A stretch of 64,000 nucleotides of DNA, from the NCBI GenBank assembly GCA_017609985.1, contig JAFCCW010000013.1:36429-100428 (forward strand), given 5' to 3'. Made by a program: the position numbers and the translations under genes. Source of the DNA: Candidatus Iainarchaeum sp. Lineage in GTDB: Archaea; Iainarchaeota; Iainarchaeia; Iainarchaeales; JAFCCW01. Shown in pieces: positions 1 through 64,000 of this stretch (positions are counted from its first letter, which is position 1; every line of letters starts with the position of its first letter). A model generated the notes under the pieces. That model worked only from the letters and a program-made list of their open reading frames with translations. It had not been told where the DNA came from and searched no databases.

Positions 1-323
1 GCCTCTTTCAGCCAGCCCCTTGTGACTTGGGTGTCATTGTTCAGCATGTAATAATAGTCTCCCTTCGCAATTTCAAATCCTTGATTGTTTGCAAAAGCAA
101 AACCCTTGTTCTCTTTGTTGTAAATAACTCTGTCAATCAAACCCTTTTTCTTAGCCTTCTTTATGTTTTCAACATCTTTTTTTTCACTGCCGTTGTCCAC
201 AAGGATTACTTCATATCTGCCATAAACTGTGTTCTTCTTAATGGACTTCAGGCAGTTGTTAAGAAAGCCCCATCCGTTCCAGTTCAGTACAATCACTGAA
301 ACCATTTTTTCTTTTTCTGCCAT
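1..323 (-). CDS. GT2-family glycosyltransferase (N-terminal part; runs off window)
   Basis: Hand translation, not in ORF track: MAEKEKMVSVIVLNWNG...YEVILVDNGS...NKGFAFANNQG...YYYMLNND, classic GT2 motifs. Confidence 0.88.
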   Translation of the reverse strand, partial: MAEKEKMVSVIVLNWNGWGFLNNCLKSIKKNTVYGRYEVILVDNGSEKKDVENIKKAKKKGLIDRVIYNKENKGFAFANNQGFEIAKGDYYYMLNNDTQVTRGWLKE

Positions 324-370
324 AAACATCACTTAACATCAACAAGTTTTAAAGATTTAACCAGCCCAGC

Positions 371-874
371 CTACAATCCTGCTTCAGTTTCTCTGAGAAA
401 TTTTTCAATCCTTTTCACAAGCCTTGTTCTGGTTGAACCATTCTTTGGCTTGAAAGTCAAAGCTTTGTCTAGTGTTTCCTCAAGCTCTCCGATTTCGTTC
501 ACAACCAAAATCTTGCCTTCTTGCTCCATTGCCTCTGCAATTTCTGACTGATGGTTGTTGGTGTGCTCTCCAAACTTTTTCTGGCGTGGCACAACCACTA
601 CTGGTTTTTCCAGCTTCAAAGCATGAATTATTGTGCCTGCGCCCCCGTGGCATACAACAACTTCAGCTTCCTTAAACATTTTCTCGTACTCTTCTCCAGA
701 CCAGTAGTTTTTCTGATTTGCGTTCTTCATCTTGTGGCTGGAGCAACCGCTTTGCACAGAAAAACTCCAGTTACTGGAAGAGGCAATTCTGTCAATTTCC
801 TTCAAAAGCCGGTTAAACTGCTGTGGGTGCGTGCCCACGGAAACAAAGATTTTTTTTTTATTTGCAGTCATCAA
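371..874 (-). CDS. Alg13/PssE-like glycosyltransferase C-terminal subunit (GT28_C)
   Basis: IFVSVGT, VCHGGAGTI, VVPRQKKFGEHTNNHQ motifs; overlaps Alg14-like gene. Confidence 0.88.
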   Translation of the reverse strand: MMTANKKKIFVSVGTHPQQFNRLLKEIDRIASSSNWSFSVQSGCSSHKMKNANQKNYWSGEEYEKMFKEAEVVVCHGGAGTIIHALKLEKPVVVVPRQKKFGEHTNNHQSEIAEAMEQEGKILVVNEIGELEETLDKALTFKPKNGSTRTRLVKRIEKFLRETEAGL

Positions 875-1317
875 AACACACTGCCAGCATACTCTGCTTT
901 TGGATAAAACTCAAGGTTTTCCTTCCACTGGACAAGAAAGAGGTCTGCCAGCCTGTACATTATTCTTCCGCTCAGGCTCTTTTCCCTGATTCTGCAAAAG
1001 CTTTCAATAAAGACTACTTTTTTTCCAAACAGTTTTGCAATCAGGCAGGTTGCAATCGCTGTGTCAGCTCCAGTGCTGATAACCAAGTCAGGTTTTTCTT
1101 TCACGAAAATCTTCATTGACTGCCACAGGTTCACTATCAGTTTCAATGGATTCCTTCGCGGGCACTCTATAAAAAAAACTTTTTCCCTGCCAGCCAACTC
1201 TTCCGAGTCAAGCCTCTTGTCTGTGAGAAAATAGTGCTCCCGGCCTTCAAATGTTTCACTTAACTGAAGCAGTTCTGTTAGATGACCTCCAGCGGAACTA
1301 GCACAGCAGATTTTCAT
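871..1317 (-). CDS. Alg14/PssD-like glycosyltransferase subunit
   Basis: SAGGHLTEL, KPDLVISTGA, VFIESFCR, LFLVQW motifs. Confidence 0.9.
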   Translation of the reverse strand: MKICCASSAGGHLTELLQLSETFEGREHYFLTDKRLDSEELAGREKVFFIECPRRNPLKLIVNLWQSMKIFVKEKPDLVISTGADTAIATCLIAKLFGKKVVFIESFCRIREKSLSGRIMYRLADLFLVQWKENLEFYPKAEYAGSVF

Positions 1318-1414
1318 GCAAACAATATGACAGTAAACGCTTTTATAGGCTTTTTTTCGATGAATGGATTAATTCAACAGACAAAATTAAATATTTCTTC
1401 TCCCTATTTTTTCA

Positions 1415-2162
1415 ATGCCAAAGCGTTTTGTGGAAAGAGTAAGGAGTTTGCAATCTCACCTTACAGGCAGAGGCTTTACTGAGTTTGCAACCTCTCAGGG
1501 AGACAGGCGTGTTTCAAGTCAGAGAATGTCTTCACTAAAACAAGCAGTCGGCGAAAAGCTTGAACAGCTTGAAAGAAATCCTTCAGACAAAGCATTGTTC
1601 GAACTCCATCGCGAGGTTGAGGCTTACCGGGCGCAGGGTGGGTTTGCTCTGCCTGAGGCGATGCTCTTACTTGAGGAAATAGAGCATAGAATAAAGCAGT
1701 CAAGGCCTGTTAAAAGGCTAGCTGAACAGCTCTCCGAGTTTGACCTGAATAATCTTTACATTTCTCCCAAGAACGCAGAATACCTAATGGAACAATCTGC
1801 TTTTCCAGAGCATCATAGAAACCTTGGCTACGAGGTTTCAGGAAGCGCAAAAATCGTGAAAACAGAAAAAGGTTTTGAAATAGTTCCCGTGACTCAGTCA
1901 ATTGAAGACCATGCTCCAAGCACTGTTGCAATAGACCTGCCTGCTTTTTTCAAGAGCGGTTCTCATCTTTTCTGGCACACGCATCCTGCTGGAAGCAGTC
2001 AGCAGAGAAATTCTTTGGGAGACAGGGGGCTCATCAGACAGGATTGGCATCCCGATTGTCATGGCAATGGATGCCAGGCAAATGTTTGACTTTTTAGGAG
2101 ATAAAAAGCCAGTTATTGAATTGCATTATGCTGGAAAACAGTATGGGGTGAATGTGAGATGA
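1415..2162 (+). pseudogene. JAB/MPN-like orphan protein with apparent frameshift at G5 run 2025-2029
   Basis: GYEVSG...FWHTHPAGSSQQRNSLGD resembles E..HxH..SxxD; ORF stops at 2089 but the +1 frame continues RIGIPIVMAMDARQMFDFLG... to TGA at 2160-2162. Confidence 0.5.
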
Positions 2163-2269
2163 GAATTAGAACTTTCAAAAAGATTGCTGGAAAAACAGTC
2201 CTTGATATTGGAGCCGGGGACTCTGACTGTGTAAAAATACTTAACGAAAAAGAAGCTTGCGGAAAATAA
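2159..2269 (+). pseudogene. Truncated class I SAM-dependent methyltransferase remnant (36 aa)
   Basis: MRIRTFKKIAGKTVLDIGAGDSDCVK...; motif I VLDIGAG; ATG overlaps upstream TGA. Confidence 0.55.
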
Positions 2270-2275
2270 TTTTAT

Positions 2276-3322
2276 TTAGTTTTTTTTTGTCTGCTTTGCT
2301 GAAATAAGTTTTTGCAAGAACATCAAATTGTAGTTGAAGAAAAAGACATCAATGGGAACAAAGATAATTGTTGCCACTAAAATCAGCACTAAGAATCCAA
2401 TGATAAGCAGTAGAATTGCTGGAATCAAAACCGCGGCTGACATTGACACAAGCGGAATCAAAACCAATGCTAAAAGCAGTCCAACTATGACAAATGGAAT
2501 TGCAATAACCAATACTCCAATAATCTGTATTATTGTTGCTACAAAGCTCAGAATTGTTTGCATTATAATCAGCAATACAACCTGCAAAATATTTTGTTTT
2601 GTGAGCGAAATACTTTTCTTTAAAGCCTCCCACGCCCGCAGTTCACTTAAGTACAGCCAGTAGGCAACAAACTGAATAACTAAATAATTAATAATCGCGA
2701 GCACGATGAATGCAATGATTGAAATAAGCACAAGAAGCCCCATTAATACAGTGTTTGAAGCAAGACCTGCGGCTGGTCCAAGAATAGCTGGATCTATTTT
2801 CAAAAAGAATAAAGCAAGTGAAATTCCTGCGAGAAGCATTATTAACATAAAAGGCAGTCCCAAAAGCGCTAGCGTGATTTCAAGAATCGAAAGCGAGAGA
2901 GCTTTTCTGTAAAACTTTTTCAGGTAAGATATAATGCTGACCTGATTTGTTGAAACACTTTCAAGAATAGCAAAAAAGCACATATTCTTTAACAGAGTGA
3001 AAATAATGCTGAAGACAAACAGGATTACTATGCCAATCAGAATCCAAAAAGCAAAAGCATTGATTGTTTGCTGGGGAATTGAAGCAAACCATGCTGGTAA
3101 TCCAGTTAAACCATCTTTTATTTTAGTAATATCCAAAGAATTCGAGTTGAAGTTGAAATTGCTTCCTCCGCCGCCTCCTGAAAACAGGGAGAAAACAAAG
3201 ACAAGCAATCCAATTTTTACCCATTTCCAGAACAGGCCGGGGCCGGAGAAAAACTTCTTTGTTTTGTCAATCGCGGGTTCGATTAAATCAATTGCATGCC
3301 AAGACATAATATTAACAAACAT
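2276..3322 (-). CDS. Multi-pass membrane protein of unknown function
   Basis: 348 aa, many hydrophobic helices, Gly-rich GGGGGSNFNFN loop. Confidence 0.75.
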   Translation of the reverse strand: MFVNIMSWHAIDLIEPAIDKTKKFFSGPGLFWKWVKIGLLVFVFSLFSGGGGGSNFNFNSNSLDITKIKDGLTGLPAWFASIPQQTINAFAFWILIGIVILFVFSIIFTLLKNMCFFAILESVSTNQVSIISYLKKFYRKALSLSILEITLALLGLPFMLIMLLAGISLALFFLKIDPAILGPAAGLASNTVLMGLLVLISIIAFIVLAIINYLVIQFVAYWLYLSELRAWEALKKSISLTKQNILQVVLLIIMQTILSFVATIIQIIGVLVIAIPFVIVGLLLALVLIPLVSMSAAVLIPAILLLIIGFLVLILVATIIFVPIDVFFFNYNLMFLQKLISAKQTKKN

Positions 3323-3383
3323 AACAGGCTGTATTTAATTGTTTCTGGTTGGTGTGAGTGCAGGATTTTGTTAGAAGTTGTGA

Positions 3384-4127
3384 TTATTCTTCAACACATT
3401 TCATTTCCCTGCATTCAAATCCTTCTTTGCAATCAAATATGAGAAAACATTCGATGCAGACTCTTGCGTTTGAATAACAGGAATATTTTCCGCTTTCGCA
3501 GTTCTCGCATTCTTGAATGCAGTCTTCATCTAAAGAACACTCATCAATTGTTTCTCCAGTTACAGTGATTGTTTTCTTTACTGTTTTAACAGGTTTCAAT
3601 TTTGTAAGGATTTCTTTTTTTTCCGAAGAAGACAAATTTGAAATAAATTCTTGATTATTGGTTAATCTATTTATTTCTTCAGCTTCAAAAACCTGTAGTT
3701 CCAGTGAATAGTTTCCTGCGGAAATGAAGAAAGGAAGCAATCCGCGAAAAGAATGGCTGGTTTCGCTTATTTCAAAGGCCTGTATTTCATTTGTGCTTGT
3801 GACTTTGGGATAAATCGTGCCAGAAACACAAAACTCTTTGGCACTAAATCCTTCTTTTTCACAAATCATTACAAAATAGTATTCCTTTGAAACATTCTTG
3901 AATGAATATTCCCCGCTAATAAGTTCCCTTGTTTTAAGTTTTGTTTTTGGAATAGAAAACTCAATTTCCAGAATACTCTCATTTGAATAATTCAGTTCTC
4001 CTGCGTTGCTGTCATCTTCAACTGTTTGTTCATTTGCTGAAGAATCTTCTTTTGTTACTGGGATTGAAACACACCCTGAAAAAACAAGCAACATAATCAA
4101 CAAAAAAGCATTTATTTTAAATTGCAT
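3384..4127 (-). CDS. Putative lipoprotein with Cys-rich C-terminus
   Basis: Signal peptide with lipobox LLVFSGC; C-terminal ECSLDEDC...C..C repeats. Confidence 0.7.
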   Translation of the reverse strand: MQFKINAFLLIMLLVFSGCVSIPVTKEDSSANEQTVEDDSNAGELNYSNESILEIEFSIPKTKLKTRELISGEYSFKNVSKEYYFVMICEKEGFSAKEFCVSGTIYPKVTSTNEIQAFEISETSHSFRGLLPFFISAGNYSLELQVFEAEEINRLTNNQEFISNLSSSEKKEILTKLKPVKTVKKTITVTGETIDECSLDEDCIQECENCESGKYSCYSNARVCIECFLIFDCKEGFECREMKCVEE

Positions 4128-4222
4128 GCTGAAATAAAGAAACCCCAACTATAAAAACCTTTTTTCACCGGAAATCTCGTGCTTCAAAGCTTTTTAATTG
4201 GTTTTCCTTCTCATTATCTCCT

Positions 4223-5410
4223 ATGCCAACTTATTCTCATTCTCGTCTGAACAAGTTTGAGAACTGTCCGCTCTCCTACTACTACAGTTATGTAGACAAA
4301 CCTTATGTTGAATACGTGCAGGGGATTGAGGGTTTTCTTGGAAACATAGTTCACAATACTCTTGAAAAACTTTACAAAGAACTTATGCTCACAAAATTCA
4401 ACTCCCTTAACTCCATTCTTCAATACTATGAAAAGCAGTGGAAAGAAAACTTCACTGAAGACATTGTCATTGTCAAAAAAGGACTGAAGGCAGAGCACTA
4501 TCATGACCTTGGCAGAAAATGCGTTGAAGACTATTACGCGCGTCATCAACCGTTTGATGAAGACAAAACAATCGCCTGCGAAAAACGCGTAACCATAAAG
4601 CTGGATTCGGGACACAGGCTGTGTGGTTATATTGACAGGCTGTCTGAACAAGAGGAAGGTCATTACGTGATACACGACTACAAGACATCCGGTCGCCTGC
4701 CCATACAAGACCAAGCAGACCAGGACAGACAGCTTGCGCTCTACCAGATTGGAGTCTTGCAGGAATTCAATGACGCGCTTGATGTAGACTTGTGCTGGCA
4801 TTATCTTGCTTTTGACAAGGACATCTGGAGCAAGCGAAGCGAGGAAGACCTTGACGAACTCAAAAAGAACATAATATCTCTTATTGGGGAAGTTGAAAAA
4901 GCAGAGAAGAAAGGAGAGTTTCCCTGCAAGGAAGGCCCTCTCTGCTCTTGGTGCATGTTCTCTCACATCTGCCCTGCAAAGGGTCACGAGGTACTAGTGG
5001 AAAACCTGCCTGTTCGGGAATTCAAAAAAGAAGCTGGTGTGAAAATCGTGAACCAGTATGTGAAGCTGAACAACGAGATAGCCGAACTAAGCGGGAAGTT
5101 GGAAGAGATAAAACAGGATGCGTTTTCTTATGCTGATCAGCATGAATTGGAGAAAATTGTCGGAAGCGATGCTGCTTTGAAAATTTATTCAGGGAAGAGT
5201 TTTTCACTGGCTGGGCTATCTGCTGAACAGAAGGAAGAGCTGGAAAAGCTGTTAAAAGACGAGAAGCTGTTGAAGCGATTCCAGTTGCTTGACACAAGAG
5301 CGCTGGGGAACGCGGTTGCGAAAGAGGAATTAGAGAAAGGCGCTGTGAAAAAAATCAAGAAGTTTGGAGAAGAAAAAGAAAACAAGAGTTTAAGGATTGT
5401 AAAGAAGTAA
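4223..5410 (+). CDS. PD-(D/E)XK nuclease, RecB/AddB/Cas4-like, stand-alone
   Basis: YSHSRL..FENCP, GNIVH, GYIDRL, IHDYKT, QLALY, C..C.....C (CSWCMFSHIC). Confidence 0.88.
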   Translation: MPTYSHSRLNKFENCPLSYYYSYVDKPYVEYVQGIEGFLGNIVHNTLEKLYKELMLTKFNSLNSILQYYEKQWKENFTEDIVIVKKGLKAEHYHDLGRKCVEDYYARHQPFDEDKTIACEKRVTIKLDSGHRLCGYIDRLSEQEEGHYVIHDYKTSGRLPIQDQADQDRQLALYQIGVLQEFNDALDVDLCWHYLAFDKDIWSKRSEEDLDELKKNIISLIGEVEKAEKKGEFPCKEGPLCSWCMFSHICPAKGHEVLVENLPVREFKKEAGVKIVNQYVKLNNEIAELSGKLEEIKQDAFSYADQHELEKIVGSDAALKIYSGKSFSLAGLSAEQKEELEKLLKDEKLLKRFQLLDTRALGNAVAKEELEKGAVKKIKKFGEEKENKSLRIVKK

Positions 5411-5628
5411 GATTTTGCTAAACCAGATCCGCTAATGACTTGAACTGGAATTTTCCTTTTTTAAATTGAAAATTAATAATTAATAATCCTTGCAATTACT
5501 TTGCTCTTTTTGGAACAATCCTGTCTTTAGAGTCCGCCGAAAACAGATATCACAAAATCAAAGGGTTTTTTTGGTTTAAATCCATTGATATGGCGAGAAG
5601 TTTTTGAAGATTAAAAATCTTTTCGTTT

Positions 5629-6657
5629 TTAGACAACCATCCACTTGAAGTAGACGAGTGAGAGAACAACCAGGCAGATTGCTGTCTGCATTCCAAGAAT
5701 AATCTGGGTAACTTGTTTTTCAGTGAACTTGCCTTGCCTCATTACCCAGTGGGTTAGTGAACCGCCGTTAGGGCTTGCTTTCAAAGTGCCGTCTTCCTGT
5801 GGCAAGCCAAAGCACTCTGACTTAAAGCCATGCCTTGCCTTGAACAATAACTCCACAAAGAAAAGAGAGAACAACAGAATACCAATCTTTTCCATGTCGC
5901 CGACAATCACTGCTGCAGCAGCAGCTGCACCGTAAAGAAGTGTAAGAGAATCGCCTCCGAAAATTTTTGCAGGAAACCAGTTAAATCTTAGAAATCCAAG
6001 CAGTCCGCCAAGAACAGCAGCAGAAATTACTGCACTCTCTGCAATTCCTAAATAAAGCGAGACAATCAAAATGCTTCCGTGAATTAATGCGCCTAAACCT
6101 GCTTCCAGTCCATTGAATCCAGCAAGCATATTAGCAGCATTGCTTGCTCCAGTAACACCAGCTGGAACAAAGAAAAGAGAATAAAACAAGCCAAATGAGA
6201 CATAGCCGAATACTGGAATCATTATTTCTGTTGGCAAAGGGCCAATGAAGGGAATATTCATTGCAGGATTGTTTATTTTCACAGCCATTAATGGAAGCGC
6301 AGCAAACACTGGCATTAACGCGTGCTGCCACTGCTTTATTCCAGACTTCCACCCAAGCAAGTCGTCAACAAAACCGATTACTGCTACAAGAGCTATTGTG
6401 CAAAAAGCAGCAAGTATTAAAGTAATGTTCAAATCAATAATGTGCAGATAAGAAAAAGCAAACAACGCTGCTACAAGACCCAGTGAAAATCCAAAGAAAA
6501 CAGACAATCCTCCGATTTCCGGAATGCGCGGATTTCCCACTTTATTCATGTCTTTTCCAAGCAAGTCTCTTGCCTTAATTCTTTCAATAAGTCTGGGTGT
6601 AATAAACAAGACAGTTGCAATGGAGAGAAAAAAACTGATAAATGCTGCTAAAAGCAT
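5629..6657 (-). CDS. UDP-GlcNAc:dolichyl-phosphate GlcNAc-1-phosphotransferase (AglH/Alg7/GPT-like, MraY family)
   Basis: GKDMNK, PEIGGL, GFVDD, NAANMLAGFNGLE, FNWFPAKIFGGD. Confidence 0.88.
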   Translation of the reverse strand: MLLAAFISFFLSIATVLFITPRLIERIKARDLLGKDMNKVGNPRIPEIGGLSVFFGFSLGLVAALFAFSYLHIIDLNITLILAAFCTIALVAVIGFVDDLLGWKSGIKQWQHALMPVFAALPLMAVKINNPAMNIPFIGPLPTEIMIPVFGYVSFGLFYSLFFVPAGVTGASNAANMLAGFNGLEAGLGALIHGSILIVSLYLGIAESAVISAAVLGGLLGFLRFNWFPAKIFGGDSLTLLYGAAAAAAVIVGDMEKIGILLFSLFFVELLFKARHGFKSECFGLPQEDGTLKASPNGGSLTHWVMRQGKFTEKQVTQIILGMQTAICLVVLSLVYFKWMVV

Positions 6658-6665
6658 TAAGCCAC

Positions 6666-8867
6666 CTACTTCACCTTGAAGATTTTAACGCCCTTAAAAC
6701 TGTAAACCTCTTCAAAATGCTTCATCATTTCTGGCTCGTGGAACCAGAGTTTTGCCATTGCTGACTCATTAGTATTCTTGGAGAGGAAGAAAATTTCAGA
6801 GTTGTCCTCTGCTCTGTAATACCACAGCAAGTCATTGTTCTGAGTAGTGGTTGGCATCTTCTGCCAGTCAGTTGAAATTGAAGACATCTGTCCGACAGGA
6901 ATAGTGTTTGCTCCGCATCTGTAAGCTGTGTCGTTTTCTATCAGATTGCAGTAGAAATTTATTCCCCCATAAGGCAGGGTTGGAACACCATAGTGCTGTA
7001 CTATTCGTGGATCTTGTGAATTTGTTGTCCAGTAAGCCCAGTAAGCAAGAGAAACCTGTTTTTGAAAATTATCAGAGTCAATAAGGATATAGTCTGGTTT
7101 ATATTTATCTACGATTGAAAACGCTTTGTTAATGTCTTTTGTAATAATGAATTCAGCCATTGCACTGGCAGCTTCCTGGTCAAGATTTCTGTTGTCAGTA
7201 AAAACTGGACGCTCCGCGAGGAATGAAATCCAGTGCCCTTCATCCCACCAGTTCATAATCGTTGAACCCTCTGGAGTACTTTCCTTAAGCCAGGCTGTTG
7301 CAGCCTTGTAATCCGGATTTGACTCAATCATTGGAACATGACCTTCAACAAAAATAGCTGAAGCAACAATTCCATTAATCATTAACAATCCAATAACTCC
7401 AAAAGCTCCTGCCTTGACAATAGTGTCCCCCTTGGAAGAGAAAAACATAGCCATTGCTGTAAGAAAAACTGCTGACAATAAGATGGAGAGCCATATGCCA
7501 ACAGGCAAAGCAACAATAAACAATATGAGAGCAATTGCTCCGGACAAAATCATCTTGTTGTGCCTTGAAAGATTGTTAAGATAGTAACTCATTTCTGCTA
7601 CGACAAATCCTGCTGAAGCAGCAATCGGAAGACCAAAGGTAAACGTGAACTTTAGCTTGTACCAAGCCATGAAAAAAGTAATCAAAATCCAGAAAAACAC
7701 TATTCCTGAAAGATGCTCTTTTGGTTCCCTGAACATTCTGAGCGGAATCAAGAGCAAAGCAATAATCGGCAAAGCAATCAATGCATTGTATTTTCTTCCA
7801 AAGGATTCCTTTCCAGTGCTTTCCTCTCCAACGCTTGATTCAATTAGTCCAGAGCCCCTAAAATCGTTGACTGTGAGCAGGGTTCCAACAAATGCGAGCA
7901 GAATCAAAAACATGAGTGCAAGGGAAACAAATGAAACCCATTTGCTGTTGTCCTTGCTTTCGTCTCCACCCATTACAAACATGATATAGGCAACTAATCC
8001 ACCGAACAAGACAAGTCCGCCGAGCAACAGAAGACCAATTCCCTCAGGCATTACTCCAAGCACGTAGCTGATTGACCTGTTAATCCACTTTCCGCCGTCA
8101 TTCACGGAAGCGATTAATGCAAATATTCCAAACGAGATTCCAAACAGTTTTGCAAGATTGAACAATTCCTGCTTGCTTCTCTTGTTGTAAACATTAATCA
8201 AAGCAAACACGAGATAGCCGACTAAAACCATTGGGATTAATAGGAACATTTCCCAGGTCAAAGCCATTATTCCAAAGAATACTCCTGAGGCAACAGCATA
8301 TCCTGCAGTTCTCTTGTTGAATTCTAGTTTTTTCAGGGACGCAGTCAAGAAACCAAGGCCTATTACCATCCAGAGAAACCCAAGAGAGTCCTCTTCAAAG
8401 AAACCAGACATTGTTCTGTAAACAAAGCTTGGAACAATTGCTGCAAAGAAAGCCATTGCAAAGCCAGCTCTCTTTCCATAAATATTTTTTCCGACAAAGT
8501 ATAGTCCGACAGCAGTCAAGGCTCCATAAATTGCAGGCAAAAACTTTACATGCTGAATCCAGAGCTCTTTGCTGTAAGCTGCTCCAAGAGTTGTAATCGA
8601 GTAAACAAGTGCGTTAAAAATCCAAAAAAACTGTCCTTGGTCTGGCAGGTCTGATCCTCCAGACTGCCAGTAAGCCATAAAGTCCTTGTCCGGCACTGCC
8701 CCGGTCTTAATTACTTCTCCAACAATCTTGGTGTGAAAATAAGAATCAAATCCAAAAAGCAAGTCATATTTTGACATGTGAGCTCTGACACCAAACGCCA
8801 GAACGAAAATCAGCAAGAGAATCAAGATTGTTTTCTTGTTTGCCTTAATCTTGTTAACCAAATCCAA
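6666..8867 (-). CDS. aglB: Oligosaccharyltransferase AglB (STT3 family)
   Basis: GFDSYFH, RTMSGFFEED, SVGEE, WWDEG motif; many TM helices; GGTGA SD before TTG start. Confidence 0.93.
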   Translation of the reverse strand: MDLVNKIKANKKTILILLLIFVLAFGVRAHMSKYDLLFGFDSYFHTKIVGEVIKTGAVPDKDFMAYWQSGGSDLPDQGQFFWIFNALVYSITTLGAAYSKELWIQHVKFLPAIYGALTAVGLYFVGKNIYGKRAGFAMAFFAAIVPSFVYRTMSGFFEEDSLGFLWMVIGLGFLTASLKKLEFNKRTAGYAVASGVFFGIMALTWEMFLLIPMVLVGYLVFALINVYNKRSKQELFNLAKLFGISFGIFALIASVNDGGKWINRSISYVLGVMPEGIGLLLLGGLVLFGGLVAYIMFVMGGDESKDNSKWVSFVSLALMFLILLAFVGTLLTVNDFRGSGLIESSVGEESTGKESFGRKYNALIALPIIALLLIPLRMFREPKEHLSGIVFFWILITFFMAWYKLKFTFTFGLPIAASAGFVVAEMSYYLNNLSRHNKMILSGAIALILFIVALPVGIWLSILLSAVFLTAMAMFFSSKGDTIVKAGAFGVIGLLMINGIVASAIFVEGHVPMIESNPDYKAATAWLKESTPEGSTIMNWWDEGHWISFLAERPVFTDNRNLDQEAASAMAEFIITKDINKAFSIVDKYKPDYILIDSDNFQKQVSLAYWAYWTTNSQDPRIVQHYGVPTLPYGGINFYCNLIENDTAYRCGANTIPVGQMSSISTDWQKMPTTTQNNDLLWYYRAEDNSEIFFLSKNTNESAMAKLWFHEPEMMKHFEEVYSFKGVKIFKVK

Positions 8868-8924
8868 AAAATCACCAAGCGTACAGAACCTAATAATTGG
8901 AACAATAAATTGTTTAAAAGGCTA

Positions 8925-8972
8925 TCTTGTAAATTAATTCACAAAAACTCTTGTAAATTAATTCACAAAAAC
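8925..8972. repeat. Perfect 2 x 24-bp tandem duplication between divergent aglB and membrane-protein genes
   Basis: tcttgtaaattaattcacaaaaac at 8925-8948 and 8949-8972; each contains near-palindrome TTGT-A-AATTAATT-C-ACAA. Confidence 0.95.
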
Positions 8973-9008
8973 ATTACTTTTTTATATAAAAAGATTATTT
9001 AAGTTATC

Positions 9009-9812
9009 ATGTTTGAGAGCTTTGGGCGAAGTTGGAATCTTATGAAACAGAGCTTTTCAGTTCTCAAGAAAGATAAAGAACTCATTGCTTTTCCTATTCT
9101 CTCCGGAGTCTTTGCAGCAATAGTTATTGTTTCTTTTTTGATTCCTATTTTTGTTGTTGAATCGCTTTTTGATTCTCCCATTATCTATGTTTTGCTCTTG
9201 CTCATGTACATTGTTTTGTACTTCTTTGTTGTATTTTTCAATGCAGCTCTTGTCGGAGCAGCAATGATTAGGATGGGCGGGCAGGACCCAACACTGGGAG
9301 ATGGTTTAAACATCGCGTTTTCAAACATCAAAAATATTTTTCTCTGGGCTGTTGTTGCAGGAACAGTCGGACTTGTCCTGCGTATGCTTGCAAGCCAAAG
9401 CAAGAAAAATTTCATCGCAAGCATATTGGTTTCAATTATTGGGGCTGCTTGGACTCTCTTAACTTACTTTGTTGTTCCGACAATTGTGGTTGAGGGAGTT
9501 GGTCCATTGAAGGCAATCAGGAAATCCAAGCAAATCATTTTTGAAAAATGGAGGGAAACAATCCTTGGAGGAATTGGATTTGGATGGATTCAGGCAATCT
9601 TCTCAATTATAGCAATCATCTTATTTTTTATAGTGTTTTTATTTCTCCCATTTTTAGCAATTCCGGCAGCAATTATTTTACTTCTTGCAGTTGTCTTTAT
9701 AGGTCTTGTTTTTTCAGCTCTTGCGGGAGTGTTCTCTGCAGCAGTCTACTATGCATCTGTAACTGGAGAAAATCCTGATGGAATTGATCTTTCGGTTCTA
9801 AAGAAAAGCTGA
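9009..9812 (+). CDS. Membrane protein, DUF6159-like
   Basis: SFSVLKKDKELIAFP, FFNAALV, YFVVPTIVVEG..AIRKS..KWRE pattern. Confidence 0.75.
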   Translation: MFESFGRSWNLMKQSFSVLKKDKELIAFPILSGVFAAIVIVSFLIPIFVVESLFDSPIIYVLLLLMYIVLYFFVVFFNAALVGAAMIRMGGQDPTLGDGLNIAFSNIKNIFLWAVVAGTVGLVLRMLASQSKKNFIASILVSIIGAAWTLLTYFVVPTIVVEGVGPLKAIRKSKQIIFEKWRETILGGIGFGWIQAIFSIIAIILFFIVFLFLPFLAIPAAIILLLAVVFIGLVFSALAGVFSAAVYYASVTGENPDGIDLSVLKKS

Positions 9813-9863
9813 TTATTAAAACAAGACTGATAACTTAAAGTAAAGTTTATTCACTTTATTTAC

Positions 9864-10427
9864 GTGGCTTCAGATGTTTTTTATCGGCAGATAACTGCTA
9901 ACGAAGTAAATGTGTCTCCTGAGTTGCGAGCAAAACTACTTGATTTAATGATTGAGTCATTCCTTGGCTGGAACTATTCTTCTGCGGGGGAAGAAGAGAT
10001 TGCAAAGCAAAAAGAAAAGCTTAGCCAATCTTATCAGGCCATGGCAAAGAAAAGATTGGATGCTTTACTTCACACAAACTCTATTTTTGTGGCAGAGCGA
10101 AACAATCAAGTAATTGGCTTTGCAGGGCTGACAAATATTGGTTCAGAGGACAAACCATTTTTTCAGCTTGCAGAAATTGCCTTTGAGAAAGGTGAAAGAT
10201 TTCCAAGGAGGGCAGACGGAAAGATAATTGTGGCACACAAGTCTCCTATGTCAAGAGTAAACTTTATGCGTTGGCTAAGAAATTATGCTTTTGAACGAGG
10301 CGGTTACTTTGCCTTCAATTCAGGCAGAAGACATGACTTGTTTGGAACAGGATCTAATGCAAGAAAGTCTGTTACAATAGTTCACGATTCTGCTGACTAT
10401 AGGTACAAAACAACAAAAAGGAAATAA
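9864..10427 (+). CDS. Divergent GNAT-like orphan protein
   Basis: IFVAERNNQVIGFAGL beta-hairpin typical of GNAT; basic C-terminus. Confidence 0.55.
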   Translation: MASDVFYRQITANEVNVSPELRAKLLDLMIESFLGWNYSSAGEEEIAKQKEKLSQSYQAMAKKRLDALLHTNSIFVAERNNQVIGFAGLTNIGSEDKPFFQLAEIAFEKGERFPRRADGKIIVAHKSPMSRVNFMRWLRNYAFERGGYFAFNSGRRHDLFGTGSNARKSVTIVHDSADYRYKTTKRK

Positions 10428-10488
10428 CAAAGAGAAAATCCTAAAGAAAAATAACAATAATTAATAATTTTAAAGTAGTTTTATTTAC

Positions 10489-10974
10489 GTGAAATCAAAA
10501 GTTTCTTTTAGAGAAATAACTTCTGAGGAAGCACTTGGAATCTATTTTGAAGAAATGGCAAGGCTTTACAAGATTTCTGTGTCTGGTTATGGGGCAAAAG
10601 AGCATCTTGGTCCTGAACCCCTGAAAAAGCTCGCATCTTTAAATCCAGAAGAATTGCGTTCTCGCATGCGAAAAAGTTTTGAAGGAAGAAAACTTTTTGT
10701 TCTTGAAGTGGGTGGAAAGATAGCTGGTTTTGCATCTTTGTCTTTGCATGAGGGAATCACGGGAAAAAGATTTTGGATTAGTCATGTTGCTGCTCTGCCC
10801 TTTGTCAGAAAAGGCAAGACTCTTGCAATGACTAGGTTCGTAGAACATTTGCGAAATTATGCTCATTCTCAGGAAGCAAGTTTTGAATATGGTAGACCCT
10901 TAAGACAAGAATTTTCTCACAAGCCCAAGCCAAAAAAACCAGAAAGAAAAAAAACCAAAATAATCTTGGTTTAA
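10489..10974 (+). CDS. Divergent GNAT-like orphan protein, paralog of upstream gene
   Basis: LFVLEVGGKIAGFASL; shares FREIT/YRQIT and LRNYA with 9864-10427. Confidence 0.55.
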   Translation: MKSKVSFREITSEEALGIYFEEMARLYKISVSGYGAKEHLGPEPLKKLASLNPEELRSRMRKSFEGRKLFVLEVGGKIAGFASLSLHEGITGKRFWISHVAALPFVRKGKTLAMTRFVEHLRNYAHSQEASFEYGRPLRQEFSHKPKPKKPERKKTKIILV

Positions 10975-11000
10975 AAAAGATTTTTGAAAGAGAAAAAAAG

Positions 11001-11062
11001 CTATTAGCACGCCGTTACGCCCGGCGTGTGCGTAACCTATACTCCTTTCAGTTGTATAGCTT
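11001..11062 (-). ncRNA. Putative structured small RNA, copy 1 (unknown family)
   Basis: AAGCUAUAC-AACUGAAAGGA-GUAUAGGUU-A-CGC-A-CACGCCG-GGCGUAA-CGGCGUG-CUAAUAG then C and U7; aligns with 27272-27332. Confidence 0.65.
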
Positions 11063-11082
11063 TGAGTAAGATAAAAAAAAGC

Positions 11083-11199
11083 GATTAGCAGCTTCTGGTA
11101 GGCTACACGTAAAACGCACTGCCAAGCCAATCCCTACAGGGCTTAACTTCCGGGTTCGGAATGGGACCGGGTGTTTCCCCTGCGGTATGACCGCTAATC
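11083..11199 (-). rRNA. rrf: 5S rRNA, unlinked from 16S/23S
   Basis: GAUUAGCGGUCAUACC...ACACCCGGUCCCAUUCCGAACCCGGAAGUUAAG...CUGCUAAUC; helix I pairs; followed by U8. Confidence 0.93.
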
Positions 11200-11370
11200 A
11201 GTACTAATTAGCACAGGGAGAGTTTAAAAAGCTTGCTGTTCAGCTTTAGAAAAACGAAGGAGCTGTCCCAAACAGGTCATTTATAAGTTTCAATAATGCA
11301 ATTACAACAATTGCAAATATTACCCCCTAAAAACATTTTTTTCCATGTTTATCCTATCATTTGTTAAAAA

Positions 11371-11988
11371 TCACTTCTTCTTGCCTGTTTTTGCAGCAAC
11401 TTTTTTCTTTGCAGTCTTCTTTGCTTTTGTTTTTTTCTTTTTCTTCTGCTTTGGAGCTGTCTTTTTGATTAGCTCTGCTGCCTTTTTCAGTCCCTTTCTC
11501 AATAAGTCTTCTCTCTTTGCACCTGCGCAAATCATTTTTCCGTTCTTGAACAAGAGCAGGGTAAGCTTTGGGTCTGCTATTCTCAGGATTGCTCCTGGAA
11601 ACTGTTCTGGCTCATACTCTACGTTGTCTAAGCTGAGTGCTGTCTGAAATAAGTCAAGTGTCATGTTAAGGTTTGCTGTTGCAACAAGATTCACTACGTT
11701 GTAGGAAACTTTTCTCTGCACTTTAACATCGGGTTGGATGTCGTGAATCAGCTTGCTTGCTTTTCTAATTCCTTGTTCTATTTCTTTTTCACTGCTTGCT
11801 CCGGAACAGATTACTTTTCCGTTCTTGAACAACAGCATTGAAACCTTTGGTTCCTTTAATTTCAGAATTGCTCCTGGAAACTGCTCTGGTTCATATTCGA
11901 TGGTTGGAATAGTAATAGCCAGATTATACAAATCAAGAGTAGCTTTTAAGTCAGCTGACGCAACTAGATTAACAATAGTATACTTCAT
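11371..11988 (-). CDS. tbp: TATA-box binding protein with Lys-rich C-terminal tail
   Basis: Two repeats of VNLVA...EYEPEQFPGAIL...LLFKNGK; start taken at MKYTIVN after a GGGGGT SD. Confidence 0.96.
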   Translation of the reverse strand: MKYTIVNLVASADLKATLDLYNLAITIPTIEYEPEQFPGAILKLKEPKVSMLLFKNGKVICSGASSEKEIEQGIRKASKLIHDIQPDVKVQRKVSYNVVNLVATANLNMTLDLFQTALSLDNVEYEPEQFPGAILRIADPKLTLLLFKNGKMICAGAKREDLLRKGLKKAAELIKKTAPKQKKKKKTKAKKTAKKKVAAKTGKKK

Positions 11989-12128
11989 AACATACCCCCT
12001 GTTTAAAAAGTGCTTTATAAATGATTTCACTTAAAAAGGTTTAAAAAGGGGCTGGTATTATAAGAGTTTTTAGCGATTTAAGCAATAATTCTGTGAGTCA
12101 CATTAATTAACTTTTCTTTGCATTATTT

Positions 12129-12263
12129 GTGCATGTCTTTGTCAAAAAACAGATTGTGGGAGTAGCTGTTTTGCTAGCACTTGCGCTGCTTTATGTGCCT
12201 ATTCCCTTCATCTCGGGAAAGTCAATTGCTTCGATTTTATTGCTTGCAATAGCAATATATTAG
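12129..12263 (+). CDS. Small two-helix membrane peptide (44 aa)
   Basis: Hand translation from GTG: ...KKQIVGVAVLLALALLYVPIPFISGKSIASILLLAIAIY*; below ORF-track cutoff. Confidence 0.4.
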   Translation: MHVFVKKQIVGVAVLLALALLYVPIPFISGKSIASILLLAIAIY

Positions 12264-12350
12264 CTGGCAATTGCTTAGCTAAATCCATTTAAAAACCTTT
12301 CCTAATCCAATCATATTGTTCTAAATTAAACTAGCCGTAAGGGTGTAAAA

Positions 12351-12626
12351 ATGACTAACAAGAAAGCAAAAGGAATTACTAGAAAGGGTCCAAAGGCGAC
12401 TATCAACAAAATTTTACAGGAATTTCATGAAGGCGACAAGATTCTCATAAAGATTGATTCTGGAGAACAGGGCGGAATGCCTGATCCAAGATATCATGGC
12501 TTTACAGGAATTGTCACAGGTCATCAGGGAAAGGTTGTAAAAATTGGGCTTAAAAATGGCGGGCTTGAAAAAGAGCTTTTAGTTAACCCTATTCATTTAA
12601 AGCAAGCGCAAAAGGAGGCTGCATAA
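12351..12626 (+). CDS. rpl21e: Ribosomal protein eL21
   Basis: GMPDPRYHGFTG, NPIHLK; conserved synteny with rpoF-DUF655-ksgA. Confidence 0.93.
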   Translation: MTNKKAKGITRKGPKATINKILQEFHEGDKILIKIDSGEQGGMPDPRYHGFTGIVTGHQGKVVKIGLKNGGLEKELLVNPIHLKQAQKEAA

Positions 12627-12627
12627 A

Positions 12628-12969
12628 ATGATTGGAGAAAAAGTCATTGAAAGTAAGCCGGTTTCGCTTTACGAAGTAAAGCAAACTCTTTCTGAGAGAA
12701 AAAAAGACAAAGAGCTCACTTACGAGCAAGATATCACACTAAAGTACGCTAAACAGTTTTCAAAGCTTACAAAAGCAAAATATGAAAAACTGTTGAAGGA
12801 ACTTGATGCAGTAGAGGGTCTTGACAAAGAACTAAAAGTTAAGTTGCTTGACATTGTTCCAGTTTCAAGAGAACAAGTAAAAGTACTGGTTCCAAAAAAC
12901 GTGGAACTCAGCGAAGAGTTAACTTCACAGCTTGCAGAAATCTGTGCAAAATATGCTCCAAAAAAATAG
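12628..12969 (+). CDS. rpoF: RNA polymerase subunit Rpo4 (F)
   Basis: ELTYEQ..TLKYAKQFSKL; synteny. Confidence 0.9.
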   Translation: MIGEKVIESKPVSLYEVKQTLSERKKDKELTYEQDITLKYAKQFSKLTKAKYEKLLKELDAVEGLDKELKVKLLDIVPVSREQVKVLVPKNVELSEELTSQLAEICAKYAPKK

Positions 12970-12977
12970 GTGATATC

Positions 12978-13532
12978 ATGCCAAATGAAGAAAACGCTTT
13001 AGTACTCGATTACTTACAGCATGGAAAGTCAACAGGCTACAAAGTTGAAATTATTGCACAGGTTATGGGCACTCAACACTTTACTCTCTTAGAGGTTGTT
13101 CCAAAAGAGCAATTGAAGATAATGGATTCTGTTTATGTTGGAAAGGATGAGCGAGACAAAATTGATTTTATTAAACGAAGAATTACCTATAAGGATTTGT
13201 CAAACACAGCTGTAGCAGAGCTTGATTCAGCAATTGAAAAAGTTGTAAAAGACGACGAAGAAAAGTTTGTAGAATTCTTTAATGAAGCTGGAGCAATCAG
13301 CATTAGACAGCATTCTCTTGAACTATTGCCTGGGCTTGGAAAAAAGCACATGCAGGAAATTCTAAACGAGAGAGAAAAAACTCCTTTCAAATCCTACAAA
13401 GATATTGAAGACAGAGTAAAACTAATGCCTGACCCAGTCAAGATTCTAGTGAAAAGAGTAAAGGAAGAACTTGAGGAAACAAACAAGTATTTTCTTTTTA
13501 CCCGACCTCCTGCAAAAAAAAGGCAGTTTTAG
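12978..13532 (+). CDS. DUF655 putative RNA-binding protein
   Basis: VLDYL, FTLLE, RQHSLELLPGLGKK, PFKSYKDIEDRV. Confidence 0.9.
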   Translation: MPNEENALVLDYLQHGKSTGYKVEIIAQVMGTQHFTLLEVVPKEQLKIMDSVYVGKDERDKIDFIKRRITYKDLSNTAVAELDSAIEKVVKDDEEKFVEFFNEAGAISIRQHSLELLPGLGKKHMQEILNEREKTPFKSYKDIEDRVKLMPDPVKILVKRVKEELEETNKYFLFTRPPAKKRQF

Positions 13533-13543
13533 AGCTGTTTTTT

Positions 13544-14365
13544 ATGGCACTTTTTGAAGAACTAAATACTCTGATGGTAAAGCACAGGTTTCGCCCAAAC
13601 AGAAAAATGGGACAAAATTTCATAGTTAACGAAGACATTGTCAAAGACTTGATTAATCTTGCAGACCTCAAGAAGTCGGACACAGTTCTTGAAATTGGAG
13701 CAGGAACTGGTTTTCTCACAAGAGAAATTCAGAAAAACTCCAAGACAATTGCAGTAGAGCTTGACAAAACCCTTTTCGAACTTCTTCAAAAAGAGCTTCC
13801 AAAAAAGAATCTGAAACTAGTGAATGAAAATTTTCTAAAAGCACAGCTTCCCAAATACAACAAGATTGTTTCTCTCCCCCCCTACACAATTTCTTCAAAA
13901 CTTATTCAGAAAGTTCTTGAAACCGGTTTTGAAAAAGCAGTGCTTGTTCTTCAGCGAGAATTTGCAGAAAAGCTTGTTGCAGAATCAGGTTTTCTAGAAT
14001 ACAATTATCTTTCAGTTCTCACTCAATACTATTCCACTCCTGAAATTGTAAAAAATGTTTCCCCAGATTCTTTTTTTCCAATTCCAAATTCTCTTTCCTC
14101 AATTGTTGTGCTGAATTATGGAAAAAGATTTGGAGTGGCAAAAGATGAAGTAAAGTTTAGGAATTTTTTAAAGTCTGTTTTCAGATACCAGAACAAAAAT
14201 CTTTCAAACTCGCTAAAATGTGCTTTTCCTTTCATAAAAAAAGAAGTTGGTCTCAAAAAAACTGAATTCAATGAAAAAATTTCTTTGCTTGACTTAAACG
14301 AATTCAAAACAAACCTTGTTTTTCCAGAAGAATTTGTAAAAGTTTTTAATTCACTTTATGTTTAG
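13544..14365 (+). CDS. ksgA: 16S rRNA dimethyladenosine transferase KsgA/Dim1
   Basis: GQNF, VLEIGAGTG, SLPPY, LQREFA, FFPIP. Confidence 0.92.
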   Translation: MALFEELNTLMVKHRFRPNRKMGQNFIVNEDIVKDLINLADLKKSDTVLEIGAGTGFLTREIQKNSKTIAVELDKTLFELLQKELPKKNLKLVNENFLKAQLPKYNKIVSLPPYTISSKLIQKVLETGFEKAVLVLQREFAEKLVAESGFLEYNYLSVLTQYYSTPEIVKNVSPDSFFPIPNSLSSIVVLNYGKRFGVAKDEVKFRNFLKSVFRYQNKNLSNSLKCAFPFIKKEVGLKKTEFNEKISLLDLNEFKTNLVFPEEFVKVFNSLYV

Positions 14366-14386
14366 AATTTATGCTATGTTTAGTGT

Positions 14387-15889
14387 TTAAACAAATTCTT
14401 CTAAGATAATTCTTTCCATTTGAACAACTTCAAGAGACTTTGCAATTTTTTCAGCTGCTTCAAGTTTTCTTTTGGTTGAAGAATAAATTGTGAAAAGAAC
14501 TTCCTTCTTTTTTACAGTGTCGCCTGCTTCAACTTCAAGCAGTAATCCAGCATAATGGTCTGCTGGAGCCCCGGCTGCTCTGGCAATGTCAATGCAGTTT
14601 CCAAGATTAACTGAGTGAATTTCTCCTGATTCTTTTGCCTTTATCTCTATCTTGTATTTTCCGTCTTTTATTTCAGTACTGGTTGTGGCCTTTGCGCCCT
14701 GTGCTTTAATGATTGCTTTCATTTTTTTAAGAGCCTGTTTGCTTTCAAGAATATTCTTTGCTTTGCTGTATCCTTTTCCCTTTTTTGTTTTTCCGCATAA
14801 TTCAAACAGCACTCCTGCTAGCTCGCAACTCTTTTGTGCAAGATTGTCAAAAACTTTTCCTTCAAGAATTTTCATTGCATGCTTTGCTTCAAGAGCTGGT
14901 CCAAAAGCAGGGCCTGAGGGTTCTTCTCCGTTTGTAATAACTGCATTAACCTTCATTCCAAGTGATTCTCCAACACTCAAAAACTTGAGTGCCATTTCTT
15001 CTGCCCGTTTTCTTGTCTTGATTTTTGCCTCGGGTCCAACAGGCAAATCAATTACAACATATTTTGCTCCAACGCTTGCTTTTTTTGCCATAACACTTGC
15101 AATAACTTGTCCGTCCGGGTCAAGGGAGAGAGGGTGTTCAACCTTTATTATCTTGTCGTCAACTGGAGCAAGGTCTAGTGAACCGCCCCAGACAATTACT
15201 CCGCCGTGCTTTTCAGTAATGTTTTTGATTTTGTTCAAGGGCAATCCAACTTTGGCAAGAACCTCCATTGCGTCAGCTGTTCCTGCGGGAGAAGTAATTG
15301 CTCGAGAAGAAGTTTTTGGAATAAACAGTCCTGCTGAGGCAACAATCGGAATCACAATCATTGTTGTTCTGCCGTTTGTTCCTCCAACCGAGTGCTTGTC
15401 AACAATAGGAGCTTTTGAAATTTTTAACTGCTTTCCATCATCTCTTAAAGCTTTTGTCATTGCAACTGTTTCCTCTAAATCATAACCGTTGATAAAAATA
15501 GCTGTCAAAAACGCACCTAATTCCACATCGCTTAGCTTGTTGTCGCCAATGTCTTTTACAATTGTTCTAAGCTCTTCTTCGGAAAGCTTTCCTTTGCGAA
15601 TCTTTTTTTGAATAAATTTTACGCTCTCTGGTCTCGGCACTGCAGAAACCCTTATTCTTGCGCTCTTTTTTGCCTTCAAAATCTTTTGAACATCTTCATA
15701 AATCCCAATCTGGTCTGGACCAACCATTGAATCAGTTGTGTCAACCACGGTTGTCATGCACTTTTTTGCAGAAGGATTTGTCAATTCAACTCTGTCAAGG
15801 GGAAACACTCCAAGCTCACCAGCATCTTTTTCATTCAAGAGACAGATGAGTTTTCCTGTTTCAATATCAAAAAGCTTTGCTTTCATCAT
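14387..15889 (-). CDS. AMP phosphorylase (thymidine phosphorylase family, archaeal type)
   Basis: DKHSVGG, PKTSSRAITSPAGTAD, WGGSLDLAPVDD, AGAP; N-terminal extra domain. Confidence 0.9.
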   Translation of the reverse strand: MMKAKLFDIETGKLICLLNEKDAGELGVFPLDRVELTNPSAKKCMTTVVDTTDSMVGPDQIGIYEDVQKILKAKKSARIRVSAVPRPESVKFIQKKIRKGKLSEEELRTIVKDIGDNKLSDVELGAFLTAIFINGYDLEETVAMTKALRDDGKQLKISKAPIVDKHSVGGTNGRTTMIVIPIVASAGLFIPKTSSRAITSPAGTADAMEVLAKVGLPLNKIKNITEKHGGVIVWGGSLDLAPVDDKIIKVEHPLSLDPDGQVIASVMAKKASVGAKYVVIDLPVGPEAKIKTRKRAEEMALKFLSVGESLGMKVNAVITNGEEPSGPAFGPALEAKHAMKILEGKVFDNLAQKSCELAGVLFELCGKTKKGKGYSKAKNILESKQALKKMKAIIKAQGAKATTSTEIKDGKYKIEIKAKESGEIHSVNLGNCIDIARAAGAPADHYAGLLLEVEAGDTVKKKEVLFTIYSSTKRKLEAAEKIAKSLEVVQMERIILEEFV

Positions 15890-15963
15890 CTGAGAGTAAC
15901 CAGATGAAATTTCACATTTTTCTCTAACCATTTTAATCCAATTAGAAAACGCTGTTTGTCTAT

Positions 15964-16611
15964 TTAAAGATTTCTTATAATTTCTTCAAGTTCTGAAAAG
16001 TTTTTTATTTCAAAATCCGGTTCTGTTTCCCGTAAGGATTCTCTACTTCCGAATCCATAACTTGCCCAGACAGAAACAACTCCTGCACTTAACCCTGCTC
16101 CGACATCGTAAATCATGTCTCCAACAAAAACAGTTTTTTCTTTGCTGACTCCAGTTCTCTTTATTGCCAGCTCCACTATGTCTGGTGCAGGCTTTGCTTT
16201 CTCAACCAAGTCTTCTCCAAGAATAACATCAAAATATTTTGCTATTCCAACACCCTCTGCGACAAGCTCAGCCATATAAGTCTTTTTAGTTGTTGCAATC
16301 GCAAGCTTGATTCCAAACTTTTTTAAGGTTTCAAGTGTTTCCATAACTCCTTGGTAAGTTGGGGAACCAGTTGGTCCAATTTCGCTATATTTTTTTCTAT
16401 AGCTTGCAGATGCTTCTTCAACCAAGTTCTTTTTTTTGTCAGGCAGAACGATTTCAAAAATTTCTTCAAGAGGCATTCCAGTGTACTGCAGAAGGTCTTC
16501 TTGTTCTTCAACTCCGACTTCTTTTAGTGCATGGTTAAAAGAAATATTCATTTCCCTCAAGGAGTCAATCAGAGTACCATCTAGGTCGCAAGCGAGAAGT
16601 TTTTTGTTCAC
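15964..16611 (-). CDS. HAD-superfamily phosphatase (Gph-like)
   Basis: DLDGTLIDS, AKPAPD, VGDMIYD. Confidence 0.9.
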   Translation of the reverse strand: MNKKLLACDLDGTLIDSLREMNISFNHALKEVGVEEQEDLLQYTGMPLEEIFEIVLPDKKKNLVEEASASYRKKYSEIGPTGSPTYQGVMETLETLKKFGIKLAIATTKKTYMAELVAEGVGIAKYFDVILGEDLVEKAKPAPDIVELAIKRTGVSKEKTVFVGDMIYDVGAGLSAGVVSVWASYGFGSRESLRETEPDFEIKNFSELEEIIRNL

Positions 16612-16619
16612 AAAAACAC

Positions 16620-17471
16620 CTAGAAGTCTATTTCCTTGTTGAGTTCTTTGATTGCCTTTACTGCTGCTCCGGCAAAGTCAGTGGTTCCTTCCTTTTCGTA
16701 AGCAAAGTTTATTCCACTGCTTGAATTGATTCTTTGAATTGCAATGTCCATGCCTGTTTTCTTGAGGATGCTTGTGACTTCTTCAGCTGAACCACCCTGT
16801 GCGCCCACGCCAGGAATAAGTAATGGCATTTTTGCTTTCTTTTCCACAAAGAATTTGCAAAGTTCCTCCATTTCAGCAGGCGAAGTTGCTCCAACAACTG
16901 CTCCCACGTTTCCCTCTGCATTGGAACCCCATTCCACAATTTTTTCTGCAACAATCTCGTAAAGTTTTCTTCCCTCTATTTCAAGGTTTTGTAATTCTTT
17001 TGCTCCCTCGTTGCTTGTTCTGTTCAGAATGTATGCTCCCTTTCCCTTTTCCTCACACCATTTAATGAACGGTCCAACAGAATCCTGTCCCATGTATGGG
17101 GCAAGAGTAACACAGTCTGCTCCCCAAAATCCAAAAACTTCTTCTGCATAGGCTGCGGAAGTCTTTCCAATGTCTCCTCTCTTTGCATCAAGAATAACTG
17201 GCAAGCCAACCTCTTTTGCTTTTGCAATAACCTTCTTCAAAGCTCTTAGTCCCTCAAAACCATACTGTGCATAGAAAGCAATGTTTGGCTTGATTGCTCC
17301 CGGGAGCGTGTTCTCTGAAGAAGCAGCCTCGAGAATTTGTTCGTAGAAACTTGAAATTTGTTCTTCTGGTCCGCCTTTAAGAGGGATTTTATCAAGAACA
17401 GGGTCTGCTCCCATGCAGACAATGCTCTTGTTTTTTTCAGTTGTTTCTCGCAGAAGGTCAGCGTAACCCAT
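16620..17471 (-). CDS. pyrF: Orotidine-5'-phosphate decarboxylase (subfamily 2)
   Basis: KPNIAFY, DAKRGDIG, GAVVGAT, LIPGVGAQGG; TAATG coupling to pyrE. Confidence 0.93.
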   Translation of the reverse strand: MGYADLLRETTEKNKSIVCMGADPVLDKIPLKGGPEEQISSFYEQILEAASSENTLPGAIKPNIAFYAQYGFEGLRALKKVIAKAKEVGLPVILDAKRGDIGKTSAAYAEEVFGFWGADCVTLAPYMGQDSVGPFIKWCEEKGKGAYILNRTSNEGAKELQNLEIEGRKLYEIVAEKIVEWGSNAEGNVGAVVGATSPAEMEELCKFFVEKKAKMPLLIPGVGAQGGSAEEVTSILKKTGMDIAIQRINSSSGINFAYEKEGTTDFAGAAVKAIKELNKEIDF

Positions 17472-18094
17472 TACTTTCCCTCCTCTGGTTTCCATTTTTC
17501 AGGATCCTTAATATATCCAAGAATACTTTTTTGTTGTTCTTCTGTTATCTTGTTGTGTTCTACAAGAGTCTGCAAAATTTCACTCATTGTGTAAACACTG
17601 TGCAAGTCATAACCTTTTGCTTTAAGGTCGTTTTTGCCTCCTTGTTCTCTGTCCACTAACACAACAATATCCTTTACCTTCAAGCCAACTGCTTCAAGCG
17701 GAGCAATTGCTTCAAACTTGCTCTCCCCAGTTGTAATCAGGTCGTCGTAAACAAGAATTCTTTCACCCTCTGTATAGACTCCCTCAATTTTCCTCTTTGT
17801 TCCATAACCCTTTTGCTCTTTTCTTGGGTAAATCATTGGAATATCGTTTTCAAGAGACACAGCTGTTGCAATTGAAATAGCTGCGTATGGAATACCAGCA
17901 ATTCTGTCAAACTGCAAACCCATTGTTTTCTTTCTTAGCTCTTCTGCAACCTCTTTGAGGATATTAGGGTAAGAAATCAAAACCCTCAAGTCAATGTATA
18001 TTGGACTCTTTAGTCCAGACTTTAGTGTAAACTCACCAAATTTTACTGCTCCAATCTTGAACAAATCAAGACACAATTTTTCCTTTGGATTCAA
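17471..18094 (-). CDS. pyrE: Orotate phosphoribosyltransferase
   Basis: FTLKSGLKSPIYIDLR, RKEQKGYG, VYDDLITTG. Confidence 0.95.
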   Translation of the reverse strand: MNPKEKLCLDLFKIGAVKFGEFTLKSGLKSPIYIDLRVLISYPNILKEVAEELRKKTMGLQFDRIAGIPYAAISIATAVSLENDIPMIYPRKEQKGYGTKRKIEGVYTEGERILVYDDLITTGESKFEAIAPLEAVGLKVKDIVVLVDREQGGKNDLKAKGYDLHSVYTMSEILQTLVEHNKITEEQQKSILGYIKDPEKWKPEEGK

Positions 18095-18534
18095 AGGCCC
18101 ACCTCCGTTGTAAGTAAATGTTTTAACTCCTTTAAATTCCTAACCGTGAAATCTGGTTCCCTTCTCTTCAATGGCATCTCATCTTCAAACTTTCCTTGCC
18201 TTACCCACACAGCTTTCATTCCAAGTTCTTTTCCAAGAGCAATCTCCTTGACTGCTCGATCGCCAACCATCAAGCAGTCTGTTGGATTCAAGCTTTCTTC
18301 TTTCAAAATCTTTCTCAGCCCTTCCAAATCCTTTTCTTCAACAAAAAACATTTTCTTAAACCATTTGCCCACAAGCTCTTCTGCTCGCTCCCGCCTGCCA
18401 GCAGGATTCTTGCTCAGAAGGGAAAGCCTTGTTTTTCCAAGTAACTCCTCCAAAAGCTCTTCTGTGCCATCAATGAGACTATCAGTATCTGGGTTGTACA
18501 GAGTTCTGCTGAAGTCAAAAAAGATAATTTTCAT
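18091..18534 (-). CDS. Small HAD-family hydrolase
   Basis: FFDFSRTL, MVGDRAVKEI. Confidence 0.75.
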   Translation of the reverse strand: MKIIFFDFSRTLYNPDTDSLIDGTEELLEELLGKTRLSLLSKNPAGRRERAEELVGKWFKKMFFVEEKDLEGLRKILKEESLNPTDCLMVGDRAVKEIALGKELGMKAVWVRQGKFEDEMPLKRREPDFTVRNLKELKHLLTTEVGL

Positions 18535-19679
18535 TTTGTTATCCTCCTTACAATCTTGACTATATCTCCAACAGGAAGATCAAATATTCTATTACTATTT
18601 TCCAAAATTCCTTGTTTTTCAGCTCTTTTTCCTATCTCTCCCAAAAGTTCCTTAGCTTCCCTGTGCACTCTTGTCCAAATTTGTCTGTTTTCACTTTCCC
18701 ATTTTGAGAGATCTCCTGCGAGTTCCGAAAGATATATTATTTCTTCTCTGTTACTTCCTTCTGGCAAAGCATAATATCCTCTTATTGCAGCGGCTCTTTT
18801 TCTGCCAGCTGCGTCTCTCGTCATTTTATTCATCCTTGCCTGAAATCCAGTATCTGTTTTTTCGGAAAGAATATTTTCAAGAACTTTTTCTCTTTGCTCT
18901 CTTGTTCCTGTAAAGTTGGTGAACCCTGTGTCAGCGAATTCAGCCATATAATCGTCAAGAAGCTTTGCAAGCTCAGGATTTTTTGAAGGCTCTCTGCCAT
19001 TTTCTGCAGCTTTCTTTATTTGCTCTCTTGCTATTCCCAGCCTCTGTTCCATTGTTTTCTTGTCTGAGACAAACATCCTTGTTGTTGAGTCTGGTGGTTG
19101 TTTTCCTCTTTTAAAGTCATCATCCAACATTTCTTCAACTGCAGTTGCCATAGTATCTGCAAAGAAAGAACTTTTTGTAAATTCAGTTCTTGTGGATAGG
19201 AATTCTGAAAATGCTTTTGAGATCTCTTGGTTGCTTGCGTTTGGATATTTTGATTTTTGCATTCTTTTAGCAAGATTTCTCATCTGTTCGTTTACTTGTT
19301 CCTTAGACTGTCTTATTTTTCTCACTGCTGCGGAAGAGCGAAGTTTTTTCTTCAGACCATTAACCACTCTTCTATACTCATCTTCATCTACAATAAATAT
19401 TCCGTTGAAGTTAGTCATTGTTGAGAATCGCATTCCAAATTCTTCTGGAGCGCGTTTTGCTCCGCGATAGATGAGAGTGCTATATAGGGATCCTCTTTCC
19501 CCCCAGTCTCTTATTACTATTGGTTTTGAAATCTTCTTTTGTTTACATCTTTTTCTCAATTGCTCTTGCTGTTCAGGTGATAGTTTTGTTTTTGAAATAA
19601 CCTGGGCTAAATGCGTTCTGCTAATCAGTTTTCTCCTTGGAATCACTAAATCCAACCTCTTTTCCTTTTGTTTACTCAA
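18531..19679 (-). CDS. Hypothetical helical protein, possibly related to the helical region of PEP-utilising enzymes
   Basis: 382 aa; basic N-terminus; C-terminal EIGKR...IFDLPVGDI resembles the pre-mobile-domain segment; no His mobile domain seen. Confidence 0.45.
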   Translation of the reverse strand: MSKQKEKRLDLVIPRRKLISRTHLAQVISKTKLSPEQQEQLRKRCKQKKISKPIVIRDWGERGSLYSTLIYRGAKRAPEEFGMRFSTMTNFNGIFIVDEDEYRRVVNGLKKKLRSSAAVRKIRQSKEQVNEQMRNLAKRMQKSKYPNASNQEISKAFSEFLSTRTEFTKSSFFADTMATAVEEMLDDDFKRGKQPPDSTTRMFVSDKKTMEQRLGIAREQIKKAAENGREPSKNPELAKLLDDYMAEFADTGFTNFTGTREQREKVLENILSEKTDTGFQARMNKMTRDAAGRKRAAAIRGYYALPEGSNREEIIYLSELAGDLSKWESENRQIWTRVHREAKELLGEIGKRAEKQGILENSNRIFDLPVGDIVKIVRRITK

Positions 19680-21019
19680 CTGTCAATATAGGTTCCGCCA
19701 CTGAATTCAACCTCTTTTCCTTTTGGTTCTCCAACTATTTTGCCGGAGTCAAACACTAGCTGTCCTCGAACAATTGTTTTTACAACTGCTCCCTGCAGTT
19801 GCATTCCGTTGAAGGGGGACCAGTTGCATTTTGTGAACAGGTTTCCGTTTCTTGCCTTGAATGTCTTGTTCATGTTGACTATTGCAAAGTCTGCGTCAAA
19901 GCCTTTTGCAATAGCTCCTTTTCCTCTGATTCCAAAAATGCCGGCAGGTCTTTCACAGCATAACTTAACCATTTTTGCAAGAGCAAGTTTTCCTTCGTTA
20001 ACTGCATTCAGCATCAAGGGCATCATTGTTTCAATCCCTGGAACCCCTGCTGGTGCATCCCAGTATGGCTTGTTTTTTTCAGCCACTGTGTGTGGTGCAT
20101 GATCTGTTGCAACAGAGTCAATAATGTTTGACTCAATTCCCTGCCATAAAGCCAGCTTGTCTTCCTTGCTTCTCAGAGGAGGATTCATTTTTCCAAAGTT
20201 CCCAAGCTTTCCAGCGTCCTTTGAAGTCAAAAATAAGTGGTGCGGTGTTGCCTCACAGCTAATCTTTTTTCCCTTTCTCTTCGCATCCCTCACGAGTTCC
20301 ATTCCCTTTTTTGTGGAAACATGCAAAAAATGCATGTCATTTCCTGACTTTTCCTGATTTTTTAAAGCATAGCTTATTGCTTCAATCTCTGCATTTGCTG
20401 GTCTGATGTCTGAATGAAACAATGCAGTGTCAAGTCCTTCATTCTTTGCTCTTGCTGCATTTCTCTGAATTATTTTTTCATCTTCTGCGTGCACTGTAAC
20501 AGGCCTGCCAATTCTTTTAGCACTAATGCATATTTTTCGCATTGCTTCCAAGTCATCAACAAGAAGGGAGCCAGTGCTTGAACCCATAAAAATTTTAATG
20601 CTTGCAATGTTTCTGGAATTTTCAATCTGTGACCTGTTAAACTTTGTTGCTCCAAAGTGAAATCCATAGTCCACAAAGCTCTGCCCTGAAACAATTTCTC
20701 TTTTTTCTTCAAGATGCTCTAGTGTTGTAAGTGCGGGATTTGTATTTGGCATGTCAAGAACTGTTGTCACACCGCCTGCAGCAGCTGCACTGCTTCCAGT
20801 TTCCCAATCTTCTTTGTAGTCTGCGCCAGGGACACGAAAATGCACGTGCCCGTCAATTGCCCCTGGCAAAACAATGCAGCCAGAACAATCAATTACCTGG
20901 CTTCCTTTGAGGAGAGACCCGCTGACTTCCACAATCTTTCCATCATTTACTCCAATAAATGAATTTAGTGGTTTTCCCCGAGAGAAAACCCGGCCACCTT
21001 TCAAAACTAAGTCAAACAT
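19676..21019 (-). CDS. pyrC: Dihydroorotase
   Basis: DGHVHFR, DMPNT, EATPHH, KMNPPLR, ATDHAPH; in pyr cluster. Confidence 0.92.
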   Translation of the reverse strand: MFDLVLKGGRVFSRGKPLNSFIGVNDGKIVEVSGSLLKGSQVIDCSGCIVLPGAIDGHVHFRVPGADYKEDWETGSSAAAAGGVTTVLDMPNTNPALTTLEHLEEKREIVSGQSFVDYGFHFGATKFNRSQIENSRNIASIKIFMGSSTGSLLVDDLEAMRKICISAKRIGRPVTVHAEDEKIIQRNAARAKNEGLDTALFHSDIRPANAEIEAISYALKNQEKSGNDMHFLHVSTKKGMELVRDAKRKGKKISCEATPHHLFLTSKDAGKLGNFGKMNPPLRSKEDKLALWQGIESNIIDSVATDHAPHTVAEKNKPYWDAPAGVPGIETMMPLMLNAVNEGKLALAKMVKLCCERPAGIFGIRGKGAIAKGFDADFAIVNMNKTFKARNGNLFTKCNWSPFNGMQLQGAVVKTIVRGQLVFDSGKIVGEPKGKEVEFSGGTYIDS

Positions 21020-21094
21020 TTCCCCACCTTTCCTTATTTTTATGTTTTTAATTTCTAATTTTATAATCTTAATTTACTTCAAGCTCTCAGCAAT

Positions 21095-21901
21095 TCAGCA
21101 CTTGTTTCCCTTAGAATATTCTCCCAAGTCAACAAGCTTTCCACTCTTTGTTCTTGCAAATTTTCCAAGCTCTGTCAGCTGTTCAAGATGCTTTTTGTCA
21201 AACACTGGCCCTTCAACGCAAACAAGCTTTCCGTTAATGCAGCATTCTCCGCACAAGCCAACAGCGCACTTCATAAAGCGTTCAAGAGAAAATTGGCATT
21301 CAATTCCTTTTTTCTTGCAAACCTCGAGAAGAGGAACCAGCATGACCTCTGGTCCGCAGGCAAATACGCAATCAAAACCTTCTTTCCCAAGAAGCTCTTC
21401 AACTTTTTGGGTTGTGAAACCCTTCTCTCCTTTGCTCCCATCATCCGTTGTTATGTATAAATCACTTATTTTTTCAAGTCTTTTTTCATAGGGTAACAGG
21501 TCAGCAGTTCTTGCTCCAAGAACATATGCTGGCTTCTTGCCGTGCTCTGCAAGCATTTCTGCAAGCGCGGTGAGGTTTGCATTGCCACAGCCTCCTCCAA
21601 CAAGCAATGGCTTTGTTGTCTTTCCAAAGTGAAATCCGTGCCCAAAAGGTCCTCTGACACCAAATTCGTCTCCTTCTTTTAGCTTATGCATTTTCTCTGT
21701 AAAAATTCCTCTTTTCTGAACACTTATTGCTGACTCGTTTCCAATTGAGGAGAGAGTAAATGGTTTTTCATCAATTCCCGGAAGCCAAACCATAACAAAC
21801 TGCCCTGGTGAAGCATTCAACTCTTGTTCGAACCAGAAAGTCTTAATATCACTACACTCTTGCTCGATTTTCTTTATCTTTACTATCACGTGATTATCCA
21901 T
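21095..21901 (-). CDS. pyrK: Dihydroorotate dehydrogenase electron transfer subunit
   Basis: PGQFVM, RGPFGHGF, ACGPEVM, ERFMKCAVGLCGEC..VCVEGPVF. Confidence 0.93.
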   Translation of the reverse strand: MDNHVIVKIKKIEQECSDIKTFWFEQELNASPGQFVMVWLPGIDEKPFTLSSIGNESAISVQKRGIFTEKMHKLKEGDEFGVRGPFGHGFHFGKTTKPLLVGGGCGNANLTALAEMLAEHGKKPAYVLGARTADLLPYEKRLEKISDLYITTDDGSKGEKGFTTQKVEELLGKEGFDCVFACGPEVMLVPLLEVCKKKGIECQFSLERFMKCAVGLCGECCINGKLVCVEGPVFDKKHLEQLTELGKFARTKSGKLVDLGEYSKGNKC

Positions 21902-21956
21902 GAGCAACACCCGCTAGTTCATTATATTTATAAACAGGTTCAACAAGCCTATTATT

Positions 21957-22040
21957 ATGGTTGAAGAAAAAACAGTTAAAGAGCTTTCCAAGATGGTTAA
22001 AGATAACCTTAAAGTCTATAAGGAACTTGCTAAGCATTAG
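21957..22040 (+). CDS. Putative minimal antitoxin peptide (27 aa)
   Basis: MVEEKTVKELSKMVKDNLKVYKELAKH*; TATA-like tatttataaa about 25 nt upstream; stop overlaps doc stop. Confidence 0.55.
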   Translation: MVEEKTVKELSKMVKDNLKVYKELAKH

Positions 22041-22423
22041 TTTATTCTTGTTTTCAGCCATTTCTTCACACCTCTAATTTTTACTTTTTTTGCACCGACT
22101 TTTTTGAGAAATTCAACATCTTCCATTTTCAGCTTAAGGTCTTTTCCATTGATCCTCAGGAATCTGTCAGTTATAGCGCTTGCTCCTCTTTTGTTTCCAT
22201 CCATAAAAGTGTGCTTTGTTGCTATCTCTCTTAAAAGAAATGCTGCTTTCATCAAAACACATTCTTTTTCTTCATTGTACAATTCCCTTACCCTCTGCAA
22301 TGAAAAATCAAGAGAAGCTATCTCTCTAAACATAGGCTTAGCTTTTGTTTGCAACATCACTTCATTGTAAACCATAAGCGCTTCCTCCAAAGAAAGATAT
22401 TTGACCTCATTTATGAGCAACAC
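22037..22423 (-). CDS. Doc-type (Fic/Doc family) toxin
   Basis: HTFMDGNKR (Doc variant with Lys), KYLSLEE, FLRING. Confidence 0.85.
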   Translation of the reverse strand: MLLINEVKYLSLEEALMVYNEVMLQTKAKPMFREIASLDFSLQRVRELYNEEKECVLMKAAFLLREIATKHTFMDGNKRGASAITDRFLRINGKDLKLKMEDVEFLKKVGAKKVKIRGVKKWLKTRIN

Positions 22424-23336
22424 CCACTACGTCTTTGAGGTTTTTTACTCCCTCTTGGTTCATCCATTTTTCTGTTTCTCCAAGCACGTCTCCAAAAACA
22501 TCTAAATCTCTCGTGTAATGGATTGCTGTGCCGATTCCATACATGCTTGCTCCTGCCATTGCATATTCTATCAGGTCTCGTCCATGGCTTATTCCGCCCA
22601 TTCCAAGAATTGGCACTTCTCCACCAGTTGCTTCATAAATATCGTAAACGCATCTTACTCCAATTGGTTTTATTGCCGGACCCGACAGCCCGCCTCTCTT
22701 GTTTGCAAGAACTGGTGCACGGGCTTCAATATTTATCAGCATTCCCGGACCGACTGTATTGATTGCACAGATTGCATCTGCTCCTGCGTCCACACAAGCC
22801 TTTGCTACTTCTCCTATGTCGTGCGCCTGCGGAGTCATCTTTGGCATTACGGGAATCTTTCCAACAGCATTTTTTACTTTCTCGGTCACCTTTGCAGCGT
22901 CCTCTGCTCTTAGCCCAAAAGCCTGCCCGTGTCCTTTTGCGTGGGGACAGCTGATGTTCGGCTCAATCAAAGCAGGCTTGTGAACTGCAACAGCTTTTGC
23001 AACCTCTTCAAAGTCTTCAAAGCTTCCGCCAAGAATGCTTGCAATAACCCTGTCCATTCTTCCGTTCAATCCTTGCCATTCATCATTAAGATTTTCAATT
23101 CCCGGGGTGGGCAATCCAACAGCATTTATTACTCCGTGCTCCCATGGAACAACAGTGGGATTAGGATTTCCTTCCCGTTCCACCAGGCCGATGCTCTTCA
23201 TTGTAACAGCTCCAGCGCCGCCCTCGTCAAGAACTCTGAGGAGAACTTCAGCATTTACTCCAAGAAATCCTGACGGAAGAACAGCAGGGTTTGGAAATTT
23301 CTTTCCGCAAAAAACAGTTTTGAACTCTAAACCCAT
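22407..23336 (-). CDS. pyrD: Dihydroorotate dehydrogenase family 1B catalytic subunit
   Basis: REGNPNP, INAVGL, NISCPH, AINT, GGLSGPAIKP, GMGGI. Confidence 0.93.
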   Translation of the reverse strand: MGLEFKTVFCGKKFPNPAVLPSGFLGVNAEVLLRVLDEGGAGAVTMKSIGLVEREGNPNPTVVPWEHGVINAVGLPTPGIENLNDEWQGLNGRMDRVIASILGGSFEDFEEVAKAVAVHKPALIEPNISCPHAKGHGQAFGLRAEDAAKVTEKVKNAVGKIPVMPKMTPQAHDIGEVAKACVDAGADAICAINTVGPGMLINIEARAPVLANKRGGLSGPAIKPIGVRCVYDIYEATGGEVPILGMGGISHGRDLIEYAMAGASMYGIGTAIHYTRDLDVFGDVLGETEKWMNQEGVKNLKDVVGVAHK

Positions 23337-23434
23337 CAAACCCGCTAAGTACAAGGTGCAGCAGTTTTTTTAAAGATATCTTGAACCACAAAATAAAATA
23401 CTCTGATTTAAATATTTCTAATGTCTAATAATAA

Positions 23435-24751
<1,317 letters not shown>

Positions 24752-24755
24752 AAAC

Positions 24756-25709
24756 TCACTCTTTTAGCATTTCAATAAGAGAAGTATAATCGCGTCTGTC
24801 AAGATGCAGGCGCTTGAACATCAGCATGGAAAACATTTGAGGGGTAAATACGCCGAATTCGCATACAATTCCCTCAATATATTCTCTTTCTGTGATATCA
24901 AAAGCAGGGTTCTCCACTTTCACATTTTTAATCTTTTTATCCCAGACTTCTTCAGACGGGCGTTGCTCTATTTTCTCTTCAACACCATAGTATGTCAGCG
25001 GGTCAAAGCCATAGCTGGAGGTTGCAACATAGTGCGGTGTTTCCATCTTCTGTGCTGCAAGGCTTATCATTCTTGTTCCAATCTTGTTCACTACATCTCC
25101 GTCTGCTAGAACAGCGTCTGCTCCTGTGAAAAAATAATCACAGTCTCGCAGATGATTCATGGCTGAACTGTCCACAACAAGCCTGACGGGAATTCCCTTC
25201 TTTGCTAAATTGCTTGCAGTAATTCTTCCCTGAAATCTTGGTCTTGTTTCAGTGCACACAACAGCCTTGATTTTTTTTTGCCGGTGTGCTTCTGAGATGA
25301 TTTCTTCAACCGTGCTTGAATGGCAGTGCGTAAAAACAGTGCTTTCTTTTCTAATAAGTGCAGAGCCGACTTTTGCAATTTTTTTCATGGCTTGTTCCCT
25401 GTTCTGTTCATAATCGTCAATTTTTCTGACAACACTGTTCTTTAATTCCTGATAAGTTTTCTGAGCCTGTGTTGTGTGCAGAACAACACGCATTGCAGTT
25501 CTTGTCTCTGGTTCGGTTGGTCTGGCAGTCACCAGCTTCCAAATGTTTCTCTTCAGCTCGTTCCTGAAAGCATCAGCAGTTTTTGCCTTGCTCTCTTGAA
25601 CAGATTCCCTTATTGCTTTGAGAACAGTCTTCCTTACATTGCTTGCGCCCTGAACCTTAAGGCTCTTGATTCTCTCAACTGCCTTTTTTACAACCTTGTC
25701 TGCAGACAT
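24756..25709 (-). CDS. Ribose-1,5-bisphosphate isomerase / eIF-2B family protein
   Basis: VQGA, RPTEP, THCHS, ETRP..QG, GAD, NKIGT, NPAFD; AMP phosphorylase nearby. Confidence 0.8.
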   Translation of the reverse strand: MSADKVVKKAVERIKSLKVQGASNVRKTVLKAIRESVQESKAKTADAFRNELKRNIWKLVTARPTEPETRTAMRVVLHTTQAQKTYQELKNSVVRKIDDYEQNREQAMKKIAKVGSALIRKESTVFTHCHSSTVEEIISEAHRQKKIKAVVCTETRPRFQGRITASNLAKKGIPVRLVVDSSAMNHLRDCDYFFTGADAVLADGDVVNKIGTRMISLAAQKMETPHYVATSSYGFDPLTYYGVEEKIEQRPSEEVWDKKIKNVKVENPAFDITEREYIEGIVCEFGVFTPQMFSMLMFKRLHLDRRDYTSLIEMLKE

Positions 25710-25869
25710 AATGCAAATAGAATGCTTTTTGTGTATAAAAGCTTTTTTCCAAACAGAACTTTTTTATTCCCGCAATATTTCTTTTCCGGTTTGTTTCCGC
25801 GAAACCCTTTTAAATCGTTTTAGTAGGGATTATTTACAGAACTTCTTTACGGGATAGGGGGATTAATTT

Positions 25870-27051
25870 ATGGATGATTTTGTCAAAAAAGCGCTTAAGA
25901 GGGCACAGGGTGCTGAAAAATCTGTTAAGGCAACACAGAAAAAGGAAAAGAAGATTTTAAAGACTTCAAAAAAGGTTCCAAAGGGAGACAAGGTTGTTTC
26001 TCTTAGAAGCGATGAAGATCTTGTAAAACTTCTTGAAACAAGCCAGGCAAAAATTCATGTTGTCGGAATCGGTGGAGGAGGTTGCAACACGCTTCAGAGA
26101 ATGACTGAAGTTGGCATAGCTGGAGCAGAAACTTTTGCAGTTAACACTGATGCTCAAGACCTTCTTTCAACAAATTCTGACAGAAAAATGCTTATTGGAA
26201 AAAAGCTAACGCGCGGACTTGGCTCCGGCTCTGACCCACAAGTTGGAGAAGCAGCAGCAAGAGAATCCATTGAAGACCTTAGAGAAGAATTAGAGGAAAG
26301 CGATTTAGTATTCATTACCTGCGGAATGGGTGGCGGAACAGGAACAGGTGCCTCACCAATGGTTGCAGAAATTGCAAAAGAATCCAAGGCTCTTACAATA
26401 GGAGTCGTAACTCTTCCCTTCACTGTAGAGGGAAAGAAGAGAATGGAGAACGCGCTTATGGGACTTCAGGCTCTGAGAAAGAATGCTGACACAGTAATTG
26501 TTATTCCAAACGACAAAATCCTTGAAATAGCTCCAGACTTGCCCGTTAACGCAGCTTTCAAAGTTGCAGACGAAGTTTTAACAAACGCAGTTAAGGGAAT
26601 CACTGAACTTGTTACAAAACCAGGTTTGATTAATCTTGATTTTGCTGACCTGAAAACAATCCTCAAGAGAGGCGGAGCAGCAATGATTGGGTTGGGAGAA
26701 AGCCATTCTTCAGAGGCAAGCGAAACACGTGCTCTTGAAGCTGTTGAAAACGCGCTTACATCCCCCCTCCTTGACGTTGACATAAGCAATGCAAGCCGTG
26801 CATTGGTCAATGTTGTGGGTGGAGCAGACATGACTCTCAGAGAAGCTGAGATGATTGTTGAAACTGTTGGAGCAAAAATCAATCCTGGTGCTCACATTAT
26901 TTGGGGTGCAATGGTTGATGAGAATATTCCAAAAAACCAGATTCAAGCAATGGTTGTTGTTGCTGGAGGAAAATTTCCTTATCTTGACGGCGAAAATCTT
27001 GATTTGGACAAAGAAGGGCCTATTGACCTCGGAATCGAGTTCACAGGTTAG
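25870..27051 (+). CDS. ftsZ: Cell division protein FtsZ
   Basis: GIGGGGCN, GMGGGTGTG, INLDFAD. Confidence 0.97.
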   Translation: MDDFVKKALKRAQGAEKSVKATQKKEKKILKTSKKVPKGDKVVSLRSDEDLVKLLETSQAKIHVVGIGGGGCNTLQRMTEVGIAGAETFAVNTDAQDLLSTNSDRKMLIGKKLTRGLGSGSDPQVGEAAARESIEDLREELEESDLVFITCGMGGGTGTGASPMVAEIAKESKALTIGVVTLPFTVEGKKRMENALMGLQALRKNADTVIVIPNDKILEIAPDLPVNAAFKVADEVLTNAVKGITELVTKPGLINLDFADLKTILKRGGAAMIGLGESHSSEASETRALEAVENALTSPLLDVDISNASRALVNVVGGADMTLREAEMIVETVGAKINPGAHIIWGAMVDENIPKNQIQAMVVVAGGKFPYLDGENLDLDKEGPIDLGIEFTG

Positions 27052-27079
27052 CTTTTTAAGCAATAGGGAATGATAGGTT

Positions 27080-27256
27080 ATGATGCTGGACATTGGAAAA
27101 TTTCTTTCTGACTCAAAGCGAGTACTCCTTATTGCTCGAAAACCAGGTTGGGATGAATTCAAGACAATGGCAAAAATAACAGGATTGGGAATAATTGTCA
27201 TTGGAGCAATTGGATTCTTTGTGCTTCTTTTCTTCACGCTGATTGGCTTGAAGTAG
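27080..27256 (+). CDS. secE: Protein translocase subunit SecE/Sec61-gamma (58 aa)
   Basis: Hand translation: RVLLIARKPGWDEFKTMAKITGLGIIVIGAIGFF; ftsZ-secE-spt5 synteny. Confidence 0.93.
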   Translation: MMLDIGKFLSDSKRVLLIARKPGWDEFKTMAKITGLGIIVIGAIGFFVLLFFTLIGLK

Positions 27257-27271
27257 TTTTTTTTCAGGAAC

Positions 27272-27332
27272 AGCCCATGCGACTGAAAGGAGTGTGGGCT
27301 ACTTGCCAGCCGAAAGCCACGGCTTAGGATAG
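27272..27332 (+). ncRNA. Putative structured small RNA, copy 2 (unknown family)
   Basis: AGCCCAUGC-GACUGAAAGGA-GUGUGGGCU-A-CUU-G-CCAGCCG-AAAGCCA-CGGCUUA-GGAUAG then U6. Confidence 0.65.
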
Positions 27333-27394
27333 TTTTTTAATGCTTTATGAAGTCAATTAGTTTACTAATTTCTCCTTTTTGGGGCTGAATTAAA

Positions 27395-27838
27395 ATGATT
27401 TTTCCGGTGAGAACAACAGTTGGGCAGGAAAGCCTTGTGGTAGATATAATTAGCAGTAAGATAAAGGCAGAAGGCCTTAACATTTACTCTATTGCTGTTA
27501 TTCCGGGTCTAAGGGGCTATATGCTCATTGAAGCAGACAATGAAATGACTGTAAGACGTGCAATGACTAATACTCCTCACATTAAGGGCAGGGGTGTTGT
27601 TGGCGGAGGCGAGGTTAAAATTTCCGAGCTTGATTCACTGCTTGAAGCAAAGCCTTTGATGAAGAGCATTAAAGAGGGTCAGAAAGTTCAGCTTATAAGC
27701 GGTCCTTTCAAGAACGAGAAAGCAAAGGTGCTGAGAATTAATGCGCCAAAAGAAGAAGTTACTGTTGAACTGCTTGAAGCAGCTGTAAAGATTCCTGTCA
27801 CTATAAAGGCAGAGCATATCAGGATTTTGAAGGAATAG
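27395..27838 (+). CDS. spt5: Transcription elongation factor Spt5/NusG
   Basis: VRTTVGQE, LRGYMLIE, KOW motif ISGPFK, IPVTI. Confidence 0.94.
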   Translation: MIFPVRTTVGQESLVVDIISSKIKAEGLNIYSIAVIPGLRGYMLIEADNEMTVRRAMTNTPHIKGRGVVGGGEVKISELDSLLEAKPLMKSIKEGQKVQLISGPFKNEKAKVLRINAPKEEVTVELLEAAVKIPVTIKAEHIRILKE

Positions 27839-27863
27839 GAGATAGGAATAAGGAGATGATTTA

Positions 27864-28721
27864 ATGCCTGAGATAAGCGTTTTGGTTGAAGGAGGCAAGG
27901 CTTCTGCTGGTGCTCCGCTTGGTCCAGCTCTTGGTCCTCTTGGAGTAAACATTGGAGAAATTGTCAATTCAATTAATGAAAAAACAAAGAATTACAATGG
28001 AATGAAGGTTCCAGTAAAAGTTATTGTTGACTCTGGAACAAAAGAGTTTGACATAAAGGTTGGTTCTCCCCCTGCTTCAGCACTTATTAAGCAAGAGTTA
28101 GGAATTGACAAAGCAGCTCAAAATCCAAAAACAGAGGTTGTTGGAAACTTGTCAATGGATCAGGTTGTGAAGATTGCTAAAATGAAAATGGATGACCTTG
28201 CATCCTCTGAAATAAGAAGTGCTGCAAGGGAAATCATTGGCGCCTGCAATAGCATGGGCGTTACAGTTGACGGAAAAAAAGCAAAAATTGTCCAGGGCTT
28301 AATTGTTGCTGGAAAATATGATTCTGTTCTCGGTGGACCTGTTGTTTCAGATTCTTCTCCTGTTCAGAATGCTATTGCAGAGCAAAAGGCAGAGGAAAAA
28401 GTGAAAGAAGAAGAAGTGAAAACAGAAGAAAAAGAGCAAAAAGAGCAAACCCCTGCTGTTGACACAGAAGCTGATGAAAAAGCAGAGGCTCTTGCGGAAG
28501 GGCCTGTTGAATCTTCAGAATCTAATATTGAACAGGAAGCAGAGGCTTTGATGGAAGAAAAATCTGCTGAACCTGCTGTTGTTGAAGAAGCAAAGCAGAA
28601 TATTGAACAGTTAAAAGAGATTGTTGAAGACAATAGTCAAGACAAATCTGAAGAACAGAAAGAGCAGACTAAAGCAGGAGAAAACAAGGCTAGTGAAGAG
28701 AAAAAGCCTAAACCCGAATAA
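27864..28721 (+). CDS. rpl11: Ribosomal protein uL11 with long acidic C-terminal extension
   Basis: GGKASAGAPLGPALGPLG, GMKVPV, IIGACNSMG; roughly 125 extra Glu-rich residues. Confidence 0.94.
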   Translation: MPEISVLVEGGKASAGAPLGPALGPLGVNIGEIVNSINEKTKNYNGMKVPVKVIVDSGTKEFDIKVGSPPASALIKQELGIDKAAQNPKTEVVGNLSMDQVVKIAKMKMDDLASSEIRSAAREIIGACNSMGVTVDGKKAKIVQGLIVAGKYDSVLGGPVVSDSSPVQNAIAEQKAEEKVKEEEVKTEEKEQKEQTPAVDTEADEKAEALAEGPVESSESNIEQEAEALMEEKSAEPAVVEEAKQNIEQLKEIVEDNSQDKSEEQKEQTKAGENKASEEKKPKPE

Positions 28722-28825
28722 TATTTAAAGGTTTCATTTGAAAACTATAATATAGAAGTGCTGTTTTTTAACAGCCGTTTACCACTCTCTCTTCCGATTA
28801 GGGATGGGCTGTGGGAGGCAATAAA

Positions 28826-29494
28826 ATGAATGAAAAAGATTTTGTAGATGCACTGAAGCAAATGCGTGATTCCTCAAGGGAGAGGAAGTTCGAGCAGAGC
28901 ATAGAGCTTATTGTAAACTTAAAAGGAATTGACTTTAAAAAGTCACAAAATCAGATTGATGAAAAGGTTTCTCTTCCTTTTTCAACAGGCAAGAGTTCAG
29001 GCAAGACAATTATTTTTGTTAAAGACAAAGAGTTTGCTTCCCAGCTTGAAGGCAAGACCGATAAGATAATGATGGAATCTGAAATTCCATCAATTTCAAA
29101 AAAAGATGCTCAGAATCTTGCAATAGAGTATGACCTGCTTTTAGCAGAAGGGCCTGTGATGGTTGCCGTTGGAAAGCATCTTGGACAGATTTTGGCTCCA
29201 AAGGGAAAAATGCCTAAACCTATTTCAAAAAATATTGACGAAGTTGAAAGAATGCTTAAGACTGCTGGAACAACCACAAGAATCACAAACAAGAAAGGAA
29301 AGTTTATGCCAATTATTCAGGTTGTTGTTGGAAAGGAATCAATGGCTGACGAGCAGATTGCAAAAAATGCTATTGCGATTTACAATTCTGTTCTTTCTGC
29401 AGTTCCTTCAAAGCACAACATCAAAAGTGTTATTGTGAAAACAACCATGGGTTCTCCTGTAAAATTGGGTGGAATAAAGGGTGAATCTAAATGA
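28826..29494 (+). CDS. rpl1: Ribosomal protein uL1
   Basis: RKFEQSIELIVNL, LGQILAPKGKMP, KTTMG. Confidence 0.94.
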   Translation: MNEKDFVDALKQMRDSSRERKFEQSIELIVNLKGIDFKKSQNQIDEKVSLPFSTGKSSGKTIIFVKDKEFASQLEGKTDKIMMESEIPSISKKDAQNLAIEYDLLLAEGPVMVAVGKHLGQILAPKGKMPKPISKNIDEVERMLKTAGTTTRITNKKGKFMPIIQVVVGKESMADEQIAKNAIAIYNSVLSAVPSKHNIKSVIVKTTMGSPVKLGGIKGESK

Positions 29495-30555
29495 CTTCAC
29501 ACAATTTTGAATGGAAAAAGAATCAGGTTGAAGAGTTAAAGGCTCTTGTTTCAAACCATGCTGTTGTTGCTGTTGCAGAGCTTGATAGATTTCCTGCTTC
29601 AATGTTTCAAATCCTGAGAAAAGCACTTAAGGGAAAAGCAGTAATGAAGGTTTCAAAAAATCGTGTAATAAAAAAGGCTTTTGAAGATCAGGGAATTGGA
29701 AGCGATTTTCTTGACAAAATATTGGGGAGTGTTGTAGTAATATTTACTGACATGAACCCGTTTGAACTTTATACTTTCATTAAAAAGAATGAAGGAAAAA
29801 CTTTTGCTTCGTCTGGAATGATTGCAGAAAATGACATAGTTGTTCCTGCTGGAGACTCTGGTTTGCCTCCTGGCCCTGCGTTGAGTGAATTAAAGGCAGC
29901 AGGAATTAAGACAAAACTAGAGGGTCCAACAATTCAGATTGCAAAAGATTGTGTTGTTACAAAAAAAGGAGAAGTTATTACTCCTGAGGTTGCGTCTGCT
30001 CTGCAAAAACTTGAAATAAAAACTGTTAATGTCAGACTTAACCTTACAAATGCTCTTGAAGGAAAAGATATTTTTGCAAGAGACATTCTTGACATCGATA
30101 CTGAGCAAGTTTTCAATGACTTTGTGTCTGCACACAATAAGGCATTTAATCTTGCATTCAACTCAGGCATTGTTATGCCACAGAATATTGAATTGTTTAT
30201 TGCCAAGGCTTTCACTAATTCAAAGGCCCTTGCTATTGAAGCAGGAATCATGAATAATGAAACAGTCAAGGATCTGCTTGGAAAAGCAAATATTCAGGCT
30301 TCTGCATTGAAGTCAATGGTAAAAGAACCAGTGTCTGCAAAGGAAGCAGGAGACGAGGCAAAAGAGGAAGTCAAAGCAGAAGAGAAAGAAGAGAACAAGG
30401 AAGAAGTCAAAGAGGAATCAAAAGAAGAAGCCAAGGACGAAGTTAAGGAAGAACCAAAAGAGGAAGCAGGAAAAGAGGAACCAAAGGAAGAGCCTAAACC
30501 TGATTCCGAGGAAGAGGCTTCTGAAATTCCTGAAAAAACAGAGGAGAAAGCTTAG
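29491..30555 (+). CDS. rpl10: Ribosomal protein uL10 (P0)
   Basis: WKKNQVEEL, VSKN, MNPFEL, PPGP; synteny. Confidence 0.93.
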   Translation: MTSHNFEWKKNQVEELKALVSNHAVVAVAELDRFPASMFQILRKALKGKAVMKVSKNRVIKKAFEDQGIGSDFLDKILGSVVVIFTDMNPFELYTFIKKNEGKTFASSGMIAENDIVVPAGDSGLPPGPALSELKAAGIKTKLEGPTIQIAKDCVVTKKGEVITPEVASALQKLEIKTVNVRLNLTNALEGKDIFARDILDIDTEQVFNDFVSAHNKAFNLAFNSGIVMPQNIELFIAKAFTNSKALAIEAGIMNNETVKDLLGKANIQASALKSMVKEPVSAKEAGDEAKEEVKAEEKEENKEEVKEESKEEAKDEVKEEPKEEAGKEEPKEEPKPDSEEEASEIPEKTEEKA

Positions 30556-30590
30556 CAGTTTATTAATTTGCTAAAACCGAGGTGAACGAA

Positions 30591-30905
30591 ATGGAATATG
30601 TATATAGCGCAATGCTTTTGCATTCTGCCAAAAAGGAAGTCACCGAGGAAGCTGTAACCAGTATACTCAAGTCAGCAGGTGTTGAAGTCGATGCTGCAAG
30701 AGTAAAGGCATTGGTTGCATCTCTCAAGGACGTCAACATTGACGAAGCAATTGAGAAAGCAGTTGTAGCAGCACCTGTTGCAGCAGCACCAGCAGCTTCT
30801 GGAGGCGCACCAGCAGAAGGCGGAGCAGCCGAAGAAAAAGAAGAGAAAGAAGAAGGAAAAACTGAAGAAGAGGCAGCAGAGGGACTTAGTTCACTATTCG
30901 GCTGA
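30591..30905 (+). CDS. rpl12: Ribosomal stalk protein P1/L12
   Basis: [11 protein letters not shown]...EGLSSLFG; GAGGTGA SD. Confidence 0.96.
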
Positions 30906-31002
30906 ATCCCAGCCTCATTTTTCTTATTTTTTTCCATAATTTTTAGCTTTCAGCTACTGCTTCTGAAGAAAGTCTTTTATTTTTAGAACCCCTATTTTTT
31001 TA

Positions 31003-31617
31003 ATGCTTCCAAAACCAAAGAATCATAGGCACAGGATTGTTCATCTTGGAAATATTGGGGTGTTTTCTCCTGGAAGCAGAGGGAGAGAAGTGCCCCTTCA
31101 AAGAAGCTTTGATGTTGCAAGGCGGCATCCTAATTGGAAAGTAATTGGCATTGATCATAAAGAAATAGGTGAACGGGAACAAGAAATTCCTGACACTTCT
31201 GGAAATGGAAAAATTCGGTTGAAAGATTTTCATGGAGACAATCTTCCTGAAAACTGGCAGCAAATTACTGCTGATTTTGAAGAAGGCCTGGCACAGCTTG
31301 AAGATTCTTCAATAACCCTTGTAAGTTCTGACATTGCATTAGGACACTATAGTGGCAGAAAAAATCCAAGCGAAGAAATTCAGAAATACACTGCTCGTGT
31401 TCTTAATCTGGCTCATGACAAATTAATGAAGGGCGGAAGGCTAACTGTTCTTGTTGGTAATTCTTCGCTTGAAATTATGGAAAGAGCTTTGTCAAATTCA
31501 AGCTTTAGAAAAAAGTACAAAATAATAAAAGCATCTCCTGCTGAAATAAAGCGTTCTTACTGGGCAAGGAGAATGTCTGATTCTCAAACAATTTGGAGAA
31601 TTACTGCAAAAAAATAA
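31003..31617 (+). CDS. Divergent class I SAM-methyltransferase-like orphan
   Basis: VIGID, ADF..L....DSSITLV, LMKGGRL; basic N-terminus MLPKPKNHRHR. Confidence 0.5.
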   Translation: MLPKPKNHRHRIVHLGNIGVFSPGSRGREVPLQRSFDVARRHPNWKVIGIDHKEIGEREQEIPDTSGNGKIRLKDFHGDNLPENWQQITADFEEGLAQLEDSSITLVSSDIALGHYSGRKNPSEEIQKYTARVLNLAHDKLMKGGRLTVLVGNSSLEIMERALSNSSFRKKYKIIKASPAEIKRSYWARRMSDSQTIWRITAKK

Positions 31618-31740
31618 TTTGTGATTTAAAAAAAATTGCCTGTTGCTCTTTTCAAATCAATTGTTTTTGGTTTTCAAGGTTTTTTTTTTCGTTCCAAAGC
31701 AATCTATTTAAACCCTGCTTCTGTTATATTAAAGATTCAA

Positions 31741-34038
31741 ATGGAGATTCATCTGAACCAGTATCTTGCTGTTTTAATTTTTATTCTTTTTTTTTCAGCT
31801 TCAGCTTTTTCTGTTCTTGAACAGGATTCAATGAAGGTTTTTGCAGTTACAACAAAGGGGAATGCAATGTCTGCTGATCTCTCTCTTGAACTTGTGGACG
31901 GGACAGGCAGGGTTTTTACAACTGTTGATCCTCTGGTTGGGACATCCACTCAGACAACCCAGCGCATTGCAGTAGATGTTGCAAAAAAATATTATCCTGT
32001 TGCAGCTAGCTATGACTACAAGTTCAGCATCCAAAGCACTGCTTCTCTTGTGGACGGCCCTTCTGCGGGTGGAGCAATGGGTTTGCTTGTTGTTTCAATG
32101 CTTGATGGAAGAGGTGTTCCGGAAAATGTTTCAATGACTGGAACAATTAACTCTGATGGTTCTATTGGAAGTGTTGCAGGAATTTTTGAAAAAACAAAAG
32201 AAGCAGCAAACCAAGGCATAGAACTTTTTATGATTCCATTCGGGGAAGCAAAGCAAACAGTAAAACTGTCCACCGGGATTGAGTCAATTGATCTTGTTGA
32301 ATATGCTTCGCGAGAATGGGGAATGAAGGTTGTTGAAGTCAATAACATAGATGATGTTTTAGAATATGCTTTTTCTGATATTGCATCGATTGATGTGAAC
32401 AGGCAGGAACCAATAATTCCTGATTTTGTTCCTTCTCCAATTTCTTTTTCAAAGTCTCTTAAACCTATGAAATTGCTCACTTTAAAATATGTTGAAGAAG
32501 CTCGTGCTTCCATTGATTCAGCTCACCAAAGTTTGCAGGGAACAATGCTTGACGAACACTCTGTTGTGGATTTAATGCTTGCATCGCTTGATGAGTCAGA
32601 AAAATTGTTAAAGAAAGCTGAAATTCTTTACGATACAAATCATCTTTATTCTGCTGCAAACTATGCGTTTCTTTCAAAAGTTTATTCAAGTCTTGTTATT
32701 GATATTTCTGACAACCCGTCTTTGATTTCCGTTGATTCAACAATTTTTGATTTAAAAGTAAATTCTCTTGCAAATGAAATAAATAGGCTCGAGCAGGAGC
32801 TTGAGCAATCCATTCCTGTCAACTGCATTGAATGGCATGCTTCAGCAAAACAAAGACTAAACTATGCTGATGTAACTGTTGCAGAACTCAGGTCAATAAG
32901 AACAATTATTGGGGCACAAGAAATAGAGCAGGCAGTTTCTGGTGTTCTAGACTATGAATATGCAGTAGCGTGGGTTCAGATTGCAGAGGACCTCTACAGT
33001 ATTACTCGGGAAGAACAATGTTCGCTTAGCACAGTGCATGATACTTCTTTTGCAAAAGAGCTTGCTGAAAAAGAGCTTGTTTCTCTTGAAAACCTAATTG
33101 AGATAAGCGAAGTTGATGAAGAAAGCGATATAATGAGACGTTTTCTTTCAGCAAAAGTTGCCCAGTCGAAAGGCTGGTTTATGGCTGCAGCTTTTGATGC
33201 TGTTTCTGCAAAAGCATTAATTGAAGCGGAAAGCAGTTATCTTGACAAAGACTATGTTTCTCTTGAACAAGAGCTAAGAAACGGAATTCAAAAAACTGAT
33301 TCAGAGATTGTTTCTTTTGATTCGGATTCTGTCTGGGCTTCACTCTATTTGGACCATGCTCGCTATTACTATGACTCGGCTCTCTTTTACAATGGCCATG
33401 GCCGTTTGTCTCTTGCACTTGACAATTTAAGGAGCGGAATGAGTCTGCTTTCTCTCGCGATTAATGTGAATTCTGTTTCGTCCAGTTTCAAGGAAACTAT
33501 TTCAAAAATCCCTGAAGAAGAACTTTTTGTCAGTTCCCCTGTTTCAGAACCATTTCGTGGAGAAGGAGACCAAGAAACTTCTGAAGAAATTAAATTTCTT
33601 ATAGGAATAATTGCAGTTCTTTTAGTTGTTCTTGCAATAACTATTTTAAAAGTGTTTAGCATTCCAAATCATCCTTCCAGAATTCAGCAGATCAGGTCTG
33701 TGAAAAAGCTTCAGAATGATTTAGAGGAAGCTTTTGCAAAAAAAAGAATTTCTGAAGAAAAATATCACGAGTTATACAATAAGTATTTCCATATTCTTAG
33801 TCGGCTGGAAAAAGAAGCATCTAAAAAAAGCATAAAAGTTTTGGAGCTAGATGCATTGAATGCAGAACTTTCCTCATCTCAACAGCTCTTAAGAGACCTT
33901 AAGAGAAGATACAATGAGGGAACTATCACAAAAGAGGACTATGAAAAAAGACTCTCTGCTTACACTCTTCTTGTTGAAAAAGTAAAGCACAGAATAGAGC
34001 TTGACAAAAAGCAAATAGAAAAAATTGACAGCAAGTAA
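31741..34038 (+). CDS. Membrane-anchored Lon-like (S16) serine protease without ATPase domain
   Basis: Signal peptide; VDGPSAG catalytic Ser, MTGTINSDG, GIFEK Lys; TM helix then cytoplasmic coiled/SHOCT-like tail. Confidence 0.82.
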   Translation: MEIHLNQYLAVLIFILFFSASAFSVLEQDSMKVFAVTTKGNAMSADLSLELVDGTGRVFTTVDPLVGTSTQTTQRIAVDVAKKYYPVAASYDYKFSIQSTASLVDGPSAGGAMGLLVVSMLDGRGVPENVSMTGTINSDGSIGSVAGIFEKTKEAANQGIELFMIPFGEAKQTVKLSTGIESIDLVEYASREWGMKVVEVNNIDDVLEYAFSDIASIDVNRQEPIIPDFVPSPISFSKSLKPMKLLTLKYVEEARASIDSAHQSLQGTMLDEHSVVDLMLASLDESEKLLKKAEILYDTNHLYSAANYAFLSKVYSSLVIDISDNPSLISVDSTIFDLKVNSLANEINRLEQELEQSIPVNCIEWHASAKQRLNYADVTVAELRSIRTIIGAQEIEQAVSGVLDYEYAVAWVQIAEDLYSITREEQCSLSTVHDTSFAKELAEKELVSLENLIEISEVDEESDIMRRFLSAKVAQSKGWFMAAAFDAVSAKALIEAESSYLDKDYVSLEQELRNGIQKTDSEIVSFDSDSVWASLYLDHARYYYDSALFYNGHGRLSLALDNLRSGMSLLSLAINVNSVSSSFKETISKIPEEELFVSSPVSEPFRGEGDQETSEEIKFLIGIIAVLLVVLAITILKVFSIPNHPSRIQQIRSVKKLQNDLEEAFAKKRISEEKYHELYNKYFHILSRLEKEASKKSIKVLELDALNAELSSSQQLLRDLKRRYNEGTITKEDYEKRLSAYTLLVEKVKHRIELDKKQIEKIDSK

Positions 34039-34104
34039 AAACTGTTGTAAAAAATAAACAGTGAACAAAAGAGAACAAAAAAGCAGAACGCTGAAAACAA
34101 CTGG

Positions 34105-37089
34105 TTAATTCGACTCTGTTTTTTCAAGCAAACTTTCTTTCAGTTTCAATCCAATTACTGAACTCTTTTCTTTGTTGAGCGCTACTCCAATTATCTGGTC
34201 AGCAGAATTAATCAAGTGGTCGTTGTGAGTTATTGCAATAAACTGGGAATCGGAAGACACTTTTTCAATTATTTCAATCATTTTTCTGCTGTTCTCTGCG
34301 TCAAGTGCAGCGTCTGCCTCGTCAAAGACATAGAATGGCGCAGGGTCATACAACTGTATCGCGAAAAGAAATGAGAGAGCAGTAAGGCTTTTTTCTCCGC
34401 CGCTCATGGAGTCAATATTTTGCAGGCTTTCCTTGTGTTTTGCTTGGATTATCAGGCCTGAGTCAAGAGGATTTTCTTCATCGCTTAATGAAAGCTGTCC
34501 AGAACCCTTGAAGAGTGACATAAACAAATCACTGAAATTTTTGTTGATTTCATTAAAGCAGTCAATGAAAACAGTTGTTCTTTTGACATCAATTTTTTCA
34601 ATCATATCAATAACAGCAGTTCTTTCTTCTTCAAGCTTTTTAACTTTTTCTTTAACATCATCTACTTCTTTTTTAAGGTCTGAAAAGCTTTCAACTGCCT
34701 TCATGTTGACTGCTCCAATTTCCTCAATTCTTTTTTCAATTTTTGGAATTCTCTCCCTTAGTTCTCCGACAGAGTATTCTTCAAGTATTTTTTCGCCGAC
34801 AAATTCTTTTGCTTCTTCTCCCAAGTCATCAATTCTGACCTGGTTTTTTCCAAGTTCAATGTTAATCTCGTTTTCTCTCTGGTCTGTTTTATGAATTTTC
34901 TCGCTCACAGACCCTATTTTTTGCTGAAGAGTCTCAATTGATGTCTCAAGTTCTTTCTTTCTTTCCACAAGCTTTTTGCCCTCGCTTTCCTGCTGTTCTT
35001 GTTTTTTTTCAAGACTGGTTATTTCTTCGACAAGACTTTTTTCCCGATTCTCCATTTCAGTTGTTTCTGATTCAATTTCTTTTGACTCTTCTTTAATGGA
35101 CTTTATTTCCGAGACATTTCTTTTTCTCTCAGCTGAAATTCTTGTTTCTCCTGAAATTTCCGAGTTCTTGAATTCTTGTTCGAGCAGTGCTTTTTCTTCC
35201 CTTAACTCTGAGAGCTCTGAATTAATTTTTTCAATGGAATCAAAACCAAGTTCTTCTCTTAGTTGTCTAGCGTTTGAAAAAAGTGTTTCTCTTTCACTCT
35301 TTAGCTCTGATATTTTTTCTTCCACTCTTTTTACTTCTATGGCTAAATTATCAAGTTCTTCGCTTTCCTGTTCGCCTTTAATTTTTTCAGCTTCGGATTC
35401 AAGTTCAGCAATTGACTCTCTGGTTTCCTTCAATGGTTCAATCTCAATTTCTAATCTTCTTTTTTCTTCAAGCATTTTTTTAAGGCTAGAGTGTGCTTCT
35501 TCAAGACTATTAAGCTCTTGTCTGGTGCTTTCAAGTTCTGTTTCTCTTTTTGTAATGTCTTCTTGTTTTTTGGCGAGCAGGCTTTCTTTTCTTTTTTGCT
35601 CAAGCTTGCTTTCACAAACAGGGCATTCTGCAACAGCCTTCTCCAGTTCTGCTTCTGCTTTTTTCATTGAAGCTATTTCTGCTTCAATATTTTTCAAATC
35701 AGACATTTTTTCCCCTGATTTTTCTTCAGATTCTAATATTTCTGTTTCAATTGAAGAGTGCTCTTTAATTATTTTTGTGAATCTGGCTTCTTTTTCTGAA
35801 AGAGTTTCTTCTCTGACTCTAAGCTTTCCAAGCTTTGCAGAAATCTGAACAAGCCTGTTTTTTCCTGTCTCAATTTTCTGATAAATAGTTGATATCTTTG
35901 CCTTATTTTCTAAAAGTTCTGATGAAAGCTTGGAAATTTTTGAATCAGCTTTTTCAGCATCTGCTCTCATGCTAGTTTCTTTGGCGAGAAGACCTGAATC
36001 CTTTTTCACAAGCTCGCTTTTCTTTTCAGCAAGCTCTTTTGTTTTCAGGTCAATTTCGGGAATTCTCTTCTCAATTTCATCTCTTCTTTCTGAGAGAGCC
36101 TGAATTTCTTCTTCGAGATTTTGGTTTCTCTGATTTAACAGTCTTAATCTTGAACTGTTTTTTGCAAGCAATTCCTGTTTTGCTCTTTTTTTTTCTTCAA
36201 GAACATTCTTTTCTGTTCTAGCTTGTTCAAGTTTTGTTCCGACTTCTTCGTACAATGATTGTCCTGAAGAAATTATCTCGGAATCAATTGCCTGCATTTT
36301 ACTTTTTTTCTCGCCTATTTTTCCCGAAATTTCTGAAATTCTTTTCTTAAGTTCATCTCTTCTTGAACCAAGTTCTTCAAGCTTTTTTTCAGACTCGTCA
36401 TTTTCTTTTCTTATTCTGCGGATTTCTTTTTCAAGAAGAGTTGCTTTGAATTCTCTTTTTTGCTTTTTAAGATTGTCATACTCCATTGCAGCATTCTTTT
36501 CCTTCTCAAGCTCTGAAAGATATGTTTCTCTTTCTGAGAGAACGATGTTTGCTTCCCTTGTTTTCTGTTCAACCTTTGAAAGTTCTTTGAGTGCTTCAGC
36601 TTTTTTTTCGTCAAACTCGCGTAATCCTGCAATCTCATCAATTACTTCTCTTCTTTGAACAGGATTCATTTCAATAACTCTGGTAATATCCCCTTGCACT
36701 ACTATGTTGTGGCCGTGCGGTTTTATTCCTAATTCTGTGAGAAGAGCAGACACTTCATTAAGTGTCTTCTTTGTTCCGTTCAGTCTGAACTGGCTTCTTC
36801 CCTGTTTGTCAATTGTCCTGCTTATCTCAAACTTGTTCTGCTTGTTTTTGAGATGCAATGCAACCTTTGCATAGTTTTCAACGCTCTTGCTGTTAACAAG
36901 GTCAGTTAGCTTTGAAGCTCTCAGCATTTTCAGGGAAGTAGCTCCCATGACAAACATTAGTGCGTCAAGGATATTGCTCTTTCCAGAACCATTGCTTCCT
37001 GCAATAACTGTGAATCCGTTTGAGAGTGGAATTTCTGCTTTGCGGAAGCTCTTGAAGTTTTTTATCTCAAGCTTCTTCAAGTCAACCAT
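34105..37089 (-). CDS. smc: SMC-family ATPase with canonical SMC heads and central CPVC zinc-hook instead of hinge
   Basis: GSNGSGKSN, VQGD Q-loop, GAVNMKA, MSGGEKS, PAPFYVFDEADAALD, ITH; CPVC at aa 489-492 of 994. Confidence 0.85.
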   Translation of the reverse strand: MVDLKKLEIKNFKSFRKAEIPLSNGFTVIAGSNGSGKSNILDALMFVMGATSLKMLRASKLTDLVNSKSVENYAKVALHLKNKQNKFEISRTIDKQGRSQFRLNGTKKTLNEVSALLTELGIKPHGHNIVVQGDITRVIEMNPVQRREVIDEIAGLREFDEKKAEALKELSKVEQKTREANIVLSERETYLSELEKEKNAAMEYDNLKKQKREFKATLLEKEIRRIRKENDESEKKLEELGSRRDELKKRISEISGKIGEKKSKMQAIDSEIISSGQSLYEEVGTKLEQARTEKNVLEEKKRAKQELLAKNSSRLRLLNQRNQNLEEEIQALSERRDEIEKRIPEIDLKTKELAEKKSELVKKDSGLLAKETSMRADAEKADSKISKLSSELLENKAKISTIYQKIETGKNRLVQISAKLGKLRVREETLSEKEARFTKIIKEHSSIETEILESEEKSGEKMSDLKNIEAEIASMKKAEAELEKAVAECPVCESKLEQKRKESLLAKKQEDITKRETELESTRQELNSLEEAHSSLKKMLEEKRRLEIEIEPLKETRESIAELESEAEKIKGEQESEELDNLAIEVKRVEEKISELKSERETLFSNARQLREELGFDSIEKINSELSELREEKALLEQEFKNSEISGETRISAERKRNVSEIKSIKEESKEIESETTEMENREKSLVEEITSLEKKQEQQESEGKKLVERKKELETSIETLQQKIGSVSEKIHKTDQRENEINIELGKNQVRIDDLGEEAKEFVGEKILEEYSVGELRERIPKIEKRIEEIGAVNMKAVESFSDLKKEVDDVKEKVKKLEEERTAVIDMIEKIDVKRTTVFIDCFNEINKNFSDLFMSLFKGSGQLSLSDEENPLDSGLIIQAKHKESLQNIDSMSGGEKSLTALSFLFAIQLYDPAPFYVFDEADAALDAENSRKMIEIIEKVSSDSQFIAITHNDHLINSADQIIGVALNKEKSSVIGLKLKESLLEKTESN

Positions 37090-37221
37090 TAGTACACACG
37101 CTTCTTAATCATTAGTACACTTTCATTCTCACTTGTAAACTTATTCTCAATTAACAGTAGTTAAATAATCTTCAAACAGGTATTAAAAGTTATGTTGCAT
37201 TGAGTTTGATTTAGTTTGATG

Positions 37222-37312
37222 CAAAAATTCTGTCAAAAATTCTGTCCGTGTTTTGTCAGTATTCTGCTAGTATTCTGCTAGTATTCTCTTAGTATTCTGT
37301 TAGCATTCTGTT
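37222..37312. repeat. Short tandem repeats upstream of smc
   Basis: caaaaattctgt x2 (37222-37245) and about 5 degenerate 11-bp agtattctgct units (37258-37312). Confidence 0.85.
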
Positions 37313-37321
37313 TGGGTTTGG

Positions 37322-38005
37322 TTAGTTTTTTTCTTTCAAATGCGCCTTTATTATGTATAAGACTCCTGTGTTTGCCTTTGCTTCTTTTTTGCTTTCATCT
37401 ATTTCTATTTTCTTTTTGAAGAAAGGAGCATCAAGAACTGTTGTTTCAATTTCCCCTCCTTCTCCTGACGAGCTTAACCCATATTTTTCTTCAATTTCTG
37501 CAAGCTCTTTAATTGAATCAGGGTTGAGGTCTCTTCCAAGCCAGTTTTCTTCAAGTGGATAGCCTGCAATCCCGGTAATCAATACTCTGAATTTTTTTTC
37601 AACAAGTTCTCTTAACAACTGGTTTGCTTCAATTCCCCAAAGAGGGTTAATGCATTCAATTCCGATGTCTTTGCAAATCTTTTCAATTCTGTCTGCCTGA
37701 TATTTTGAAGCAATTGCTCCCGTAACCAGTCCCTCTATTTTGTGCAGTTCAACTGCTTTTCTTATGCTGTTTTCAAGGTCAGCAAGCTCTTTTTCTTTTT
37801 CTCCCTTTGTTGTTCCAATAACAATTGGCTTTTCCATTGCCTCTGCCTGCATTTCAACTAAGTGAATATTTGGAACGTGAAACATGTAGCTTTCCTTGTT
37901 TTCGGAAAAAACAGAAATAAGGCAGGTTATTTCATGCTCTTCCATTGCCTTATAAAGAGCATAATTTGAGTCTTTTCCTCCAGAATACAATACAGCTAGT
38001 TTCAT
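37322..38005 (-). CDS. dph6: Diphthine--ammonia ligase
   Basis: LYSGGKDS, SYMFH, GAIASKYQ, PLW, GEGGEIET. Confidence 0.9.
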   Translation of the reverse strand: MKLAVLYSGGKDSNYALYKAMEEHEITCLISVFSENKESYMFHVPNIHLVEMQAEAMEKPIVIGTTKGEKEKELADLENSIRKAVELHKIEGLVTGAIASKYQADRIEKICKDIGIECINPLWGIEANQLLRELVEKKFRVLITGIAGYPLEENWLGRDLNPDSIKELAEIEEKYGLSSSGEGGEIETTVLDAPFFKKKIEIDESKKEAKANTGVLYIIKAHLKEKN

Positions 38006-38040
38006 TAATCTATTGGGGGGCACAGGTTTTTTTAAATCAA

Positions 38041-38832
38041 TTAGGGTTCTTCAGAGCCATAATATTCTGCAAGCATTAGTCCTGCAAGAGCTCCTGAAAG
38101 AATATTTGAAAAGAAATAGTAAACAGCTGTTACCTGAAAGTCGTCTGCCAATGGAGTCATAATAATGCTTCCGATTGTGGAAAGCAATAGATACACAACA
38201 GTAATGAGTAACAGAACATACAATGTTCCAAAAAGTTTTTTAGTAGTAAAATCCCAGCTTGCTTGAAAACAATGCTTGATATTTTGCCCGTCAAAACCAA
38301 TTGCTGTAAACACCATCACAAGCTTTAATGCAATATAACCCATGAACAAAACATATGCAAGAGCTACAAAGTCCATTAACGGGATTCTGGCAAGCACTAG
38401 CAATAAAATAAACCAGAATCCGAACAAGAGAATAATTGAGATGAGTGCAAAAACAGCCAGTGCTCCAATTATTGTTCCAATGTGAGACAAAGCATAAGAA
38501 AAAGCGCTCTTGATTGAGGGTTTTCCACTCTGCTTCATTTTAACAAATCTTGCATAAAAAATCAAGAGTCCTGCTGTAATAACTAAATTTGTTACAAGAC
38601 CTATTGCCACAATATTCATATCCCAAAAGTTCAGGGAATAGAATGCAAGAGGCATTTCTGTAAGGGAATAGTTTGGAAGTCCAAACTCAATTATTTCCGC
38701 AACAATATTTGCTCCAGCCTCAAAAGAGAAAAGCATGACAAAATAGTTTGCAAGAGCAGCAAGTAACACTGGAATAAGTATGAGTGGTCTGCCAAGAATA
38801 TTTATTCCAGCCTTTACTAATATCTTTACCAT
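38041..38832 (-). CDS. Multi-pass membrane protein
   Basis: 263 aa hydrophobic ORF. Confidence 0.7.
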   Translation of the reverse strand: MVKILVKAGINILGRPLILIPVLLAALANYFVMLFSFEAGANIVAEIIEFGLPNYSLTEMPLAFYSLNFWDMNIVAIGLVTNLVITAGLLIFYARFVKMKQSGKPSIKSAFSYALSHIGTIIGALAVFALISIILLFGFWFILLLVLARIPLMDFVALAYVLFMGYIALKLVMVFTAIGFDGQNIKHCFQASWDFTTKKLFGTLYVLLLITVVYLLLSTIGSIIMTPLADDFQVTAVYYFFSNILSGALAGLMLAEYYGSEEP

Positions 38833-38881
38833 AAAATCACGCTATTTATAACTGCAAAGCGATATTTATTTCTTACGCTAT

Positions 38882-39571
38882 TTAAAAAGCTCTTGCAAGA
38901 ATTATTGCTGCAAGGCTTAGCATAAAACCGAGAAAAAAATGCTTCGAACTTCCTTCCTGTTTACTTGGAAGCATGTCTCTTGAAACAATGTAAAGAACAG
39001 CTCCCACCACAAACGAGAAAAGACCATGGTGGGCCACAGGCGATAAAGGAGCAATGGATGCAATAAGTGTTCCCGCAAGCGGAGCAGCTGACAAAACAAT
39101 CATCAACAACTTGTTCATTCCAAGAAATTCATCAATGTGCGTGAGAGAGATTGAAGAAGAAAAGATATGCGTCAAAAGCAGTGCAAAAGTAAACCATCCA
39201 ACCCCATCAATTCCTGTGCTAAATGAAAGAAACAAAAGAATTCCAATAACCAGATGATATATAAAAAATCCAGATATGTGAATAACTGCAAGCTCGTTCA
39301 GCATATGCTTTTTGTGCCTGATGTGCTGGTACACATATTTTTCGCTTAAGTGAAACAAGACAAATCCACTCAGGATAATAATGTAAACCTTGTCTCCAAT
39401 TACACTCAATCCATTAAGTGCCTGCGGAAGAAGTTCTATGAAAATAAATGTGATAAACAAGCCTGCAGAAAAAGAGACAAATCCTGTATGAAATCTCTCA
39501 AATTTGTAAGAATATGCTTCTGACAGAAAGTTCACGATGCTTAGAATCATTGCTAAAACGAAAACAATCAT
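38882..39571 (-). CDS. ZIP-like metal transporter membrane protein
   Basis: SFSAGLFITFIFIELLP, GAVLYIVSRDMLP; His residues in TM segments; start moved to MIVFVLA. Confidence 0.6.
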   Translation of the reverse strand: MIVFVLAMILSIVNFLSEAYSYKFERFHTGFVSFSAGLFITFIFIELLPQALNGLSVIGDKVYIIILSGFVLFHLSEKYVYQHIRHKKHMLNELAVIHISGFFIYHLVIGILLFLSFSTGIDGVGWFTFALLLTHIFSSSISLTHIDEFLGMNKLLMIVLSAAPLAGTLIASIAPLSPVAHHGLFSFVVGAVLYIVSRDMLPSKQEGSSKHFFLGFMLSLAAIILARAF

Positions 39572-39622
39572 GGGATTAAAAGGAACTTGTTCTTTAAATC
39601 TTTTTCCCATTATTTTATCTTT

Positions 39623-40660
39623 ATGAAAACAGTTACAATTGACCTTCACACTCATCTTTTGGAAAAGAAAGTGTCGCCTGTGAAGTACTGGCGAAAAGCT
39701 CTTGAACGAAGACTTGATGCAGTTGCAATAACAGAGCACGCAGAACTTAATCCAAAAAAAGCTTTCAGTCTTGTCTCTGCAAAAAAACCTGCTTCCATTG
39801 TTCTTATTCCTGGAGCCGAACTTTTCACAGACATAGGTCATGCAGTAATCCTTGCAGACTCTGAAGCAGTTTTTGAAGAAAAAGAGATTTTTGAAAAAAG
39901 AGTTTCATTAAAGAAAGTAAAAAAGATTGCAAACTCTAACAACTGGCTTTTGAGCATTGCTCACCCCTGGGGTTTTTCAGGAGACAGTGCTGCATTTATT
40001 GCAGGTGAAAAAAAACTTGAAAGAATTGTTCAAAGAGGCGGAATTGGAGTTGAATCATACAATGGAATGATTGGAAACATTAATTCTCTTGTTTATGACA
40101 CTAACTGGATTAAACGGCCTTTCAATTTCTTTGAATTTTTGGAACACAACCGAGTTTCGAGAAGAATAATGCTTGACAGAGTTGGAAGAAAAATGAGGTC
40201 TGAACTTGAAGAAAGAATCAAAGAAGTTCTGGAGCGAAGCGAAAAAGCTCTTGAGCTTGGTCTTAAAGCAGACTTTATTACTGCCGGGAGTGATGCGCAT
40301 TCAGCAAATCGTGTAGGAGAAGGAATCGTGAAACTCAAACTCGCAGGCAAACCAACTGCAAGAAACATTCTTGACTCTCTTCGTGAAAAAAAACATGTTG
40401 AGTGGGCGGGCCCATTTGTAAAAGAAGTTGGAGTGGACAGATACGAATTATTAGATGAGCCTGTCAAAAAGAAAGAAATATTTCAGGGAATGAAATATGC
40501 TACAAAGAGAGTTATTTCCAGAAAGGGAAAACTCAAAAAATTGAAAGAAAAGATTTCCGGCGGAAACGAAACAGACGAAGAAAATAATCTGGAAAAACCA
40601 AATAGTCAGAGCAAGGAAATCAAACCAGAAAAAGAAAAAAACTTTGGTGAAGAAAAGTGA
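39623..40660 (+). CDS. PHP-domain metal-dependent phosphoesterase
   Basis: DLHTH, AITEH, IPGAE, AHP, GSDAH. Confidence 0.85.
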   Translation: MKTVTIDLHTHLLEKKVSPVKYWRKALERRLDAVAITEHAELNPKKAFSLVSAKKPASIVLIPGAELFTDIGHAVILADSEAVFEEKEIFEKRVSLKKVKKIANSNNWLLSIAHPWGFSGDSAAFIAGEKKLERIVQRGGIGVESYNGMIGNINSLVYDTNWIKRPFNFFEFLEHNRVSRRIMLDRVGRKMRSELEERIKEVLERSEKALELGLKADFITAGSDAHSANRVGEGIVKLKLAGKPTARNILDSLREKKHVEWAGPFVKEVGVDRYELLDEPVKKKEIFQGMKYATKRVISRKGKLKKLKEKISGGNETDEENNLEKPNSQSKEIKPEKEKNFGEEK

Positions 40661-41070
40661 AACAATCTGTTTATGATGCAACGCCTATTTCAGCAATTCC
40701 AAAGGAAACAACCCAGCTTCATTTTGTTCGGCCAGTAAAGTCTTCCAAGGTTGAAAAAATAATTTCTGTTCTCCCAATGCTTTCAAAAATTTCAATGAGC
40801 AAGTCCTGTCTTGAACGCCTTGCTCCTAAAACAAAGAAAATTATTAAATCAAGCGGAATTCCAATAAATGTGTCTTCAGAGCGTGGCAGAGCAATTGAGA
40901 TTCCCTTTAACAAGCTTCTTCACGTAATTGAAATGTCAAAAGACGAGAGGCCTCTAAGGGAAATAGAGGAAACAACCGGTGTGCCGAAAAGCACTGTTCA
41001 CTATCTTGTCAAATATGCTTCAAGAACAAAGATAAAGAATGGAAAAAAAACAGTTTATCTTGATGGCTAG
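40657..41070 (+). CDS. DUF1699-like protein with C-terminal HTH
   Basis: LHFVRP; LREIEETTGVPKSTVHY. Confidence 0.6.
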   Translation: MKQSVYDATPISAIPKETTQLHFVRPVKSSKVEKIISVLPMLSKISMSKSCLERLAPKTKKIIKSSGIPINVSSERGRAIEIPFNKLLHVIEMSKDERPLREIEETTGVPKSTVHYLVKYASRTKIKNGKKTVYLDG

Positions 41071-41109
41071 ACAATCAAAACTTTTTTATAGCATGAAAGT
41101 CTATTTTTA

Positions 41110-41451
41110 TTGATTACAATGACTGAAGAAGAAACTCATTTTGATGCCCGTGTTTTGGAACTTGTCAGGAAGGGAGACGAAGAAAAAGTTAGCCTGCTTA
41201 AAAATCTTAACAAAAAAATTCTTCCGTCTCAACTTGTGCGCATCCAGAAAAACGACAAGACAGTTCTTTCCGAATTGTTTCTTCCAAAATGGGTTAAGTG
41301 GAGCCTGTTGCAGTCTTGGGCTTCCAAGTACAAGCTCGCAGGCAAGGGAAACGAGTGCGTGCTCTGCTCTGAAAAAAACGAGTTAGGCATTGACTTCAAC
41401 AATAACTTCATTTGTGAAAACTGCTTTGTGAGATTAAAGAATCTGAAATAA
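41110..41451 (+). CDS. Hypothetical protein with C-terminal zinc-binding motif
   Basis: CVLC...ICENC. Confidence 0.65.
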   Translation: MITMTEEETHFDARVLELVRKGDEEKVSLLKNLNKKILPSQLVRIQKNDKTVLSELFLPKWVKWSLLQSWASKYKLAGKGNECVLCSEKNELGIDFNNNFICENCFVRLKNLK

Positions 41452-41452
41452 T

Positions 41453-42136
41453 CTATCTAGTTTCGAACATAACCCTTCCAAGCCTTATTTCTGTGCTTCC
41501 TTCTTCTACTGCAACTTCAAAGTCGTTGGACATCCCCATTGAGAGTTCTTTGAATTCTTCTCCAAAAAATGGTTTCAATTCGTTTAAAAGTTTCTGCATT
41601 TTCTTGAAAAAAGGTCTTGTCTGCTCTGCGTCCACAAACGGAGCAGAGCACATTAATCCAGTGAAGTTAATGTTTTCAAAGCCAGTGCACACTTTTGCGA
41701 ACTCTTTTAGTTCTTCAAGCTTAACGCCGTGTTTTTGTTTTTCTCCACCAATGTTCACTTCAATCAAGCACTTTTGTTTAATGCCTTGTTCTCTTGCTGC
41801 ACAATTAATTTTTTCAGAGATTTTTTTCCTGTCAAGGCTTTCAATTACATCAAAGAGTTCAACAGTTTTCTTTACCTTGTTGCTTTGCAGTCCGCCTATG
41901 AAGTGCCAGTCGAGTCCTGTCTCTTTCAAGGCATCTATTTTTTTTTCTGCTTCTTGAAGATAGTTTTCTCCGCAAAGTCTGATTTCTGTTTGGGGAAAAG
42001 TTGCTGTTCTAATTTCTTCAATGCTTCTTCCCTTTGTTGCGGCAAGAATTTTTACATCCTCAGGGTTTCTTTGCGCTTTCTTGCAAGCATTCTTTACTCT
42101 CTCAAGAACCAAGAGATATTTCTTTTCCGAAAACAA
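41453..42136 (-). CDS. yggS: PLP-binding homeostasis protein YggS/PLPBP
   Basis: LAATK, GENYLQE, WHFIGGLQSNK, LSMGMSND, IRLG. Confidence 0.93.
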   Translation of the reverse strand: MFSEKKYLLVLERVKNACKKAQRNPEDVKILAATKGRSIEEIRTATFPQTEIRLCGENYLQEAEKKIDALKETGLDWHFIGGLQSNKVKKTVELFDVIESLDRKKISEKINCAAREQGIKQKCLIEVNIGGEKQKHGVKLEELKEFAKVCTGFENINFTGLMCSAPFVDAEQTRPFFKKMQKLLNELKPFFGEEFKELSMGMSNDFEVAVEEGSTEIRLGRVMFETR

Positions 42137-42138
42137 GT

Positions 42139-42276
42139 TTACATCTCCGGTTTCTCAATTTTTCCCTGTACTCTGGAGTGGCATGCAGGACATTCATATT
42201 CAGCAATAGCAGTTCCTGAACTAATGCTTCCGATTCCAACTCGCATCATTTCAATTCCGCATTTAGTGCATTTCAT
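42139..42276 (-). CDS. Small zinc-finger protein (45 aa)
   Basis: MKCTKCG...YECPACH; C-terminal part of track ORF 42139-42594. Confidence 0.6.
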   Translation of the reverse strand: MKCTKCGIEMMRVGIGSISSGTAIAEYECPACHSRVQGKIEKPEM

Positions 42277-42328
42277 TAACCAATTGGCTCTGCAAGATTT
42301 TTTAAAAACATCCACTGCTAATATTTTC

Positions 42329-43000
42329 ATGTTCAAAGCAGTCTTGTTCGATCTTGACAACACCTTAATCGACTTTATGAAAATGAAGCGCTCTTGTTCT
42401 GAGTCAGCTGTTTCTGCAATGGTTAATGCTGGTCTTGAAACAACGGAAAAAAAAGCTCTTGAAATCTTGTTTGAAATGTACGAAGAGCACGGCATGGAAA
42501 ACCAGAGCATTTTTGAAAAATTCTTAAAGCAGGTTTCCGGAAAAGTTGACCCAAAAATTCTTGCTTCCGGAATCGTGGCATACAGGCGGGTCAAGTCAGG
42601 TCACCTTGTTCCATATCCCCATGTTCAACACACTTTGATTAAACTCAAGGAAAAGGGAATAAAGCTTGGGATAGTAACTGATGCTCCAAGAAAACAAGCC
42701 TGGCTCAGGCTCGCAGAGCTCAATCTCACAGAATTCTTTGATGTAGTGGTTACTCTTGAAGACACTGGCAGACTAAAGCCCAGCAAGATGCCGTTTAAAC
42801 AAGCAATAAATCATCTCTTTCTTAAACCAGAGGAGATTCTTTTTGTAGGTGACAATCCTAGGCGAGACATTGCTGGTGCAAAAAAGGTTGGGATGAAAAC
42901 AGCTCTTGCAGAATATGGCTTGCTTGCAAAATCGAAGAAAACCGTAAAGTCAGATTTTTATCTCAAAGATATTTCTGATTTGATAAAAATTGTTGCATAA
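42329..43000 (+). CDS. HAD-family hydrolase (archaeal TIGR02253-like)
   Basis: FDLDNTL, VTDAP, KP, VGDN..RDI; start moved to MFKAVL. Confidence 0.9.
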   Translation: MFKAVLFDLDNTLIDFMKMKRSCSESAVSAMVNAGLETTEKKALEILFEMYEEHGMENQSIFEKFLKQVSGKVDPKILASGIVAYRRVKSGHLVPYPHVQHTLIKLKEKGIKLGIVTDAPRKQAWLRLAELNLTEFFDVVVTLEDTGRLKPSKMPFKQAINHLFLKPEEILFVGDNPRRDIAGAKKVGMKTALAEYGLLAKSKKTVKSDFYLKDISDLIKIVA

Positions 43001-43140
43001 CAGTTTTGTCAGTGCAATATTTTTGTTTCTGGTTGATTTTGTTTGTGAGCTGTTTTGTTTCTGATTAACCTGTTTTGTCCAAGAAAGACTTTTTAAATCA
43101 TTAAAACATATAATAAACACTGAAAAGCTGTTTTGGTGTT

Positions 43141-43410
43141 TTGATGGGCTTTCTAAGATTTGTTGAAAAATATTCAATTATTCTTTTCATGACACTGCTT
43201 ATTGGTCTAGCTCTATTTTTCTTCGGAGACTTTGCCGGAGGCATGCGGTCTTATTGGATGCTTTTATCCCGCGGTCAATGGTGGAATCCATTGTGGTGGC
43301 TTTTTGGAGACGGACAAAATGCTTTTCTCTTAACAATCTTTGTTTTTCTAATAGGGTATATTCTGAAAAAACTTCTTTACTGGGAGATACGAATTCAAAA
43401 CAGGTTTTAG
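43141..43410 (+). CDS. Small membrane protein
   Basis: Two hydrophobic helices, Trp-rich loop. Confidence 0.6.
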   Translation: MMGFLRFVEKYSIILFMTLLIGLALFFFGDFAGGMRSYWMLLSRGQWWNPLWWLFGDGQNAFLLTIFVFLIGYILKKLLYWEIRIQNRF

Positions 43411-43463
43411 ATTGCTTGTTTAAAATTTGACTGAAACTTGGATTCTTGAAACAAATCAGAATT

Positions 43464-44456
43464 TCAAGTATACTCTTTAACTTGCTTTCCAAGCTTCTTT
43501 GAAGCTAATTCAACACATTTTTCAAGGCATTCAGAGATACTGCCTTTTCCATTAAAGGCACCTGCTCCAGGGTGTCCGCCTCCGCTTCCATTGAACTGAT
43601 TTCCAAGTTTGCTAAAGACGTCTCTTGCAAGATCTATTTCTAATCTGTTAACAATGTGGCTGCTTGCTCTCCCTGAAACAATAATTTTTCCCTTGTCCGA
43701 GTCACCCACAAAAGCAATGTCTGCACCGATTCTAATAAGTGCATTTGCTGAATCTGCTTCAAATGCTCCTACTTTGGATGTAACAATAATATGTTTTCCT
43801 GTGCTGAAAATTCGCGCGCGCTTTGCTGCCTTTATTCTGGCAATTTTTTCTCCAGCAGTTTTTTCAACATTAAAAAGCGAAACAATTTCTGAAAAAGTCT
43901 TTCCAGAAGCATTTATTGCTTCTGCCATAAAGGAAAATGTTTCAGAGTTTGCAACATGAAAAAAGTTTGAATCAGTAATTATTCCTGCTGCAATCAAAAT
44001 GCCCTGTTCTTTTTCAATTTTTTGATTATTCTTTTTAATAAGGCTCATCACAAGTTCTGTGCTAGAAACAGCATTGCTTTTTACAAAGGAATTACTCTTT
44101 GAAACAATTGTTGTTTCAGAAGCAGAGTGATGGTCTATTGCAAAAAGCTTCTTTTTGAAGTTTTTTATTTCCTGTTCCATAGCTCCAGCCATTTCAAAAG
44201 AATTAAAATCAACAAGCACAGCTGAATCAAATTCATCCAGAGACTTGTTTACTTCAAAAGAGTTCCCAATTTTTTCTGCAAGAGCTTTTGCTGAAAGATT
44301 TGCATGGTCTGGAACAATTACCTGCACAAAAGCTTTTTCTTTAAGGAGAGCTTTTTCGAGTACAAATGCGGTAGCAACAGCGTCAACATCTGCACCCGTA
44401 TGAGTAATCAAAGCGACTTTTTTTCCCTTAAATTGTGAAAAAGAAGGGAAAACCAT
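43464..44456 (-). CDS. DHH-family phosphoesterase (NrnA/RecJ-like)
   Basis: HTGADVD, VD, IDHH, GGGH. Confidence 0.88.
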   Translation of the reverse strand: MVFPSFSQFKGKKVALITHTGADVDAVATAFVLEKALLKEKAFVQVIVPDHANLSAKALAEKIGNSFEVNKSLDEFDSAVLVDFNSFEMAGAMEQEIKNFKKKLFAIDHHSASETTIVSKSNSFVKSNAVSSTELVMSLIKKNNQKIEKEQGILIAAGIITDSNFFHVANSETFSFMAEAINASGKTFSEIVSLFNVEKTAGEKIARIKAAKRARIFSTGKHIIVTSKVGAFEADSANALIRIGADIAFVGDSDKGKIIVSGRASSHIVNRLEIDLARDVFSKLGNQFNGSGGGHPGAGAFNGKGSISECLEKCVELASKKLGKQVKEYT

Positions 44457-44460
44457 CTAA

Positions 44461-44829
44461 TCACTTCTCTTTTTTCTCTTCCTCTTTTTCTGCTTTGCCT
44501 GCAGAACCCTCTAGTTCACTCTTTATCTTGTTCAGCTTTTTTACAAGAGTGTCTTCCTGTTTTTGAAGAGTTTTTACTCTTAAATCAGCTGACTCAATAT
44601 TTTCTTTGAGTTCTTTTTTCATTTCTGCGACATCTTTCTGGATAAGAATATTTCCAACTGCCTTGAAAACCTTTTTTTCCTTGCTGTTTTCAATTTCTTC
44701 TTTTGCTGCCTTGAGAGCTCTTGACTGGGCCTGCAACTGTTGTTTTTGTGCAGAAATCCCCATTAACTGATTTCTGTTTTTATCAAATTCTGCCAGCATT
44801 TGCGGGTCAATATTGTTTCCATTCGTCAT
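44461..44829 (-). CDS. pfdB: Prefoldin beta subunit
   Basis: VFKAVGNILI flanked by coiled coils; synteny. Confidence 0.92.
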   Translation of the reverse strand: MTNGNNIDPQMLAEFDKNRNQLMGISAQKQQLQAQSRALKAAKEEIENSKEKKVFKAVGNILIQKDVAEMKKELKENIESADLRVKTLQKQEDTLVKKLNKIKSELEGSAGKAEKEEEKKEK

Positions 44830-45071
44830 TCAAACAACCTCCTTAACTTCTCTGATAAAACAATTGATTTTAGATAAGAATTAACTGAAGCGCGCAATGC
44901 TGCTCTATCCTTTGCTTCAATTGAGATAACAATATTTTTCTTATCTGTATTTATTTCAACTCTTGAACGCTTTTCATGCCTTGAATCTAGGTCTGGAGAA
45001 ACGCTTTTTTTTACAAGCCTAGATTCTTTTTCTCCCAGTGAAAGGCTTGTGCTGAAACTATACTCAGCCAT
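44826..45071 (-). CDS. pcc1: KEOPS subunit Pcc1
   Basis: RSRV...IEAKDRAALRASVNSYL. Confidence 0.88.
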   Translation of the reverse strand: MAEYSFSTSLSLGEKESRLVKKSVSPDLDSRHEKRSRVEINTDKKNIVISIEAKDRAALRASVNSYLKSIVLSEKLRRLFE

Positions 45072-45075
45072 TTAA

Positions 45076-45207
45076 CTATCTCCCTTTCACTTCTTTTGTA
45101 ATTGGGATTCTTTCCTTGTAAAGCACTTTATAGGCGCAAACAGGACACCTAATTACTCCGTCTGAAAGACTTTCAAATCTTTCTCCACATTTTCCACACC
45201 TGTACAT
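45076..45207 (-). CDS. rpoP: RNA polymerase subunit Rpo12 (P), 43 aa
   Basis: Hand translation: MYRCGKCG...IRCPVCAYKVLYKER; synteny. Confidence 0.92.
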   Translation of the reverse strand: MYRCGKCGERFESLSDGVIRCPVCAYKVLYKERIPITKEVKGR

Positions 45208-45214
45208 GAAACCA

Positions 45215-45751
45215 CTACTCCTTTTTTTTCTCTATTTTTTCTTCTTTCATGTTTTCTTCAATGGCTTCTTTTTCAGAAACTTTTTTTGGTTTCTTTTTTT
45301 CTGAATCACTGTCTTCTAAACTTTCTTTATTTTCTTCTTTTGTTTTCTTTGACTTTTTTTCCTGTTCTTTTTTTTCTTTTTCTTTGACAGTTTTTTCTTC
45401 AGAAACTTCTTCAAGGATTTCTTTCTCGCTTTCCTCTCCTTCTTTACCAGCTTCTTCTTTTGAACTGATTAGTTCTGAAAGATTTGAAAGAAATTTCTTT
45501 TGAGAAACCATTTTTCCAACGATTCTTCCAGTCATAGTAGTTGGAGTATATGAACCGCCTGCAAAAGTTTCATCGCATTTCTTGCATTTAAAGATGCCTG
45601 GTGAAACCCGGATAACTGTTGGTTTTCCGCATTTTGGACAAGTCTGCTTTTTTTTCTGTATTTTTTCAACTTTTAGCAGTCTCTTCCTTATCCCTACTCC
45701 ATATCTGGGGCCATATCTTCCTGTGCTTTTTACTTTCTTTGTTTCTCCCAT
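45215..45751 (-). CDS. rpl37ae: Ribosomal protein eL43 (L37Ae) with Lys/Glu-rich extension
   Basis: GRYGPRYG, CPKC..CKKC, AGGSY. Confidence 0.93.
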   Translation of the reverse strand: MGETKKVKSTGRYGPRYGVGIRKRLLKVEKIQKKKQTCPKCGKPTVIRVSPGIFKCKKCDETFAGGSYTPTTMTGRIVGKMVSQKKFLSNLSELISSKEEAGKEGEESEKEILEEVSEEKTVKEKEKKEQEKKSKKTKEENKESLEDSDSEKKKPKKVSEKEAIEENMKEEKIEKKKE

Positions 45752-45764
45752 TGTAATACACCTT

Positions 45765-46547
45765 TTAGATCTTTTTTCTTACATCCTTTGCTTTTTTCAC
45801 GGCTGTTTCAATGCACCATTCAATTTCTTTTGCATTAAATGTTCCCTGGCCACCTTTTTGGAACGCTGTGAGAATGTTGTCCTCTGTGGAAGCAATTGAA
45901 ACTCGCGCATCTGCTGCTTTTTGTTCTCCAAGATTTGCGTCAAGCACAATTGTATTGCCAATCTTGTAAAAAGTGGTTAACAGAGGGGTTTTTTCAACTG
46001 CTAAATCTCCACTAAATCCTTTTTTTACAATCTTGTCGTCTTTGTCTAGTTTTGGAATTTTTGTTTTGTGCAATGCTGCAATGCAAGCGATTGCCGTTGC
46101 ATCAAACAGGTTTCCATCATCGTTCACTGCATAACAGTCAATGAATGCAATCCAGACAAGTTCCCCCTTTCTAATGCAGAGCTTTTTGAAATCAATTGTT
46201 TTGCTTTCTCTTATTCCCCTGTCAACAACTCTTGCAAGCTCTATTGCAGCCTCTCTTGGAGGGCCTGCTTCAAATTCAGGAGATGCAAGCGGAAGAAGTT
46301 CTGCTCCAATAGAGATTGTTCCCTCATCAGGAGAATCTGGATATGGTTCTCCAGTAATTAATTTTACTCCTGCGATAACCTCTGTTTTGCCAAGCTTTAC
46401 TCTGGCACTGCCCTCTGCATTTTCACTTATTCCAGTTTCAATAGTTAATTCACGGAATTCGTCAACCGCTCTTCCGTCCTGTCTTTTTCCGTTTTTAAGG
46501 TCTTCTTTGACCTGTTTTGCTTTTACCTGCCATAATATATCTTCCAT
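45765..46547 (-). CDS. rrp42: Exosome subunit Rrp42
   Basis: RQDGR, AEGSA, ELARVVDRGIRES, DGNLFD. Confidence 0.94.
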   Translation of the reverse strand: MEDILWQVKAKQVKEDLKNGKRQDGRAVDEFRELTIETGISENAEGSARVKLGKTEVIAGVKLITGEPYPDSPDEGTISIGAELLPLASPEFEAGPPREAAIELARVVDRGIRESKTIDFKKLCIRKGELVWIAFIDCYAVNDDGNLFDATAIACIAALHKTKIPKLDKDDKIVKKGFSGDLAVEKTPLLTTFYKIGNTIVLDANLGEQKAADARVSIASTEDNILTAFQKGGQGTFNAKEIEWCIETAVKKAKDVRKKI

Positions 46548-46557
46548 CAAATCACCA

Positions 46558-47301
46558 TCACTTGCTTTCCTTTCCAACATTTGCATATTTTTTCTTCAAT
46601 GCATCCTGCTGGATTTTGTATACTTCATTACATCCCTTCACTCCGAGAGCATAGGCTTTCTTCCACTCCTCTTTTGTGAGCAAGCCGTCCATTTGAAGCA
46701 GAGTAATTTCCTCTGTTCTGGGCATAATTGCCAGCGGGATATCAACTGCATCAGGAGCGTCTTCTTCATCCTTGTTCAAATCAAGGATAATTTCCCCTCC
46801 AGCTTTTCCAACACCAACTGCTGAAACAAGATCTCTCATTGGAATTCCAGCATCAACCAGTGCAACGCTTGCAGCTGCAAGAGCAGCAACTCTTGTTCCA
46901 GCATTACTGTCAAGAATTTCAACAAAAATATCTATTGCTGCATTTGGGTACTTTTCCAGGAAAATTGCTCCTGCAAGAGCTTCGCTGCAGACTTTTGAAA
47001 TTTCTATTTCTCTTCTTCCGGGAGCAGGTCTTTTTCTGTCCGGAACAGAGAATGTTGCCATTCTATAACTAAAGTTTACAAGAGCCTTTTCAGGATCCTG
47101 CTTGTGCTTAGGCAGAGCCTCTTTTGGGCCGTGCACTCCAACAAGCACCTTGTTCTGTCCCCATTCAAGATAAGCAGAACCGTCAGCTGAATCAATCACG
47201 CCAACATCAATTTTAATAGGTCTTAACTCGTCAACCTTTCTTCCGTCGAGTCTTTTTCCCTTTTTTACATATTCGATTTTTTCATTTTTTACTTTAGTCA
47301 A
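46558..47301 (-). CDS. rrp41: Exosome subunit Rrp41
   Basis: RLDGR, YRMATFS, RREIEISK, AGTR, LLQMDG; TTG start after GGTGA. Confidence 0.94.
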   Translation of the reverse strand: MTKVKNEKIEYVKKGKRLDGRKVDELRPIKIDVGVIDSADGSAYLEWGQNKVLVGVHGPKEALPKHKQDPEKALVNFSYRMATFSVPDRKRPAPGRREIEISKVCSEALAGAIFLEKYPNAAIDIFVEILDSNAGTRVAALAAASVALVDAGIPMRDLVSAVGVGKAGGEIILDLNKDEEDAPDAVDIPLAIMPRTEEITLLQMDGLLTKEEWKKAYALGVKGCNEVYKIQQDALKKKYANVGKESK

Positions 47302-47302
47302 A

Positions 47303-47950
47303 TTAATCACCTTTTCCTTTTTTTCCCTCTTTTTCAAGGAATTCTTTCACGGAGTTTGTCAGATTGCTTAAATGAGCCTCGTCCTGAATCTTGCAGACTG
47401 CTTTTTTCAACAACTGAATATTTCCTCCCTTGACCCAGGCTCTTCCATTTCTTCCAACAAGAATATTAGCGCCTGTTCCGTCTTTCAAAACCTGAAGCAT
47501 TGAACCATTCTTGCCGATAAGCCTTGGAACCTGCACTGGATTCACATTCATAACTTCTCCGCCATAAAAAACGCGAACGCTTTCAAGGTCTGCTTCATTT
47601 ATTTCATTAACCTTTGAAACTTTTGCGGAAATCACTGTTCCTCTCCCCACTCTGTCCCTTATTTCGTCCTTTGAAACATATGATTCATAGATTGAATTAA
47701 TGTCAACTGTGTAACCTGAATATTTTTCGTCAGAAATAATTCCAAGTATAAGGTCGTTTTGCTGAGGTACATATCTTCCCTTCAATGGAACAACTGACGC
47801 TGTGTCTCCAGAATCAGAATAAATTCCCATTCTGGTCGAAATTATTTTTCCATTTTCCACATAAACGTGGCTGCCAGGTCTTTTTCTCTCTTCACTAACT
47901 ATTTCTCCTGGCACAACAATCTTTTTGTCATTTTTCACCATTTTTTTCAC
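47303..47950 (-). CDS. rrp4: Exosome RNA-binding subunit Rrp4
   Basis: IVVPGE, YVP, VPRLIGKNGSM, VGRNGR. Confidence 0.93.
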   Translation of the reverse strand: MKKMVKNDKKIVVPGEIVSEERKRPGSHVYVENGKIISTRMGIYSDSGDTASVVPLKGRYVPQQNDLILGIISDEKYSGYTVDINSIYESYVSKDEIRDRVGRGTVISAKVSKVNEINEADLESVRVFYGGEVMNVNPVQVPRLIGKNGSMLQVLKDGTGANILVGRNGRAWVKGGNIQLLKKAVCKIQDEAHLSNLTNSVKEFLEKEGKKGKGD

Positions 47951-48642
47951 TTCTCCAAAATTTTTGTTTCAATATTACCGTGTGTTATGCTATTGAGCTC
48001 GTTAAAAAGCTCTCCCTTTAATCCTGCAGGAATTTCTACAACCGCAATCAGCGAACCATCATTCTGCCATTCCTCTTTTTTCAAATTATAGGAACGAAGA
48101 GAGTTTGCTGCTTTTCCAGAGTGTTCAGCAGGAATTTTTATTGCAATTGAAAGCTTTTCAAACGAAATCGGAATAATTTTTTTGATTTCATCAAGGATTT
48201 CAGGAATCTGCTCTTCCGCACTCTTTTCAGCCTGAATATTTATTCCAGCTTCATTTAATGCGTTTTCAACCCGTTTAGGGGGGTGAGGTGCATTGGTTTG
48301 CGGATTAACAGCATTTTTTGCAATAATATCAATTACTTCCTTTCTTCTGTCCTCCTTCATTTTCTTTCTTTGCTCGGTTGTGAGCTGAACACTTCCTTCC
48401 TTTAAAATCTTTTTAACAATTTCTTCAACATTATTTGAATTGAAAACTTCCTGCAATGCCCCGTCTCCTGCTTCCTCCCCCTTTGCAGAATCCTTGAAAA
48501 CAGTATCAATTGCAAGCATCTCATCAAAGTTTACTTGCTCACCCTTTTTGAAATTCATTGCGAGATCAGGGTCAACCAAAACTTCAAATTTGTGACCATG
48601 GCTTTCAAGCCGTGCAATCACGGCATCGTCCAATTTAACCAT
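47947..48642 (-). CDS. Ribosome maturation protein SBDS/SDO1
   Basis: HKFEVLVDP, QLTTEQR, PHPPKR, EEWQNDGS. Confidence 0.94.
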   Translation of the reverse strand: MVKLDDAVIARLESHGHKFEVLVDPDLAMNFKKGEQVNFDEMLAIDTVFKDSAKGEEAGDGALQEVFNSNNVEEIVKKILKEGSVQLTTEQRKKMKEDRRKEVIDIIAKNAVNPQTNAPHPPKRVENALNEAGINIQAEKSAEEQIPEILDEIKKIIPISFEKLSIAIKIPAEHSGKAANSLRSYNLKKEEWQNDGSLIAVVEIPAGLKGELFNELNSITHGNIETKILEK

Positions 48643-48661
48643 TGCAAATTACCTTTGCTGA

Positions 48662-49393
48662 CTATTCAGCTTTTTTCCCTAAAATAGATTTCAACTCATT
48701 TTTTGAAATCCTTTCAAACTTCTTTCCTTTTTCAATAAACGCAAAATCAAGCCTGTTTACATCAGCTTTTTCTTTTTCAAGACCTTTCTCGATTGCATTC
48801 ACAATCAAATTGACTCCGTTTTCAAACGAGATATTGTCTTTGTAATTTTTCTCAAAGTGCGTCATTGCATTTTTTCTGCCTTTTCCAATTGCAATCGCCT
48901 TGTATTCTGCAAGAGCTCCAGAAGGCTCTGTTTCAAAGAGTCTTGCTCCGTTATCGTCATAACCGCCAATTATCAGAGAAATTCCAAAAGGTCGCATTCC
49001 TGCATACTGGGTAAACAACTGCTTTGTTCCAGCAACCTTTTTTACAAGAGTTTCTACTCCTATTTTTTCCTCATAATACATCTTGTTTTCCTGAGCTTCC
49101 TTTCTTGCAAACTGAATAATTCTTCTTGCATCGCCAACAAGACCGGAGGAGATTGCTCCAAGATGGCTGTCAATTTTGAAAAGCTTCTCAATGCTGTCCG
49201 GAATAATCATTTTGCTGACAACTTTCTTGTCTGCTCCAAAAATTACTCCATTGCTGTAAACAAGACCTGCTCCCAGAGTGCCCTGCTCCACGATTTTTGA
49301 AGCATATTCTACCTGATAGAGTCTCCCGTCTGGGGAAAACATTGTCGCAACCCTGTCATAAGCATTACTTTTTTTGTTAGCCATTGGATACAA
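48662..49393 (-). CDS. psmA: Proteasome alpha subunit
   Basis: YDRVATMFSPDGRLYQVEYA, RPFG, EPSG. Confidence 0.96.
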   Translation of the reverse strand: MYPMANKKSNAYDRVATMFSPDGRLYQVEYASKIVEQGTLGAGLVYSNGVIFGADKKVVSKMIIPDSIEKLFKIDSHLGAISSGLVGDARRIIQFARKEAQENKMYYEEKIGVETLVKKVAGTKQLFTQYAGMRPFGISLIIGGYDDNGARLFETEPSGALAEYKAIAIGKGRKNAMTHFEKNYKDNISFENGVNLIVNAIEKGLEKEKADVNRLDFAFIEKGKKFERISKNELKSILGKKAE

Positions 49394-49502
49394 AATATCA
49401 CCTAAAAAAGCTTTTTTTTCGTCTCTCTTTGACTAACAATATAGATAACATAAGCTTTTTAAAGGAAACTAAGCCTGAGATTTTCAAAGACAAAACAGGC
49501 TT

Positions 49503-50579
49503 CTAACCAGAATACAAAGCAAGAATTTCAGCTTCAGATAAAGCTCTGTCCCAGACCTTGAGCTCGTCAATCTTGCCGTCCCAGTAATCACTGGTGTTGG
49601 CAATTGATCCAATATACATATAGTTAGCGTGAGAAGAGACATAAACCTGTGCTGTTCCTGTTTGTTCTACTCCATTAACATACAGGTAACGACTACCATC
49701 AGCTACTACTCCGACAACATGATACCACTGGCCATATCCGCCTAATTCAGTGATTGGGTCTGAAGATTTTGATCTCCAGCTTCCATCATAGTAACCAAAC
49801 TTTATCTTATCGTCTTCCTCAATGTTCATTCCAACCCTGTCTGCAGTCCCGTGTGAATTCTGGAAGATAACCATCTGCCCGGGGCTTGGAGAGTCATCCG
49901 GGTAAACCCAGACAGACACAGTGAAATTTCTGTCAACAGCAATTTCTGGCAGGTTTGTTGCCCTAGCCCAGTCGTCTTCTCCGTCAAACTCTAGTGCGTT
50001 TCCGCTTTTTCCTGTTGTCCAATTTGCGTCAAATATTGTTCCACTGTTTCCACCACAGCCCTCACTTATTGTTGTTCCTGTTCCTTCGTTGAAGTTGTAG
50101 CAGGCTGTTGCTGAGGTTGAGAGGATTGTTCCGGTTGTGGTGTTTGCTGTTCCGTTTCCTGTGATTTTTGCTTTTACTGGTAGGCCGCCGGTTGTTGTGT
50201 AGCTTATTTCGATGTAGGCGTCTGTTAGGGTTGGTGTGTTTGAGTCTAGGTTGGTTATTGTGAAGGTTTGTCCGTTTTCTGCTGTGGTTGGTGTTGCTGT
50301 TGCGTCTCCTGCTTGGTCCATTATTCCGTTTCCGTAGTCTGTGACTGTGATGTTGGTTATTGTTCCGCCTGTCATGTTTTGTAGTGTGAGGCCGATTGTG
50401 TTTGTTCCTGTTGTGTAGGTTGATTCTTTGACTAGGAGTCCTGAGTTGTTGCTTATGAAGGTTGCTCCTCCTGTGAAGTCGCCCATTACGTAGATTGCTA
50501 CTCCGACTACGATGGCAATCATCATTAAGACCCACCCATAAGTCATCAAATATTCCAACGCAGCCTGACCTTTGCCCAT
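49503..50579 (-). CDS. Type IV pilin-like protein (class III signal) with C-terminal LamG domain
   Basis: MGKGQAALEYLMTYGW class III signal; ALEFDG, FTVSVWV, WYHVVG, LYVNG, GKIDELKVWDRALS. Confidence 0.88.
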   Translation of the reverse strand: MGKGQAALEYLMTYGWVLMMIAIVVGVAIYVMGDFTGGATFISNNSGLLVKESTYTTGTNTIGLTLQNMTGGTITNITVTDYGNGIMDQAGDATATPTTAENGQTFTITNLDSNTPTLTDAYIEISYTTTGGLPVKAKITGNGTANTTTGTILSTSATACYNFNEGTGTTISEGCGGNSGTIFDANWTTGKSGNALEFDGEDDWARATNLPEIAVDRNFTVSVWVYPDDSPSPGQMVIFQNSHGTADRVGMNIEEDDKIKFGYYDGSWRSKSSDPITELGGYGQWYHVVGVVADGSRYLYVNGVEQTGTAQVYVSSHANYMYIGSIANTSDYWDGKIDELKVWDRALSEAEILALYSG

Positions 50580-50618
50580 CTATTATCTAAATCCTTTTCC
50601 AAATAAAAGGTTTTTGGT

Positions 50619-51377
50619 TTACCCTGAAAGAAGCATAATCCCGGCAAAAATCAAGGGCTGATGTAAAAAGTAAATAATCAGAGAATGCCTTCCAAGAAAA
50701 GAAAGCAGATTGAATGGAATTATCGTGCCATAGTCTGGAAAACCAAAGCTTCTTTCCCCGTCCTTGTAAATTCTTTCCCCGCACCATAACCCAAACAATA
50801 CAAGTCCAGCCCAGGGAAGCAAGGGAGTGTAATCAAAGGAAGAAAATCCAGTTGGAACAAGCCCTAGCCACAAGAGCCAGGGAAAAGAAAACCTTAAATT
50901 ATGTATAAGAAAACCTGTTCCTAGTGCTCCCAAACCAAGAACTCCACTCCAGCTCTTTTTGTAGAAAGCAGGAGAAACCATTATTGTTAATCCAATGAGG
51001 TGAAGTATTCCAAAGAAAATTGTATTCGCTGGAAAAATCAGTTCTGTAAATAAGGTGATAATCAAACCCAGTGAGAAAATTCTTGCTCCTCTTTTCAAAT
51101 ACTTTCTCCAGAATATGTTTTCTGAATTTTTTTCTGAATTTTTTTTCAGGCTTTTTTCTGTTCTCTGCATTGAAATTGCAAGAGAAATTCCAACTAAAAA
51201 AACAAATATTCCTGCAGTCAGTCTTGCAAAATAAAGCCAGAATCCTGATGAAACTTCAAAATTCCAGCCAGCAAAATACTGCAGGTCAAAAATTGTGTGA
51301 AATGAAACCATCATCAGGATGGCTATTCCTCTTAGGCCATCAATTTCCCAGAATCTTTTTGTGCCTGTGCCCGCCAT
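50619..51377 (-). CDS. DUF1624 / HGSNAT-like membrane protein
   Basis: EIDGLRGIAILMM, FGILHLIG, DYTPLLPW, GRHSLIIYFLHQP. Confidence 0.88.
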   Translation of the reverse strand: MAGTGTKRFWEIDGLRGIAILMMVSFHTIFDLQYFAGWNFEVSSGFWLYFARLTAGIFVFLVGISLAISMQRTEKSLKKNSEKNSENIFWRKYLKRGARIFSLGLIITLFTELIFPANTIFFGILHLIGLTIMVSPAFYKKSWSGVLGLGALGTGFLIHNLRFSFPWLLWLGLVPTGFSSFDYTPLLPWAGLVLFGLWCGERIYKDGERSFGFPDYGTIIPFNLLSFLGRHSLIIYFLHQPLIFAGIMLLSG

Positions 51378-51741
51378 ATCCTCTCAGCTTTTTAAGAGTC
51401 CCTGATGTTTTAATTGTTTTAATCTTTACTTTTTTGTCTTCAACTTCATTTATTTTTGGAAGAATCTTTCTCAAGTCCTCTGCTTTTTCAAGAGCACATC
51501 TGACAATTCCCTTTCCCTGCTTAAATTCAATAACTTTTATGAAAAACTTTTTTGCCTCACTTACTCCTGCTTCCTGAACAAGCCCAAGCCATAGCAGGTT
51601 TTGAAGCTTGTCCTTTGACGAAATCTCTGCTCCACTCAATGAAAACTTGATGTATCTCTTCTTAGGGCGTTGGCTTGGCTTCAGCTTTCTGATTTCCTTG
51701 CTTTTCTTTTCCTGCTTGCTTTGTTTTTTCATTTCAATCAA
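51340..51741 (-). CDS. RNase P protein Pop5/Rpp14
   Basis: PSQRPKKRYI, GIVRC, TSGTLKK. Confidence 0.85.
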   Translation of the reverse strand: MIEMKKQSKQEKKSKEIRKLKPSQRPKKRYIKFSLSGAEISSKDKLQNLLWLGLVQEAGVSEAKKFFIKVIEFKQGKGIVRCALEKAEDLRKILPKINEVEDKKVKIKTIKTSGTLKKLRGYGGHRHKKILGN

Positions 51742-52297
51742 GTTCCTGCTTTGCCAAGCTCATAATTTCTTTTTCTGTTTCCTTTCCCGTGATTGAAAAA
51801 ATTTCTTTCTCTATTTTTTTTGCGGGAACAAGACAGCTTTTGATTTTGATGGCTTTTTCTTTATCATTGCCTGCGTATCTTTCAACAAGCTTTTGAAATC
51901 TTTTCTCAAGCGAAACAATTTTGTCATGGTCCACTCTCTTGTCTGCATACCAGACAATCTTTTCTTCCCAGCTTGCAACCAAGTTCTCTTTCAGCACTGC
52001 AAACAGCATGTGCTTTTCTGCAATCTCTGCAACTTCTTCAAAACCCTCTTCCCTTAACACCCTGCTTGCTTCCAGTCCATGGTCTTCCCCTGTTTCAAGA
52101 GTCCTGATTTTTGCAATATCGTGAAGCAATGCGCCAGATTCAATCTGCTCAATATTAATTTCTTCTCCTTTTCCATTCAGCTTTTCTGCAAGAAAAACCG
52201 CGACATCTCGCACTCTCAGAGAATGCCTTATCACATTCTCTGGCACGCCGTGCTTTTCAAGGAGCTCAAGGCATTTTGTTTCCAGTTCCATTCTCAT
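51734..52297 (-). CDS. HD-domain (HDIG-like) hydrolase
   Basis: RHS..V, ALLHDIAK, EEKIVWYADKR. Confidence 0.88.
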   Translation of the reverse strand: MRMELETKCLELLEKHGVPENVIRHSLRVRDVAVFLAEKLNGKGEEINIEQIESGALLHDIAKIRTLETGEDHGLEASRVLREEGFEEVAEIAEKHMLFAVLKENLVASWEEKIVWYADKRVDHDKIVSLEKRFQKLVERYAGNDKEKAIKIKSCLVPAKKIEKEIFSITGKETEKEIMSLAKQELD

Positions 52298-52773
52298 TCA
52301 ACCACGTCTGCTTCTTCAAATTCAATTGCTTTCAAAACTTCAACCAGCTCTGCTTCTATTTCAACATCATGCTTTCCTGAAGCAAAACTTATCTTATCCA
52401 ACTTAATTATTCTTTTATCTATATATAGGGGAATGTCCAGCACTACTGGATTTATTGCTCCAATTTTTAATCCAACAACCTCAAAAACCTCGTCTGGAGA
52501 AGCAAGCTTTGACTTGCTTTCCCTAATTCTGCTGACTTTTCCAAAGTCAATTCTGTCCCCGCCCCTGAGACAGACTGCAAAAAACTTTCCTGCCTTGTCT
52601 CTGAGCACCATTGTCTTGACAATGCTTTCCCTCTGTACTCTTCCTTGGCTGTATTTGACAACATCGTCCACTGTAAAAGCAGGCTTTTCCAACTGAATTC
52701 TTTCAAACCTGATTCCTTTCTTTTTCAAAATCTTTGCAGCTGGTTCTTCCATTGCACTCTCTCCTGAATTCAT
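52294..52773 (-). CDS. YbaK/EbsC aminoacyl-tRNA deacylase
   Basis: IVKTMV, GLKIGAINP, FASG. Confidence 0.82.
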   Translation of the reverse strand: MNSGESAMEEPAAKILKKKGIRFERIQLEKPAFTVDDVVKYSQGRVQRESIVKTMVLRDKAGKFFAVCLRGGDRIDFGKVSRIRESKSKLASPDEVFEVVGLKIGAINPVVLDIPLYIDKRIIKLDKISFASGKHDVEIEAELVEVLKAIEFEEADVVE

Positions 52774-52838
52774 TCAAGCAGAAATCCTTTTTAAGGATGA
52801 AGCATTTATATATTCGGGTTTTTGGGAGCTGATGGGAA

Positions 52839-55275
52839 GTGCTTAGCAGAGCAAAAAAATTATTTTTACTTACTCTTACAGCAATTTTCATTTTGTCCTC
52901 TGTTTCTTCCCTGACAATTGATTCCTCCAACTGTGTTTCAAGCGGTTCAGGAATATGTGTCTGGAGTGATTTCTATACTCTTGGAGAAACAATCTCTGAC
53001 GACGTAATCATTGACGGAGCTTTTGTAATCGCAGACATTAACATATCTCGTATTTTAACATATCTCGTATTTTAACATATCTCGTATTTTAACATATCTC
53101 ATATTATCACTGGTGATTTCAATCTTATAAACAATTCCGTGCTTGACACAAACACTCCCTGGATTTCAATGGATCTCAATGTAGGAGGAATGTTTTACAT
53201 TTCTTCCGGAAGCGGAATAGACTTTAATGGTGCTGGATATACTGCAACCTATGGCAATGAAACTGGGCCAGGAGGAGGATATGATGGGGGCAGCACTGGA
53301 GACGGTGGAGGAGCAGGACACGGTGGCAGGGGAGGCACAGGAGATGGTGGAGAGGCAAAACCTGGAGAATCAAATGATTCCATAACAAACCCTGTTTTGC
53401 CAGGTTCTGCTGGTGGCGCAGCAGCATCCACAATTGGTTCAAACGGCGGTGGACTTGTGCATATTATTGCGACAAACATAATTCTTGTTGATGGAAATAT
53501 TACTGTTAATGCCGAGGATGGAAGAGATGGGTTTCTTTATGATTCTGGAGGCGGTGGAACTGGCGGAACAGCAACCTGTGTTCAAAGAGGAGGGGTAATC
53601 TGTGAAGAAAATTATGCTTGTTCAACAGGAAACTTTATTCACTCACAAGATTCTTCAAACTGCTGTCTTGGAGAATGCATTTTGATAAACAAAGAATTAT
53701 GCGGAAACAATTTGGATGACGATGGAGACGGGTGCATTGACGAGGGCTGTGAAGAAATAAAATGTGAACCGGAAACTTCCCTGCTTTCAGTGGATGCAGG
53801 AGGAGAAGCTTCAATAAAAATTAATGTTGTTTCAAAAAACACCTGTGGAGAATATGAAATAGAGTTAGGCAATCCCTCTGGTAGCACACCCTCTTTTGTT
53901 TCTGTTCCGGATTCTGTTGAAACCTGTTCCAGTCCAGTTGAGCAAATTCTCTCAGGAGAAGTTCTTGAATCTTATCGAAACGGAGGAGCAATATTTAAGG
54001 GAGTTATTGAAGATGGAGAAATATTTTTTGCAGAGTCTGACGGGCAGGAAGCAATACTTTGGGAAATGGGTTGTCAGCGGACCGTGTTTTGTTAACAATG
54101 AAAAATTAAGCAAAACAACAGTATCAGTGCAGGGTACATGCACAGTGGTTGCACAATTTGTTAAATCACAATATTCTGTGGGAATTTTTGCAGTACCTGA
54201 GTGGGGTGGAAAAGCAACTGTTTCAGAGGTTTCTCCAAAGTACAATGAATTAATTGAAATAGGTGCAGTTCCAAGCCCTGGTTTTGAATTCAAGGAATGG
54301 CTTGTTGAAGGAAACTGCGAAATTGTAAATGATTCTTTGGCAAGAGTTTTGGACGACTGCAATTTGTCCGCAGTTTTTGTTTCAGGAAATCCTTTGGAAG
54401 AATGCCCAATTTCCTGTGAAGCAGACGGGGAATGCAATTATTCTTGTGCTTCGGACCCAGCCTGTTCTTTTGATTCTGATTGTGGAGGCTGCAATCTGAA
54501 TTGTGCAGAAAATGGATACTGTGAAACAGGCTGTGAAGAATCTTCCCTCTGTTCTCCAGACCCTGATTGTGAAGAATGCGGAAACAGTTTTTATTCAACA
54601 AGCTTTGATGTTTCAGCAAAAAATGCGTTTACTATTTCAGGGCAGAACAGGTGGAATGATTTATCAGTAACTCTTAAGTCTGGTGGAGAAAAAGTTGCAG
54701 AATGCTCTTTCGATCTTTATGTAAATGCAGAGCAGGGGGAAGAAAATCCAAACATTGTTTTAGTCGATGGAAAAGCAGTGATTGGTGAAGAAGATAATGT
54801 ATTTGCAGTAGTTGACATTACAATCAGAACCGAAGACTATGAAGGACTTGTTGATATTGAATTGAGAGACAACAAGAACCAGAAAGGCAAGACGAAAAAG
54901 AAAGACAACAAACTTCTTGATTCAAAAACAATTTATTTTGACAACGAAGAAAGAACAATTGGTTTTCAGATTCCTGTGTCCAACGGAGAAACAAAGATTG
55001 ATGTTGTTGCAATTGTTGATCCTTTAAACAAAATTGAAGAAGAAGATGAAGAAGACAACGAGAAGAGAGTAAAAGCGCATTTGATGCAGGCAAATGATTT
55101 AATGGTTGAAAGACTGTTGCCTGAAAAGAAATGTTATTATCCTTCGGAGCGAACAGTTGTTACTGCTTGGATACTTAATGAAGGCGGAAAATCAAAAGAA
55201 TTTGATACTCTTCTTTCAAGAATCAGCCCAGACCCGCCAGAAGAGCTTGCGGAAATCAGAACAAGCACGGGTTAA
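52839..55275 (+). pseudogene. Fragmented secreted surface protein (Gly-rich, Cys-rich, InlB-B-like and CARDB-like modules)
   Basis: Signal peptide ORF 52839-53075 is in frame with 53139-54095 but stopped by a repeat-borne TAA; frame change near 54050-54095 into 53896-55275; ends mid-domain. Confidence 0.7.
53040..53100. repeat. 17-bp tandem repeat, 3 full copies plus partial
   Basis: aacatatctcgtatttt at 53040, 53057, 53074, then aacatatctc. Confidence 0.97.
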
Positions 55276-55346
55276 AAAAGGCAAGCATTTTTAAAGCTTT
55301 TTTAGAACAATTAGTTCATTGAAAAGCTATTTTTTAGGTGCTTTTG

Positions 55347-55631
55347 ATGAATGTTCCAAAAGAAATCAAGGATTATTGTGTGAAATGCAATGCGCACACC
55401 CAGCATAAGCTAAAACATTTTAAACCAGGTTCTCCCAGAGCTCTTGCAGAAGGTCAGAGAAAGAATGTAAGAAAAAAAAAGGGATACAAGGGAAAATACC
55501 AGTTTACTGCAACAATCAAGAAGCAGAACAAAAAGCCTACTTTTATTGCAGAATGCTCTGATTGCGGAGCAAAGCACTATTTTGTTATTCCAAAAAGAAT
55601 GAAGAAAACAGAATTGAAAGACACATCCTGA
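55347..55631 (+). CDS. rpl44e: Ribosomal protein eL42 (L44e)
   Basis: MNVPKEIKDYCVKCNAHTQH...ECSDCG. Confidence 0.88.
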   Translation: MNVPKEIKDYCVKCNAHTQHKLKHFKPGSPRALAEGQRKNVRKKKGYKGKYQFTATIKKQNKKPTFIAECSDCGAKHYFVIPKRMKKTELKDTS

Positions 55632-55722
55632 CTTTAGCTGTTCTCAATTTCTATTTTGGTTTTCTCAATTTTTGCTTAACATTCTCCTTATTTAAGCTTT
55701 TTCGTTAATTGGTTTTATTTGA

Positions 55723-56526
55723 ATGACTACCCGAAATTCAATCCTGTTAATCATTAAACAGAACCAGGGAATTGAATACAATTTTCTTCTAAACAAGATT
55801 GCCGGAAATTATGGTTCACTCAATAGTGCAAGAGCTGCTCTTTCCCGCGCAGTAAAAGATCTTTCTGCTCTTGGAATGATTCGGAAAAAAGAAAACAGTA
55901 TTTTCATAACTGACAAGGGAACTGCTTCAATTTCCGGAGAAATGAAGGGAAAGCTTTTAGTGGAGTTGAACAAGCTTGTTTCCTCTCCAAAAAATTATGA
56001 AAACATTGATGCAATAGTCAGCGATTTAGCCACTCTGATTCAGAGAAGCAAGGAGGATTCTGATTTGCTCAAAGCAGCAAAAAGTTCAGCAGATTTTTCT
56101 GTTTCAGACCTTAGGAAAATGCAGAAAAGCATTGAATCTCACCTTGTGCATCTGTCCTATTTGCAAAAGATTTTTGAGAGCCAGGTTGAACAGATTGAGA
56201 AAATGAACTTTAGTGATTCCCGGGTTCTGACTTTGAACAAAGAAGGAATACAAAAGCTTTCGCTTCTTTCAGACTCTGCTGGCTATGAAACAATAACTGT
56301 TGAAGCTGGACAGGAAGAAATTAATGAGCTAAAAAAACATTTTCCAGACTCGATTTCGAGACAGAATTCCTTGCCCCTGAAATCAGCAAAGCTTGAAAAA
56401 CTTCTTGAAATTGCAACAGAAAAAAACCTTGATTTAGATATTTATGCAGGACAAATTAAGATGTCTAAAAGAGGACACACTGCAAGACTAACAGGCCCGT
56501 TCAGGGCAGTCGAAAAACTATTCTAG
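55723..56526 (+). CDS. Hypothetical protein with N-terminal winged-helix domain
   Basis: AALSRAVKDLSALGMIRK...FITDKG. Confidence 0.65.
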   Translation: MTTRNSILLIIKQNQGIEYNFLLNKIAGNYGSLNSARAALSRAVKDLSALGMIRKKENSIFITDKGTASISGEMKGKLLVELNKLVSSPKNYENIDAIVSDLATLIQRSKEDSDLLKAAKSSADFSVSDLRKMQKSIESHLVHLSYLQKIFESQVEQIEKMNFSDSRVLTLNKEGIQKLSLLSDSAGYETITVEAGQEEINELKKHFPDSISRQNSLPLKSAKLEKLLEIATEKNLDLDIYAGQIKMSKRGHTARLTGPFRAVEKLF

Positions 56527-57128
56527 CCTCGGAGTCTCATTCTTCTCTTCTCTGCTTTCCAAAGTGCTTTGCTTGGTTTTCCAATCAGGTGCGGGCCGAG
56601 TTTTTTTCTGATTTCAATTCCGTTTGCTCTATAGAAAGCCCTTGCTTTGGCTTGCCTTTCTTTGTCTGCAAGAAGTATTTTTGGAGAATATTTTCCCCCC
56701 ACAATAGTTATTGGTGTCTGCGGAAAGAACTTTTTCAGTTGCTCCACTGACTTCGAAACACAAACATCTTGGTAGATTCCAACACAAATGAATTTTGTTG
56801 GCTGAATCTTCATTTTTCCAAGAGCAATTTTTGCCTTGCTCTTGTTGGAAATAAAAATTGGCTGTTTAACTCCTGCTTCTCTTACTAATTCTTTAGCATC
56901 TTCAACTAAAAATTCTCTTTCATATACTACTGGAAGCCCATGTTTTTCTGCAAATTTTAGTACTCTGGCAATAGCTTTTTCATGGGTTTCACTTAATCTA
57001 TTGTACTGTTCGGTTTCCTTTTGAGGAAAAGGGGAATTTGGGGTTTGGTCTTCGTTGTAGGTTATTTTTGGCATAGGAGAATGTGTTATGTATACTACGG
57101 GCCCGGTGTAGGGTTTTTGTTCAGTCAT
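56523..57128 (-). CDS. Divergent isochorismatase/cysteine-hydrolase-like orphan
   Basis: FICVGIYQDVCV resembles G..TD.CV; basic C-terminus. Confidence 0.45.
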   Translation of the reverse strand: MTEQKPYTGPVVYITHSPMPKITYNEDQTPNSPFPQKETEQYNRLSETHEKAIARVLKFAEKHGLPVVYEREFLVEDAKELVREAGVKQPIFISNKSKAKIALGKMKIQPTKFICVGIYQDVCVSKSVEQLKKFFPQTPITIVGGKYSPKILLADKERQAKARAFYRANGIEIRKKLGPHLIGKPSKALWKAEKRRMRLRG

Positions 57129-57287
57129 TAAACCAACTTTTTTGTGATATTTTTTTTTGCTAACTTTTTTTCCAAATTTTTTTTTGCCGTCTTTTTTTCC
57201 GAAAAAAGGTGCATGCAACTGCTGTGCCTTTTTACAAAAGGCAGCAAAATGTAGGATTGCCCTTTTTCGCTTTGCTCAACAGGGTTA

Positions 57288-57360
57288 TGCGACTGCCGGG
57301 ATTCGAACCCGGACCAGAAGCTTGGGAAGCTCCGGTGCTAGCCATTAACACCACAATCGC
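57288..57360 (-). tRNA. tRNA-Gly(CCC), no intron, CCA not encoded
   Basis: GCGATTG acceptor stem, anticodon arm GGAGC-TTCCCAA-GCTTC, GGTTCGAATCC T-arm, discriminator A. Confidence 0.96.
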
Positions 57361-57693
57361 ATTCATTATTTCTTATGTTGAAATTGTTTTAAACTCTTCT
57401 AAATTTCTATAATCTATGTCCCTGTGTCTGGGAACTTTTCCCTCTTGCTTGTATTTTTTGTATTTGTATATGTGTTTGGATTGTTTGGTTTTATTATTTC
57501 AAAGAAAATAAGGTTTAATTATTTTAATAAATTTTGTAAGAGAGACCGGAGTTCCGGTGAAATCTGCTTTACTATTTTTTCCGGCAAATTATCTTACAGA
57601 AAGTTTTATTGTGATGTTCCATTCTTTTGCTAAATCTTTTTCCAGAATTGCACCACTAACTTAATATAGGCTTTCAAGCCATATAAATGCTCT

Positions 57694-59049
57694 ATGAGAA
57701 AGCTTTTTGGAACTGATGGAATTAGAGGAAAGGCTAATATTCCGCCGATGACTCCCGAGGTCGCGCTCAAGGTTGGCAAGGCTGTTGCGCAGGTTTTTAT
57801 GAAAAAAGAACCAGGCGAACAGCACAGAATAATCATTGGAAAAGACACTCGCTTGTCAGGATACATGTTTGAGAACGCGCTTTCCTCTGGACTTCTTTCA
57901 ATGGGTGCAGACGTCATATTTGTCGGGCCAATGCCTACGCCAGCAATAGCTCATTTATCCCGCTCAATGCAGTGTGCTGCTGGAATAATGCTTTCCGCTT
58001 CTCACAATCCTGCTGAAGACAACGGGATAAAAATTTTTTCAGAAAAAGGGCTGAAGTTAAGCGATGAAGTAGAGCAGGAAATAGAAGAAATAATGGCTAA
58101 CGATAAAACAGGCAATCAAGCAGTGACTGGTGAAAAAATAGGGAAAGCAATTCGAGTAGAGGATGCAAAAGGCAGATACATTGAGTTCCTGAAAAACACA
58201 ATTAACAATAATTCTCTTGAAGGTCTGAAAATAGTTCTTGACTGTGCAAATGGTTCTTCTTACAAAATCGCACCCCCTGTTTTTTCAGAGCTTGGAGCAG
58301 ATGTTGTTCCACTTCATTGCTCTCCAAATGGAATGAACATAAACGAGAATTGCGGAGCAACTCATCCTGAAGTAATCAGTGAAAGTGTTGAAATTCATGG
58401 GGGAGACATTGGATTTTCTTTTGACGGAGACGGTGACAGAGTAATCCTTGCAGATGAACGAGGAAATCTTGTGGAAGGAAGCAAGGTTATCGCAATAGCT
58501 GCACTTGACCTTAAGGAAAAAGGAAAGCTGAAAAACAATACCGTGGTAATAAACAAGATGGCAAACACTGCTTTTCTAAAGTTTATGGACAAACAGGGAA
58601 TTCAGGTTGTGCAAACTCCTGTTGGCGATAGATATGTAACTGAAGGAATTACTCAGGCAGGAGCATCTTTAGGTGGTGAACCAAATGGACACATACTTTT
58701 TTCAAAATATTCTACAACTGATGATGGAATTATCGCTGCACTTCAGATAGCAAATATTCTCAAACAGAGCGACAAGCGAATGAGTGAGATTTCAAAACTT
58801 TACAATCTCTATCCGGAAATTTTGCTAAACATCAAAGTAAAAAAGAGAAAACAGTTTTCAAAAATGAAAAAAGTTACTGAAAGAATTGAAAGCGCTAAAA
58901 AAGAAATTAATGGAGACGGAAAAGTTTTTGTCAGATATTCCGGAACTGAAAAAATTGCTCGTGTACTTGTTGAAGGAAAAAACGAGAAAAGAATCAAGCA
59001 GTTAGCTGGAACGATTGCCAGAGAAATCAAAAAAGAAGTTGGTGAATAA
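57694..59049 (+). CDS. glmM: Phosphoglucosamine mutase
   Basis: LFGTDGIRG, GKDTRLSG, SASHNP, DGDGDR, VRYSGTE. Confidence 0.92.
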   Translation: MRKLFGTDGIRGKANIPPMTPEVALKVGKAVAQVFMKKEPGEQHRIIIGKDTRLSGYMFENALSSGLLSMGADVIFVGPMPTPAIAHLSRSMQCAAGIMLSASHNPAEDNGIKIFSEKGLKLSDEVEQEIEEIMANDKTGNQAVTGEKIGKAIRVEDAKGRYIEFLKNTINNNSLEGLKIVLDCANGSSYKIAPPVFSELGADVVPLHCSPNGMNINENCGATHPEVISESVEIHGGDIGFSFDGDGDRVILADERGNLVEGSKVIAIAALDLKEKGKLKNNTVVINKMANTAFLKFMDKQGIQVVQTPVGDRYVTEGITQAGASLGGEPNGHILFSKYSTTDDGIIAALQIANILKQSDKRMSEISKLYNLYPEILLNIKVKKRKQFSKMKKVTERIESAKKEINGDGKVFVRYSGTEKIARVLVEGKNEKRIKQLAGTIAREIKKEVGE

Positions 59050-59060
59050 AGTGGAGCTGG

Positions 59061-59702
59061 GTGAATAAATTGAAACAGAATCCTAAAAGTCTTTTGAAAG
59101 AAGTAAGTTCTGATTTAAGCACTGGCAAGGAATTCAGTTTTTGGAAGCATTTAAACAAGCTTGAAAAAATTGCTCCTCATTTTTCGGAAAAAGTTAATGG
59201 AGTAATTGAAGAAAACGTAACAGTAAAGGGCAGGTTATTTCTTGGAAAGGGGTCTATAATTAAGTCTGGAACCTATATTGAAGGAAATGTTTTCATTGAC
59301 AAAAACTGTGAAATAGGACCTTTTGCATTTATAAAAAAACAAGCCTTGATTGGAAATGGCAGCAAGATTGGCAGAGCAGATATTTCAAATTCTATTTTTC
59401 TTGAAAAAGCATATGCAAAACATTTTTCATATGTTGGAGATTCAATTCTTGGAAAAAATACAAATCTTGGGGCTGGAACAAAACTTGCAAACTATCGTTT
59501 TGATGAAGCAACAATTTCTTCAAAAATTTCCGGAAAAAAAATTGATTCCGGAAGAAAAAAACTCGGGTGTGTTCTTGGAAACAATTCAAAAACAGGAATC
59601 AATGTTTCAATAAACTGCGGGGTTCAAATTGGAAAAAATTGTTTAATCAGCCCCGGGGCTTATGTAAAAAACAATTTGTCCAACAGGCAAAAATTTCCTT
59701 AA
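59061..59702 (+). CDS. GlmU-like left-handed beta-helix acetyltransferase domain only
   Basis: Hexapeptide repeats, HFSYVGDS, GAGT, SGRKKLG; no nucleotidyltransferase domain. Confidence 0.82.
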   Translation: MNKLKQNPKSLLKEVSSDLSTGKEFSFWKHLNKLEKIAPHFSEKVNGVIEENVTVKGRLFLGKGSIIKSGTYIEGNVFIDKNCEIGPFAFIKKQALIGNGSKIGRADISNSIFLEKAYAKHFSYVGDSILGKNTNLGAGTKLANYRFDEATISSKISGKKIDSGRKKLGCVLGNNSKTGINVSINCGVQIGKNCLISPGAYVKNNLSNRQKFP

Positions 59703-59706
59703 TAAA

Positions 59707-62700
59707 TCAGGAACCTAGTTCTTCGCCAGTAATTGCATTAATATATTTTCTTCTTTCAATGCCGTCTTTTCTCTTAAGAATTGCTTCATAGATTGGCATG
59801 TAAACAGTTGAAATACTTTTAACAGAAACATTTTTCCAGAGCTTTTTCAGCATCTTAGGAATATCTTTTTCGCTGACTTTTTCAATCTCAATATTCAAGG
59901 CTTCCTGTTCAGAAACTGGCAGAGAATTCATTGAAGAAAGCATTGGGTGAAGAGGGTTAACAGGCAAATCCATGTTTCCCTTCAGGCAATAAATATACTG
60001 ATTTTTTTCTCGGATTCTCTCAACAATTTCCTTTTGTGCAAGAGCGTCAAGAACCTTTACTGCCTTCATTTCTTCAAGCCCTGTTTCCGCAGTGATTTCG
60101 TTTAGAGTTTTTTTCTGAGCAGACAGCGCGTGAATTATATCAATATCACTTGAGTTAAGTTCTTTAAGTTTTGAAAGTCCACTGCTTTCAATAATTTTTT
60201 CCTTAAAGTGAACAAATTCTCCTGAAACTGCATTGATGAACGCAGAGCCTTCTCTAAAAGTATTTTTTGCACTAAAAATATGATATTTTACTTTGTAAAC
60301 AGGAGCATACTTCAGGAAAATATCATCAATTATTTCATCTTCCCCAAACAATCCAAGAAGTTTCTTTTTTCTCATCTTGCTGAAAATTTTTCTTGCACTC
60401 TCAAGAGAAACTCGTTCAGGAAATGTATGCAAAGCTGTACCCTCTGCAATCTCAAGTTGTGTCTCTGTTTTTGCAGTTGCTTTTTCTTCTTCAAATTCCC
60501 TTTCGCTTTCCTCCGCAAGCTCTTCAGCAATTGTTTCCTCGCTTTCAATTCCTGGAATCGCAATCGTTCCAGTTTTGTTGTTAAGCACTGCTCCTTTTTT
60601 CACAAGGCTTTGAACAACTTCTTTTGTGCTGACACTTACCTTGTATTTTGCATTAAGTGTTCTGATTGTTGCCTCAACTTTTTCAGCATCAAGCGAACCA
60701 GCTCTTTCAAGACTTGCAAAAACCATTCCGATTGCCAGAGTCTTAACCTGTTCCGGGTTAAGGTCTCTCTGCAGTTCAGTTGTCACTGCTTCTCTTCCCT
60801 CGTGTTGGCTCATTCTTGGCCTGATGTTCATAATGAATGCTCTGCTTGTTTCCTCTCTTCGGTCACCAGTCAATGCAGTTCCAACTGGAAGTGTCTTGAT
60901 AAAAGATGCAGCCTTGTAACTGTGCGGAACAATTGTTGGAGTTCTCTTGAAAACAGCTTTTACATCGTCATCAAAAACAAGCTTGTGAGACATGATTATG
61001 TCAAGCTGGCTTAACACTTTTGAATCAATTGCGGAAGGCTGCTGTGTTGCAAAAACAAGAGAACAGCCTGGCTGTCTTCCCTGCTTTACATACTCTACTA
61101 GCGCATTTGAAGCAGGAGTTTTAGTGTTTCCGCCAGGAATAAGAGTGTGAGCCTCATCAATAAAAAGCCAGGTTGGCGGAATTTCAACCTCTAGCATTTC
61201 ATCAAGGTCAACTTCCTTGAATCTCTGAGTTGCCTCTCGTCTGGTTGACTTTTTTCTTGCAGCAAGAATTCTCCTTGCAAGAATCCCGATGACCAAAGCA
61301 GAAACATTGTCGTCAAGAAAAGAAGTGTCAATAATTGAAAGTTGCCCCTCTCTTGAAACCTCTCCCAACGGAGTTCCCCTTGAAGAAAAAATTCCCCAGC
61401 TCTTTGCAGCATCAAATCTGCTGACCAAAGCACGAATCGAATCAGGCTTGTAACCTCTATCGCTTGAATTAAGTTCCGAGTCATGCTCAAGACATTGAAT
61501 AACATCTTCAAGACCATATTTGCCTGCTTTTCCTTTTACAAATTTTTCATCCTTTGTCTTGTAACCATCCCTTGTTTTCACAAGACCTTTTTCAAGCAAC
61601 AAACCACTTGGAGAAAATCTTTCAATTCCAAAAGTCAGACACCAGTCATCTGCTGTTAGCAATGCTGGCGGAATCGCAAAAGTATTGTCATAAGTTTCCT
61701 TTGGAACCTCTCCCTTCAATCCCTCTGGAATAAACACAGTTATATTCTCAAGCCCCTCTGGTTCAAGACCCCACTTGCCTAAAATTTCCAGTTCCCTCTC
61801 TTCCTTGTTTGGAAAACGCATACTCCAGAAAACACCAATCGGGTCAATCACAAGAATTCCAACATTCTTGTTCTTTTTTGCAAGCTCTTCAGCAATAACT
61901 CCAAGGACGTAACTCTTTCCCGAACCACGGGCACCGCAAACAAAAACAACGTGTGGATTTAATGCATCAAGAAAAACATCAGATTCATTGAATGCATCCT
62001 CACTCACTCTGCCGACATGAAGCGCGGCATCATAACCATATTTTTTGAAAACAGTTGACTTTCTTCCAATGAACACATTGTTCTGGTCGTTAAGAAAAGA
62101 AAGTTCTGGTTTAATGATTGGTTTATTTATCTTTAGCGCTGCTGCCTTTGAAGCAAGCTCTTTAACACCCTCTTCCCTCACACCCACCTCAACCTCTTCG
62201 TCAAAGGGCTCTAATCGCTCCACAGATGCCTTTGCTGCCTTGTCAAGAATTATGTCTTTAATCATTTGCTTTTTTAACTCGTTTTCCCTTGGAAGCTTTT
62301 TGCCTGATTTATTTGCTCTGTCTTTTTTTTCAGAAAGATTTTTTCCTTTTTCTTTGTCTTCGTTCAAATCAACTTCTTCTTCATCCTCTTCTTCAAGTTC
62401 ACTCTCTTCCTCTAAATCATCTTCGTCTTCATCCAAGTTTTCTTCGTCATCTTCTTCAAGTTCTTCAACATCAGTTTCTTCCTTCAAATCAGTTTCCTGA
62501 CTCTCAGATTCTTTCTCAGCAATAGTTGCTTCCAGTGAAGCTTTTTCTTCATCTGCTTTTCGCTTAGCTTCCTCTTTTTCCATCTGATTTTTCAGCTCCG
62601 CAGCTTTTTCCTTCAGTCTCTTTTTTGCAAGTTTTTCCTCTTCATCCTCTTCAAACGTGTCTCCAAACAGTTCATCCTCACTGTCATCAATGCCATGTTC

Positions 62701-62805
62701 AACCCTGTTTCCGAGAGACCTTGCCTTTAGGGGCTCTTCTGAGTCCAAAACAGGCTCTTTTGCTTCATTTTCCACAGAGCTAACGCTCTTTTTCTCTTCA
62801 GCCAT
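59707..62805 (-). CDS. HerA/FtsK-like (DUF87) ATPase with acidic N-terminus and C-terminal winged-helix-like region
   Basis: GARGSGKS, VIDP, LFIDEAH, GRQPG, ATQQP. Confidence 0.85.
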   Translation of the reverse strand: MAEEKKSVSSVENEAKEPVLDSEEPLKARSLGNRVEHGIDDSEDELFGDTFEEDEEEKLAKKRLKEKAAELKNQMEKEEAKRKADEEKASLEATIAEKESESQETDLKEETDVEELEEDDEENLDEDEDDLEEESELEEEDEEEVDLNEDKEKGKNLSEKKDRANKSGKKLPRENELKKQMIKDIILDKAAKASVERLEPFDEEVEVGVREEGVKELASKAAALKINKPIIKPELSFLNDQNNVFIGRKSTVFKKYGYDAALHVGRVSEDAFNESDVFLDALNPHVVFVCGARGSGKSYVLGVIAEELAKKNKNVGILVIDPIGVFWSMRFPNKEERELEILGKWGLEPEGLENITVFIPEGLKGEVPKETYDNTFAIPPALLTADDWCLTFGIERFSPSGLLLEKGLVKTRDGYKTKDEKFVKGKAGKYGLEDVIQCLEHDSELNSSDRGYKPDSIRALVSRFDAAKSWGIFSSRGTPLGEVSREGQLSIIDTSFLDDNVSALVIGILARRILAARKKSTRREATQRFKEVDLDEMLEVEIPPTWLFIDEAHTLIPGGNTKTPASNALVEYVKQGRQPGCSLVFATQQPSAIDSKVLSQLDIIMSHKLVFDDDVKAVFKRTPTIVPHSYKAASFIKTLPVGTALTGDRREETSRAFIMNIRPRMSQHEGREAVTTELQRDLNPEQVKTLAIGMVFASLERAGSLDAEKVEATIRTLNAKYKVSVSTKEVVQSLVKKGAVLNNKTGTIAIPGIESEETIAEELAEESEREFEEEKATAKTETQLEIAEGTALHTFPERVSLESARKIFSKMRKKKLLGLFGEDEIIDDIFLKYAPVYKVKYHIFSAKNTFREGSAFINAVSGEFVHFKEKIIESSGLSKLKELNSSDIDIIHALSAQKKTLNEITAETGLEEMKAVKVLDALAQKEIVERIREKNQYIYCLKGNMDLPVNPLHPMLSSMNSLPVSEQEALNIEIEKVSEKDIPKMLKKLWKNVSVKSISTVYMPIYEAILKRKDGIERRKYINAITGEELGS

Positions 62806-62976
62806 TCAATAACAATATTCCATTTAGATATATTAAGGTTTTGCTTTGAATCTGTTCTTGCTTTGAAAAAGTGTAATAAAAATTTTTTTTGTTTTATTGT
62901 CTTGATTCTTGAGAAAAGCCTTTTTAAGGATAAAGTTTTTATATATAACAAATTTTAACTGGTTGGGGATTGGGAA

Positions 62977-64000
62977 GTGTTTTATAAAAAAGCTTTAAGT
63001 ATAGCATTAGGTCTAATAGTTATAGTCTTATTTCTCGTGCCTGCTTTTTCTCTTGATTTAAATCTTGTAAGCCCTTCTGGAAACAGTTTTCTGAACAAAT
63101 GGCAAACGATTGACTTCAATTCGAGTGGGGGAATTTTTGACCTGAATATTGGTTTGTCAGACAATGCAGGCGACTTCAATTATTTTGTGGGCTATGACTT
63201 GAATTTGTCCACCCAAAAAAACCTGCCACTTTACTACGAGACGTTTGAATCATATGCTGCTGTCAGAAAAAATAATGGCTCGATTAACGGCTCGCCAGAA
63301 ATTGTTTCCGGGCACAATGAAAATGGGTTTCTTTTCAATGGTTCAACCGACTACATAGCGTTGGCAGATAGCTTTACTCAAGACCTGTTAAGCAATTATA
63401 CTTTGTCAGTATGGTTTAAGGCAGATTCTACAAGTGGATTAAGTGGAATTTTTGCAAAAGATGGGGGTGCTGGTAAAGATGTGTATCAACTAAGAATAAA
63501 CAATGGTTCACTTGAAGCTTACATTCGAGATGGAAGTAGTTCTGATGCTACTCTCTCCTATGCAATTTCTACAGGAGAATGGTATAATGCAGTTATAACA
63601 AATGATGGTTCAAAGATTTCGCTTTATGTAAATGGAAATTTTAAAGATTCTTCAACAAACTCCCTAGGAGCAATTACTCCCAATGAGTCATTTTATATTG
63701 GTGACATAATAAGTCCACCCAATTATTCATTTGAAGGAGTTATTGATGATATAGCAATCTACAACTACGCAAAATCCAGCGAAGAAATCGCCTACGACTA
63801 TAATGAGAGTGTTCTCAAATATTATCCTTATCCTTTGGATGCAAAGTCTGGTTCTGACACAAACTCGTGGAGATTCAACTGGAATTCCAGGCAGGCATTG
63901 ATGGACGACGGAGTTTTATTATATCTTCCGTTTGACAACATTGGCGACTGGAACTCGCAGCTTGGAGCAGTTGATGCAAACCTTGTCAAAGATTTTTCCA
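62977..64000 (+). CDS. Secreted LamG-domain protein (runs off window)
   Basis: Hand translation from GTG: signal peptide; FNGSTDYI, YTLSVWFK, WYNAVIT, LYVNG, FEGVIDDIAIYN. Confidence 0.85.
   Translation, partial: MFYKKALSIALGLIVIVLFLVPAFSLDLNLVSPSGNSFLNKWQTIDFNSSGGIFDLNIGLSDNAGDFNYFVGYDLNLSTQKNLPLYYETFESYAAVRKNNGSINGSPEIVSGHNENGFLFNGSTDYIALADSFTQDLLSNYTLSVWFKADSTSGLSGIFAKDGGAGKDVYQLRINNGSLEAYIRDGSSSDATLSYAISTGEWYNAVITNDGSKISLYVNGNFKDSSTNSLGAITPNESFYIGDIISPPNYSFEGVIDDIAIYNYAKSSEEIAYDYNESVLKYYPYPLDAKSGSDTNSWRFNWNSRQALMDDGVLLYLPFDNIGDWNSQLGAVDANLVKDFS

Follow-up and report, generated by a model that had tools for sequence, protein, structure and literature searches.

A gene encoding a pilin fused to a LamG domain, located in the window analysed here (the whole stretch of 64,000 nucleotides), contains 150 successive codons of which every one ends in A or C except three ATG codons. 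All 147 informative third positions conform, confirming the hand count made in the earlier note, and the bias acts on a DNA strand and not on codon choice. With confidence that falls a little short of even, we read this 450 bp tract as a single-copy, GRINS-type intense nucleotide skew tract that is bounded by recombination and whose core was imported from strongly skewed DNA, such import being the most likely origin of the core. The gene and its immediate neighbours are positioned as follows.

51340..51741, minus strand: pop5 (RNase P Rpp14/Pop5), the upstream flank of the insertion (Pfam)
50619..51377, minus strand: HGSNAT-type acyltransferase gene, ordinary codon usage with an A/C-ending fraction of 0.49
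49503..50579, minus strand: pilin-LamG gene, 358 amino acids plus stop (ORF call and Pfam)
48662..49393, minus strand: psmA (proteasome alpha subunit), the downstream flank of the insertion (Pfam)

The encoded protein has an N-terminal segment of the class III signal-peptide type, followed by a pilin core, a Thr/Gly linker and a Laminin_G_3 domain (residues 199-352; E=8.7e-29; 101.1 bits against a curated Pfam cut-off of 27.6). Sequences in the PDB that match the LamG part are 4qvs_A (7.4e-9) and 5hon_A. The class III motif was read by eye, Pfam Class_IIIsignal giving no match at E<=0.1, and the N-terminus is common to 68 short homologs, some with source names that include 'Class III sig...' or 'UPF0333 family'. 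It is also present in a stand-alone pilin paralog of 151 amino acids encoded in the same genome, to which residues 3-147 are 52% identical; identity to the pilins of related genomes is 34-47%. A prepilin peptidase is encoded in the genome (Peptidase_A24, E=1.2e-10, C25:78925-79743), and other pilin-LamG fusions are found in a bacterial protein (P0009), an archaeal protein (P0010) and a 395-aa ORF of genome G021. Judged by its sequence, the product is predicted to be an archaeal type IV-like pilin of modular build that ends in a lectin-type LamG domain, and it probably functions as a pilus adhesin. Type IV pilins that carry a lectin or adhesin module include PilB and PilC of Streptococcus sanguinis; the pilin N-terminus is likewise joined to a binding module of the concanavalin/LamG type in the protein described here, a comparison that concerns protein function only and not the codon pattern.

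As Pfam annotation of the flanking ORFs bears out, the gene lies where the earlier note had placed it, between pop5 and psmA, having been inserted there together with the acyltransferase gene. Beyond psmA, the exosome superoperon continues with SBDS, Rrp4, Rrp41, Rrp42, L37ae and prefoldin. Pop5 was detected adjoining psmA in 12 of 23 related loci, with a gap of 80-145 bp in 9 of these 12, versus 1946 bp here. The A/C-ending fractions of the same-strand neighbours of the pilin-LamG gene range from 0.44 to 0.66. The genome has 1.16 Mb, is 86.6% complete and has an estimated contamination of 2.97%.

When divided by third-position usage, the gene falls into five segments, and a second open frame overlaps the tract.

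50517..50579, minus strand: codons 1-21, ordinary usage (5 of 16 informative endings A/C), conserved pilin N-terminus
50067..50516, minus strand: A/C-only tract, codons 22-171, 450 bp, 147 of 147 informative third positions A/C
50040..50066, minus strand: codons 172-180, a short ordinary patch interrupting the skewed zone (4 of 9 A/C)
49953..50039, minus strand: codons 181-209, a partly skewed continuation that enters the start of LamG (21 of 27 A/C)
49506..49952, minus strand: codons 210-358, the remainder of the LamG domain, ordinary usage (69 of 141 A/C)
50062..50535, minus strand: 157-aa open frame overlapping the tract, with an R/N/H/K-rich, low-complexity product

The Leu codons of the tract are, as first noticed, limited to CTA (five) and CTC (three). 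The chance of 147 consecutive A/C endings is 5.6e-45 at p=0.5 and still 2e-13 at p=0.82, the highest A/C-ending value of any whole ORF in this genome, and the local probability of an A/C ending has a 95% lower bound of 0.98. A+C at codon positions 1, 2 and 3 is 0.56, 0.61 and 0.98, respectively, and five 150-nt windows of the tract have, on the plus strand, GC skews of +0.16 to +0.42 and AT skews of -0.49 to -0.70, both pointing toward G+T. In the genome-wide scan of third positions that the earlier note had called for, undertaken in six frames over all 1.16 Mb, the next longest A/C-ending runs have 63, 55, 50, 50 and 41 codons versus 150 in the tract. Equally long runs elsewhere had been named as evidence that would tell against a special tract; related genomes do contain runs of 122, 101 and 83 codons, none reaches 150, and these are instances of the same phenomenon and not ordinary genes.

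The first 21 codons, which include a block of 13 residues identical to the paralog, end mostly in G or T as claimed, and the tract had been described as sharply delimited on both sides. That holds for the 5′ edge, which is sharp. The 3′ edge is a mosaic that extends to approximately codon 209, with A/C endings in codons 181-209 exceeding those in codons 210-358 (Fisher p=0.006), so that the skewed zone measures 564 bp if this patchy continuation is counted. The proposal that the tract has a history distinct from that of its flanks is supported. The 157-aa frame was considered as an overlapping gene and rejected, on frame arithmetic, as a probable by-product of the tract composition: its codons start on the third positions of pilin codons, so none starts with T, and the frame is without stops.

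Four lines of evidence identify the bias as a property of the DNA strand: the avoidance of TTA, the shift at codon positions 1 and 2, the existence of genes with the opposite polarity and the skew of related genomes regardless of gene direction. None of the 17 Leu codons in six pure runs is TTA, whereas in bulk genes TTA accounts for 45% of the Leu codons with an A or C ending. The tract also has the highest A+C content at codon positions 1 and 2 among 13 homologous pilins, and differences from the paralog at these positions include 29 of the type G>A or T>C and 15 in the reverse direction. The amino acids are affected, with Asn at 8.7% versus 4.7% in the paralog, Val at 4.7% versus 9.3% and Cys at 0.7% versus 4.7%. 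These shifts in Leu first positions and codon positions 1-2, together with the independence of gene direction seen elsewhere, uphold the strand-specific mutational signature suggested at the outset. Within a 50-kb region of this genome, A/C endings track strand and not function, with means of 0.64 for plus-strand (n=26) and 0.40 for minus-strand genes (n=15). On contig C11 of the same genome, A/C endings make up only 10% in a Pfam-confirmed tRNA_edit gene that runs on the opposite strand, next to genes of the same region with a fraction of 0.77. Mirror-image G/T-only tracts occur in this tRNA_edit gene and in secreted proteins of a relative, G004, and an integrase shares the skewed regime.

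A highly expressed pilin might instead use only codons read by perfect Watson-Crick pairing with G34 or U34 tRNAs, or might have been selected for a message poor in G/U and in structure, the signal peptide retaining rare codons. G34 and U34 anticodons pair exactly with codons that end in A or C, A/C endings are somewhat more frequent in the S19e and thermosome genes, and the tract mRNA folds more weakly (-60.3 kcal/mol) than 100 synonymous recodings (-84.0 +/- 6.2). However, TTA is avoided despite ending in A and positions 1 and 2 are shifted too, genes follow strand and not function in the 50-kb region, the integrase lies in the same regime and the LamG half of the very same message is ordinary. 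A lack of tRNAs with C34 was rejected as the reason for the A/C endings; C34 is the wobble base in 11 of the 38 tRNAs found, and G-ending codons thus have their own tRNAs. Selection against RNA structure, one of the causes proposed initially, is not supported in view of the G/T-only mirror tracts, in spite of the weaker folding. Codon or mRNA selection is largely refuted as a general cause, and we consider it very unlikely as the explanation of the tract.

The bias of a DNA strand is seen on a much larger scale in related genomes, where the same amino/keto skew extends over 65-152 kb whatever the direction of the genes. Contig C2 of G022 is skewed along all of its 152 kb. On contig C2 of G116, the bulk skew is 0.17-0.32 for GC and -0.24 to -0.41 for AT, and nine Pfam-tested minus-strand genes, eight of them with a Pfam match, have A/C endings of 0.83-0.94; these nine include RPA, SRP54, FtsY, ThrRS and aRF1. 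Of the Pfam-tested plus-strand genes of the same contig, 15 of 16, including RadA, NurA, HerA, Rad50 and ABCE1, have values of 0.12-0.24, a transglutaminase-like gene having 0.38. The 122-codon pure run lies in one of the nine minus-strand genes, which has no Pfam match at E<=1e-8 and is DnaG-like by sequence. Among the genes measured in skewed relatives, the purest reaches 0.94 and the longest run 122 codons, both exceeded by the 147 of 147 of the tract.

When 196 genomes of the order were scanned for 48 A/C third positions in succession, 89 of them matched, a tally that is not a count of true tracts because many of the matches are Lys/Glu-rich low-complexity DNA in any frame; relatives with the most matches were sampled by region. 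In all eight evaluable tract-bearing loci, at most seven of which are independent, the A/C-rich strand of the tract is the slightly A/C-richer strand of its neighbours. This concordance fits replacement by an orthologous segment, and a local process fits it equally well. The two strands of the contig that carries the tract are otherwise nearly equal (0.50 vs 0.52). A skewed giant surface protein has a closest ortholog within one genus that is only 45% identical, too distant to show recoding.

The closest published counterpart that we found is the GRINS, defined as segments of >500 bp with >80% DNA identity to another copy in the cluster or genome and with mean absolute GC and TA skews >0.15, correlated, in 150-nt windows (PMC8256042). 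As that paper describes them, their correlated skews are abrupt and strongest at third codon positions and shift amino-acid use (Thr, Pro, His and Gln versus Gly, Val, Cys and Trp), Thr and similar residues being favoured where C+A is high and Val, Cys and Gly where G+T is high; a link to gene conversion and an association with RuvA are reported, integrases and single-copy regions can be skewed as well, and the cause of the skew is called unknown (PMC8256042). The skews of the pilin tract lie beyond the GRINS threshold, are strongest at position 3 (0.98) and are accompanied by shifted amino-acid use, and gene-conversion mosaics and integrases carry the skew here too. Against a minimum of 500 bp, the tract has 450 bp when pure and 564 bp with its patchy tail. 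It differs in that it is without a second copy (best other match 19 nt), whereas other skewed tracts of the genome are paired (94% identity for C5/C20, 149/150 for C26/C12), and in that it lies in a pilin gene of an archaeon; the main text of PMC8256042 does not contain the word 'archaea'. GRINS of both polarities are described on one strand within 1 kb, whereas the polarity of the tract follows the local strand skew. In the literature searched, no description of such skew tracts in archaea was found, and a word search within the text of PMC12999951 returned no mention of DPANN or of such archaeal tracts.

Replication-associated strand asymmetry is described as most extreme in vertebrate mitochondrial DNA, with its A/C-rich L strand (PMC1794132). 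Such asymmetry shares with the tract and the related genomes the A+C versus G+T axis, one-strand transitions of the deamination type, an effect that is strongest at third positions and reaches amino-acid use, and an extent of 65-152 kb in the relatives that is independent of gene direction. It differs in that the tract is confined to ~0.5 kb of one gene on a contig with almost balanced strands.

The tract had been envisaged as possibly a swappable module, an idea that a wide search for copies did not support. DNA searches of its own genome revealed no second copy (best other match 19 nt at E=0.24), in an assembly that at 86.6% completeness could lack one. Protein searches, first of 41 and then of all 196 genomes of the order, revealed no near-identical protein (best match 47%), and no copy was found in a set of 5.8 billion proteins (near and shorter lengths), JGI metagenome contigs or IMG/VR. 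In all sets searched, the closest relative of the tract protein is the genome's own ordinary-codon paralog, with 52% identity and no DNA match over the tract. The end of the gene formed by codons 1-21 is only 75% identical to paralog DNA over 72 nt, so the paralog was rejected as the source of a recent conversion at the 5′ end. The recombinase or reverse transcriptase that might have been expected nearby was not found either: there is no recombinase, deaminase or reverse transcriptase among the 24 neighbouring ORFs, and a search of the 87%-complete genome for RVT_1 gave no match.

Programmed variation systems classically act on pilins and surface proteins, and usually a variable core then follows a conserved N-terminus. 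The pilE and pilS genes of Neisseria are mosaic surface-antigen genes made by homologous recombination; diversity-generating retroelements (DGRs) of DPANN archaea diversify surface proteins in tiny archaea, depend on a template repeat together with a reverse transcriptase, and alter no bases other than adenines. The tract might thus be the expressed copy of pilS-like silent cassettes, or a DGR target or template, and both the pilin identity and the layout of the protein favour this. The conserved pilin N-terminus as a crossover zone, a core with a different history and small conversion patches also recall pilE/pilS, but no silent donor copies were found in the genome, in which the only paralog is 52% identical in protein. 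With neither a second copy nor an RVT_1 match in the 87%-complete genome and a bias that is not adenine-specific, programmed variation seems to us the least probable of the explanations considered, to the point of being nearly discounted.

The gene-conversion-like process mentioned in the earlier note is better founded, mosaic patches being present both in the pilin-LamG gene and between alleles of another skewed gene, on contigs C5 and C20. These alleles are 94% identical over 300 nt, with the differences in two patches; 15 of the 21 differences are G/A or T/C, with C20 having the A or C each time, and many are synonymous and follow directly on one another. In the skewed C26/C12 pair, 149 of the first 150 nt are identical. 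Other skewed tracts lie at contig tips and beside a tyrosine integrase that adjoins tRNA-Asn. An ordinary conserved 5′ part followed by a pure tract recurs in the pilin, C5/C20 and C18 genes, and with the opposite polarity in two secreted proteins of G004.

The ends of a resident gene could have been joined during assembly to the middle of a homolog from another organism. Most other pure tracts are at contig tips, the contigs overlap by 114 nt in a de Bruijn-like manner and the bin has its estimated contamination of 2.97%, all of which would suit such an artefact. But neither junction disturbs the reading frame, the alignment of the protein with the paralog continues unbroken through the 5′ junction and pilin-LamG fusions are known elsewhere (P0010 and the 395-aa ORF of G021). 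The 5′ junction is real, because it is bridged by a 151-nt contig from another run, X1, which provides independent read support at the 5′ side only; this contig spans 50389-50539 and has four differences, with variant codons that still end in A or C. It is the one informative of five short contig pieces from that run, which contains 6% of the words sampled; the run gives no cover elsewhere on the stretch, an absence that is not informative. A recoded homolog would, moreover, share almost no k-mers with ordinary flanks, so that a mistaken graph join would hardly be possible. An assembly artefact is accordingly given very little credence.

In the reading that we prefer, import of the core, a mutation bias of one strand (deamination-type or keto-mispairing-type), on which selection for the protein acted as a filter, would have left A or C on the coding strand at every site that the protein allows, the net change being G>A and T>C on the coding strand, equivalent to C>T and A>G on the plus strand of the window. 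The core most likely evolved under extreme amino/keto strand asymmetry such as that of the 65-152 kb regions in relatives, and would then have been brought in when this gene recombined homologously with an ortholog or allele, also pilin-LamG, the 5′ crossover lying where the conserved pilin N-terminus ends and the 3′ side being pieced together from small conversion tracts. Against import, no donor was found, the best matches being the own paralog (52%) and proteins of the order (47%), and no gene measured in the skewed relatives is as pure as the tract. An A/C-recoded donor would also share few identical stretches with an ordinary recipient, making homologous recombination difficult unless the 5′ end of the donor was also ordinary; that ordinary 5′ ends of this kind exist is suggested by the X1 allele and by the genes of C5/C20 and C18.

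Alternatively, the tract could have been made in place by local strand-specific hypermutation, G to A and T to C on the coding strand, possibly by the process that makes GRINS. Such hypermutation would act in the variable parts of surface-protein and mobile-element genes and spare conserved 5′ ends, and, with selection removing harmful changes, all free sites would become saturated. In favour of this are a saturation of 147/147, beyond any chromosome-scale value measured, the recurrent layout of an ordinary 5′ part and a pure tract, a polarity that follows weak local skew at 8/8 evaluable loci and C5/C20 differences that are mostly clustered transitions on the A+C/G+T axis. Abrupt local skews are a feature of GRINS, for which local error-prone replication is proposed by the authors (PMC8256042). 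On the other hand, the genome has no RVT_1 match and the neighbouring ORFs have none of the enzymes sought, consecutive purely synonymous C5/C20 differences look like conversion from a homolog, and the adjacent genes and the rest of the pilin-LamG gene are untouched. To our knowledge, no hypermutation process of this kind is known in archaea. Hypermutation in place is, on balance, rather unlikely, although clearly more credible than selection on codons, misassembly or programmed variation. A more far-reaching proposal, which we regard as speculative and slightly less probable still, is that a local recoding process in tiny archaea drives every free G/T on one strand to A/C, or the reverse in genes of opposite orientation, within the variable portions of surface-protein and mobile-element genes. 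It would be the process that generates GRINS, would if unchecked give rise to the skewed regions of 65-152 kb, and would make the pilin tract its cleanest known end state.

Intense local skews that recode proteins have been described since 2021, and an archaeal case is apparently new, as far as the literature was searched. The tract is an unusually clean example, saturated, single-copy, with one sharp edge and with an ordinary-codon paralog as a built-in control. Assemblies break at such tracts, which also distort tests of codon usage and horizontal transfer in small archaeal genomes and give rise to long, spurious overlapping frames. Related genomes carry the same skew axis at every scale, from 0.1 kb to 152 kb, a range that allows one to ask whether these tracts are made in place or moved by recombination, and to test whether extreme replication asymmetry suffices.

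All 147 informative codons between codons 22 and 171 of the pilin-LamG gene (window 50067-50516) have A or C at the third position (A/C endings), and leucine is encoded only by CTA or CTC, in agreement with the count in the earlier note. The chance of such a run is 5.6e-45 at p=0.5 and 2e-13 at p=0.82, the highest value for a whole ORF in this genome. When all six frames of the 1.16-Mb genome were scanned, the next-longest runs were 63, 55, 50, 50 and 41 codons. Two open reading frames occupy the region:

49503-50579, minus strand: pilin-LamG gene, 358 codons
50062-50535, minus strand: overlapping open frame of 157 aa, putative peptide rich in Arg, Asn, His and Lys

The 157-aa frame was discarded as a mechanical by-product of the tract's composition, as it stays open because none of its codons can begin with T. 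The tract had been described as having two sharp edges. This holds for the 5′ edge, with A/C endings at 5/16 in codons 1-21, but not for the 3′ edge, beyond which they number 4/9 (codons 172-180), 21/27 (181-209) and 69/141 (210-358). On the plus strand, the tract has a GC skew of +0.16 to +0.42 and an AT skew of -0.49 to -0.70, with GC skew negative in the flanks. The recoding is specific to this segment. A/C endings constitute 46% in a stand-alone pilin paralog encoded in the same genome, 0.47-0.65 in 15 homologous pilin ORFs of relatives (runs ≤13 codons), 0.57-0.63 in four further homologous pilin ORFs and 0.44-0.66 in same-strand neighbours, and over the whole contig, plus-strand and minus-strand genes are evenly matched (0.50 and 0.52).

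At its start, the gene product has the N-terminal sequence conserved in archaeal type IV-like pilins; the pilin part is followed by a Thr/Gly-rich linker and, at residues 199-352, a Laminin_G_3 domain (E=8.7e-29). Identity over residues 3-147 is 52% with the paralog (151 aa, contig C25:44677-45126) and 34-47% with pilins encoded in related genomes; source names on some homologs are 'Class III sig...' or 'UPF0333 family', and 'Candidatus Diapherotrites' labels also occur. Pilin-LamG fusions are also present as a 395-aa ORF in the related genome G021 and in two protein-set homologs, P0010 with an archaeal-type N-terminus and P0009, which is bacterial-type (Pfam PF07963 + PF13385). Given this domain content, the fusions elsewhere and a prepilin peptidase encoded in the tract's genome, the protein is most simply read as a modular pilin with a lectin-type adhesin module. 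A second Laminin_G_3 protein with ordinary codon usage (62959-63999, plus strand, E=4.3e-26, A/C endings 0.47) runs off the window end. Together with an HGSNAT-type acyltransferase gene, the pilin-LamG gene does, as previously proposed, interrupt the exosome-proteasome superoperon between pop5 and psmA. Pop5 adjoining psmA was detected in 12 of 23 related loci, with a gap of 80-145 bp in 9 of these 12 versus 1946 bp here.

A chimeric contig could also generate such a mosaic, but this is very improbable. A 151-nt contig from a sludge metagenome run other than the source sample, with 6% of sampled words present, spans 50389-50539 with 4 differences and so bridges the 5′ edge; both variant codons retain A/C endings. 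Independent support thus covers the 5′ edge, with none for the 3′ side. The reading frame is kept at both junctions, the alignment of the protein to the paralog runs through the 5′ junction, and an A/C-recoded homolog would have almost no k-mers in common with the flanks. In a comparison at window 50536-50579, the sludge allele is 97% identical over codons 3-64 or so and diverges from just ahead of the start codon, so that sample may contain the same mosaic gene in a different upstream context.

The pilin tract is one member of a class in its genome, in which 14.6 kb of DNA has ≥80% A/C endings over 80 codons. This includes an arginine-synthesis operon outside the window (C1:3865-15683, A/C endings 72-83%) with two argininosuccinate-synthase-like ORFs, preceded by 3.7 kb of ordinary codon usage at the start of that contig, a HVO_A0114-family regulator, and a tyrosine integrase, also outside the window (C37:35021-36262, Phage_integrase, E=2.3e-20, A/C endings 82-90%), that starts 68 bp past a tRNA-Asn and reaches the contig end. 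This integrase probably marks the border of an integrated element, and contig C35 has a related integrase at its end. Several secreted, Cys-rich or repeat proteins have pure tracts at contig tips; those in C5/C20, C26/C12, C18 and C16 (outside the window) encode secreted proteins and lie exactly at the tips; two near-identical pairs are among them, each ending at the same base. Assemblies of the source population seem to break inside pure A/C tracts. In the pilin, C5/C20 and C18 genes, codon usage is ordinary through the conserved 5′ part, and the tract begins downstream of it. The C5 and C20 copies are alleles of a single gene with 94% identity over 300 nt and 21 differences confined to two patches; 15 of these are G/A or T/C differences in which C20 has the A or C, 2 are the reverse and 4 are transversions, and many are consecutive synonymous changes. 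Judged from the sequences, this looks like conversion between A/C-recoded and ordinary versions of one sequence.

Skewed DNA is also present in relatives, as measured in sampled regions. Two secreted proteins of the related genome G004 have long tracts with only G or T at third positions, in a repeat-rich region downstream of an ordinary conserved N-terminal domain, a mirror image of the pilin tract:

L071 (G004:C55) 5353-7863 and 8776-10101, plus strand: paralogous secreted proteins, ordinary N-terminal domain of ~120 residues

Measured in 4-kb windows, A+C on the plus strand is 0.30-0.49 in G116:C2 (65 kb; regions L079, L093-L095), G022:C2 (152 kb; L077, L086-L092) and G154:C1 (27 kb; L082, L096), and is ≤0.43 in every window except four of the 37 of G022:C2; another G022 region, C1:100-120 kb (20 kb), has no skew. 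In G116:C2, minus-strand genes have A/C endings of 0.83-0.94 (9 Pfam-tested, 8 with a match); of 16 Pfam-tested plus-strand genes, all but one have 0.12-0.24 and the remaining one has 0.38. A 122-codon pure run occurs in one gene. Bulk GC skew there is 0.17-0.32 and AT skew -0.24 to -0.41, and the A/C-strand genes likewise prefer CTA and are enriched in Lys, Ile, Thr, Gln and Asn. This whole-contig amino/keto strand skew rivals that of animal mitochondrial DNA; a literature search found no description of skew this extreme in these archaea. Giant surface proteins of relatives have A/C endings of 0.83-0.90, with runs to 101 codons, beside ordinary same-strand genes, and within one genus their homologs range from 0.59 to 0.80. 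A search for 48 consecutive A/C third positions had matches in 89 of 196 genomes of the order, a tally inflated by low-complexity DNA.

The bias acts on the DNA strand, not on codons, which bears out the strand-specific mutational signature suggested in the earlier note. TTA, although it ends in A, is absent from the 17 Leu codons of six pure runs, whereas bulk genes use it for 45% of their A/C-ending Leu codons. Among 13 homologous pilins, this one has the most A+C at codon positions 1 and 2. At these positions it differs from the paralog by 29 changes of the G>A or T>C type versus 15 in the opposite direction, and Asn is increased and Val and Cys decreased. In a 50-kb region of C25, A/C endings of Pfam-confirmed genes follow strand and not function, with means of 0.64 on the plus (n=26) and 0.40 on the minus strand (n=15). 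On C11, a Pfam-confirmed tRNA_edit (YbaK-like) gene (7461-8003, minus) has 10% A/C endings and the plus-strand genes alongside 0.77. C11 (11.6 kb, outside the window) carries the same 114-nt sequence at both ends, in inverted orientation. The tRNA set is ordinary, with C34 in 11/38; ARAGORN also called a tRNA-Ile with anticodon UAU at C27:24214-24289 (outside the window), besides tRNA-Ile GAU. The tract mRNA is indeed less stably folded than its synonymous recodings (-60.3 versus -84.0 ± 6.2 kcal/mol), but avoidance of RNA structure, also proposed earlier, and translational selection are both weakened as causes by the absence of TTA, the shift at positions 1 and 2, the ordinary tRNAs, the strand-following genes, the G/T-only tracts and the skewed relatives.

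The skews of the tract resemble GRINS, bacterial coding regions in which intense GC and TA skews are correlated, change abruptly and are strongest at third positions (PMC8256042). GRINS alter amino-acid use, are tied to gene conversion and extend to integrase and transposase genes; the paper also notes skewed regions present in a single copy, declares the cause unknown and does not mention archaea in its main text (PMC8256042). The pilin tract has the skews of the definition and is of borderline length, with 450 bp of pure tract or 564 bp once the tail is counted, but lacks a second copy in its genome. The absence of further copies, together with the absence of an RVT_1 match in the genome (86.6% complete), makes a cassette or retroelement system unlikely and counts against the swappable cassette envisaged earlier; a check for a recombinase or reverse transcriptase nearby found nothing suggestive in 24 neighbouring ORFs. 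The missing RVT_1 match and the unremarkable neighbours leave a local process that made the tract in place without recognizable machinery, and we consider it rather doubtful, although it would account for the saturation of the tract and the repeated sparing of conserved 5′ parts, and has a precedent in GRINS. At all 8 evaluable tract-bearing loci (≤7 independent), the neighbours are slightly richer in A/C on the same strand as the tract; a local process fits this equally, and it is expected if genomes sharing a gene order exchanged orthologous segments.

The pilin tract lies within a recombinational mosaic and shows a transition-type bias at the level of the DNA strand, filtered by protein-level selection. 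Where the bias acted is inferred, and of the two readings we tentatively prefer import by homologous recombination. Searches of the order (196 genomes, by protein), of a 5.8-billion protein set, of JGI metagenome contigs and of IMG/VR found no donor, the tract is purer than all DNA measured in relatives, and recoded and ordinary alleles have little identity. Import would, however, need only ordinary recombination, RadA is present in the genome, and mosaic patches are observed. The core would have evolved in strongly skewed DNA of the sort present in the order and then displaced the resident core, with a crossover where the conserved N-terminal block ends.
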